From: Escherichia coli
GTDB taxonomy: Bacteria; Pseudomonadota; Gammaproteobacteria; Enterobacterales; Enterobacteriaceae
Direction: 5' to 3' (one strand)
DNA length: 64,000 nt
Assembly: GCF_036507355.1 (NCBI RefSeq)
Contig: NZ_AP027877.1
Part shown: positions 1-64,000 of the stretch, piece by piece
Layout: each line of letters opens with the position of its first letter
Numbering within the stretch: the first letter of the stretch is position 1
Translations under genes and position numbers: made by a program
Notes under the pieces: generated by a model
Seen by the model: the letters and a program-made list of their open reading frames with translations, nothing else
Databases searched by the model: none
What the model was told of the DNA's origin: nothing

Positions 1-11247: not shown

Positions 11248-12438
11248 GTGACCACCCGACAGCATTCATCGTTTGCTATTGTTTTTATCCTTGGCCTGCT
11301 GGCCATGTTGATGCCGCTGTCGATTGATATGTATCTGCCCGCGCTACCGGTAATTTCAGCGCAGTTTGGCGTACCGGCGGGCAGTACGCAGATGACCCTC
11401 AGTACTTATATTCTGGGCTTTGCGTTGGGGCAGTTAATCTACGGGCCGATGGCAGACAGCTTCGGGCGTAAGCCGGTGGTTCTTGGCGGTACGCTGGTGT
11501 TTGCCGCCGCCGCGGTGGCGTGTGCGTTGGCACAAACCATCGATCAGCTGATTGTGATGCGTTTCTTCCACGGGCTGGCGGCGGCTGCGGCCAGCGTGGT
11601 TATCAACGCTTTGATGCGTGATATCTACCCGAAAGAAGAGTTCTCGCGGATGATGTCGTTTGTCATGCTGGTGACAACCATTGCACCGCTGATGGCACCG
11701 ATAGTTGGCGGCTGGGTGCTGGTGTGGCTGAGCTGGCATTACATCTTCTGGATCCTCGCCGTGGCGGCGATTCTGGCTTCGGCAATGATCTTCTTTCTGA
11801 TCAAAGAAACCTTACCACCGGAGCGTCGCCAGCCTTTTCACATTCGTACCACTATTGGTAACTTTGCGGCGCTGTTCCGTCATAAGCGTGTCCTGAGTTA
11901 TATGCTGGCCAGTGGTTTCAGCTTTGCCGGGATGTTCTCGTTCTTAAGCGCCGGACCGTTTGTCTACATTGAAATTAACCACGTCGCGCCGGAAAACTTT
12001 GGTTATTACTTTGCACTAAACATTGTTTTCCTGTTCGTGATGACCATCTTTAATAGCCGCTTCGTCCGCCGTATTGGCGCGTTAAATATGTTCCGCTCGG
12101 GGTTGTGGATACAATTTATTATGGCAGCGTGGATGGTCATCAGTGCGCTGCTGGGGCTGGGATTTTGGTCGCTGGTGGTTGGCGTTGCGGCGTTTGTGGG
12201 CTGCGTGTCGATGGTGTCATCCAATGCGATGGCGGTCATTCTTGATGAGTTTCCCCATATGGCGGGAACGGCATCTTCGCTGGCAGGAACCTTCCGTTTT
12301 GGCATAGGGGCAATTGTTGGCGCATTGCTTTCTCTTGCGACCTTTAACTCTGCATGGCCGATGATTTGGTCAATTGCATTCTGCGCAACCAGCTCCATTC
12401 TCTTCTGTCTGTACGCCAGTCGGCCGAAAAAACGGTGA
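11248..12438 (+). CDS. bcr: Bicyclomycin/multidrug efflux MFS transporter Bcr (396 aa), GTG start
   Basis: 12-[29 protein letters not shown]...; 27 bp downstream of rsuA. Confidence 0.9.
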
Positions 12439-12772
12439 TCTATTGCACAACGAGGAAGCTAAAAGGCTTCCTTTGTTGATGCATGTCAACCACAAATCTA
12501 TCATTCCCCCCCGATATATGTTTATTTTATGTAAAATCAATTTATGTAAAAAGTCACATCATTGTAGTTAAAAAGGTTGAGTTAGATCGCAGAAACGGGT
12601 ACATATAGCCCCGCAAACGTGACCACGCCCGCAGATATTACTTAAATCAGAGCCATAGAGGCCACGCAGGCGAGGCATCAATCTTTACGATCTGTATAAA
12701 GACGGATTGTTGATGATGTGTTAAAATTGATGTAAATAAATTGTGAAGTAAATGTGCTTCCGGGGAAAATAA

Positions 12773-13117
12773 GTGACTTCATTACAACTCTCAATCGTCC
12801 ATCGACTGCCGCAGAACTATCGCTGGTCTGCTGGTTTCGCAGGTTCGAAGGTTGAACCGATTCCGCAAAATGGACCGTGCGGTGACAACAGCCTGGTGGC
12901 GCTTAAATTGCTTAGCCCGGATGGTGATAATGCATGGTCGGTGATGTATAAACTAAGCCAGGCGTTAAGCGACATCGAAGTTCCATGTTCGGTGCTGGAG
13001 TGTGAAGGTGAGCCGTGCCTGTTTGTAAATCGCCAGGACGAGTTTGCTGCAACATGCCGATTGAAAAATTTTGGTGTGGCAATTGCCGAACCCTTTTCAA
13101 ACTACAATCCTTTTTAA
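12773..13117 (+). CDS. yejG: Uncharacterized protein YejG (114 aa)
   Basis: ORF of the expected length at the expected position; function not inferable from sequence. Confidence 0.75.
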
Positions 13118-13120
13118 GCG

Positions 13121-14710
13121 TCAGCTCAACGCCAGTAGCTGACGCGTATACTCCTGCTGCGGTGTGGCAAACACGCGCGCGCACGGTCCTTGTTCCACTA
13201 CTTCCCCTTGTCGCAGTACGATAACCTGATGACATAACGCGCGGACAACGTGCAAATCGTGGCTGATAAACAAATAGGCCAGTTGATGCTTTTGTTGCAA
13301 TGATTTCAATAGCGTCAATATTTGCGCCTGTACCGTTTTGTCGAGTGATGATGTCGGTTCATCAAGTATGATCAGCGAGGGCTTAAGAATTAATGCCCTG
13401 GCAATCGCAATACGTTGTCGCTGACCACCAGAGAACTCCGCCGGATAACGCTGGCGTGTTTCAGGATCTAATCCCACTTCATGCATCACGGCTATCACTT
13501 GTTGTTCGCGTTGTGCGGCAGAAAGCGTCGGCTGGTGAACCCGTAAGCCTTCCTCAATAATCTGCAAAACGTTGAGTCGTGGGTTGAGCGAGGAGTTTGG
13601 ATCCTGAAATACCACCTGAATGCGATGACGAATAGGTAACAGCTGGCGGCGATTTAAATTTTGCAGTGGCTGACCGTCAAAGACGATGCTGCCCTGAGAG
13701 TTAATCAGTCGCAGCAGCGCCAGTCCCGTCGTGCTTTTCCCGGAACCAGACTCGCCCACTAAACCCAGTGTTTCACCCGCTCGTAGCGTAAAACTGATGT
13801 TTTTCACCACCACATTATGATCCACAATGCGCTTCAAAATCCCTTTGCGAATGGGGAAGGCAACCTGAAGCTGTTCAACATCCAGCAACGTTGAGGCAGG
13901 TTCTGGCAACGGCACTGGATCGCCTGACGGTTCACTGTTGAGTAGCTTTTGTGTGTAAGGATGAGTGGGTGAGGCAAATAGCGTAGCGGCGTTATTTTGC
14001 TCGACACAGCGACCGTTTTGCATTACCGCCACGCGGTGGGCCAGTTTTCTGACAATGCTGAGGTTATGAGTAATAAACAGCATGCCCATATTCAGCTCGC
14101 CTTGCAGTTCGCGCAACAGCTGTAAAATCTGCGCCTGGACAGAGACGTCCAGTGCGGTGGTCGGTTCATCGGCAATTAATAATTCCGGTCGCGTTAACAG
14201 CGCCATCGCAATCATCACCCGCTGGCGTTCGCCGCCGGAGAGCTGATGCGGATAATCTGTCAGCCGTTTTGCCGCCTGGCGGATACCAACGCGATCAAGG
14301 CAGTTAAGAATTTCGCCACGAGCCGCTTCCCGACGCATCCCGCGGTGGAGTGAAAGCACTTCATAAAGCTGTTTTTCCAGGGTATGCAATGGATTTAACG
14401 ACACCATCGGCTCCTGAAAAATCATGGCGATCTTATTACCGCGTACACCGCGCAACGTTTGATCGCTGGCATGAAGCAGCGATTCGCCATGAAAACGAAT
14501 ATCGCCGGAGAGATATTCAACCGGCGGGGAAGGGAGCAGGCGTAAAATTGACAGCGCGGTAACGCTTTTGCCTGAACCTGACTCACCCACCAGCGCCAGC
14601 GTTTCGCCAGCCTCAATCTGTAGTGAAACATCATTGACTACTGTACGTACGGTTTGCTGATGGCGAAAACCCACCGATAAATCTTCAATCGCTAACAGAG
14701 TTTGCGTCAT
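13121..14710 (-). CDS. yejF: Peptide/microcin C ABC transporter ATPase YejF, two fused ABC domains (529 aa)
   Basis: Two Walker A motifs (GESGSGKS twice) and two LSGGQ-type signatures; start trimmed to [13 protein letters not shown]. Confidence 0.9.
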
Positions 14711-14711
14711 G

Positions 14712-15737
14712 CTACACCGCCTTATTAGGATCAAATGCGTCGCGGACGGCTTCACCAATAAAGATCAGCAAAGACAATAATATCGCCACCGACAAGAAGG
14801 CGGTGATCCCAAGCCACGGAGCCTGAAGGTTATTTTTCCCTTGTAACAGCAGTTCACCGAGTGACGGTGAACCGAGCGGCAGACCGAAGCCGAGGAAATC
14901 GAGTGAGGTCAGGGTGGTAATCGAACTACATAAAATAAACGGTAAAAAGGTGAGGGTCGCGACCATGGCATTTGGCAACATATGACGCAGGATGATACTG
15001 CGATCGCTGACGCCAAGCGCCTGCGCCGCACGAATGTAGTCGAAATTACGGGTACGTAAAAACTCCGCCCGCACCACGCCGACCAGGCTCATCCAGCCAA
15101 ACAAGACAGTAATTGCCAGCAGCCACCAGAAGTTAGGCTGTACGACGCTGGAAAGTAAAATAATCAAAAACAGCGTCGGCATCCCCGACCATACTTCAAT
15201 AAAGCGTTGCCCCCAGAGATCGACTTTACCGCCGTAATAGCCTTGTAGCGCCCCCGCCAGCACGCCCATCACGCTGGAACAGAGAGTCAGCATCAGGCCA
15301 AACAGAACCGAGATCCGCGTGCCATAGAGAATACGTGCCAGCACATCGCCGCCGTTGGCATCCGTTCCCAGCCAGTTTTGCCGGGAAGGTGGGGAAGGGA
15401 AGGGCTTATCGGTAGCAAAGTTGATACTGGTAGCACCAAAGCGAATCGGTGCCCACAGTACCCAGCCGTTATTTTCCAGCCGCTCTTTCAGCCACGGGTC
15501 CTGATAATCAGCCTTACTTGCCAACGGGCCGCCAAAATCGCTTTCGCTGTAGTTTTTCAACAACGGGAAATACCAACTGCCGTCATAACGCACCAGCAAC
15601 GGTTTATCGTTGGCGATAAGTTCAGAACATAAACTCAAACCAAACAAGACGAGGAAAATCCATAACGACCAGTAGCCGCGACGGTTATGACGAAAACGCG
15701 CCCAACGGGCCTGGTTGACGGGGCTGAGTCGCGACAT
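14712..15737 (-). CDS. yejE: Peptide ABC transporter permease YejE (341 aa)
   Basis: Polytopic membrane ORF of the BPD-transporter type; start overlaps the yejB stop by 1 nt. Confidence 0.9.
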   Translation of the reverse strand: MSRLSPVNQARWARFRHNRRGYWSLWIFLVLFGLSLCSELIANDKPLLVRYDGSWYFPLLKNYSESDFGGPLASKADYQDPWLKERLENNGWVLWAPIRFGATSINFATDKPFPSPPSRQNWLGTDANGGDVLARILYGTRISVLFGLMLTLCSSVMGVLAGALQGYYGGKVDLWGQRFIEVWSGMPTLFLIILLSSVVQPNFWWLLAITVLFGWMSLVGVVRAEFLRTRNFDYIRAAQALGVSDRSIILRHMLPNAMVATLTFLPFILCSSITTLTSLDFLGFGLPLGSPSLGELLLQGKNNLQAPWLGITAFLSVAILLSLLIFIGEAVRDAFDPNKAV

Positions 15738-16831
15738 TAACGTCCCTCAAAATCTATACGCGGATCGACCAGCGTATAGCTGATATCACTGACAATATTC
15801 AGCAGCAGGCCAATCAGGGTGAAAATATACAAGGTACCAAACATTACAGGATAATCGCGCGAGACGGTCGCTTCGTAGCCCAGTAAGCCAAGACCATTGA
15901 GTGAAAACATCACCTCAATCAGCAGCGAGCCGGTAAAAAACATGCTGATAAACGTCGCCGGAAAACCGGCAATCACCAGCAGCATGGCGTTGCGGAACAC
16001 ATGTTTCCAGAGAATATTTTTTTCACTTACCCCTTTCGCACGCGCAGTCACCACGTATTGCTTGCGCACTTCATCAAGGAATGAGTTTTTGGTCAGCATG
16101 GTCAGCGCCGCAAAGCCACCAATCACTGTCGCCAGCACCGGCAGCGTGATATGACACAGATAATCGGTGATTTTCTGATACCACGGCAGCGAATCAAAGT
16201 TAGCGGAAACCAGGCCGCGTAGAGGGAACAGGTCGAAATAGCTGCCGCCTGCGAAGAAGACAATCAGCAGGATGGCAAACAAAAAGGCCGGAATAGCGTA
16301 GCCGATGATGATAAATGCGCTACTCCAGACGTCAAAGCGGCTCCCATTATAAACAGCTTTGCGAATGCCTAACGGAATCGACACCAGATAGATAATCAGC
16401 GTGCTCCACAATCCGAGGATGATGGAAACCGGCAGACTGTCTTTAATCAGCGTCAGCACCGAGGCGCTGCGAAACAGGCTATCGCCAAAATCAAAGCGGA
16501 TATAGTCCCAGAGCATTTTGAAGTAACGTTCGTGGATCGGCTTATCGAAACCGTAGCGATGAGTGATCTCGGCGATCACTTCTGGATCTAATCCGCGTCC
16601 GCCACGGTAATTACTGTCGCTGATATTACCGACGCCCGTTTGCGCATGGCTGGCGCGAACGCCTTCACCGCCTGCGCCGGGTAATACTCCGGCATTACCA
16701 AACTCAATGGCGGCGATGGCCTGGTCGACCGGACCGCCAGGCGCAATTTGCACGATGAAAAAGTTGATAGTGATAATCGCCCATAACGTTGGGATCACCA
16801 GCAACAGACGGCGAATCAGATAAGCGCCCAT
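15737..16831 (-). CDS. yejB: Peptide ABC transporter permease YejB (364 aa)
   Basis: Polytopic membrane ORF directly downstream of yejA. Confidence 0.9.
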
Positions 16832-18652
16832 CTACTCTCCCTGTTGTCTGGCTGACGGCAGTTTGGCCGCTTTATTAACATCATACCACCAGGTATCGAT
16901 ACCCAGACTGTAAACAGGGCGCACAGCGGGTTGGGAGAATTTATCCCACCAGGCGAGACGGTCTTCCGCCATGTACCACATTGGCAGCATGTAATAATTC
17001 CACGTTAATACGCGATCCAGTGCTCGCCCTAACGGTAGTAATTTTTCTTTATTTCCCTGCGCGGCAATAATTTGGTTGATCAGCGAGTCGATAACCGGGC
17101 TTTGCACGCCGGGGGCATTATAAGTGGAATTGATATATTCCGATGACCAGGAAATCTGTAAATCGGAACTGGGCCACGGCATCGCCCGCCATAGGCGCGG
17201 CATCATGTCATAGTCGCGACTGCGCATGCGGTTGGTGATTTGCGAGTTATCCACCTTGTGAATGTCCATGTTGATACCCAGCCGTTGCAGGCTGTGCTGG
17301 AACGGCAATACCCACTGACTATTGCTGCTTGCGGGAAGCAATAATTCAAAGCTGAGCGGCTGACCCGTTGTGGCATTAACGCGTTGCTGACCCTTCAGCA
17401 CCCAGCCCGCTTCGTTGAGAAGTTTGTCGGCTTTTAACAGGTTGTCACGATCGTAGCCATCGCCTTTGGATACCGGCGGCTGGTAGATTTGTGTGAAGAC
17501 TTCTGGCGGTAGATCTTTTTTCATTGGTGCCAGAAGCACCAGCTCCGCGGCGTCGGGGTAATTTCTGGCCGCGTATTCGGTATTCTGAAAATAACTGTTC
17601 GTGCGACTCCAGGCATTGTAAAACAACGCCTTGTTCATCCATTCAAAGTCAAAGGCGAGAGTGATTGCTTCCCGCACCCGGCGATCGCTGAATACTGGAC
17701 GTTGGATATTAAACGCCAGCCAGCGCGTATCCTGGGCTGATTCGTTCTTTTGCTCATCTTTGATGATGTATTTTTTATCGAAATTTTTACCGGTATAACG
17801 CGTGGCCCAGTTTTTAGCGTCGTTTTCCATACGCAAATCAAAAGCACCTGCTTTAAACGCTTCAAAGGCGACATTATCATCGAGGTAATAATCGTAGCGA
17901 ATGGTGTCGAAATTCCAGCGTCCACGGTTTACCGGTAAGTTTGCTGCCCAGTAATCTTTCACGCGGGAATAGACAATATTTTGCCCCATTTTCCAGGACG
18001 TAATTCGGTACGGACCACTGGCAAGCGGAGGCGTGGCGAGTGGATCGCTAAGTTTGTGATCCTTCCAGTACTTTTCTGGAAATACCGGCAGCGAAAACAG
18101 ACTTAACATATCTTCTTTGCCGGGTTTAGCTAACTCAATGCGCACGGTTAACGGCGCAATGGCTTTGACGGTGGTGCCTTTGTAGACCAGACGAAATTGC
18201 GGCACGCCTTCGGTCATAAATTTTTGAAAAGTAAACTCTACATCGCGGGCAGTAATGGGCGAACCATCATGAAAACGGGCGCGCGGATTAATAGCGACCT
18301 CCACCCAGGAATAATCGTCAGCATAGCGTGCACTTTCAGCAATCAGCGGGTAATAACTGCCTGGTTCGTCATCGGAAGTCGTAAATAGCGTGTCGTACAG
18401 CTGCTCGGTGCGTGCGCCCGGGTTGCCGCGCAGTGCATAGCGGTTGAAATTATCGAAGGTGCCGAGGGCTGACAACGTTATCTGCCCACCTTTTGGCGCG
18501 GCGGGGTTCACATAATCAAAATGGTTGAAATTAAACGCGTACCGGGGTTCGCCCAGCACGGCAAAGGCATAGCTTTCCTTGATAGCCTGCGCCTGCGCAT
18601 CAAAGGTGAACAGAGCGATAAACAGCAGCAGTATGCGCACAATCATCTGCAA
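16832..18652 (-). CDS. yejA: Periplasmic peptide-binding protein YejA (about 604 aa; true start may be the Met at 18646)
   Basis: Signal peptide MIVRILLLFIALFTFDAQA followed by a family-5 solute-binding fold; first gene of yejABEF. Confidence 0.88.
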   Translation of the reverse strand: MQMIVRILLLFIALFTFDAQAQAIKESYAFAVLGEPRYAFNFNHFDYVNPAAPKGGQITLSALGTFDNFNRYALRGNPGARTEQLYDTLFTTSDDEPGSYYPLIAESARYADDYSWVEVAINPRARFHDGSPITARDVEFTFQKFMTEGVPQFRLVYKGTTVKAIAPLTVRIELAKPGKEDMLSLFSLPVFPEKYWKDHKLSDPLATPPLASGPYRITSWKMGQNIVYSRVKDYWAANLPVNRGRWNFDTIRYDYYLDDNVAFEAFKAGAFDLRMENDAKNWATRYTGKNFDKKYIIKDEQKNESAQDTRWLAFNIQRPVFSDRRVREAITLAFDFEWMNKALFYNAWSRTNSYFQNTEYAARNYPDAAELVLLAPMKKDLPPEVFTQIYQPPVSKGDGYDRDNLLKADKLLNEAGWVLKGQQRVNATTGQPLSFELLLPASSNSQWVLPFQHSLQRLGINMDIHKVDNSQITNRMRSRDYDMMPRLWRAMPWPSSDLQISWSSEYINSTYNAPGVQSPVIDSLINQIIAAQGNKEKLLPLGRALDRVLTWNYYMLPMWYMAEDRLAWWDKFSQPAVRPVYSLGIDTWWYDVNKAAKLPSARQQGE

Positions 18653-18727
18653 CGGATTTCCTTTTACTCATCATTAGCCGCAATCCGGCATGCTTTCACT
18701 ATGAATAATAAGGGACGTAAGCACACC

Positions 18728-20284
18728 TTACCACTGCGGCGTATACGGTTTCTTCAGCCAGCGGACAAAATCGTCCAGCGGTAACGGGCGACTAATCCAG
18801 TAGCCTTGCATGAAATTAACGCCGCGTTCGCTTAGCCATCGCGCCTGTTCCGGCGTTTCGACCCCTTCAGCAACCGTCAGCATATTGAGGCGTTTCGCCA
18901 GCGTCAGCACCGCGTCAAGTACGGGTGAAGTGATCGTTTCCGTACCGATGGCGTTGATAAATCCACGGTCAATTTTCAGATAATCGAGCGTAAAACGCTC
19001 AAGATAGATAAGCGCGCTGTGCCCGGTGCCGAAGTCATCAATAGCAATTTCTATGCCGACCGAGTGCAGCCAGGCGAAGAGTTGTGTGGCTTCTTGCTCT
19101 TTCAGCATATCGCGCTCGGTAATTTCCAGCACAATCTGGAAATGGTGTGCGGGCAGGGAAGTGAGCAGTTTCTGGATATCTGCTTTAAAGCTTTCGCTGT
19201 GCAGATGGTCCGGCGCAATGTTAATACCAAATTTGACGCCTACCGGCAGCACTTTTTCTAATTCTGCGGCATCGCGGGCAATTAACTCAAACAGGTGCTG
19301 AGTCAGCGGCACAATCATCTTTTGCGATTCGGCAAAGTTAATGAAGGCATCCGGGGGAATTTCTCCCGCGACAGGATGCCGCCAGCGTAGCAGTACTTCC
19401 AGGCCCGTTACTCGCAAAGCTTGTGTATCCACCACCGGTTGATACGCCACGTAAAATTGTTCGCGCTTGATGGCGGTCATGATTTCTCTGCCGGGGCGCA
19501 TACGTACGCTCATCAGGTAATAGCAGAGCAGGCCAACGACAGTTCCACTCATGCCGCCCAGTAAAAATGCGTACCACACATCGTTCCATGTCCAGTCATC
19601 TGCATAAAGCCGAACGGTCAGAGGAATGCCCGCAATTTTAGTTTCACGGACTGGCATGTCGGTTAATTCGTTAACGTTCATCAAACGTGAAGAAAAGGTA
19701 GATAGAGCAGTATTGCCAATAATGAGGGCGACGCCATCGTAATCTTCCTGCCGTGAACTATAAAAGAGTGAGGGCGTCAGGTTGAGATTCAGAGCGGCAA
19801 AGACGCCGCTGTTTTTCAGCAAAGGGTTGCGATACCAGATGACGATTGCGGGTTTGTTCGGCACCATCGGCGTGCCGGGTAAGATCGCCATATCGACATT
19901 TTTATTAATGTCGAGCGCCGGAATCAATTCATTGAGTGGAATGTCCATCTCACCGGTCGCAGATGAACAGAATGTTTTTTTATCTTTCACCAGCACAAAC
20001 GTACGGACATTCATGCTAAACGCCGCTCGGGCGGTCAGTTCGGGGTTAGCCTGCTGGCAGGTATCTAAGGTCAGCGGCTGAAGCCGGTCAGTAGTGGATT
20101 TCAGGTCGGCAAAATAGGTATCGAGATACTTTTGTACGTCGGTAATCAGTGTGTCGTATTTGACTTCGTGCTTATGCCAGGCCACCAAAAACTGAAGGCA
20201 GCTCACCAGTATCGCAATCATCACGCCTGCAACAATGCAGGTAAGCAGGAGCTTACGTCCAGAATTGGGAGCGCGTATGAACAT
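18728..20284 (-). CDS. pdeN: c-di-GMP phosphodiesterase PdeN/Rtn (518 aa)
   Basis: N-terminal TM and periplasmic domain, C-terminal EAL domain (EVLLRWRHP..., ELTE motifs). Confidence 0.88.
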   Translation of the reverse strand: MFIRAPNSGRKLLLTCIVAGVMIAILVSCLQFLVAWHKHEVKYDTLITDVQKYLDTYFADLKSTTDRLQPLTLDTCQQANPELTARAAFSMNVRTFVLVKDKKTFCSSATGEMDIPLNELIPALDINKNVDMAILPGTPMVPNKPAIVIWYRNPLLKNSGVFAALNLNLTPSLFYSSRQEDYDGVALIIGNTALSTFSSRLMNVNELTDMPVRETKIAGIPLTVRLYADDWTWNDVWYAFLLGGMSGTVVGLLCYYLMSVRMRPGREIMTAIKREQFYVAYQPVVDTQALRVTGLEVLLRWRHPVAGEIPPDAFINFAESQKMIVPLTQHLFELIARDAAELEKVLPVGVKFGINIAPDHLHSESFKADIQKLLTSLPAHHFQIVLEITERDMLKEQEATQLFAWLHSVGIEIAIDDFGTGHSALIYLERFTLDYLKIDRGFINAIGTETITSPVLDAVLTLAKRLNMLTVAEGVETPEQARWLSERGVNFMQGYWISRPLPLDDFVRWLKKPYTPQW

Positions 20285-20464
20285 GATTCCGTTAATTTCC
20301 TGAAATTACGACAACATTTAAAAGATAACAATGACCGGACTATAGCCTGGATCAAGACGCGGAAACATCATTTTCTCTGATGAATGAAAACAAAAAAGCA
20401 CTGCCTAAGCAGTGCTTTTAGTTAACTCGTCAGGATAGCCAAGGGATTGCATCCAAACGGTTTA

Positions 20465-21031
20465 TTAGCTGCGGCTGAGAACCCGGCGTGCTTCGTTGTA
20501 ACGCTTCTTCCAGTACGGTTCATTCATGCTGGAAATAATAACACCACTGCTGGTGGAAGCATGGACAAACTGATTGTTGCCGATATAAATACCGACATGG
20601 CGTCCCGTTGAACCGGCACGGAACAGAACTAAATCACCCGTACGCAAATTACTGCGAGAAACAGATTTACCCATTTCCTGCTGTTCGTAAGTCGAACGCG
20701 GAAGTTCTAAGCCAAATTGCTCACGGAATGTACGCTGTACGAAACCAGAACAATCGATACCTTTTTTAGTGCTGCCGCCCAGACGATAACGTACGCCTTT
20801 CCAGTCAGCATACTGATCCATAATTCGCGATTTTACGTCGACATTACGAACCAGGTTTTCAAATTCATCCTGAGAAGCTTGCAGTGATGATGTTTCACTA
20901 CCCACTGCACGTGTCTCAGGATGCATATTCTTTGCGGTGTTATTTGCACTACATGCAGAAAGCAGAACCGCTACTGCAATCGCGGGAATCCCGCGCAAGA
21001 TATATCTCAAAATCGGTTGAGATTTGACCAT
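20465..21031 (-). CDS. mepS: Murein endopeptidase lipoprotein MepS/Spr, NlpC/P60 family (188 aa)
   Basis: Lipobox LLSAC, then NlpC/P60 catalytic region with conserved Cys (DCSGFV) and His. Confidence 0.92.
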
Positions 21032-21442
21032 GTTGTTTGTTTTCCCTTGAAGTCCTTAACGACAAATATCGTTATAAAAAAATGCCAAGCGACACGAGAC
21101 TAATTACCTGGGCATGTTGAAACAATTCCTTAAGGCCAAATCTGTGGACTAACGCACAAAATTATATGCTGTGAGGATAATCTACCGCCGAGGCAAAACG
21201 AGTTCGAGATTACCCGATTGGTGCGGTCTTGGCGAGCGGTTTTACATGATTTTTTATAAGAAAAAGTGATACAGAAAGTTAATAAGCGGGATTGGTCAAT
21301 TAAAGTACGATTGAGTGAAACGCATGCAATCCATTCATTTACTTAGAGAATGATTTTTGCTTTCGATGGATGAAAGCACGGTGCGCATCATCAGGATTAT
21401 CCTCACTATAAAAATAAACCTGATGATGTTAATTACTGTGAG

Positions 21443-22156
21443 TTATTTGTTTTGGAAATGTTTGTTTTTTCCCGGTAGTGATTTGTCAAAAAAGGTGATT
21501 AATCGATCACTTAATGGCGTCAGCAACACCCAGGGCAAACCGATCAATATCACGGTCATCGAACCGACAATGATGTCAGTAAACCAGTGTGCGCCAATCA
21601 TTACTCTGGGAAACGCAAAAACCACAAAAATAATAAGGGCGATAAGACCTGCAACTTTGCCGAAATAACGCCACATGAATGCCGAAAAAATAAGCAGCAT
21701 CATGCCGTGATCGCCGGGAAAGCTATCTCGTGAGGCATCTTTCGTGGGGACAGAGAGCAGTTCGCTGACGCGGTTAATATCGGTAAAAGTCAATGTTGGG
21801 CTGGCCCGTTTTACAGGAATTAATGCCTGACCCAGCTGGTTTAATACCACTGCAGTTAATAGCATGACCAGACCAATAATCACGATACGTCGTCTGCCTG
21901 GGGCGTTTTCTTTCAGCCAGAAACTCAGCATCAACATTCCCATCGCCAGCAGTGAACAACCGTCGAAAGCGCGATTGTTGGTCAATGCAACCAGCCACAA
22001 AAAGGCCTTACTTTCGACCAGTTTCTGATTAAAGAAATAAAAAATATCCGCATCAATCGGCAACCAGAATCCATGATTAACGGGAATATACCAGGAAAGA
22101 AACAGCGCGAGGCCGACAATATTCAACAACACTATTTGCGGCAAATTTTTAATCAT
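21443..22156 (-). CDS. lpxT: Lipid A 1-diphosphate synthase LpxT/YeiU, PAP2 family (237 aa)
   Basis: PAP2 phosphatase motifs in a polytopic membrane protein; start trimmed to MIKNLPQIVLL. Confidence 0.88.
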   Translation of the reverse strand: MIKNLPQIVLLNIVGLALFLSWYIPVNHGFWLPIDADIFYFFNQKLVESKAFLWLVALTNNRAFDGCSLLAMGMLMLSFWLKENAPGRRRIVIIGLVMLLTAVVLNQLGQALIPVKRASPTLTFTDINRVSELLSVPTKDASRDSFPGDHGMMLLIFSAFMWRYFGKVAGLIALIIFVVFAFPRVMIGAHWFTDIIVGSMTVILIGLPWVLLTPLSDRLITFFDKSLPGKNKHFQNK

Positions 22157-22194
22157 ATTTTCTCTAATTATCTTACTGAAAAACGCAGGCAACC

Positions 22195-23181
22195 TTACGC
22201 GGTTGTCGCTAAACGAAGCTTCAACAGCGCGCTCTGCAAGGCATTCCAGTCAGCTTCGCTGCTGGAAATCAGCTCAATACGGCTGTCCGGTGGCGCAACG
22301 TTTTGCGTTTCAATGTGCAGGTCATCGCCCTGACGGTTGATTCGCACCAGCCCTTCGGGAATACGCAGCACGCCTTTGACGCGTTCCACCGGTGCAAGTC
22401 GCGCCCATTCCAGAATGCCAATGGTGTCGAATACCGTATCAGCGTCGAATATCCAGCCGCAGGCCTGATATCCTTGCCCGCTGTTCAGACTGCGACGCCA
22501 GCGTTGATGCTCTGGCAGGCTTAACGCTGCTAACCCTTTTTTCACGACATGCTGATGAGAATGCGCGGCGCTGACGGGCAACTCGGCTAAATTGCGACGC
22601 GGCAAATCCAGAAGATGACCGTCAACTTTCCCATGCTCACTGTGAATTAATTGCCGATCGCCACCATTTTGCTGCCACCAGCGCTGTAGCGCTTGCTCGC
22701 TTTCAGGTGTCGCACGGTCGGATTTATTGGCGACAATGATGTCTGCGGCAGCCAGCTGGTCACGGAAGTTTTCATTGCTGGCGCTTTTTTCGTCCAGCAG
22801 CAGGCGTGGATCGAGAATGCACAAGGTGGCGCGCAGATCTATCCACGGTTCATAGACTGGTGCGGTTAACAGATCGAGGATCTGTTTCGGATGGCCCAGC
22901 CCAGTCGGCTCTATCAACAAGCGGTCTGGTTTTCCCTGACGCAGTAAGGTATTCAACCCTACCTGCATGGGTAAACCATTAACGCAGCACATGCAGCCGC
23001 CGGGGATCTCTTTCAGCAGTGCGCCGCTATCGGCGAGCAAAGCACCATCAATTCCGACTTCCCCAAATTCATTAACCAGTACCGCCCATTTTTCGTTGGG
23101 ATCTTTATGGGCTAACAGATGAAGAATCGACGTGGTTTTCCCGCTGCCGAGAAAACCGGTGATGAGGTTGGTCCTGGTCAC
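22195..23181 (-). CDS. yeiR: COG0523-family zinc-associated GTPase YeiR (328 aa)
   Basis: P-loop GFLGSGKTT, CxCC motif (GGCMCC), His-rich C-terminal region. Confidence 0.88.
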   Translation of the reverse strand: MTRTNLITGFLGSGKTTSILHLLAHKDPNEKWAVLVNEFGEVGIDGALLADSGALLKEIPGGCMCCVNGLPMQVGLNTLLRQGKPDRLLIEPTGLGHPKQILDLLTAPVYEPWIDLRATLCILDPRLLLDEKSASNENFRDQLAAADIIVANKSDRATPESEQALQRWWQQNGGDRQLIHSEHGKVDGHLLDLPRRNLAELPVSAAHSHQHVVKKGLAALSLPEHQRWRRSLNSGQGYQACGWIFDADTVFDTIGILEWARLAPVERVKGVLRIPEGLVRINRQGDDLHIETQNVAPPDSRIELISSSEADWNALQSALLKLRLATTA

Positions 23182-23298
23182 AACGGCTCCGCAATACTCT
23201 GGTAAGTTAACTGAGCGTTAATCCTGGCTAAAAACGGCAGAAAAGAGAAGGGGAGAGCGGACGAAGGCGAGCTTCATCCGCTTTAACCGCAGAAATCG

Positions 23299-24765
23299 TT
23301 AAATTTTGAGGGTGTTTAATAGCGCCTGATGCGCGCCGAATTGTACGATTTGTTGCCAGGCTTGTTCGATGGCCTGCACAAAATGCGGGTTATCTGGCAG
23401 ATCATCACCGAAAACTTCACGCAGGGAAAGCAGGGCGGTGACGCGTTGTTCACTGCTGCTGCCCGCAACAAGTTCGCGAATTTTATCGCTAAGCGGATCG
23501 CGAACATCAATGGCATTTCCGGCATCATCAACGCCGCTGACGTAACGCATCCAGCCAGCAACGCCTAATGCCAGCAACGACCAGTCCGTTTCACGCCCCA
23601 GATGTATGCGAATACCTGCCAGCATACGTTGCGGTAATTTCTGGCTGCCATCCATCGCGATTTGCCAGGTCTTATGTTTCAGCGACGGATTAGCAAAACG
23701 TGCAATTAACTTATCCGCATATTGTGTTAAATCGACATCTTTAATTTGCAGTGTCGGCGCTTGCTCATCCAGCATTAATGTTCTGGCGGCATGGCGAAAT
23801 GCGCGATCCTGCATGCAATCACTGATGTGGGCGAATCCTGAGAGGTAACCCAGATAAGCGAGAAAAGAGTGGCTGCCATTAAGCATCCGCAGTTTCATCT
23901 CTTCCCATGGCAGGACATCATTCACCATTTGTACACCTGCGACTTCCCAGGCAGGACGCCCAGCGACGAAGTTATCTTCAACCACCCACTGGATAAACGG
24001 TTCGCAGCTAATCGCGCAGGGATCATTTACCCCCAGATGCTGGCTGATTTCTGCCAGTGATTCGTCGGTTGCAGCCGGAACAATGCGGTCGACCATGGTT
24101 CCCGGAAAACTGACGTGTTCTTTTATCCACCCGGCGAGTTCTGGCGAACGTTTTTCTGCCATTCCCAGCACCGCGTTTTTCACCACATGGCCATTGTCGG
24201 GAATATTGTCGCAGGAGAGCACGGTAAACGGTGTAAGGCCGCGCTCACGGCGGCGTTTCAGTGCTTCGACTAGAATACCTGGCGCGGAGTGAGGTTCTTC
24301 AGGGTTTTGTAGATCGTGAATAATCCGCGGATTGCTGGTGTCGAGTGCACCGGTGGCCGGGTCAATACAATAGCCTTTTTCGGTAATCGTCAGGGAAACA
24401 ATTGCCACCTGTGGCTCGCAAAACTTCTCAATAATTGCCGCTAAGGAATCCAGTTTTGCATTCAGGCATTCGTGAACGGCACCGACAATTATCGCCTGAT
24501 TGCCGTCCGCCCCTTTCTCCAGCACGGTGTATAAATGGTTCTGTGCGCGGAGCTGGCTCATCAGTTGATCACCGCTGAACAAGCTGATTTCACAGATCCC
24601 CCAGTCACCGCCCTGGGCATTCAGCACACGATCGGTCAGTAACGCCTGATGTGCGCGGTGAAAGGCTCCAAAGCCAAAATGAACGATACGTGATTGCAAC
24701 TGCTGGCGATCGTAGCGTGGAGCGTGTACATGATGCGGGAGCGTAACGGAGGCGATTGTATTCAT
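23299..24765 (-). CDS. yeiQ: Mannitol/altronate-type polyol dehydrogenase-family oxidoreductase YeiQ (488 aa)
   Basis: Rossmann motif HFGFGAFHRAHQ near the N-terminus; start trimmed to MNTIASVTLP. Confidence 0.85.
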   Translation of the reverse strand: MNTIASVTLPHHVHAPRYDRQQLQSRIVHFGFGAFHRAHQALLTDRVLNAQGGDWGICEISLFSGDQLMSQLRAQNHLYTVLEKGADGNQAIIVGAVHECLNAKLDSLAAIIEKFCEPQVAIVSLTITEKGYCIDPATGALDTSNPRIIHDLQNPEEPHSAPGILVEALKRRRERGLTPFTVLSCDNIPDNGHVVKNAVLGMAEKRSPELAGWIKEHVSFPGTMVDRIVPAATDESLAEISQHLGVNDPCAISCEPFIQWVVEDNFVAGRPAWEVAGVQMVNDVLPWEEMKLRMLNGSHSFLAYLGYLSGFAHISDCMQDRAFRHAARTLMLDEQAPTLQIKDVDLTQYADKLIARFANPSLKHKTWQIAMDGSQKLPQRMLAGIRIHLGRETDWSLLALGVAGWMRYVSGVDDAGNAIDVRDPLSDKIRELVAGSSSEQRVTALLSLREVFGDDLPDNPHFVQAIEQAWQQIVQFGAHQALLNTLKI

Positions 24766-24941
24766 AGGAGTCACGTCTTAGTAACGATTAATTAACAATG
24801 ACAGTGTAAAGTTATATGACAGCAATTGAAATTGGTCTGGATTGTTAATGCGATGAAGTGTGAGGGCGATCAATCAACGAGTGAAAATTGCGGGCATAAG
24901 GTGTTCAGGAAGCGCAAAATAGAAGATTGGTATAATAAATT

Positions 24942-24975
24942 AAAAAAGGGACAGCCTGAGCTATCCCTTTTCTGC
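24942..24975 (-). terminator. Rho-independent terminator downstream of efpL
   Basis: Minus strand reads gggatagctcaggctgtccc followed by TTTTTT. Confidence 0.6.
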
Positions 24976-24987
24976 ATGCGGCTGAAG

Positions 24988-25560
24988 TTAGTCAGCACGC
25001 CCCATATAACGGCGTTCTTCGATATGGATACGAATTTTTTCGCCCGGGCTTAAGTATTCTGGTACCTGAATCACCAGACCAGTGCTCAATGTCGCCGGTT
25101 TGTTACGGGCGCTGGCAGATGCCCCTTTGATGCCTGGTGCGGTTTCAACGATTTCCAGATCAACGGTCTGCGGCAGCTCAAGCGCCAGCAGTTGACCGTC
25201 CCAGGTCAGCACCTGCATGTCCGGCATGCCGCCTTCTGGCATAAACAGCAACTCTTCTTCAATCTGATCTTTGGTGAAGGTATACGGGGTATAGTCTTCT
25301 TTATCCATAAAGACATATTCGTTACCATCGACATAGGAGAAGTCAACGTAACGGCGGGTCAGCGTCACGGTGTCAACGATATCATCACCTTTGAAACGCT
25401 CTTCTACTTTCAGCCCGGTACGGACATCAGAAAAACGCATTTTGTACAGCGTAGCGGCACCGCGGGCAGTGGGCGACTGAATATCAATGTCCTTAACCAG
25501 CAGCAGTTTGCCGTTGTAATTCAGTACCATACCTTTTTTAATTTCGTTCGCTCTTGGCAT
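24988..25560 (-). CDS. efpL: Elongation factor P-like protein EfpL/YeiP (190 aa)
   Basis: [30 protein letters not shown]... EF-P-like fold; start trimmed from the 275-aa track ORF. Confidence 0.9.
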
Positions 25561-25714
25561 CGAAAAATTCCTGTAGTCGAAAATGTCAAAAATATCGCGA
25601 CAAAGTACTCGCGACGGGCCTTTCGGGCAAGTGGTATTCGCACTTTTGCTGGTGCAAAAAAGGTGGTACTGTGCGCGCTCATCAATCCGGTGGTTAACCT
25701 TAAGAGAACAACGT

Positions 25715-25969
25715 ATGGAATGCCGTCCGGGTTGCGGGGCGTGTTGCACTGCCCCTTCAATTTCCAGCCCTATTCCCGGTATGCCAGATGGCAAGCCCGC
25801 CAATACGCCCTGCATTCAGCTTGATGAACAGCAACGCTGTAAAATTTTCACCTCGCCACTGCGGCCGAAAGTCTGTGCAGGCTTACAAGCCAGCGCTGAA
25901 ATGTGCGGTAACTCGCGTCAGCAGGCAATGACCTGGCTTATCGATCTGGAAATGCTGACCGCGCCTTAA
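25715..25969 (+). CDS. yeiW: Cysteine-rich UPF0153 protein YeiW (84 aa)
   Basis: [27 protein letters not shown]... with conserved Cys cluster; divergent from efpL. Confidence 0.8.
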
Positions 25970-27147
25970 ACATCTTTAATCCGCAGTAAGCAAAACAGAG
26001 TGGCGATAATCATCACCATCGCAAACCAGAACACAGCGTGATAATTCCAGATCTCGGCGACGATGCCCGCTACAGATCCTGCGATGATCCAGCCCACGCG
26101 CGACGTGTTGGTATAGAGCGTGGTGGCTGAACCTGCCTGACCGGGCATCAAATCCTGAAAATAGAGCATCCCGATGCCGCCCAGAATGCCAATAAAAATA
26201 GCATTTAGCAGTTGCAAGCCCAACAGAATGGCAGGTGAATGCGCCATCAGCATTCCTGCGTAAAAACAGACGCCACCCACGGCAGCAACGCGCATTAAGA
26301 AACGCTTACCCAGACGTTTGGCAAAATATCCGGCAATCAACATGGTCGGGATTTCCAGCCCGGCGGCGGTCCCCATCATTACGCCTGCCAGTTTCTCGGG
26401 AAGATGCAGTTCGTTGATTATAAATAGCGGCATGTTGATGATGTACAGACTGTTCGAGCCCCACATCAATGTACAAATGACAAACAGCAGCAGCGTATCG
26501 CGACGGTTACGGCGCGGCGCTTCAAGCGTGCCGGTCGCCAGCGGAAGCTCTTTTTGCATCGACGGTAAAAACAGCCACACCATCACGCCGCAAACAATAA
26601 ATGCTACCGCTGCGCTCAGATACATTACCGTAAAGCTGAACCCCATCGCTAAGGCATAAGCCAGCGGTGGGCCAATGACCCATGCCAGTGAAACCTGAGC
26701 GCGTAAAAAAGAGCTGAACATCACCGCCTCACGTCCGGTTTTGTCGGCATGTTCACGGGCAAGGGCAAACATTTGCGGGTTAGCGGTCGAGCCAAAGCTG
26801 CTAAGAAAGACGCCAACGAATAGCAAAACAAAGTAGTTGCGATTCCAGGCAAAAAGGGTGCAGGCCAGCACGCCTAACAGGCAGCAAAAGACAATCAGCG
26901 ATTTGCGATCGCCGCGCTTATCAGAGCGCCCGGCGAGAAACTGACTCACCAGAATCCCAATGACAGCGCTGCCGGTAAAGAAGAATCCCACCATCGCCGG
27001 ACGGGCATGTACTTCATCGGTAAGAAAAATACTGAGTGTCGGGGTTTGCAGAGCGCCCGCAATACCGGTGAGAAAGGCAACGATTAAAAACGCCGTCGAG
27101 GTCAGGTCAAACGATTTCGCGCTGGAGACTGCGGGGGAGTTATGCAT
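25966..27147 (-). CDS. setB: Sugar efflux MFS transporter SetB (393 aa)
   Basis: 12-TM MFS ORF; its stop codon overlaps the yeiW stop on the opposite strand. Confidence 0.9.
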
Positions 27148-27413
27148 GCTGGTCGATCACTGGAAGAGGAAGACGCGGAGTTTACGCTGCTTGTCAGAAA
27201 ATAAACAGACAGCGAAATCAAAAGCGCCACGAATAATCAAAATGCCATTTCACTGTTGCTGATTGGCTGCTGACGCTGCTGAAATGAAATTGCTGATAAC
27301 GGATTTTCCCATCAGCAATTAGGAAAAATGACAAAAAATTGTGCAGCACATCAAACTTTTGCTCATAACTTTACGGCTTTCCTTGCGTGCTGAAACAGAA
27401 GTATTATGCTTTC

Positions 27414-27427
27414 TTGAAACGTTTCAG
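27414..27427. promoter_or_regulatory. Cra (FruR) operator in the fruBKA promoter
   Basis: TTGAAACGTTTCAG, a near-perfect palindrome matching the Cra consensus, about 90 bp upstream of fruB. Confidence 0.75.
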
Positions 27428-27479
27428 CGCGATCTTGTCTTTAACCCTAAGCCAGGTTGGCGCTTTTTTTCTCATAGAA

Positions 27480-27493
27480 GCTGAATCGTTTCA
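27480..27493. promoter_or_regulatory. Second Cra (FruR) operator in the fruBKA leader
   Basis: GCTGAATCGTTTCA matches the Cra consensus, about 25 bp upstream of the fruB start. Confidence 0.75.
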
Positions 27494-27514
27494 ATTCAGC
27501 AAGAGAGGAGAACT

Positions 27515-28645
27515 ATGTTCCAGTTATCCGTACAGGACATCCATCCGGGCGAAAAGGCCGGAGACAAAGAAGAGGCGATTCGCCAGGTCGCTGCGGCGCT
27601 GGTGCAGGCCGGTAATGTAGCAGAAGGCTACGTCAATGGCATGCTGGCGCGCGAACAGCAAACCTCAACGTTCCTCGGCAATGGTATTGCTATTCCACAC
27701 GGCACTACCGACACCCGCGATCAGGTGCTGAAAACCGGCGTTCAGGTATTTCAGTTCCCGGAAGGCGTCACCTGGGGTGACGGTCAGGTAGCGTACGTAG
27801 CGATCGGTATTGCTGCCAGCTCGGATGAGCATCTGGGCCTGCTACGCCAGCTGACCCACGTACTGAGCGATGATTCCGTTGCTGAACAACTGAAGTCAGC
27901 AACAACAGCAGAAGAACTTCGCGCATTGCTGATGGGCGAAAAGCAGAGTGAGCAGTTGAAGCTCGACAACGAAATGCTGACGCTGGATATCGTCGCCAGC
28001 GATCTGCTGACTCTTCAGGCGCTGAACGCTGCGCGTCTGAAAGAAGCGGGGGCAGTTGACGCCACTTTCGTCACCAAAGCCATCAATGAACAACCGCTGA
28101 ACCTCGGACAGGGCATCTGGCTGAGCGATAGCGCCGAAGGCAATCTGCGTAGCGCGATTGCGGTAAGCCGTGCGGCAAATGCTTTTGATGTGGACGGCGA
28201 AACGGCAGCCATGCTGGTGAGTGTGGCGATGAATGACGATCAGCCCATTGCGGTTCTTAAGCGTCTCGCTGATTTGTTGCTCGACAATAAAGCTGACCGC
28301 TTGCTGAAAGCGGATGCGGCAACGTTGCTGGCGCTGCTGACCAGCGATGATGCGCCGACCGACGACGTGTTAAGCGCGGAGTTTGTGGTGCGCAATGAAC
28401 ACGGCCTGCATGCTCGTCCAGGTACCATGCTGGTCAACACCATTAAACAATTTAACAGTGATATTACCGTGACAAACCTTGATGGCACCGGCAAACCGGC
28501 AAACGGACGTAGTCTGATGAAAGTTGTGGCACTTGGCGTTAAGAAAGGTCATCGCCTACGCTTTACCGCCCAGGGTGCAGATGCTGAACAGGCGCTGAAA
28601 GCAATCGGCGACGCTATCGCTGCTGGTCTTGGGGAGGGCGCATAA
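27515..28645 (+). CDS. fruB: Fructose PTS fused IIA/FPr diphosphoryl transfer protein FruB (376 aa)
   Basis: N-terminal EIIA-Fru domain and C-terminal HPr-like domain ([11 protein letters not shown]). Confidence 0.93.
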
Positions 28646-29583
28646 TGAGCAGACGTGTTGCTACTATCACCCTTAATCCGGCTTATGACCTTGTTGGTTT
28701 CTGTCCGGAAATTGAACGCGGCGAAGTGAACCTGGTGAAAACCACCGGTCTGCATGCGGCGGGTAAAGGCATCAACGTGGCCAAAGTATTAAAAGACTTG
28801 GGAATTGATGTCACCGTTGGCGGCTTCCTCGGTAAAGACAATCAGGATGGTTTTCAGCAACTGTTCAGCGAGCTGGGCATTGCCAACCGTTTCCAGGTTG
28901 TACAGGGGCGCACCCGAATTAACGTTAAGCTGACGGAAAAAGACGGCGAAGTGACCGACTTCAACTTCTCGGGTTTTGAAGTCACCCCCGCCGACTGGGA
29001 ACGCTTTGTGACTGATTCTCTGAGCTGGCTCGGTCAGTTCGATATGGTCTGTGTCAGCGGAAGCTTACCGTCAGGCGTCAGCCCGGAAGCGTTCACCGAC
29101 TGGATGACTCGCCTGCGTAGTCAGTGTCCTTGCATTATCTTTGATAGTAGCCGTGAAGCGTTAGTAGCAGGTTTGAAAGCGGCACCGTGGCTGGTGAAAC
29201 CTAACCGCCGCGAGCTGGAAATCTGGGCAGGCCGTAAACTGCCTGAAATGAAAGATGTGATTGAAGCTGCGCATGCGCTGCGTGAACAAGGTATTGCGCA
29301 TGTCGTTATTTCACTGGGTGCCGAAGGCGCGCTTTGGGTTAATGCCTCCGGCGAATGGATCGCCAAACCACCGTCAGTCGATGTCGTAAGCACCGTTGGC
29401 GCAGGGGATTCTATGGTTGGTGGCCTGATTTATGGCTTGCTAATGCGTGAATCCAGTGAACACACACTGCGTCTGGCGACTGCTGTTGCAGCCCTGGCGG
29501 TAAGTCAAAGCAATGTGGGTATTACCGATCGTCCGCAGTTGGCCGCAATGATGGCGCGCGTCGACTTACAACCTTTTAACTGA
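28645..29583 (+). CDS. fruK: 1-phosphofructokinase FruK, pfkB family (312 aa)
   Basis: pfkB kinase motifs including GAGDSMVGG near the C-terminus. Confidence 0.93.
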   Translation: MSRRVATITLNPAYDLVGFCPEIERGEVNLVKTTGLHAAGKGINVAKVLKDLGIDVTVGGFLGKDNQDGFQQLFSELGIANRFQVVQGRTRINVKLTEKDGEVTDFNFSGFEVTPADWERFVTDSLSWLGQFDMVCVSGSLPSGVSPEAFTDWMTRLRSQCPCIIFDSSREALVAGLKAAPWLVKPNRRELEIWAGRKLPEMKDVIEAAHALREQGIAHVVISLGAEGALWVNASGEWIAKPPSVDVVSTVGAGDSMVGGLIYGLLMRESSEHTLRLATAVAALAVSQSNVGITDRPQLAAMMARVDLQPFN

Positions 29584-29599
29584 CAGCAGGAGAGGCATA

Positions 29600-31291
29600 A
29601 TGAAAACGCTGCTGATTATTGACGCTAATCTCGGTCAGGCACGCGCCTATATGGCGAAGACCCTGCTGGGCGCGGCGGCGCGAAAAGCAAAACTGGAAAT
29701 CATCGACAATCCGAACGACGCAGAAATGGCGATTGTTCTCGGTGATTCCATCCCGAATGACAGCGCGCTGAACGGTAAAAATGTCTGGCTGGGCGATATT
29801 TCCCGGGCAGTTGCGCACCCTGAGCTGTTCCTGAGTGAAGCCAAAGGCCATGCGAAACCTTACACTGCGCCGGTCGCTGCGACAGCACCGGTTGCCGCCA
29901 GCGGTCCGAAACGCGTAGTTGCGGTGACTGCTTGCCCGACTGGCGTAGCACACACCTTTATGGCGGCTGAAGCCATTGAAACCGAAGCGAAAAAACGTGG
30001 CTGGTGGGTGAAAGTTGAAACCCGTGGTTCTGTTGGTGCGGGTAATGCAATCACCCCCGAAGAAGTAGCCGCAGCGGATCTGGTGATTGTGGCGGCAGAT
30101 ATCGAAGTGGATCTGGCGAAATTTGCTGGTAAACCGATGTATCGTACCTCTACCGGTCTGGCGCTGAAGAAAACCGCGCAGGAACTGGATAAAGCGGTTG
30201 CTGAAGCAACGCCGTATGAACCGGCGGGCAAAGCTCAAACGGCGACCTCTGAAGGTAAGAAAGAGAGTGCAGGCGCATACCGTCACTTGCTGACGGGCGT
30301 CTCTTACATGCTGCCGATGGTCGTTGCAGGTGGTCTGTGTATCGCGCTTTCTTTTGCTTTTGGTATCGAAGCGTTTAAAGAGCCGGGTACGTTGGCAGCG
30401 GCGCTGATGCAGATTGGTGGTGGTTCAGCCTTTGCGCTGATGGTGCCGGTACTGGCAGGTTACATTGCCTTCTCCATTGCCGATCGTCCGGGTCTCACGC
30501 CGGGTCTGATTGGCGGTATGCTGGCGGTCAGCACCGGTTCTGGCTTCATTGGCGGTATTATTGCGGGCTTCCTGGCTGGTTACATTGCGAAGTTAATCAG
30601 TACGCAACTGAAACTGCCACAGAGTATGGAGGCGCTGAAACCGATCCTGATCATTCCGCTAATTTCCAGTCTGGTGGTCGGTCTGGCGATGATCTACCTG
30701 ATCGGTAAACCGGTTGCTGGCATTCTCGAAGGGTTGACTCACTGGCTGCAGACCATGGGGACTGCGAATGCGGTTCTGCTGGGGGCGATCCTCGGTGGCA
30801 TGATGTGTACTGACATGGGCGGTCCGGTAAATAAAGCAGCGTACGCATTCGGTGTGGGTCTGCTGAGTACTCAAACCTATGGCCCGATGGCGGCGATTAT
30901 GGCGGCAGGTATGGTGCCACCGCTGGCAATGGGTCTGGCAACAATGGTGGCGCGTCGCAAATTCGACAAAGCGCAGCAGGAAGGTGGCAAAGCCGCTCTG
31001 GTTCTTGGTCTGTGCTTTATTTCGGAAGGTGCAATTCCGTTTGCTGCTCGTGATCCGATGCGTGTGCTGCCGTGCTGTATCGTGGGTGGGGCGCTGACTG
31101 GCGCAATCTCAATGGCGATTGGTGCGAAACTGATGGCACCGCACGGTGGTCTGTTTGTTCTGCTGATCCCTGGCGCTATTACGCCGGTACTGGGTTACCT
31201 GGTAGCAATTATTGCCGGTACGCTGGTGGCGGGTTTGGCCTATGCCTTCCTGAAACGTCCGGAAGTGGACGCAGTAGCGAAAGCCGCGTAA
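29600..31291 (+). CDS. fruA: Fructose PTS IIB'BC component FruA (563 aa)
   Basis: Duplicated IIB domains followed by IIC membrane domain; CPTGVAHT phosphorylation-site motif. Confidence 0.93.
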   Translation: MKTLLIIDANLGQARAYMAKTLLGAAARKAKLEIIDNPNDAEMAIVLGDSIPNDSALNGKNVWLGDISRAVAHPELFLSEAKGHAKPYTAPVAATAPVAASGPKRVVAVTACPTGVAHTFMAAEAIETEAKKRGWWVKVETRGSVGAGNAITPEEVAAADLVIVAADIEVDLAKFAGKPMYRTSTGLALKKTAQELDKAVAEATPYEPAGKAQTATSEGKKESAGAYRHLLTGVSYMLPMVVAGGLCIALSFAFGIEAFKEPGTLAAALMQIGGGSAFALMVPVLAGYIAFSIADRPGLTPGLIGGMLAVSTGSGFIGGIIAGFLAGYIAKLISTQLKLPQSMEALKPILIIPLISSLVVGLAMIYLIGKPVAGILEGLTHWLQTMGTANAVLLGAILGGMMCTDMGGPVNKAAYAFGVGLLSTQTYGPMAAIMAAGMVPPLAMGLATMVARRKFDKAQQEGGKAALVLGLCFISEGAIPFAARDPMRVLPCCIVGGALTGAISMAIGAKLMAPHGGLFVLLIPGAITPVLGYLVAIIAGTLVAGLAYAFLKRPEVDAVAKAA

Positions 31292-31445
31292 TAAAAGGTG
31301 TGTTACAGGGCAGAATTTTACTGCCCTGTATCATTGGATGAGCGCAAAGAGAATGACCGGTTTGTGAATGTAATTTTATGAATTTAAATGGTTTTATCTT
31401 TCAGTAGAAACCTGAAACGTTCATCAAACACTAAGGTTATTTCCT

Positions 31446-31476
31446 CAAGGGCAGATTCTTTTCTGCCCTTTTTTAG
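31446..31476 (+). terminator. Rho-independent terminator downstream of fruA
   Basis: aagggcagattcttttctgccctttttt: GC stem followed by a T-run. Confidence 0.7.
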
Positions 31477-31714
31477 TGTTCATGTTCTGTGCATCCCGTC
31501 ACAAATTCCTCGCTTTTGTAATTCTGGCATTTAATCGCATTTTGTGAGCCTGCTCAAATCTGCCCGCTTTGCCTCTCTGGCGGCAATTTACTTTACGTAA
31601 AACATGCATACTATGAGCACATGTTTAAATATGAACACATGTTTAAACTGTCTTTGCAGTATCTATATTCTTGTGGATTGACAGGGTTGGTAATTTTTTA
31701 CCAGAGGACGTGCT

Positions 31715-32656
31715 ATGCGCGAAAAGGATTATGTCGTAATTATAGGCTCGGCGAATATTGATGTCGCCGGATATTCACATGAATCATTAAATTATGCGGA
31801 TTCAAATCCAGGTAAAATAAAATTTACGCCTGGTGGGGTAGGGCGCAATATTGCACAAAACCTGGCGTTGCTGGGTAATAAAGCCTGGCTACTGAGCGCC
31901 GTAGGCAGTGATTTTTATGGCCAATCGCTGCTAACGCAAACCAATCAATCTGGCGTTTATGTCGATAAATGCCTGATTGTGCCGGGAGAAAATACGTCGA
32001 GCTATTTATCATTACTCGATAATACCGGTGAAATGCTGGTTGCTATAAATGACATGAATATTAGCAACGCTATTACAGCTGAATATCTCGCACAGCACCG
32101 TGAATTTATTCAGAGGGCAAAGGTCATTGTCGCGGACTGTAATATCAGTGAAGAGGCACTGGCATGGATTCTGGATAATGCTGCCAACGTACCCGTATTT
32201 GTCGATCCGGTTTCAGCGTGGAAATGTGTCAAAGTGCGCGACCGTCTAAATCAGATCCACACTCTGAAGCCAAACCGCCTTGAAGCGGAAACACTGAGTG
32301 GGATTGCGCTGTCAGGGCGTGAAGATGTGGCAAAAGTTGCTGCCTGGTTCCATCAACATGGCCTGAACCGACTGGTATTGAGCATGGGCGGCGATGGCGT
32401 TTATTACAGCGATATCAGCGGTGAAAGTGGCTGGTCTGCGCCGATCAAAACCAATGTTATTAATGTTACCGGAGCGGGCGATGCCATGATGGCGGGACTT
32501 GCTTCGTGTTGGGTAGACGGAATGCCGTTTGCCGAATCTGTTCGTTTCGCACAGGGATGTTCGTCAATGGCGCTCTCCTGTGAATACACCAATAACCCCG
32601 ATTTATCGATTGCCAACGTTATATCGTTAGTGGAGAACGCAGAATGTCTGAATTAA
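31715..32656 (+). CDS. psuK: Pseudouridine kinase PsuK/YeiC, pfkB family (313 aa)
   Basis: pfkB sugar kinase with GGVGRNIA and GAGDAMMAG motifs; first gene of psuKGT. Confidence 0.9.
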   Translation: MREKDYVVIIGSANIDVAGYSHESLNYADSNPGKIKFTPGGVGRNIAQNLALLGNKAWLLSAVGSDFYGQSLLTQTNQSGVYVDKCLIVPGENTSSYLSLLDNTGEMLVAINDMNISNAITAEYLAQHREFIQRAKVIVADCNISEEALAWILDNAANVPVFVDPVSAWKCVKVRDRLNQIHTLKPNRLEAETLSGIALSGREDVAKVAAWFHQHGLNRLVLSMGGDGVYYSDISGESGWSAPIKTNVINVTGAGDAMMAGLASCWVDGMPFAESVRFAQGCSSMALSCEYTNNPDLSIANVISLVENAECLN

Positions 32657-33582
32657 AAATTTCCCCTGAATTATTACAAATTTCCCCGGAAGTGCAGGAC
32701 GCTTTAAAAAACAAAAAACCGGTTGTGGCGCTGGAATCGACCATTATTTCTCACGGGATGCCGTTCCCACAAAATGCCCAGACCGCAATTGAAGTTGAAG
32801 AAACTATTCGTAAACAGGGCGCAGTACCTGCCACTATCGCCATTATTGGTGGCGTGATGAAAGTGGGTTTAAGCAAAGATGAAATTGAATTACTGGGTCG
32901 TGAAGGGCATAACGTGACCAAAGTTAGTCGTCGCGATTTACCTTTTGTTGTTGCCGCCGGAAAAAATGGCGCAACCACTGTGGCTTCAACGATGATTATT
33001 GCGGCGCTTGCCGGAATTAAAGTATTTGCCACCGGGGGAATTGGTGGTGTTCATCGCGGGGCGGAACATACCTTCGATATTTCTGCCGATTTGCAAGAAC
33101 TGGCAAATACTAATGTCACCGTTGTTTGTGCCGGGGCGAAATCTATTCTCGATTTAGGATTAACCACTGAGTATTTAGAAACCTTCGGTGTGCCGTTAAT
33201 TGGCTATCAGACTAAAGCGCTGCCTGCGTTTTTCTGCCGCACCAGCCCGTTTGACGTCAGCATTCGTCTCGACAGCGCCAGCGAAATTGCCCGTGCAATG
33301 GCGGTGAAATGGCAAAGCGGGCTGAACGGTGGCCTCGTGGTAGCGAACCCGATCCCGGAACAGTTTGCTATGCCGGAACACACTATCAATGCGGCGATCG
33401 ATCAGGCGGTAGCTGAAGCTGAAGCGCAGGGTGTTATTGGTAAAGAAAGTACGCCATTCCTGCTGGCGCGCGTTGCTGAGCTGACCGGCGGTGACAGCCT
33501 GAAATTCAACATCCAGCTGGTGTTCAACAACGCCATTCTGGCGAGCGAAATTGCCAAAGAATATCAGCGTCTCGCGGGTTAA
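32644..33582 (+). CDS. psuG: Pseudouridine-5'-phosphate glycosidase PsuG/YeiN (312 aa)
   Basis: Indigoidine-synthase-A-like ORF; 13-nt overlap with psuK. Confidence 0.9.
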   Translation: MSELKISPELLQISPEVQDALKNKKPVVALESTIISHGMPFPQNAQTAIEVEETIRKQGAVPATIAIIGGVMKVGLSKDEIELLGREGHNVTKVSRRDLPFVVAAGKNGATTVASTMIIAALAGIKVFATGGIGGVHRGAEHTFDISADLQELANTNVTVVCAGAKSILDLGLTTEYLETFGVPLIGYQTKALPAFFCRTSPFDVSIRLDSASEIARAMAVKWQSGLNGGLVVANPIPEQFAMPEHTINAAIDQAVAEAEAQGVIGKESTPFLLARVAELTGGDSLKFNIQLVFNNAILASEIAKEYQRLAG

Positions 33583-33675
33583 TTTCTGACGGGCAGAAAG
33601 CCGTCGCCCGTACTGATCATACATACCGAAACCTGGCGCTGACGCCGGGTTTACTGGCATGAAGGGAAAATCATT

Positions 33676-34926
33676 ATGGATATAATGAGAAGTGTTGTGG
33701 GGATGGTGGTGTTACTGGCAATAGCATTTCTGTTGTCGGTAAATAAAAAGAGCATCAGTTTGCGCACGGTTGGAGCCGCACTGCTGCTGCAAATCGCTAT
33801 TGGTGGCATCATGCTCTATTTTCCGCCGGGAAAATGGGCAGTAGAACAGGCGGCATTAGGCGTTCATAAAGTGATGTCTTACAGTGATGCCGGTAGCGCC
33901 TTCATTTTTGGTTCGCTGGTTGGGCCGAAAATGGATGTCCTCTTTGACGGTGCGGGTTTTATCTTCGCCTTTCGCGTACTTCCGGCGATTATCTTCGTCA
34001 CTGCGCTCATTAGTCTGCTGTACTACATTGGCGTGATGGGGCTGCTGATTCGCATCCTTGGCAGCATTTTCCAGAAAGCCCTCAACATCAGCAAAATCGA
34101 ATCTTTTGTCGCAGTCACCACTATTTTCCTCGGGCAAAATGAGATCCCGGCGATCGTTAAACCGTTTATCGATCGCATGAATCGAAACGAGTTGTTTACC
34201 GCAATTTGTAGCGGGATGGCGTCCATTGCTGGTTCGATGATGATTGGTTATGCCGGAATGGGCGTACCAATTGACTACCTGTTAGCGGCATCGCTGATGG
34301 CGATCCCCGGCGGTATTTTGTTTGCACGAATTCTTAGTCCAGCAACCGAGCTTTCGCAGGTCACGTTTGAAAATCTGTCGTTCAGCGAAACGCCGCCAAA
34401 AAGCTTTATCGAAGCAGCGGCGAGCGGTGCGATGACCGGGCTGAAAATCGCCGCCGGTGTGGCGACGGTGGTCATGGCGTTTGTCGCAATTATTGCGCTG
34501 ATTAATGGCATTATTGGCGGAATTGGCGGCTGGTTTGGTTTTGCCAATGCCTCTCTGGAAAGTATTTTTGGCTATGTGCTGGCACCGCTGGCGTGGATCA
34601 TGGGTGTGGACTGGAGTGATGCCAACCTTGCGGGTAGCCTGATTGGGCAGAAACTGGCGATTAACGAATTCGTCGCTTACCTGAGTTTCTCCCCATACCT
34701 GCAAACGGGCGGCACGCTGGAAGTGAAAACCATTGCGATTATCTCCTTTGCGCTTTGTGGTTTTGCTAACTTTGGTTCTATCGGTGTTGTCGTTGGGGCA
34801 TTTTCGGCTATTTCGCCAAAACGTGCTCCGGAAATCGCCCAGCTTGGTTTACGGGCGCTGGCAGCAGCAACGCTTTCCAACCTGATGAGCGCGACCATTG
34901 CCGGGTTCTTTATTGGTTTAGCTTGA
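33676..34926 (+). CDS. psuT: NupC-family nucleoside transporter PsuT/YeiM (416 aa)
   Basis: Concentrative nucleoside transporter fold; close paralog of the nupX product in this window. Confidence 0.9.
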   Translation: MDIMRSVVGMVVLLAIAFLLSVNKKSISLRTVGAALLLQIAIGGIMLYFPPGKWAVEQAALGVHKVMSYSDAGSAFIFGSLVGPKMDVLFDGAGFIFAFRVLPAIIFVTALISLLYYIGVMGLLIRILGSIFQKALNISKIESFVAVTTIFLGQNEIPAIVKPFIDRMNRNELFTAICSGMASIAGSMMIGYAGMGVPIDYLLAASLMAIPGGILFARILSPATELSQVTFENLSFSETPPKSFIEAAASGAMTGLKIAAGVATVVMAFVAIIALINGIIGGIGGWFGFANASLESIFGYVLAPLAWIMGVDWSDANLAGSLIGQKLAINEFVAYLSFSPYLQTGGTLEVKTIAIISFALCGFANFGSIGVVVGAFSAISPKRAPEIAQLGLRALAAATLSNLMSATIAGFFIGLA

Positions 34927-34993
34927 GTTTCATTGCCGGATGTACTCGCTTATTAAGCGTTGCATCCGGCAATCGCGCTATTGCAAATAATTT

Positions 34994-35653
34994 TTACTGC
35001 ATCATCCCGGAGAATTTATTCTCCGGGTCCATCTCCAGCGCCAGTCCTGACAACTGCTTTCTGTTTTTAATGAGATATCCTTTCTTGCTTTTAATTAATA
35101 AACCGTCGTGAATGAATTGCGCGAGAACATATAAAAGATGTCGATAAGAAACGCCTAAATACTCTGCCGCTTGCGTATGCTTTTCGTGATAAAGATCACC
35201 TTCTTGTGAGAGTAATATAAATGCTGCCAGGCGATTCACTAACGGAAATGATTGATTCTGAGTTAAAGAAACAATATTACGATAATTTTTATGACTTAAG
35301 GTGACGCAAAGTTTTCGTAAAAATAGGGTGTCGTTTAATAACAGCGGACGGTAATGTTTCATAGGGAGCGCAAGGCACCAACACTCTTCAATCGCCTGTA
35401 CTGCACGTGGTTCATGGTCTTTATCGATTAACTCAATCTCGCCAATAAAACAGGGGGCGGCAAAGAAATCGATCAGCGACACGCAACCATTAGCTAGCGT
35501 GGCGTAAAGCCTGGCGCGGCCTCGCGTCAGGTAAAACAGCCAGGACGGCTGTTGCCCTTCCTGCACAATGTAGTCACGCGCTAAAAAATGAAACAGCCGC
35601 GTATCGGCTGAAACATCCGTTAAAAAGCAATCCTTAAACGCGGATTCACTCAT
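34994..35653 (-). CDS. yeiL: Crp/Fnr-family transcriptional regulator YeiL (219 aa)
   Basis: cNMP-binding-like N-terminal domain and C-terminal HTH; start trimmed to MSESAFKD. Confidence 0.85.
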
Positions 35654-35821
35654 CAATTGCTGCTTAAGATCATTATTGTGGATTTCTTTCACGATGTTTA
35701 TCCGCTATGAGATTTCTCATATTTAGCATACGTACGCTGTTGTTAAGATTCAATCATCGGCCCGGTCGAATTTTCTTTGCTGTAGAAAAAATAACGCAAC
35801 TGGAAACAGAGGAAATAAACA

Positions 35822-36763
35822 ATGGAAAAGAGAAAAATTATTCTGGATTGTGATCCGGGTCATGATGATGCTATTGCAATGATGATGGCAGCGAAACATC
35901 CGGCAATAGATTTATTAGGCATCACTATTGTAGCGGGTAATCAGACGCTTGATAAAACATTAATTAATGGCCTGAATGTTTGCCAGAAACTGGAGATTAA
36001 TGTTCCGGTTTATGCGGGGATGCCGCAACCCATTATGCGTCAACAAATCGTTGCCGATAATATTCACGGTGAAACCGGACTGGATGGCCCGGTATTCGAG
36101 CCGCTGACCCGCCAGGCAGAAAGTACCCACGCGGTGAAATACATCATTGATACCCTGATGGCAAGCGATGGCGATATCACTCTGGTGCCGGTTGGTCCGT
36201 TGTCAAATATCGCGGTGGCAATGCGTATGCAATCCGCAATCCTGCCCAAAATCCGTGAAATTGTGCTAATGGGCGGCGCTTACGGTACAGGCAACTTCAC
36301 GCCATCTGCCGAGTTCAACATCTTTGCTGACCCGGAAGCCGCACGCGTGGTGTTCACCTCCGGCGTTCCATTAGTGATGATGGGCCTCGATCTTACCAAC
36401 CAGACCGTTTGCACCCCGGACGTAATTGTTCGGATGGAAAGGGCAGGCGGCCCTGCCGGAGAGCTATTCAGCGACATCATGAACTTCACTCTCAAAACGC
36501 AGTTCGAAAACTACGGCCTGGCTGGCGGCCCGGTGCACGACGCCACCTGCATCGGTTATCTGATTAACCCTGATGGCATTAAAACCCAGGAGATGTACGT
36601 CGAAGTGGACGTCAACAGTGGCCCTTGCTATGGGCGTACCGTCTGCGACGAGCTGGGCGTTCTTGGCAAGCCCGCTAATACCAAAGTCGGCATCACTATT
36701 GATACCGACTGGTTCTGGGGCTTAGTCGAAGAGTGCGTGCGCGGCTACATCAAAACCCATTAA
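35822..36763 (+). CDS. rihB: Pyrimidine-specific ribonucleoside hydrolase RihB/YeiK (313 aa)
   Basis: Nucleoside hydrolase N-terminal Asp cluster [11 protein letters not shown]. Confidence 0.92.
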
Positions 36764-36777
36764 GTGTTGATAACAAG

Positions 36778-36815
36778 CCGGGTCAGTATCGCAAAATGCA
36801 GGCCCGGCTATTTCT
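36778..36815 (+). terminator. Candidate rho-independent terminator downstream of rihB
   Basis: gccgggtcagtatcgcaaaatgcaggcccggc followed by tatttctg; long loop and weak U-tract. Confidence 0.45.
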
Positions 36816-36973
36816 GAGGGGCAGAAAGCCGTCGCCCAATATGACATGAAGAGATAATAACTATGGATGTCATGAGAAGTGTTCTGGGAATGGTGGTATT
36901 GCTGACGATTGCGTTTTTGGTGATGCTGCCAACTTACTGATTTAGTGTATGATGGTGTTTTTGAGGTGCTCCA

Positions 36974-37249
36974 GTGGCTTCTGTTTCTATCAGCTGTCCC
37001 TCCTGTTCAGCTACTGACGGGGTGGTGCGTAACGGCAAAAGCACCGCCGGACATCAGCGCTATCTCTGCTCTCACTGCCGTAAAACATGGCAACTGCAGT
37101 TCACTTACACCGCTTCTCAACCCGGTACGCACCAGAAAATCATTGATATGGCCATGAATGGCGTTGGATGCCGGGCAACAGCCCGCATTATGGGCGTTGG
37201 CCTCAACACGATTTTACGTCACTTAAAAAACTCAGGCCGCAGTCGGTAA
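36974..37249 (+). CDS. insA: IS1 transposition inhibitor InsA
   Basis: 91-aa ORF identical to the insA at 1926-2201. Confidence 0.9.
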
Positions 37250-37671
37250 CCTCGCGCATACAGCCGGGCAGTGACGTCATCGTCTGCGCGGAAATGGACG
37301 AACAGTGGGGCTATGTCGGGGCTAAATCGCGCCAGCGCTGGCTGTTTTACGCGTATGACAGGCTCCGGAAGACGGTTGTTGCGCACGTATTCGGTGAACG
37401 CACGATGGCGACGCTGGGGCGTCTTATGAGCCTGCTGTCACCCTTTGACGTGGTGATATGGATGACGGATGGCTGGCCGCTGTATGAATCCCGCCTGAAG
37501 GGAAAGCTGCACGTAATCAGCAAGCGATATACGCAGCGAATTGAGCGGCATAACCTGAATCTGAGGCAGCACCTGGCACGGCTGGGACGGAAGTCGCTGT
37601 CGTTCTCAAAATCGGTGGAGCTGCATGACAAAGTCATCGGGCATTATCTGAACATAAAACACTATCAATAA
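37168..37671 (+). CDS. insB: IS1 InsB reading frame (InsAB' transposase by frameshift)
   Basis: 167-aa ORF identical to the insB at 1504-2007. Confidence 0.9.
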
Positions 37672-38945
37672 GTTGGAGTCATTACCTGCGTTTTTACTGT
37701 CAGTAAACAAGAAGAAGATCAGCCTGCGTACCGTTGGCGCGGCGTTAGTGTTACAGGTTGTGATTGGCGGGATTATGCTTTGGTTACCGCCAGGGCGTTG
37801 GGTCGCTGAAAAAGTCGCTTTTGGCGTGCATAAAGTGATGGCGTACAGCGATGCAGGTAGCGCATTTATCTTCGGTTCGCTGGTCGGGCCGAAAATGGAC
37901 ACGCTGTTTGATGGCGCAGGATTTATCTTTGGTTTCAGGGTGTTACCGGCAATTATCTTCGTCACCGCGCTGGTGAGTATTCTCTATTACATCGGTGTGA
38001 TGGGGATCTTAATTCGCATTCTCGGCGGTATATTCCAGAAAGCATTAAATATCAGCAAGATCGAGTCATTCGTCGCGGTCACTACCATTTTCCTCGGGCA
38101 AAACGAAATTCCGGCGATCGTCAAACCCTTTATCGATCGTCTGAATCGCAATGAATTATTTACAGCGATTTGTAGTGGCATGGCCTCGATTGCTGGTTCG
38201 ACAATGATTGGTTACGCCGCACTGGGCGTGCCTGTGGAATATTTGCTGGCGGCATCGTTAATGGCGATCCCAGGCGGGATCTTGTTTGCCCGCCTGCTAA
38301 GCCCGGCTATGGAATCTTCGCAGGTTTCTTTTAATAACCTCTCTTTCACCGAAACACCGCCAAAAAGCATTATTGAAGCTGCCGCGACAGAGGCAATGAC
38401 CGGGCTGAAAATCGCCGCAGGTGTGGCGACAGTAGTGATGGCATTTGTCGCCATCATTGCGTTAATTAACGGTATTATCGGCGGCGTTGGCGGCTGGTTT
38501 GGTTTTGAACATGCCTCGCTGGAATCCATTTTAGGTTACCTGCTGGCCCCACTGGCGTGGGTGATGGGTGTTGACTGGAGTGATGCGAATCTTGCCGGGA
38601 GTTTGATTGGTCAGAAACTGGCAATAAATGAATTTGTCGCTTATCTCAATTTCTCACCCTATCTGCAAACGGCTGACAAGCTGGATGCTAAAACCGTGGC
38701 GATTATTTCCTTCGCGTTGTGCGGTTTCGCTAACTTTGGTTCTATCGGGGTGGTGGTGGGGGCGTTTTCTGCGGTTGCGCCACACCGTGCGCCGGAAATC
38801 GCCCAACTTGGTTTACGCGCGCTGGCGGCGGCGACACTTTCTAATCTGATGAGTGCCACCATTGCCGGGTTCTTTATTGGTTTAGCGTAGTGTGCGATTT
38901 ATGAGCCGGATAATATGCGGTCAAGCGTCGAATCCGGCAACATTG

Positions 38946-40034
38946 TTACACCATTGGCATTAATGAAAGCGCGTTATCGGCAGACAAGGTAGGGTTATTT
39001 AAGCTGCCGCTGGCGCGTGAAATTGCCGCGCAGGCCATCGCAAAACGGGCGCTGTCACGGAAATTGTTTCCTTCCAGAAAGCTATATACCAGGCCCGCCA
39101 TAAAACCATCGTCAGCACCAAAACTGTCTACTGTCGTATGCGCTGGTGCGGTCAGCAAAAATTGTTCTCCATCCTTTTCGCTGCAATAAACTGACTCATC
39201 GGGCAAATAAACAAACAGTTGCTGAACACCTTGCTGATGCAACGCATTCACTGCAGCATTACGGTCAGCATCGCTGGTGATCGCCTGTCCCCATAAAATT
39301 TCCAGCTCCGGTAAAGTGGGTTTCAGGGTGTGAATATGCGCCAGCCAGTGTTTGATTTTGCCCGCTTTGAATTCTGAAACGGTATCGACAAACACCGGGA
39401 TCTCATCAGCGAGGGTAAAGACCCATTCCAGCGCCTCGGCTGTCAGGTTGCAATCAGCCAGTACCACGCCCGCATGACGAAGTAAATCGCGCGACCCGTT
39501 CAGTAGTTGCGGTGTCAACTGTTCCAGCAGATGGGTATCGTTAATCGCCAGCACGGTTTGATCGTCTCGATTGGCAATTGCCAGATACGTCGATGTGCTT
39601 TGACCATGCAAACGAACGCAGCCGGAGACATTCACGCCGGCACGGCGCGTTTCTTCCAGGAGCATTTCGCCATAAAAGTCATCGCCAATCACTGAAAGCA
39701 AATGGACGTCGCGGCCTAACAGCGCCAGATTGTGGGCGATATTGCGTCCAACGCCGCCTGCCGAGCAATGAATTGTACCGGGATGAGAAGCCGATTGCGG
39801 GTAACGGATATCCGCCATCCCGCGAATATCCATATTGATTGTCCCCACCACTACGCAGTATTCCTGCTCGGTGAGAATGTAACCTTTGCCTTTAATCCGG
39901 CCTTTGCGCATTAAATCCATAATATGCGCCGCAACGCGCGAACGGCTGATTTGCAGCATGTCCGCAATTTCGTTCTGCTGAATCAGCGGGTTACGCCGTA
40001 AAATTGCAAGGATCTCCTTTTCCCGGTTATTCAT
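38946..40034 (-). CDS. yeiI: HTH-domain / pfkB-family sugar kinase fusion protein YeiI (362 aa)
   Basis: N-terminal about 55 aa resemble a winged-helix DNA-binding domain (EILAILRRNPLIQQNEIADMLQISRSRVAAHIMDL); the remainder is a PsuK-like kinase (GGVGRNIAHNLALLG). Confidence 0.85.
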   Translation of the reverse strand: MNNREKEILAILRRNPLIQQNEIADMLQISRSRVAAHIMDLMRKGRIKGKGYILTEQEYCVVVGTINMDIRGMADIRYPQSASHPGTIHCSAGGVGRNIAHNLALLGRDVHLLSVIGDDFYGEMLLEETRRAGVNVSGCVRLHGQSTSTYLAIANRDDQTVLAINDTHLLEQLTPQLLNGSRDLLRHAGVVLADCNLTAEALEWVFTLADEIPVFVDTVSEFKAGKIKHWLAHIHTLKPTLPELEILWGQAITSDADRNAAVNALHQQGVQQLFVYLPDESVYCSEKDGEQFLLTAPAHTTVDSFGADDGFMAGLVYSFLEGNNFRDSARFAMACAAISRASGSLNNPTLSADNALSLMPMV

Positions 40035-40036
40035 CT

Positions 40037-40894
40037 TCAGGCTACCGCTTTTTCAGTTTGTTGCGCTTTCAGCCAGGCGATCTCTTCTGCCCAGATATCC
40101 GGGTTGATGGTTTCGAGGATCAGCGGAATGCCGTCGAAACGGTCGTCCTGCATGATCCAGCGGAACGCATCATGACCGATATTGCCTTCACCGAGGCTAT
40201 GATGGCGGTCAACGCGGCTGCCAAAGGTGCTTTTCGCATCGTTAAGGTGCATCCCGCGCAGATACTTAAAGCCGACAATACGGGCAAAATCAGCGAACGT
40301 TTTCTCGCATTCGGCTGGAGTACGCAAATCATACCCGGCAGCGAAAGCATGGCAGGTATCAATGCAGACGCCGACACGGGATTTATCTTCCACGCCGTCG
40401 ATAATCGCCGCGAGATGTTCGAATTTAAACCCTAAGTTACTGCCCTGACCGGCGGTGTTTTCAATCACCGCGGTCACACCTTGAGTTTTATCCAGCGCAA
40501 TGTTGATGGATTCGGCAATACGCGCAAGGCAATCCTCTTCTGAAATCTGCATCAGATGGCTGCCAGGGTGGAAGTTGAGCAAAGAAAGCCCCAGCTGTTC
40601 GCAACGCTGCATTTCATCTATAAAGGCATCGCGCGATTTTTCCAGAGCTTCAGTGACCGGATGTCCGAGGTTAATCAGATAGCTGTCGTGGGGAAGAATT
40701 TGCGCCGATGTGTAGTGATATTTTTCACAGGCGGCTTTGAATTCATCGATGGTTTGCGTCGTGAGCGGTGCGGCACGCCACTGACGTTGGTTTTTGGTGA
40801 ACAAGGCAAACGCGGTTGCGTCGATTTCGGCGGCGCGAATTGCGGCATTTGCCAGACCGCCAGCAGCACTAACGTGCGCTCCAATGTATTTCAT
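40037..40894 (-). CDS. nfo: Endonuclease IV (285 aa)
   Basis: [39 protein letters not shown]... AP-endonuclease family 2. Confidence 0.93.
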
Positions 40895-40967
40895 GCGAGG
40901 ACTCCTGTTAAACCCGCTGGAGGAAAACGGTAATGATAGCGGGTTAACAGGAGCAAGATGTAGTGGT

Positions 40968-42017
40968 TTATGCGATGACGCTTTGAATCACATAGTTAAT
41001 CGCACCACCACCAACAATCAGCCAGGCAAACAGTACCAGTGCCATCAGCAGAGGTTTCGCCCCGGCTTTTTTCAGCGCGCTGACGTGAGTGGTCAGACCC
41101 AGCGCCGCCATCGCCATTGCCAGCAGGAAGGTATCCAGCGTTACCAGCATGTTCACCACGCTCTGCGGTAACAGGTGGAACGAGTTAAAGATGGCAACTA
41201 CGATGAACAAGATGGCAAACCACGGAATAGTGATTTTGCTTTTCTCGCCGCTGTTCGCCCCAGACAGCTGTTTAACACGCGCCGCCAGCAGGATGAGGAA
41301 CGGAGCCAGCATCATCACGCGCAGCATTTTGGAAATAACTGCTGCGTTTTCCGCATCCGGGCTGATGGCATGACCTGCCGCCACCACCTGCGCCACTTCG
41401 TGCACAGTAGAACCAATGTAGATACCGAAAGTTTCCGGACTAAACCATTGAGACATCAGCGGATATATCGCCGGGTAGAGGAAAATCGCGACGGTCCCGA
41501 AGATAACAACGGTTGCAACAGCCACGGTTACTTTACTGGCTTCCGCTTTCACTACCGGCTCAGTCGCCAGTACCGCGGCAGCACCACAAATACTGCTACC
41601 GGCACCGATCAACCAGCTGGTGTGCTTATCCAGACCAAACACTTTCTGCCCCAGGAAGCAAGCCAGCAGGAAGGTACTGGACAGCGTCAGCACGTCAATG
41701 ATGATCCCACTGATACCGACATCGGCAATTTGCGAGAACGTCAGACGGAAGCCATAAAGAATGATACCCAGACGTAATAAATATTGCTTGGCAAACAGCA
41801 CACCACCGTCACAGCTTTTCCAGATGTGCGGATAGATGGTGTTGCCTAAAACCATCCCCAACAAGATTGCGAGGGTGAGGGCACTAAACCCGGCACCCGC
41901 AACCGCGGGAATGGAACCACCCCACAGGGCGACCCCGGTGATAACTGCACTCAGGGCTAACCCCGGAATAAAATGCCACAGTGTACGATGTTGTTTCTGT
42001 AAGGTGATATTCGTCAT
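40968..42017 (-). CDS. yeiH: UPF0324 inner membrane protein YeiH (349 aa)
   Basis: Polytopic membrane ORF divergent from yeiE. Confidence 0.85.
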
Positions 42018-42115
42018 AACCCTCTCCTTTAACCGGGCATAAGGTTACGACTAACTGGTTTAAAAATAAAATTGATTATATATTTATAATTAATCTTTAT
42101 AAGTGGTAAGCGACT

Positions 42116-42997
42116 ATGCACATCACCCTCCGGCAGTTGGAAGTTTTTGCAGAAGTATTGAAAAGTGGATCAACCACCCAGGCGTCGGTGATGCTGGCGT
42201 TGTCGCAATCAGCAGTGAGCGCAGCCTTGACCGACCTGGAAGGGCAACTTGGCGTGCAACTGTTTGATCGCGTGGGGAAAAGACTGGTTGTTAATGAACA
42301 CGGGCGGCTGCTCTATCCGCGTGCGTTGGCATTGCTTGAACAGGCGGTTGAAATCGAACAACTGTTTCGCGAAGACAACGGCGCGATTCGTATCTATGCC
42401 AGTAGTACCATCGGTAACTACATTCTGCCTGCAGTTATCGCCCGTTATCGCCATGATTATCCGCAGTTGCCGATTGAACTTAGCGTTGGGAACAGCCAGG
42501 ACGTGATGCAAGCGGTGCTGGATTTCCGCGTTGATATTGGCTTTATTGAAGGACCGTGCCACAGCACTGAAATCATTTCTGAACCGTGGCTGGAAGACGA
42601 GCTGGTGGTTTTCGCCGCGCCGACTTCGCCGTTGGCCCGTGGTCCGGTCACCTTAGAACAGCTGGCCGCTGCGCCGTGGATCCTGCGTGAACGCGGCTCC
42701 GGCACGCGGGAGATTGTCGATTATCTGTTGCTGTCACATTTACCGAAGTTTGAGATGGCGATGGAATTAGGTAACTCCGAGGCAATCAAACATGCGGTGC
42801 GTCATGGGTTGGGAATTAGTTGCCTGTCGCGACGGGTGATTGAAGACCAATTGCAGGCAGGCACATTAAGTGAAGTTGCGGTCCCTCTGCCGCGCCTGAT
42901 GCGTACGTTGTGGCGTATACATCATCGGCAAAAACACCTTTCCAACGCGCTACGGCGCTTTCTGGACTATTGCGATCCCGCGAATGTACCGTGTTAA
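42116..42997 (+). CDS. yeiE: LysR-type transcriptional regulator YeiE (293 aa)
   Basis: N-terminal LysR HTH ([38 protein letters not shown]) and C-terminal substrate-binding domain. Confidence 0.88.
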
Positions 42998-43201
42998 GTT
43001 GCTGTACAAGAACATGCTGGTGCTGTGTCGATTTCGTGACGCAGCGCCCTCAGCATGCATTCGCCAGAAAAGAGATTGGCTGCTTTACTTATAATCCCTG
43101 GGCGATCATGAAGGTGTCTTATAACCGTGTATTTCTGCCGGAAGGATTGCCAATCGTCTGCTACAATCGCGCCTCATTTTTTAGATGGATAGCATTTTTG
43201 T

Positions 43202-44671
43202 ATGGTTTCCGAAACTAAAACCACAGAAGCGCCGGGCTTACGCCGTGAATTAAAGGCGCGTCACCTGACGATGATTGCCATTGGCGGTTCCATCGGTACA
43301 GGTCTTTTTGTTGCCTCTGGCGCAACGATTTCTCAGGCAGGTCCGGGCGGGGCATTGCTCTCGTATATGCTGATTGGCCTGATGGTTTACTTCCTGATGA
43401 CCAGTCTCGGTGAACTGGCTGCATATATGCCGGTTTCCGGTTCGTTTGCCACTTACGGTCAGAACTATGTTGAAGAGGGCTTTGGCTTCGCGCTGGGCTG
43501 GAACTACTGGTACAACTGGGCGGTGACTATTGCCGTTGACCTGGTTGCAGCTCAGCTGGTCATGAGCTGGTGGTTCCCGGATACACCGGGCTGGATCTGG
43601 AGTGCGTTGTTCCTCGGCGTTATCTTCCTGCTGAACTACATCTCTGTTCGCGGCTTTGGTGAAGCGGAATACTGGTTCTCACTGATCAAAGTCACGACAG
43701 TTATTGTCTTTATCATCGTTGGCGTGCTGATGATTATCGGTATCTTCAAAGGCGCGCAGCCTGCGGGCTGGAGCAACTGGACAATCGGCGAAGCGCCGTT
43801 TGCTGGTGGTTTTGCGGCGATGATCGGCGTAGCTATGATTGTCGGCTTCTCTTTCCAGGGAACCGAGCTGATCGGTATTGCTGCAGGCGAGTCCGAAGAT
43901 CCGGCGAAAAACATTCCACGCGCGGTACGTCAGGTGTTCTGGCGAATCCTGTTGTTCTATGTGTTCGCGATCCTGATTATCAGCCTGATTATTCCGTACA
44001 CCGATCCGAGCCTGCTGCGTAACGATGTTAAAGACATCAGCGTTAGTCCGTTCACCCTGGTGTTCCAGCACGCGGGTCTGCTCTCTGCGGCGGCGGTGAT
44101 GAACGCAGTTATTCTGACGGCGGTGCTGTCAGCGGGTAACTCCGGTATGTATGCGTCTACTCGTATGCTGTATACCCTGGCGTGTGACGGTAAAGCGCCG
44201 CGCATTTTCGCTAAACTGTCGCGTGGTGGCGTGCCGCGTAATGCGCTGTATGCGACGACGGTGATTGCCGGTCTGTGCTTCCTGACCTCCATGTTTGGCA
44301 ACCAGACGGTATACCTGTGGCTGCTGAACACCTCCGGGATGACCGGTTTTATCGCCTGGCTGGGGATTGCCATTAGCCACTATCGCTTCCGTCGCGGTTA
44401 CGTATTGCAGGGACACGACATTAACGATCTGCCGTACCGTTCAGGTTTCTTCCCACTGGGTCCGATCTTCGCATTCATTCTGTGTCTGATTATCACTTTG
44501 GGCCAGAACTACGAAGCATTCCTGAAAGATACCATTGACTGGGGCGGCGTAGCGGCAACGTATATTGGTATCCCGCTGTTCCTGATTATTTGGTTCGGCT
44601 ACAAGCTGATTAAAGGAACCCACTTCGTACGCTACAGCGAAATGAAGTTCCCGCAGAACGATAAGAAATAA
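43202..44671 (+). CDS. lysP: Lysine-specific permease LysP, APC family (489 aa)
   Basis: MVSETKTTEAPGLRRELKARHLTMIAIGGSIGTGLF... amino acid permease signature. Confidence 0.93.
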   Translation: MVSETKTTEAPGLRRELKARHLTMIAIGGSIGTGLFVASGATISQAGPGGALLSYMLIGLMVYFLMTSLGELAAYMPVSGSFATYGQNYVEEGFGFALGWNYWYNWAVTIAVDLVAAQLVMSWWFPDTPGWIWSALFLGVIFLLNYISVRGFGEAEYWFSLIKVTTVIVFIIVGVLMIIGIFKGAQPAGWSNWTIGEAPFAGGFAAMIGVAMIVGFSFQGTELIGIAAGESEDPAKNIPRAVRQVFWRILLFYVFAILIISLIIPYTDPSLLRNDVKDISVSPFTLVFQHAGLLSAAAVMNAVILTAVLSAGNSGMYASTRMLYTLACDGKAPRIFAKLSRGGVPRNALYATTVIAGLCFLTSMFGNQTVYLWLLNTSGMTGFIAWLGIAISHYRFRRGYVLQGHDINDLPYRSGFFPLGPIFAFILCLIITLGQNYEAFLKDTIDWGGVAATYIGIPLFLIIWFGYKLIKGTHFVRYSEMKFPQNDKK

Positions 44672-44685
44672 GTTTCTCCCTTCCT

Positions 44686-44716
44686 TGCTAAGCCCTCTCA
44701 ACCGAGAGGGCTTATT
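44686..44716 (+). terminator. Rho-independent terminator downstream of lysP
   Basis: aagccctctcaaccgagagggcttatt: GC stem with a short U-tract. Confidence 0.65.
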
Positions 44717-44768
44717 CAATTCCATTTCCCTGACAAATCATGTGGATATAAAATTTAACATTTGGATT

Positions 44769-44797
44769 GATAATTGTTATCGTTTGCATTATCGTTA
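44769..44797. promoter_or_regulatory. Fur box in the cirA promoter
   Basis: gataattgttatcgtttgcattatcgtta closely matches the Fur consensus GATAATGATAATCATTATC. Confidence 0.75.
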
Positions 44798-44962
44798 CGC
44801 CGCAATCAAAAAAGGCTGACAAATCAGAGGCTGGTCCGGTTTTCTGGGATGATCACCTGCATACAAATAAGTCCACCGCGATGCTGCCGTACGCAAGGGG
44901 ACGTGAAGAAGATGTGAGCGATAACCCATTTTATTTTCGTAGTTACCTCATGGAGATATGGA

Positions 44963-46954
44963 ATGTTTAGGTTGAACCCTTTCGTACGGGTCGGGCTGTG
45001 TTTGTCCGCTATTTCTTGTGCATGGCCTGTGTTAGCGGTCGATGATGATGGCGAAACGATGGTTGTCACTGCATCTTCCGTTGAACAAAACCTTAAAGAT
45101 GCACCCGCCAGTATCAGCGTCATTACCCAGGAAGACCTGCAGCGAAAACCGGTACAGAATCTGAAGGATGTCCTCAAAGAAGTGCCTGGCGTACAACTGA
45201 CGAACGAAGGGGATAACCGTAAGGGCGTTAGTATTCGTGGTCTTGACAGCAGCTACACCCTGATTCTCGTCGACGGTAAACGCGTTAACTCCCGCAATGC
45301 CGTCTTCCGCCACAATGATTTCGATCTGAACTGGATCCCGGTCGATTCCATCGAACGTATTGAAGTGGTCCGTGGCCCGATGTCGTCGCTGTACGGTTCC
45401 GATGCGCTCGGCGGTGTAGTGAATATCATCACCAAAAAAATCGGTCAGAAATGGTCGGGTACCGTTACCGTCGATACCACCATTCAGGAACATCGCGATC
45501 GCGGTGATACCTATAACGGTCAGTTCTTTACCAGTGGACCATTAATTGATGGTGTGCTGGGAATGAAAGCTTACGGCAGCCTGGCAAAACGTGAAAAGGA
45601 TGACCCGCAAAACTCAACGACCACCGATACCGGAGAAACGCCGCGTATTGAAGGATTCTCCAGCCGCGACGGCAATATCGAATTTGCCTGGACACCGAAT
45701 CAAAATCACGATTTTACTGCCGGATACGGTTTCGACCGTCAGGATCGTGATTCCGACTCGTTGGACAAAAACCGCCTGGAACGCCAGAACTACTCCGTCA
45801 GCCATAATGGGCGTTGGGATTACGGCACCAGCGAACTGAAATACTACGGTGAGAAAGTCGAGAACAAAAACCCTGGCAACAGCAGCCCGATAACTTCCGA
45901 AAGCAATACGGTCGACGGCAAATACACCTTGCCGCTGACGGCGATTAATCAGTTTCTCACGGTTGGCGGTGAATGGCGTCACGACAAACTTAGCGATGCG
46001 GTGAACCTGACCGGGGGAACCAGCTCCAAAACGTCTGCCAGCCAGTACGCGCTGTTTGTGGAAGATGAATGGCGGATCTTCGAGCCGCTGGCGCTGACGA
46101 CCGGCGTACGTATGGACGATCATGAAACCTACGGTGAACACTGGAGTCCGCGTGCCTACCTGGTTTATAACGCCACCGACACCGTAACGGTGAAAGGGGG
46201 CTGGGCGACGGCATTTAAAGCACCTTCTCTGTTGCAACTTAGCCCTGACTGGACGAGCAATTCCTGCCGTGGCGCATGTAAGATTGTGGGTAGCCCGGAT
46301 CTGAAACCAGAAACCAGCGAAAGTTGGGAGCTGGGGCTGTACTACATGGGTGAAGAAGGCTGGCTGGAAGGGGTTGAATCCAGCGTTACCGTTTTCCGTA
46401 ACGATGTGAAAGATCGCATCAGCATCAGCCGTACGTCTGACGTCAATGCTGCACCGGGCTACCAAAACTTTGTCGGTTTTGAGACGGGCGCTAACGGACG
46501 GCGCATACCGGTATTTAGCTACTACAACGTTAACAAAGCTCGTATTCAGGGCGTGGAAACCGAACTGAAAATTCCGTTCAACGATGAATGGAAACTGTCA
46601 CTCAACTACACCTACAACGATGGTCGTGATGTCAGCAACGGCGAAAACAAACCGCTATCCGATCTGCCGTTCCATACCGCTAACGGTACGCTGGACTGGA
46701 AACCGCTGGCGCTGGAAGACTGGTCATTCTATGTTTCTGGTCACTATACCGGGCAGAAACGAGCCGACAGCGCGACGGCTAAAACACCGGGCGGTTATAC
46801 CATCTGGAATACCGGCGCGGCCTGGCAGGTGACTAAAGACGTCAAACTGCGCGCAGGCGTGCTGAACCTTGGCGACAAGGATCTCAGTCGTGACGACTAC
46901 AGCTATAACGAAGACGGACGTCGTTACTTTATGGCAGTGGATTATCGCTTCTGA
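44963..46954 (+). CDS. cirA: TonB-dependent catecholate siderophore / colicin I receptor CirA (663 aa)
   Basis: Signal peptide, TonB box (ETMVVTAS), plug and beta-barrel ending ...FMAVDYRF. Confidence 0.93.
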
Positions 46955-46985
46955 TGAGAAGATGCCCGGCGAACCGGGCGGACTT

Positions 46986-47855
<870 letters not shown>

Positions 47856-48079
47856 TCATCATACCGTTTATTCAATGTGCTGTGAGTAACTTTCACTTCC
47901 GTATTTGCATAACGATGTTTTAACATCTGCTGATGAAAGGCAGCGGCAATTACAATAATTATCGCTGTGAATACTGGATTATGTGCGCCGCCTCACGCAC
48001 AATAATCAGGCTGTAAATCAGCTTAATAACTTTGCCCCCACGCAGGGCGGAGGCGTCACACCTGCAGGAGAAATCATAA

Positions 48080-48748
48080 ATGCCATCACTCAGTAAAGAA
48101 GCGGCCCTGGTTCATGAAGCGTTAGTTGCGCGAGGACTGGAAACACCGCTGCGCCCGCCCGTGCATGAAATGGATAACGAAACGCGCAAAAGCCTTATTG
48201 CTGGTCATATGACCGAAATCATGCAGCTGCTGAATCTCGACCTGGCTGATGACAGTTTGATGGAAACGCCGCATCGCATCGCTAAAATGTATGTCGATGA
48301 AATTTTCTCCGGTCTGGATTACGCCAACTTCCCGAAAATCACCCTCATTGAAAACAAAATGAAGGTCGATGAAATGGTCACCGTGCGCGATATCACTCTG
48401 ACCAGTACCTGTGAACACCATTTTGTTACCATCGATGGCAAAGCGACGGTGGCTTATATCCCGAAAGATTCGGTGATCGGTCTGTCAAAAATTAACCGTA
48501 TCGTGCAGTTCTTTGCCCAGCGTCCGCAGGTGCAGGAACGTCTGACGCAGCAAATTCTTATTGCGCTACAAACGCTGCTGGGCACCAATAACGTGGCTGT
48601 CTCGATCGACGCGGTGCATTACTGCGTGAAGGCGCGTGGCATCCGCGATGCAACCAGTGCCACGACAACGACCTCTCTTGGTGGATTGTTCAAATCCAGT
48701 CAGAATACGCGCCACGAGTTTCTGCGCGCTGTGCGTCATCACAACTGA
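48080..48748 (+). CDS. folE: GTP cyclohydrolase I (222 aa)
   Basis: Conserved CEHH motif region ([21 protein letters not shown]). Confidence 0.93.
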
Positions 48749-48764
48749 TTAAAAGGCAGGAACC

Positions 48765-49922
48765 ATGGAGCGCAACGTCACGCTCGATTTTGTTCGCGGC
48801 GTCGCCATTCTGGGGATCCTGCTATTAAACATCAGCGCCTTTGGGCTACCAAAGGCGGCTTATCTTAATCCCGCCTGGTACGGCGCTATTACGCCGCAGG
48901 ATGCATGGACCTGGGCATTTCTCGATCTCATCGGCCAGGTGAAATTCCTCACGCTTTTTGCGCTGCTGTTTGGTGCTGGCCTGCAAATGTTGCTGCCCCG
49001 TGGCAGACGCTGGATCCAGTCGCGGTTAACGCTGTTAGTCTTGCTGGGCTTTATTCACGGTTTATTGTTCTGGGACGGCGATATTCTGCTGGCTTACGGG
49101 CTGGTGGGCTTAATCTGCTGGCGGCTGGTGCGCGATGCGCCATCGGTAAAAAGCCTGTTTAATACCGGCGTCATGCTTTATCTGGTGGGGCTTGGCGTTT
49201 TGCTGTTATTGGGGTTGATTTCCGACAGCCAGACCAGCCGCGCCTGGACGCCGGATGCATCGGCTATTTTGTATGAAAAATACTGGAAGCTTCACGGCGG
49301 CGTTGAAGCGATCAGTAATCGTGCCGATGGTGTTGGCAACAGTTTACTGGCACTGGGCGCACAGTATGGCTGGCAACTGGCTGGGATGATGCTCATTGGT
49401 GCCGCATTGATGCGCAGTGGCTGGCTGAAAGGGCAGTTCAGCTTACGTCACTATCGTCGTACTGGTTTTGTGCTGGTGGCGATTGGGGTGATCATTAACC
49501 TTCCTGCCATCGCCCTGCAATGGCGGCTGGACTGGGCATATCGCTGGTGCGCCTTCTTACTTCAGATGCCGCGGGAACTGAGTGCGCCGTTTCAGACGAT
49601 TGGCTATGCGTCGCTGTTTTATGGCTTCTGGCCGCAATTGAGCCGCTTTAAGCTGGTGCTTGCGATCGCCTGCGTCGGACGGATGGCGCTGACCAACTAT
49701 CTATTGCAAACGCTGATTTGTACCACGCTTTTTTACCACCTCGGTTTGTTTATGCATTTTGACCGCCTGGAGCTGCTGGCGTTTGTTATTCCGGTATGGC
49801 TGGCGAATATCCTCTTCTCTGTTATCTGGCTGCGTTACTTCCGCCAGGGGCCGGTGGAATGGCTCTGGCGTCAGTTAACTTTGCGTGCTGCCGGACCGGC
49901 AATATCTAAAACATCAAGATAA
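48765..49922 (+). CDS. yeiB: DUF418-family inner membrane protein YeiB (385 aa)
   Basis: Polytopic membrane ORF 16 bp downstream of folE. Confidence 0.85.
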   Translation: MERNVTLDFVRGVAILGILLLNISAFGLPKAAYLNPAWYGAITPQDAWTWAFLDLIGQVKFLTLFALLFGAGLQMLLPRGRRWIQSRLTLLVLLGFIHGLLFWDGDILLAYGLVGLICWRLVRDAPSVKSLFNTGVMLYLVGLGVLLLLGLISDSQTSRAWTPDASAILYEKYWKLHGGVEAISNRADGVGNSLLALGAQYGWQLAGMMLIGAALMRSGWLKGQFSLRHYRRTGFVLVAIGVIINLPAIALQWRLDWAYRWCAFLLQMPRELSAPFQTIGYASLFYGFWPQLSRFKLVLAIACVGRMALTNYLLQTLICTTLFYHLGLFMHFDRLELLAFVIPVWLANILFSVIWLRYFRQGPVEWLWRQLTLRAAGPAISKTSR

Positions 49923-49950
49923 CGATCTGGATCACATTCGTTAACAAAAC

Positions 49951-49987
49951 GGCTGTAACCGTTTCCATTGCTGTGACTCGATTCACG
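49951..49987. promoter_or_regulatory. galS promoter elements: gal-type operator half-sites plus CRP site
   Basis: gctgtaaccgtttccattgc is gal-operator-like; TGTGActcgatTCACG (49972-49987) fits the CRP consensus. Confidence 0.6.
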
Positions 49988-50063
49988 AAGTCCTGTATTC
50001 AGTGCTGACAAAATAGCCGCCAGCAAGCAGTCATTTACTGCAATCTCATAACAGGTAGTGAAT

Positions 50064-51104
50064 ATGATCACCATTCGTGATGTAGCGCGTCAGGCTGGCG
50101 TCTCTGTGGCAACGGTTTCCCGGGTGCTCAATAACAGCACGCTGGTCAGTGCCGATACGCGTGAAGCAGTAATGAAAGCCGTGAGTGAGCTGGATTATCG
50201 GCCAAACGCCAATGCCCAGGCGCTGGCAACTCAGGTTAGCGACACCATTGGCGTGGTGGTGATGGACGTTTCTGATGCGTTTTTCGGCGCGCTGGTAAAA
50301 GCGGTGGATCTGGTCGCTCAGCAGCATCAGAAATACGTGCTAATCGGCAATAGCTATCATGAAGCGGAAAAAGAGCGTCACGCCATTGAGGTGTTAATTC
50401 GCCAGCGTTGTAATGCGTTGATTGTTCACTCAAAAGCATTGAGTGACGATGAACTGGCGCAATTTATGGATAACATTCCCGGTATGGTGTTAATCAACCG
50501 CGTTGTGCCGGGGTACGCCCATCGTTGCGTTTGCCTGGATAATCTCAGCGGTGCCCGAATGGCGACGCGCATGTTGCTGAATAACGGTCATCAACGTATT
50601 GGTTATCTTTCTTCCAGCCACGGCATTGAAGATGACGCCATGCGTAAAGCAGGCTGGATGAGTGCGTTGAAAGAGCAGGATATTATTCCGCCGGAAAGCT
50701 GGATTGGCACTGGTACGCCGGACATGCCGGGCGGTGAGGCGGCGATGGTTGAACTGCTGGGGCGCAATCTACAACTTACCGCTGTATTTGCTTATAACGA
50801 CAATATGGCTGCTGGCGCACTGACAGCATTAAAAGATAATGGCATTGCGATTCCGTTACATCTCTCAATCATCGGTTTCGATGATATTCCCATCGCCCGT
50901 TACACCGACCCGCAATTAACGACCGTGCGTTATCCCATTGCTTCAATGGCGAAATTAGCCACCGAACTGGCCTTGCAGGGGGCAGCAGGCAATATTGATC
51001 CTCGTGCCAGCCACTGTTTTATGCCGACGTTAGTGCGTCGCCATTCTGTCGCAACACGCCAGAATGCGGCGGCGATCACTAACTCAACAAATCAGGCGAT
51101 GTAA
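50064..51104 (+). CDS. galS: Galactose isorepressor GalS, LacI family (346 aa)
   Basis: [28 protein letters not shown] followed by periplasmic-binding-protein-like domain. Confidence 0.92.
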
Positions 51105-51132
51105 CCGCTTTCAATCTGTGAGTGATTTCACA
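51093..51132. promoter_or_regulatory. mglBAC control region: gal/mgl operator overlapping the galS stop codon, plus CRP site
   Basis: atGTAACCGcTTTCAa operator-like sequence at 51099-51114; TGTGAgtgatTTCACA (51117-51132) is a perfect CRP consensus. Confidence 0.7.
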
Positions 51133-51384
51133 GTATCTTAACAATGTGATAGCTATGATTGCACCGTTTTAACGTTGTAACCCGTATGTAACAGTGAATA
51201 ATCACTTTCACCGAGGTAATAGCGTCATAACAACAATTAAAGCCGTTTTCTGGAGCGTTACCGGGCATGGAAGAACGAATTTTTAAAAAGTGAGCTTCGG
51301 CGTTCAGTAACACTTCATTAACTCTACTGCCCCGCCGAGCATTTATCTCAAGCACTACCCTGCATAAGAAAAACCGGAGATACC

Positions 51385-52383
51385 ATGAATAAGAAGGTGT
51401 TAACCCTGTCTGCTGTGATGGCCAGCATGTTATTCGGTGCCGCTGCACACGCTGCTGATACTCGCATTGGTGTAACAATCTATAAGTACGACGATAACTT
51501 TATGTCTGTAGTGCGCAAGGCAATTGAGCAAGATGCGAAAGCCGCGCCAGATGTTCAGCTGCTGATGAATGATTCTCAGAATGACCAGTCCAAGCAGAAC
51601 GATCAGATCGACGTATTGCTGGCGAAAGGGGTGAAGGCACTGGCAATCAACCTGGTTGACCCGGCAGCTGCGGGTACGGTGATTGAGAAAGCGCGTGGGC
51701 AAAACGTGCCAGTGGTTTTCTTCAACAAAGAACCGTCTCGTAAGGCGCTGGATAGCTACGACAAAGCCTACTACGTTGGCACTGACTCCAAAGAGTCCGG
51801 CATTATTCAAGGCGATTTGATTGCTAAACACTGGGCGGCGAATCAGGGTTGGGATCTGAATAAAGACGGTCAGATTCAATTCGTACTGCTGAAAGGTGAA
51901 CCGGGCCATCCGGATGCAGAAGCACGTACCACTTACGTGATTAAAGAGCTGAACGACAAAGGCATTAAAACTGAACAGTTACAGTTAGATACCGCTATGT
52001 GGGATACCGCTCAGGCGAAAGATAAGATGGACGCCTGGCTGTCTGGCCCGAACGCCAACAAAATCGAAGTGGTTATCGCCAACAACGATGCGATGGCAAT
52101 GGGCGCGGTTGAAGCGCTGAAAGCACACAACAAGTCCAGCATTCCGGTGTTTGGCGTCGATGCGCTGCCAGAAGCGCTGGCGCTGGTGAAATCCGGTGCA
52201 CTGGCGGGCACCGTACTGAACGATGCTAACAACCAGGCGAAAGCGACCTTTGATCTGGCGAAAAACCTGGCCGATGGCAAAGGTGCGGCTGATGGCACCA
52301 ACTGGAAAATCGACAACAAAGTGGTCCGCGTACCTTATGTTGGCGTAGATAAAGACAACCTGGCTGAATTCAGCAAGAAATAA
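51385..52383 (+). CDS. mglB: Periplasmic D-galactose/glucose-binding protein MglB (332 aa)
   Basis: Signal peptide [23 protein letters not shown] followed by a type I periplasmic binding fold. Confidence 0.93.
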
Positions 52384-52443
52384 GACTGATTGGGCGCAGT
52401 CTATTACTGCGCCCTTATTGTATGGCCAACAAGGTAAAATTAT

Positions 52444-53964
52444 ATGGTCAGCTCAACGACTCCGTCTTCCGGGGAATACTTGTTGGAAATGAGCGGTATC
52501 AACAAGTCTTTTCCTGGTGTTAAGGCACTGGATAACGTTAATTTAAAAGTCCGGTCACATTCTATCCATGCATTAATGGGGGAAAACGGTGCAGGAAAAT
52601 CAACATTATTAAAATGCCTGTTTGGTATTTATCAAAAAGACTCCGGCACCATTTTATTCCAGGGTAAAGAGATCGATTTCCATTCTGCAAAAGAAGCCCT
52701 GGAAAATGGTATTTCGATGGTACACCAGGAGTTAAACCTGGTATTACAACGTTCGGTGATGGATAACATGTGGCTGGGGCGATATCCCACCAAAGGCATG
52801 TTTGTCGATCAGGACAAAATGTACCGCGAAACCAAAGCGATTTTTGATGAACTGGATATTGATATCGATCCGCGTGCGCGCGTCGGCACATTATCTGTTT
52901 CGCAAATGCAGATGATCGAAATCGCCAAAGCGTTTTCCTATAACGCGAAAATTGTGATTATGGATGAACCGACTTCTTCGTTAACCGAAAAAGAGGTCAA
53001 TCATCTGTTCACTATTATTCGTAAATTAAAAGAGCGCGGCTGCGGTATTGTTTATATCTCGCATAAAATGGAAGAAATCTTCCAGTTATGTGATGAAGTT
53101 ACCGTATTGCGCGACGGTCAGTGGATCGCCACCGAACCGCTGGCAGGGCTGACGATGGACAAGATTATCGCCATGATGGTTGGGCGTTCTCTTAACCAGC
53201 GTTTTCCTGACAAAGAAAACAAGCCGGGCGAAGTCATCCTCGAGGTGCGTAACCTGACGTCACTGCGCCAGCCGTCGATTCGCGATGTCTCGTTTGATCT
53301 GCATAAAGGGGAGATCCTCGGTATTGCCGGTCTGGTGGGGGCGAAACGTACCGATATTGTTGAGACGTTATTTGGTATTCGCGAGAAATCGGCTGGCACC
53401 ATTACGTTGCACGGCAAAAAGATCAATAACCATAATGCCAATGAAGCCATAAACCACGGATTTGCACTGGTAACTGAGGAGCGCCGCTCAACGGGAATTT
53501 ATGCCTATCTGGATATTGGTTTTAACTCGTTAATTTCCAATATTCGCAACTACAAAAATAAAGTTGGTTTACTGGATAACTCGCGGATGAAAAGCGATAC
53601 CCAGTGGGTGATTGATTCGATGCGGGTAAAAACACCGGGGCATCGGGCGCAAATTGGTTCGCTCTCAGGTGGTAATCAGCAAAAGGTGATTATTGGGCGC
53701 TGGCTACTAACGCAACCGGAAATATTAATGCTCGATGAACCGACGCGCGGTATTGATGTCGGGGCGAAGTTTGAGATCTATCAGTTAATTGCCGAACTGG
53801 CGAAGAAAGGCAAAGGGATTATTATTATCTCCTCTGAAATGCCTGAGTTGTTAGGGATAACAGACCGTATTCTGGTCATGAGCAATGGTCTCGTTTCCGG
53901 AATTGTCGACACAAAAACAACAACGCAAAACGAAATTCTGCGTCTTGCGTCTTTGCACCTTTAA
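52444..53964 (+). CDS. mglA: Galactose ABC transporter ATPase MglA, two ABC domains (506 aa)
   Basis: Walker [10 protein letters not shown] and LSGGNQQK signature. Confidence 0.93.
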
Positions 53965-53979
53965 GATTAGGGGCTTCCC

Positions 53980-54990
53980 ATGAGTGCGTTAAATAAGAAA
54001 AGTTTTCTTACTTACCTGAAAGAGGGCGGTATTTACGTCGTTCTTTTAGTTTTGCTGGCGATTATTATTTTCCAGGACCCAACATTTTTAAGTCTGTTGA
54101 ACTTAAGTAATATTCTCACCCAGTCATCGGTGCGTATTATTATCGCGCTCGGCGTGGCAGGGTTAATTGTCACCCAGGGGACCGACCTTTCTGCAGGTCG
54201 CCAGGTGGGGCTGGCGGCAGTAGTAGCGGCGACGTTATTGCAGTCCATGGATAACGCCAACAAAGTGTTCCCGGAAATGGCGACGATGCCGATTGCGCTG
54301 GTTATTCTGATTGTCTGTGCCATTGGTGCGGTGATCGGTTTGATCAACGGTCTGATTATCGCTTATCTCAACGTTACGCCGTTCATTACCACGCTCGGCA
54401 CGATGATCATCGTCTATGGCATCAACTCGCTCTATTACGACTTTGTCGGGGCGTCGCCAATTTCTGGTTTTGACAGTGGCTTCTCTACCTTTGCTCAGGG
54501 CTTTGTCGCGCTGGGGAGTTTCCGTCTCTCTTACATCACCTTCTACGCGTTGATTGCGGTGGCGTTCGTCTGGGTGTTGTGGAACAAAACCCGCTTCGGT
54601 AAGAACATTTTTGCCATTGGCGGTAACCCGGAAGCGGCAAAAGTATCTGGTGTCAACGTCGGCCTGAACCTGCTGATGATCTACGCGTTGTCTGGTGTGT
54701 TCTATGCCTTCGGCGGGATGTTAGAAGCCGGACGTATCGGCTCTGCCACCAACAACCTCGGCTTTATGTATGAACTGGATGCTATCGCGGCGTGCGTGGT
54801 AGGCGGTGTATCGTTCAGCGGCGGTGTGGGGACGGTGATTGGCGTGGTGACCGGGGTAATTATTTTTACCGTCATCAACTATGGCCTGACGTACATCGGC
54901 GTAAACCCATACTGGCAGTACATCATCAAAGGGGCGATTATTATCTTCGCCGTGGCACTGGATTCACTGAAGTACGCGCGTAAGAAGTGA
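53980..54990 (+). CDS. mglC: Galactose ABC transporter permease MglC (336 aa)
   Basis: Polytopic membrane ORF directly downstream of mglA. Confidence 0.92.
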   Translation: MSALNKKSFLTYLKEGGIYVVLLVLLAIIIFQDPTFLSLLNLSNILTQSSVRIIIALGVAGLIVTQGTDLSAGRQVGLAAVVAATLLQSMDNANKVFPEMATMPIALVILIVCAIGAVIGLINGLIIAYLNVTPFITTLGTMIIVYGINSLYYDFVGASPISGFDSGFSTFAQGFVALGSFRLSYITFYALIAVAFVWVLWNKTRFGKNIFAIGGNPEAAKVSGVNVGLNLLMIYALSGVFYAFGGMLEAGRIGSATNNLGFMYELDAIAACVVGGVSFSGGVGTVIGVVTGVIIFTVINYGLTYIGVNPYWQYIIKGAIIIFAVALDSLKYARKK

Positions 54991-55039
54991 TATGATTGTG
55001 GTCCGCATTCGGTCATAAACGCACATAACATCATGATCT

Positions 55040-55215
55040 GTGTGGTTTTGTAGGCCGGATAAGGCGTTCACGCCGCATCCGGCGACAGGAGCCAAATGCC
55101 GGATGCAACGCTGGCGCGTTTTATCCGGCCTACAATGAGCTCAACATACTGATTTGTATGGTTTTGTAGGCCGAATAAGGCGTTCAAGCCGCATCCGGCG
55201 ACAGGAACCAAATGC
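55040..55215. repeat. BIME cluster: tandem pairs of REP units
   Basis: gtaggccggataaggcgttcacgccgcatccggcgacagg and ...gccggatgc... repeated twice, about 110-bp period. Confidence 0.85.
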
Positions 55216-55232
55216 CGGATGCGTCTCTGGTT

Positions 55233-56468
55233 TTACAACGTTACCGGGTGTTCTTTCTCGCCTTTCTTAAACTTCACTTCCCCGAGCTCAATACAACCCA
55301 CCGGGCAGACGTGACCACAAAGCAGGCAACCAACACATTTCTCGGTATTACAATACGGTGTACGGGTTTTCTCGCTCCATTCCATCGCCTGGTGACCGCC
55401 GTCGTAACAGGAAATATAACAGCGTCCACAGCCAACACATTTATCAAGATTGATACGGGGATAGACAATATAACTGCGGTCTAAATCTTCCGCCGGGACA
55501 ATATTGTTATTCGCCAGACCTACCATCTCCTGCAACGAATCAAATCCCTGATCGGCGAGATAATGCGACAACCCGCTCGCCATATCTTCCACTATCCGAT
55601 AGCCGTACTGCATAATGCCGGTGGTGACCTGTAACGTTGCTGCGCCGAGCAATAAAAACTCCGCCGCATCCTCCCAGGTTTCAATGCCGCCGATACCGCT
55701 GATTGGGAAATCGCGCAGTTCTGGATGGGTGCGCATTTGCTGAATGAAGCGCAGGGCGATCGGTTTTACCGCTTTACCGGAATATCCGGAAATACTCGAT
55801 TTTCCGTTAACGATCGGCATACCGATTTTCTGATTAAGATCGATATTGGTGATGGATTTAACGGTGTTAATCGCCGCAATGCCATCTGCGCCGCCGCGCT
55901 TCGCCGCCAGCGCCACTTCGCACATATCACCGATATTCGGCGTCATCTTCGCCAGCATTGGCAGCGTGGAACCCCGTTTCACTGCCCGACAATATTTTTC
56001 TACTAGCTCCGGGCTTTGCCCGACATCGCTACCCATCGCATGAGAAGTCATTTGCGGACAGGAGAAGTTACACTCGATCATATCCGCGCCAGCTTCTTGC
56101 ACCAGGCGCGCCAGCTCCTCCCATTGCTGCTCATTTTCCCCCATGATCGAAGCGATCAATACTTTGTCCGGGTAATCTTCCTTCAGCCGACGCAGGGCGG
56201 CCAGATTCTCTTCCAACGGATGTTCAGCAATCTGCTCCATATTTTTGAAGCCGATAAAACCGGTATCTTCTTTCACCAGATGATCAAAACGCGGCGAGAC
56301 TTCGTTGGCGATAAAAAAGCCGATCGTTTTAAACACCACACCGCCCCAACCTGTGTCGTAGGCTTTGGCACACATCTCATAGCAGTTGCCTACCGGCGAA
56401 GAAGAGAGGCAGAATGGGTTGGGAAACTTCACGCCGCAAAAAGTAATCGAAAGATCTTTCGTTAACAT
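55233..56468 (-). CDS. preA: NAD-dependent dihydropyrimidine dehydrogenase subunit PreA (411 aa)
   Basis: Dihydroorotate-dehydrogenase-like TIM barrel plus C-terminal 2x[4Fe-4S] ferredoxin cysteines. Confidence 0.9.
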
Positions 56469-57700
56469 GAGCAAGCTCCCTCTAAATAGTAATGAATCGC
56501 CTCGGCGGCTTCTTTCCCGGTTTTCACGGCATAGACCACGGTTTTGTCACCCTCAACAATATCGCCAGCAGCAAAGACTTGCGGATCGCGGGTCTGATAA
56601 TTTTGTGTTTTGATGGTGTTACGCTGCGGCTCTAACTCCGCAAAGGCATCCAGTCTGGCATGCTGACCGACGGCGAGAATAATTTTATCTGCCACCATCG
56701 TCAGTTCGCCCGATAACCGTACATGCTTAAACGTGACTTTATTGCCTTCCACGGCTACTGGCGTGAATCCATCGATGATCGAAACGCCCAGCTCCCGGGC
56801 GCTGGCAAACTCTTTTTCGCTTGCCGGAAACTCATCTAACTCTTCACGCGCTACGCAAGTTACCGCCTGACAGCCGAGAACTTTCAGCGTGCTGGCTACG
56901 TCCATCGCGACATCACCGCCGCCGATAATTAATGCGCTTTGTGGAATGCTGATATCGCCTTGCACCTGTCGTGCACGTTGCAGGAAGTCCACGGCAATCT
57001 CAACGTCGCTATGCTCAAACAGCGGTAGCCCGGAACCGCTTGATAACCCCACGGTGACCAGTACCGCGCGGTTTTCCGCTTTCAGTTGCTCCAGGGTTAG
57101 TGTTTTACCGACTTCGTTGTTGCACTTAATGGTCACGCCCATTTTTTCAATACGGGCGATCTCTGCATCCAGTACTGATTGCGGTAACCGGAATTGCGGA
57201 ATGCCGTTACGCAACCAGCCACCGGGTTGTGCTTCTTTCTCATAGATCGTGACGTCATAACCCTGGTTTGTCAGTGTCACACTGGCCTGCAATCCGGCAG
57301 GACCTGCGCCAATAATCGCGACTTTGCCGAGCGTTTTAGTACCGGGCTGATAAATTTCCATCCCGGTTTGTTGTTCAAAATCAGTAACAAAACGCTGTAA
57401 GCGGCCGATATCAATGGGAGCATCAACACCGGCACGGGTACAACCGCTTTGGCATAATTTCTCCGTCGGGCACACTCTGGCACAAACGGCACCGAGGGCA
57501 TTATTTTCGCGAATTGTCTCGGCAGCGCCTTTAAAATTACGAAAGTAGATTGAGCGAATAAATTTCCCCGGATCGGTCTGTGCCGGGCAAGCCTGACTAC
57601 AGGGAGCGTCGTGACATAATAAACAGCGAGAGGCTTCTTTAATCGCCAGTAACGGCGTAAAAGCCGGAGTGAGTTCATCCAGATAATTTTGTTGCGGCAT
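56462..57700 (-). CDS. preT: NAD-dependent dihydropyrimidine dehydrogenase subunit PreT (412 aa)
   Basis: N-terminal Fe-S cysteines and GltD-like FAD/NAD-binding domain (IIGAGPAG); 7-nt overlap with preA. Confidence 0.9.
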
Positions 57701-57737
57701 GTGATCTTCCTTAATGCTATGAGTAATTAAGGCGAAC

Positions 57738-57872
57738 GCTAATATACTCGTCATACTTCAAGTTGCATGTGCTGCGTCTGCGTTCGCTCACCCCAGTCAC
57801 TTACTTATGTAAGCTCCTGGGGACTCACTCACTTGTCGCCTTCCTGCAACTCGAATTATTTAGAGTATAAAT
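57738..57872. repeat. ERIC (IRU) enterobacterial repetitive intergenic element
   Basis: Contains cgctcaccccagtcacttactt and atgtaagctcctggggactcac, matching the ERIC2 and ERIC1R consensus cores, within an imperfect palindrome. Confidence 0.75.
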
Positions 57873-57916
57873 ATTGCGTGCTGATATTAAGGCTATGCGC
57901 GTGGGGAAATTTAAAC

Positions 57917-57932
57917 TGTGAAAGGATTCACA
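57917..57932. promoter_or_regulatory. Perfect CRP consensus site upstream of preT
   Basis: TGTGAaaggatTCACA, about 217 bp upstream of the preT start. Confidence 0.5.
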
Positions 57933-58017
57933 AATAGCTGCGGTTCAGAATGTTATATCCGCAGCTTATTGAGTGAAGTAATAATTATTCTCAATAATTA
58001 ACAGAAAAGAGAAAATA

Positions 58018-60013
<1,996 letters not shown>

Positions 60014-60142
60014 GGCGTTGCCTCATAATCATGTAATGGGATAACAGTTTACGAACCCGTTATGGCTTTATATGTGATCTGAATCTCATTAATTATGCAA
60101 CGCGTGAAACTTACATCAAAAATGCGCGACGCATCGCAAATT

Positions 60143-61269
<1,127 letters not shown>

Positions 61270-61363
61270 TTAATTCGTAAAACGTGCTACCGATCACATT
61301 AAGAATTCTCAGCATAGTTGAATTTTAGGGAGGTAACCTCGGGCGAGCGCCCCGTTCAGCACA

Positions 61364-64000: not shown

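Follow-up and report, generated by a model that had tools for sequence, protein, structure and literature searches.

The galS-mglBAC junction

The galS-mglBAC junction of E. coli is located at about position 51,100 of the window, that is, of the whole 64-kb stretch of DNA that was analysed, as indicated by a 2.5-kb match with annotated galS, mglB and mglA genes. A sequence search found this 2.5-kb stretch in 5,425 of 5,426 complete E. coli genomes, and the gene order of the K-12 record (galS, mglB, mglA) is the same as in the window. The coding features of the junction are the following:

50064..51104, plus strand: galS CDS, stop codon included, encoding a LacI-family galactose isorepressor of 346 aa (open reading frame list and RefSeq annotation)
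51084..51101, plus strand: C-terminal extension of GalS, codons 341-346 (S T N Q A M), found exclusively in sequences whose galS extends into the operator
51102..51104, plus strand: galS stop codon TAA, which corresponds to operator positions 4-6
51385..52383, plus strand: mglB CDS, periplasmic galactose/glucose-binding protein

The Pfam domains of GalS are the LacI helix-turn-helix (residues 3-48) and Peripla_BP_3 (residues 169-329). The 3' end of the gene reads ...CAG GCG ATG TAA, the final sense codon being the ATG at 51099-51101. From the end of galS through the promoter the junction is identical to that of K-12 MG1655, and the differences between both sequences (three substitutions and a 1-nt indel) are all located further down the mglB leader. 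Due to this identity the coordinates can be converted directly, window position 51104, where the galS CDS ends, being K-12 2240628. Conservation within the species is also high: the 40-bp stretch 51093-51132 is present without any change in 5,380 of the 5,425 complete E. coli genomes holding the locus, and the 161 bp surrounding the operator-CRP pair show 100% identity with many E. coli strains. As regards the strain itself, the top identity of window 50000-52500 among the 5,426 complete genomes is 99.5%, so this strain is not exactly represented among them.

No intrinsic terminator was found between the galS stop and the mgl promoter (window 51105-51165), which begin 0-12 nt apart, and galS transcripts must consequently run into the mgl operator, promoter and leader. 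On the minus strand, a hairpin resembling a terminator (51096-51108) was rejected, as it is the operator dyad read on the wrong strand.

The mgl operator and the CRP site

Downstream of the last galS codons, and partly within them, a compact control region is found with these elements:

51099..51114, no strand assigned: mgl operator ATGTAACCGCTTTCAA, a GalS/GalR site of 16 bp centred at 51106.5 (K-12 2240625.5)
51117..51132, no strand assigned: CRP core TGTGAGTGATTTCACA (also written TGTGAgtgattTCACA), within a 22-bp site at 51114-51135 centred at 51124.5 (K-12 2240607.5)
51154..51159, plus strand: putative mglB promoter -10 element TATGAT, near-invariant and at a fixed distance from the CRP site
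51166..51167, plus strand: predicted transcription start, placed from the position of the -10 element
51167..51384, plus strand: mglB 5' leader of about 218 nt, with conserved blocks

The first 6 bp of the operator are the last codon and the stop codon of galS. Its 14-bp core, TGTAANCGNTTNCA, is matched without mismatches at 51100-51113, and only 2 such cores exist in the 64-kb window, where 0.03 would be expected, the second one belonging to the promoter of galS itself. The gal operator consensus has been described as a 16-bp hyphenated dyad, GTGNAANC.GNTTNCAC (PMC5110547), and ATGTAACCGCTTTCAA agrees with it at 10 of the 12 specified positions, the differences being restricted to the outermost positions 1 and 16. 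Mutations at positions 3, 5, 9 or 15 are known to inactivate gal operators, and all these positions are intact in the mgl operator (G3, A5, G9 and A15). The element is near-invariant in about 200 related loci, in the form ATG/GTG-TAACCGNTTYCAA.

The CRP site matches TGTGA-N6-TCACA at 10 of 10 core positions (51117-51132). Core-perfect sites of this kind occur twice in the window against 0.07 expected. The distance between the operator and the CRP core is 3 nt when counted from the 14-mer core and 2 nt from the 16-mer; the centres of both sites are 18 bp apart, and the 16-bp operator abuts the 22-bp CRP site. In about 200 loci, which represent many genera, both CRP half-sites and the 18-bp spacing essentially do not vary. 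Furthermore, in an alignment of 81 loci from many genera, the near-invariant blocks are the operator, the two CRP half-sites, the stretch just past the CRP site and TATGAT.

Most of what the initial annotation had read from the sequence is confirmed by these coordinates. The operator does start within the last galS codons, since 51099-51114 includes the ATG and the TAA. The statement that a perfect CRP site follows 3 bp later holds for the gap past the 14-mer core, and the word perfect for the 10 core positions only, as the flanks of the 22-bp consensus are poorly matched. In the same way, the 40-bp stretch proposed there contains both motifs, whereas its start at 51093 is located 6 nt upstream of the operator proper.

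Promoter and leader of mglB

A consensus -35/-10 pair was sought at the mglB promoter and none was found, which is the expected situation if it is a class II CRP-dependent promoter. With the start placed at 51166-51167, the centre of the CRP site would fall at about -41.5 to -42.5, and that of the operator between about -59.5 and -60.5. The literature search yielded no published start coordinate for mglB. Related to this, Reg-Seq has described a mutation at '+30' of mglBp that creates a consensus -10; this latent -10 fits the near-consensus AATAAT at 51197-51202, which is consistent with a start at 51166-51167.

The leader of mglB has been reported to be about 250 bp long (PMC3119520). Several of its blocks are conserved in Enterobacteriaceae, for instance 51185-51200, 51249-51265 and 51350-51384. 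No Rfam family was matched in 50900-51500, and the predicted fold of the leader is not more stable than those of shuffled sequences (z-score -0.25).

Published evidence and mode of regulation

The mglBAC promoter/operator of E. coli K-12 was reportedly described by Hogg in 1991 and by Weickert and Adhya in 1992 and 1993, and the 1997 work of Geanacopoulos and Adhya is said to be among the primary mgl footprinting and transcription papers. It is the same locus as the one analysed here, and a published GalR site as well as adaptive mutations map onto the window.

The GalR ChIP-chip peak at K-12 2240625 was assigned to mglB with the inferred site TTGAAAGCGGTTACA(T), and TTGAAAGCGGTTACAT was listed at K-12 2240618-2240633 (Qian et al. 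2016). This K-12 site is window 51099-51114 on the other strand, TTGAAAGCGGTTACA being window 51100-51114, and because the galS CDS of K-12 ends at 2240628, 6 bp of the documented GalR site are within galS. By comparison of coordinates, the in vivo repressor occupancy observed for GalR coincides with the operator, and the documented positions are therefore those anticipated by the initial annotation.

Experimental evolution has provided a second line of evidence. A G-to-T change 3 bp past the end of galS leads to semi-constitutive mglBAC expression (Kinnersley et al.), and the identical operator change swept every glucose-limited chemostat vessel (Kinnersley et al. 2021). This mutation maps to window 51107, the G of the central CG, which is operator position 9. 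A mutation in the CRP site was also obtained (Kinnersley et al. 2021); it maps to window 51124, in the CRP spacer. The operator/CRP region of mgl is a recurrent target in the adaptation to glucose limitation, hence its practical importance.

With respect to activation, mglB is induced by cAMP, serves as a representative of canonical CRP-dependent genes and needs cAMP-CRP in vivo. It was used as a CRP positive control in Reg-Seq, where footprints of CRP and RNAP were seen at mglBp, and a blueprint analysis of the Reg-Seq data shows only CRP and RNAP sites at this promoter, with no operator, under the reported conditions. The ChIP-chip site, the chemostat mutations and the cAMP dependence all agree with the known regulation of mglBAC by GalS/GalR and CRP, which the initial annotation had recognised.

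That the pair of motifs might be a chance resemblance devoid of function has a negligible probability. The general caution that consensus matches arise by chance is all that can be said for it, whereas the numbers expected per window (0.03 and 0.07), the published occupancy and mutations, and the invariance of the pair across genera argue against it. The region is almost certainly the documented mglBAC control region, made up of a GalS/GalR operator and a probable class II CRP site, the overlap with galS being a by-product. Repressor occupancy, de-repression by operator mutation and CRP dependence have been shown in published work, and no evidence contradicting the identification was found. 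The operator/CRP finding is already known, textbook regulation, and its value is mainly that of a positive control for the reading of motifs from raw sequence.

Two parts of this scheme are inferred by us, namely the exact start site and the mode of repressor interference. cAMP-CRP bound to the core-perfect site, some 41.5-42.5 bp upstream of the start, would activate the mglB promoter, which would belong to class II since it has a good -10 (TATGAT) and no usable -35. When galactose is absent, a dimer of GalS (mainly) or GalR on the operator, 18 bp further upstream, would block the CRP-dependent activation, and galactose would release the repressor. As the operator abuts the 22-bp CRP site, repression most likely takes place by interference with CRP-dependent activation. 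This interference could consist of the exclusion of CRP, the exclusion of the RNAP alpha C-terminal domain upstream of class II CRP, or a block of open-complex formation. A cited account states that GalS prevents open-complex formation (Kinnersley et al. 2021).

The galS stop codon and the operator across relatives

The relationship between the end of galS and the operator was analysed in 80 loci from species-representative genomes, retrieved with MglB as query, and in 120 further loci from metagenomes, retrieved with the operator-plus-CRP pattern as query. The end of galS was called by walking each open reading frame to its first stop, and 165 unique full-length galS sequences were compared. 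The numbers of unique sequences in which galS ends on the operator TAA (346 aa) are:

GalS identity of at least 94% (Escherichia-like): 26 of 26
GalS identity of 80-94%: 1 of 109, a Cedecea
GalS identity below 80%: 22 of 30

The intermediate group comprises Citrobacter, Salmonella, Klebsiella, Enterobacter, Kluyvera, Kosakonia and others. In 108 of its 109 unique sequences the galS stop precedes the operator core by 4-16 nt (13-16 in most of them) and is usually a TGA or TAA at codon 341 or 342, and the operator, the CRP site and the spacing between them are unchanged in the loci without the stop overlap. Within the region, conservation is lowest in the 15 nt that code for STNQA, and the tail of GalS is not part of the Pfam effector domain, whose last residue is 329. 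The 346-aa tails of distant relatives, e.g. TCA ACC GAT TCT GCG GTG TAA, are recognisably homologous to that of E. coli, TCA ACA AAT CAG GCG ATG TAA. A loss of the stop specific to Escherichia was rejected because 22 of the 30 distant loci have the 346-aa form with a homologous tail. The overlap is probably ancestral and was lost in most Enterobacteriaceae, the direction of the change being deduced here without a tree.

It could be argued that the overlap itself is functional and couples the expression or the tail of the regulator to the target site, as would be the case if the bound repressor formed a roadblock to galS read-through or if the tail were needed. The fixation of the overlap in Escherichia (all the unique sequences, and the exact stretch in 5,380 of 5,425 genomes), its presence with a homologous tail in most of the distant relatives, and the obligation of galS transcripts to traverse the operator when there is no intrinsic terminator would all fit with such a role. 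We consider it most improbable, given that nearly the whole intermediate group stops earlier with operator, CRP site and spacing unchanged, and that the tail-coding nucleotides are the least conserved and are placed beyond the last Pfam domain.

The preferred reading, in which the overlap is a by-product, would explain these patterns in a simple way. The operator carries ATG TAA in the galS frame, so that a galS gene without an earlier stop would read 6 codons further and end on the TAA; the overlap would then be a by-product of the compactness of the intergenic region, labile in evolution, and not a functional coupling. The stop overlap is real but ordinary, and it is absent from most related genera. 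The comparison of sequences points to a one-way constraint, in which the operator sets the last codon (ATG or GTG) and the TAA, and the tail of GalS imposes nothing visible; this conclusion is drawn from the operator being the same with or without the overlap, from the low conservation of the STNQA nucleotides and from the position of the tail outside the folded domain. The earlier idea that the overlap constrains both regulator and target is accordingly reduced to one half: the operator does fix the last galS codon and the stop, but the tail places no constraint on the operator, and a mutual constraint finds no support in about 109 unique galS-mglB loci that lack the overlap and have an identical operator. 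An operator with an in-frame TAA acts as a back-stop terminator, which leaves the length of the repressor tail free while the operator stays fixed. This comparative result on tail and operator adds a small point to the known regulation.

As a side observation, the galS matches of Escherichia albertii NBRC 107761 (locus L004, about 1180-1401) and Citrobacter amalonaticus (locus L009, 1179-2200) are split into 2-3 frames, which suggests a frameshift or disruption of the gene, or an assembly error. The mgl operator and the CRP site are intact in both genomes.

A candidate second CRP-like element and the galS promoter

Upstream of the operator, inside the galS coding sequence, another conserved motif was detected. 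The promoter of galS contains a similar set of elements:

51065..51080, no strand assigned: candidate second CRP-like element TGCGGcggcgaTCACT, galS codons 334-339, at about -93.5 of mglB
49954..49967: gal operator core of the galS promoter, TGTAACCGTTTCCA, in the yeiB-galS intergenic region
49972..49987: CRP core of the galS promoter, TGTGACTCGATTCACG, with one mismatch (TCACG)
49921..49936: CRP-like element of the galS promoter, AACGAtctggaTCACA, within the conserved intergenic block GATAACGATCTGGATCACATT

The candidate element in galS has the form TG(T/C)GG-N6-TCACT, with TGTGG in most genera and TGCGG in E. coli; its half-sites are conserved and its spacer is free. In practically all of about 200 loci the main CRP core follows 52 bp (occasionally 51) downstream of it, and this distance holds even at 66% GalS identity. 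Of 175 unique regions, 105 have a core with at most 2 mismatches to CRP at this place, against a frequency of 6.6e-4 per position elsewhere in these genes. When 3 mismatches are allowed, the number rises to 174; three mismatches are also what the copy of E. coli shows.

Synonymous positions are also unusually conserved at this point, in the last codons that all GalS proteins have in common. In third-position conservation, codons 337-340 rank first among 337 four-codon windows, and they do so again on the 165 unique galS sequences, their third-position minimum being 0.92 as compared with 0.78 in the next window and a mean of 0.65 for the gene. In codons 334 and 335 the conservation of the third base reaches 99-100%, against 45% and 63% for the amino acids encoded, and the third base of codon 336 is at background (0.52). 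Promoters of mgl without galS upstream (Yersinia type) were sought as well, but all 120 of the 120 metagenome hits had a galS-like gene upstream, and the intergenic galS promoter was therefore used as a coding-free substitute.

In the galS promoter, the distance from AACGAtctggaTCACA to the CRP core downstream of it is exactly 51 bp in 179 of 183 loci. Both promoters are alike in having the operator followed by the CRP core, with 19 bp from centre to centre in galS and 18 bp in mgl, and in having a CRP-like element upstream of the CRP core, at 51 bp in galS and 52 bp in mgl. They differ in that the galS elements are intergenic, the CRP core has one mismatch and the promoter drives the regulator instead of the transporter.

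These observations raise the possibility, which we regard as tentative and rather doubtful, that mglBp and galSp are both tandem-CRP promoters with the gal operator between the two sites. In that case, the part of galS universally locked into mgl regulation would be the candidate element and not the stop codon, a second CRP site would be added to two well-studied promoters of the gal regulon, and the footprint at '-95' of galSp would be explained. This footprint comes from a Reg-Seq preprint, which describes, besides the known CRP site, an activator 'around -95' at galSp without naming the factor; AACGAtctggaTCACA is located about where it falls, and under the tandem reading the activator may be CRP. 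At mglBp, the analyses of the Reg-Seq data (-115 to +45) show only the CRP and RNAP sites and the latent start, with no footprint on the candidate element, and the literature search found no description of a second CRP site at mglB.

A further gal operator, GTGGCAACGGTTTCCC, is located at 50106-50121 in the region of galS coding for the helix-turn-helix, and it is the published 'OI (galS)' (K-12 2241611-2241626). There are consequently gal operators before, inside and at the end of galS.

Taking this distribution into account, it could be proposed that the site at the end of galS works mainly for galS itself, as the distal looping partner among the three gal operators (49953-49968, 50106-50121 and 51099-51114), which bracket and penetrate the gene. 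Moreover, the same site carries different labels in two tables, 'OE (galS)' and 'mglB' (Qian et al. 2016), and it is under the former name that it appears in the 3C table among the operators in long-range GalR contacts. Such a main role is very unlikely in our opinion: the site is 18 bp from the CRP site of mglB, a spacing that is invariant in all loci, the operator mutation up-regulates mglBAC, and the ChIP table of Qian et al. assigns the site to mglB. In any case, a looping function of this kind would add to the control of mgl, not replace it.

Comparison with known systems

The lacI-lacZYA junction has a comparable organisation, in which the auxiliary operator O3 extends over the end of lacI (last codons and stop) and the lac CRP site is located immediately downstream. 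The finding of the coding end of a regulator within the operator of its target is therefore not unique to galS-mgl. O3 is an auxiliary looping operator and the lac CRP site is of class I (-61.5). Unlike lac O3, the mgl operator is the sole operator next to a probable class II CRP site.

Promoters controlled by CytR and CRP, such as cdd and deoP2, have the site for a LacI-family repressor between two CRP-type sites that are 50-53 bp apart. One of them, the cdd promoter, is present in the window on the minus strand at 60073-60138 and served as an example of tandem CRP-type sites, with TGAGAttcagaTCACA and the upstream TGCGAtgcgtcGCGCA separated by 50 bp from start to start; the CRP-type cores start at 60088 and 60138, upstream of a 294-aa ORF at 59129-60013 (cdd). 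The promoters of mgl and galS resemble the CytR promoters in the spacing of the CRP-type elements (52 and 51 bp, respectively, against 50 at cdd). They differ in that the upstream site is a candidate known as a conserved motif only, and in that the gal operator abuts the main CRP site instead of being midway.

Other gal- and CRP-like sites in the window

Apart from the elements discussed above, several other motifs deserve mention. The CRP-like AGTGAatatgaTCACC at 50057-50072 covers the ribosome-binding region and the start codon of galS, and more than 70 related loci have a CRP match with at most 2 mismatches here as well. The second of the two core-perfect CRP sites of the window, TGTGAAAGGATTCACA, was found at 57917-57932; it is flanked by two ORFs on the minus strand, 56462-57754 and 58018-58257, the former of which starts about 160-200 bp downstream of it. 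These two ORFs are presumably preT and yeiS.

A conserved GATC at 51074-51077 was considered as part of a second gal operator, an idea that was dropped since a dyad match to the gal consensus is absent; its reading as a Dam site was also considered. Finally, TTGTTATCGTTTGCAT at 44774-44789 resembles a gal operator with 1 mismatch. After conversion of the coordinates it corresponds, to within 1 bp, to 'F13' (K-12 2246944-2246959), one of the GalR contact sites of Qian et al.

Follow-up and report, generated by a model that had tools for sequence, protein, structure and literature searches.

In this E. coli strain the intergenic gap between yeiS and preT holds a CRP box and, between that box and the preT start codon, a copy of the repeat ERIC. 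The question raised by the locus is from which promoter CRP would act on the preTA (yeiTA) operon, which encodes dihydropyrimidine dehydrogenase, and whether the repeat lies inside the leader of its mRNA. The explanation that we favor, with a probability of roughly three in four, is that preTA has a class II CRP-dependent promoter and that ERIC has been inserted in the predicted leader of this promoter.

The yeiS-preT Intergenic Region

The genes of the locus lie on the minus strand in the order sanA-yeiS-preT-preA, the names being taken from the RefSeq annotation of near-identical E. coli loci. The features discussed here are collected in Table 1. From the preT ATG to the end of the yeiS stop codon at 58018 the gap measures 317 bp, the figure given in the first-pass annotation. 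The ERIC repeat reported there in that annotation is confirmed by primer matches, inverted repeats, multicopy occurrence and a TA duplication, and the CRP consensus, described as perfect, is indeed exact in both half-sites. Three of the dimensions given at that stage have to be corrected. ERIC, said to occupy most of the gap, takes up 127 of the 317 bp (40%), the spacing between ERIC and the CRP box is 47 nt and not 45, and the box, placed about 217 bp from preT, has its centre 224.5 bp from the ATG. In K-12, 101.5 bp separate this centre from the start codon; the distance is large in the present strain because ERIC has been inserted between the box and the gene.

On the yeiS side of the gap, a hairpin with a 7-bp stem, a 15-nt loop and a weak U-tract could serve as the terminator of the yeiS unit. 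It is kept within E. coli and was not flagged in our terminator scan because its loop is longer than 8 nt. The 3' arm of this hairpin stops 4 nt before the CRP core, so that the putative terminator overlaps the CRP site on its left flank. A plus-strand open reading frame of 56 aa (57767-57937) was considered as a gene and rejected, because nothing supports it and its place is within the ERIC palindrome.

Table 1. Features of the yeiS-preT region, with positions in the window and the basis of each assignment.
Feature	Position	Strand	Description and basis
preT start codon ATG	57700-57698	-	RefSeq annotation of near-identical E. coli loci and frame check
Native leader inverted repeat CCTTAAT-N10-ATTAAGG (repeat I5)	57709-57732	-	3' arm overlaps the Shine-Dalgarno sequence AAGGAAG
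ERIC element	57743-57869	-	127 bp including two TA target-site copies; primer matches, inverted repeats, alleles, multicopy
In-frame upstream ATG, ERIC right end	57752-57754	-	Open reading frame list, sequence
Predicted transcription start	57881-57883 (C/A/G)	-	7-9 nt after the -10 hexamer; predicted from geometry
Predicted -10 hexamer TAGCCT	57890-57895	-	-12 to -7 if the CRP centre is at -41.5; conservation
22-bp CRP site ATTTGTGAATCCTTTCACAGTT	57914-57935	-	Core 57917-57932, centre 57924.5; exact match
Putative weak intrinsic terminator, yeiS unit end	57933-57970	-	Hairpin GCTGCGG-N15-CCGCAGC then UAUUUGUG; read from sequence

The ERIC Element and Its Alleles

The 127-bp sequence is the known mobile repeat ERIC, a typical member of the MITE family ERIC/IRU. 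Two TA target-site copies (57868-57869 and 57743-57744) flank the element proper, which extends from 57745 to 57867. The ERIC-PCR primer ERIC2 matches at 57785-57806 on the minus strand with no mismatch and ERIC1R at 57807-57828 on the plus strand with one, the chance expectation being zero in both cases; the sequences of the two primers are quoted together in 246 papers, which confirms them. The ends of the element are inverted repeats with 25-nt arms (57743-57767 and 57845-57869) that are 80% complementary. When the 127-mer was searched in E. coli genomes, it was present in 5425 of 5426, in 2 to 20 places each (median 11). Only this copy is found in the window, that is, in the whole 64-kb stretch of DNA that was analyzed. 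Among the papers searched, none linked ERIC with yeiS or yeiT.

The sole Rfam match was to V_AS5 at 57747-57870 on the minus strand (E = 7e-9). Its score of 46.7 bits is well under the gathering score of 96, and V_AS5 was rejected as the true family of this segment; we read the match as reflecting ERIC-like sequence and not V_AS5 membership. V_AS5, a Vibrio antisense RNA family, aligns end to end with the ERIC of the window, which suggests that an ERIC-like repeat underlies the family.

Many of the 5426 complete E. coli genomes align to our query in two pieces, with a span about 125 bp shorter, and an alignment of representatives showed an empty site at the ERIC position in K-12, an O157-like strain and strain DA33135. 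The empty site reads CAATATT-TA-TTTAGCG and the filled site CAATATT-TA-[TACTC...GAGTA]-TA-TTTAGCG, with one TA on each side of the element as against a single TA when it is empty. This duplication is what insertion of ERIC predicts. In the window copy, one T has been lost directly after ERIC. To count the alleles, we used junction-specific queries on the same 5426 genomes. The ERIC-filled allele was found in 2182 genomes (about 40%), a precise empty allele, carried among others by O157:H7, APEC O18 and a Nissle derivative, in 1700, and a K-12-type empty allele in 1472. Together the three account for 5354 genomes (98.7%), 3172 of them empty. K-12, BL21, O157 and B2 strains all have an empty site. 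The flanks of filled and precise-empty alleles are 99.8% identical over the shared 77% of the 521-bp query. ERIC in the preTA leader is a common strain polymorphism and not a special regulatory design.

Related variants occur at the same place in other strains. In Escherichia albertii a full-length, diverged ERIC occupies nearly the same position at preT, a 6-nt indel in the alignment accounting for the offset; its identity to the window copy is about 80%, and its predicted fold has -55.9 kcal/mol. The divergent 'E. coli' strain E69 has an internally deleted ERIC at the preT site. In AR435 and Escherichia sp. MOD1-EC7003 the element carries a 78-bp internal insertion (CAAATCCGCATGGAGCGGATTTG...GGGCCGAATAAC) and represents a 'long ERIC' variant, which in MOD1-EC7003 has an internal deletion too. 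From the variants in E. albertii, E69 and other strains it follows that the preTA leader is a long-standing landing site for small mobile elements.

In strain HCP30S3 a second small element comes directly after ERIC, with about 114 bp between ERIC and the Shine-Dalgarno region of preT. It has inverted ends (GGAAGGTGCGAATAAG...CTTATTCGCACCTTCC) and a duplicated TTAG on both sides; these resemble the ends of IS5 and its YTAR target, and the element may be an IS5-derived MITE. At the K-12-type empty site the sequence is TTTAC-TAAAC, and E69 has TTTAC[CC...short ERIC...GGG]TAAAAC there. The K-12 empty allele may be the footprint of an imprecise excision and not a site that was never occupied.

The CRP Site

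The CRP core, TGTGAatcctTTCACA / TGTGAAAGGATTCACA, matches both half-sites exactly. The only other perfect box in the 64 kb is the mglB site at 51117, and about 0.1 perfect boxes would be expected by chance. When up to one mismatch was allowed, 8 boxes were found against 1.8 expected, and none of 100 shuffled sequences reached 8. Other CRP-like boxes in the window include those at 49972 (galS) and 60073 (cdd), which, like the mglB site, are in the Shimada/RegulonDB tables, and further ones at 31488, 31543, 40714 and 62114.

The preT box is already catalogued as the RegulonDB-listed yeiTA (preTA) site. Shimada et al. (2011; PMC3105977) give yeiT as a RegulonDB CRP target that was also recovered by genomic SELEX; according to their supplementary tables, the SELEX-chip signal peaks between yeiS and yeiTA, where the box TGTGAAAAGATTCACA stands at about 2.23195 Mb. 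The tables also reproduce the RegulonDB row 'yeiTA, activator, -57.5'. The same K-12 site is listed for preTA in the PredCRP paper, citing Mihara et al. (2008), and the preT mRNA was 4.7-fold up by qPCR when 1 mM cAMP was supplied to a K-12 cyaA mutant (PMC5772556, Table S2). In the supplement of a Crp ChIP-exo study only the sanA-yeiS unit appears, and preT is absent (PMC5957442). The published CRP-binding and cAMP expression data all come from K-12, which is free of ERIC at this site.

For a comparison across species, preT loci were collected with one genome per species and the 80 best loci were kept. Neither half-site departs from the consensus in Escherichia, Citrobacter, Pseudocitrobacter, three of the four Kluyvera species, a Raoultella MAG and Salmonella arizonae. 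The fourth Kluyvera species, Kluyvera ascorbata, differs: one of its loci (L028) has a single mismatch, and in the short upstream sequence of another (L029) no box was found. Where nothing is inserted, the distance from box to ATG is 91-113 bp (once 123 bp) in Citrobacter, Pseudocitrobacter, Kluyvera and the Raoultella MAG, and 101 bp in the empty Escherichia alleles.

Such conservation bears on one alternative, namely that the CRP-like sequence is a chance palindrome, or a part of the yeiS terminator region, without a role at preT. The box does abut the terminator-like hairpin. However, the low chance expectation, the perfect half-sites in four other genera and the K-12 SELEX and cAMP data all argue against this alternative, and a chance match was rejected on the conservation and the published binding data; we regard it as effectively refuted, its probability being negligible.

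Two of the loci kept deserve separate mention. On a contig labelled Aeromonas finlandensis 4287D, preT shares 90% identity with the E. coli gene and is preceded by a Citrobacter-like upstream region with the CRP box and the hexamer TAGCCT discussed below, which suggests contamination, mislabelling or recent transfer. Salmonella enterica subsp. arizonae has both the CRP box and the leader, but its PreT match covers residues 14-126 only, so the gene may be disrupted; no other Salmonella is among the 80 best preT loci kept.

Predicted Position of the preTA Promoter

To locate the promoter, we aligned 18 uninterrupted upstream regions from Escherichia, Citrobacter, Pseudocitrobacter, Kluyvera, the Raoultella MAG and the Aeromonas-labelled contig. 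Three conserved islands emerge, the CRP box, the hexamer TAGCCT and a block directly before the ATG; between the second and the third of these the sequences diverge with indels. TAGCCT is invariant in all 18 sequences and lies exactly 21 nt after the CRP box in each. Counted from the centre of the box it occupies positions 30-35 downstream, which correspond to -12 to -7 for a CRP centre at -41.5, the spacing of a class II promoter. As an internal control the window offers the mglB promoter, with TATGAT at the same distance of 30-35 and a RegulonDB CRP position of -41.5. In Kluyvera, there is no -10-like hexamer other than TAGCCT between the box and the ATG.

Because the CRP box and TAGCCT are conserved at the spacing expected for -41.5, and because mglB shows this arrangement, the best-supported prediction is that preTA has an ordinary sigma-70, class II CRP-dependent promoter, with the CRP centre at -41.5, TAGCCT as its -10 hexamer and a start near 57883, corresponding to 2233973/4 of K-12 U00096.3. 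TAGCCT is a weak -10 sequence (3/6 matches) that was not reported by the promoter scan, which found no promoter-like sites on the minus strand in 57600-58100, and its conservation could come from another bound factor. A second, upstream CRP site at about -93, as in CytR-regulated promoters, was not visible by eye. In the transcription start data of Kim (2012; PMC3415461), yeiT has a 2-read start inside yeiS only and none that is promoter-proximal, in keeping with a promoter that stays silent unless CRP is active. The Cappable-seq supplementary tables gave no coordinate match for a preT start.

The RegulonDB entry implies a different start. The promoter would be class I-like, with CRP centred at about -57.5 to -61.5 and the -10 hexamer in the AT-rich stretch upstream of the insertion, where K-12 offers CATTAT or TATTAT and the window AATATT or TATACT, the last created by the ERIC junction. 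A centre at -57.5 places the K-12 start at 2233989, 16 nt downstream of our prediction, and TATTAT, at 50-55 from the box centre in K-12, would give a start at 62 and CRP at -61.5. ERIC would then begin at about -4 to +2, the mRNA would start with nearly all of the element, whose insertion could alter promoter strength or the choice of start site. The entry itself ('yeiTA activator -57.5'), the position of TATTAT and the creation of TATACT at the junction all speak for such a start. On the other hand, the -10 candidates are unconserved even within E. coli (K-12 TACATTATTAT, window CACGCAATATT) and fall in the indel region in other genera, with nothing -10-like there in Kluyvera. What is more, a centre at -57.5 would be about 4 bp out of phase with the class I positions known for CRP. 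We consider this start distinctly unlikely. The RegulonDB position of -57.5 may deserve re-examination, since the cross-genus conservation of TAGCCT fits -41.5; the K-12 region in question, U00096.3 2233924-2234033, is equivalent to 57700-57932 of the window.

The class II prediction changes how the distance between the box and preT is to be read. The first-pass annotation had called the distance far for a class I or II site. The box is far from the ATG, as stated, but the distance had been measured to the ATG and not to the transcription start. The suggestion of a CRP promoter with ERIC in its 5' untranslated region is supported by conservation, by the K-12 site and by position, except that the promoter need not be a 'distal' one: it would be the ordinary preTA promoter, at the documented K-12 CRP site. 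Likewise, an ERIC in the leader of the dihydropyrimidine dehydrogenase operon is probable for the window strain and is not a fixed trait, as about 60% of genomes are without it.

ERIC within the Predicted Leader

According to the class II model, CRP-cAMP bound at the box would activate the normal sigma-70 preTA promoter and transcription would begin near 57883 on the minus strand. The TA dinucleotide that received ERIC would lie about 15 nt downstream of this start, so that the element would occupy +15 to +141 and lengthen the leader to about 183 nt from the 59-60 nt predicted for empty alleles. The insertion would leave intact the promoter, the native hairpin that overlaps the Shine-Dalgarno sequence and the start codon. 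With the promoter intact upstream of the element, CRP-cAMP would still act at its ordinary distance from the start. Both the exact start site and the co-transcription of ERIC are what we infer, the latter from position only; ERIC would be inside the preTA leader whether the start corresponds to -41.5 or to the RegulonDB value of -57.5. The native sequence between ERIC and the ATG is 42 nt long, which leaves no room there for an independent native promoter.

In the preT sense, ERIC RNA has a predicted folding energy of -52.7 kcal/mol (z = -7.5), in the form of a long hairpin with imperfect pairing; the opposite strand is less stable, at -38.9 kcal/mol. When the leader is folded as a whole, the predicted hairpins of ERIC and of the native Shine-Dalgarno region form separate modules, and empty leaders are otherwise unstructured. 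The native inverted repeat was compared in 14 sequences from Escherichia, Citrobacter, Pseudocitrobacter, Kluyvera and the Aeromonas-labelled contig. All 7 pairs are kept in 14 of 14; six are invariant and one changes from C-G to U-G, with no covariation, and the spacer has a fixed length of 10 nt and a variable sequence. The repeat could be an RNA hairpin that sequesters the Shine-Dalgarno sequence or a palindromic operator for a protein.

The right end of ERIC brings in an ATG that is in frame with preT, with no intervening stop codon, and that would add 18 codons (MTSILAFALITHSIKEDH) to PreT. As a result, mechanical calling of open reading frames gives a PreT that is 18 residues longer; in RefSeq the start is the standard one. 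The upstream ATG is probably unused, because it is in the hairpin stem and has no well-spaced Shine-Dalgarno sequence.

Possible Consequences for preTA Expression

A stable hairpin in the leader could in principle uncouple preTA from the CRP promoter. Upstream transcripts would be blocked or terminated by the hairpin, or preT would be driven by a promoter formed at the junction, with TATATT as its -10 (GAG-TATATT-AGC) and a leader of about 35 nt, and ERIC-bearing strains would express preTA unlike K-12 or outside CRP control. The end of ERIC together with the TA duplication does create TATATT, a hexamer with 5/6 matches, and the hairpin is very stable. However, the hexamer is accompanied by no acceptable -35 (the best is ATGCAA, 3/6) and no TG extension, and the scans detected neither a promoter-like nor a terminator-like site on the minus strand. 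The hairpin was likewise rejected as an intrinsic terminator, since no U-tract follows it (UAUAUUAGCG) and the terminator scan finds nothing. The perfect CRP box and TAGCCT are unchanged in the aligned filled alleles, and E. albertii also keeps an ERIC here, which is hard to reconcile with a crippling insertion. Uncoupling therefore appears very improbable to us.

A functional precedent comes from Yersinia, where co-transcribed ERICs were suggested to alter mRNA stability (De Gregorio et al., 2005); as summarized by Delihas (PMC2229807, PMC3184786), the effect is orientation-dependent, operates through an RNase E site and concerns the upstream cistron. For preTA we expect the effect of ERIC on mRNA stability, processing and translation to be modest or none, because the flanks of the filled and precise-empty alleles are near-identical (99.8%), both of these alleles are common and the promoter elements are unchanged in the aligned filled alleles. 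That ERIC would measurably change any of these, such that ERIC+ and ERIC- strains differ in dihydropyrimidine dehydrogenase when catabolite-derepressed, seems unlikely.

The anticancer drug 5-fluorouracil is inactivated by the bacterial dihydropyrimidine dehydrogenase PreTA (bioRxiv 10.1101/820084), and work on this enzyme uses K-12 strains, which are without this ERIC. Should the insertion in the leader change expression, findings made in K-12 would not be transferable to the ERIC-bearing fraction of E. coli, the rates of uracil and thymine reduction and of 5-fluorouracil inactivation would differ by allele, and the ERIC junction would be an easy genotype marker for strain-level differences in drug metabolism. 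The locus is a clean natural allele pair on which the effect of an ERIC in a 5' leader can be tested, since the flanks are near-identical and the presence of ERIC is the main difference. Otherwise, it is an ordinary MITE polymorphism beside an already catalogued CRP site, and the interest that remains lies in the expression of an operon relevant to 5-fluorouracil and in the fact that RegulonDB gives a position at odds with the class II spacing that is conserved.

Comparison with Known Systems

Compared with the ERIC/IRU family, the element shows no structural difference. It shares with the family the length of 127 bp with TA ends, the terminal inverted repeats, the primer core and the duplicated TA target, as well as the presence of about 11 copies per E. 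coli genome, a predicted transcribed intergenic position and a predicted long RNA hairpin. What distinguishes the copy in the preTA leader is that it is missing in K-12.

The similarity to the Yersinia ERICs, as far as these are described in the sources cited above, consists in the location within a transcription unit, here deduced from position, and in the predicted folding of the RNA into a hairpin. The Yersinia elements that were tested lie between or after genes, whereas that of preTA would belong to a 5' leader, which no translated gene precedes in the transcript.

The arrangement of the predicted promoter is that of class II promoters such as galP1 and, within the window, mglB. The preT box would overlap the -35 position, the putative -10 hexamer is found at 30-35 from the box centre, and T-12, A-11 and T-7 are kept (TAGCCT as against TATGAT in mglB). 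In contrast to galP1 and mglB, the start and the direct activation of RNA polymerase by CRP are predicted for preTA. Finally, the site is orthologous to the K-12 yeiTA site of RegulonDB and EcoCyc, where CRP is an activator: it reads TGTGAATCTTTTCACA in K-12 and TGTGAATCCTTTCACA in the window, within the same flanks, and in the window it stands 123 bp further from the ATG because of ERIC.
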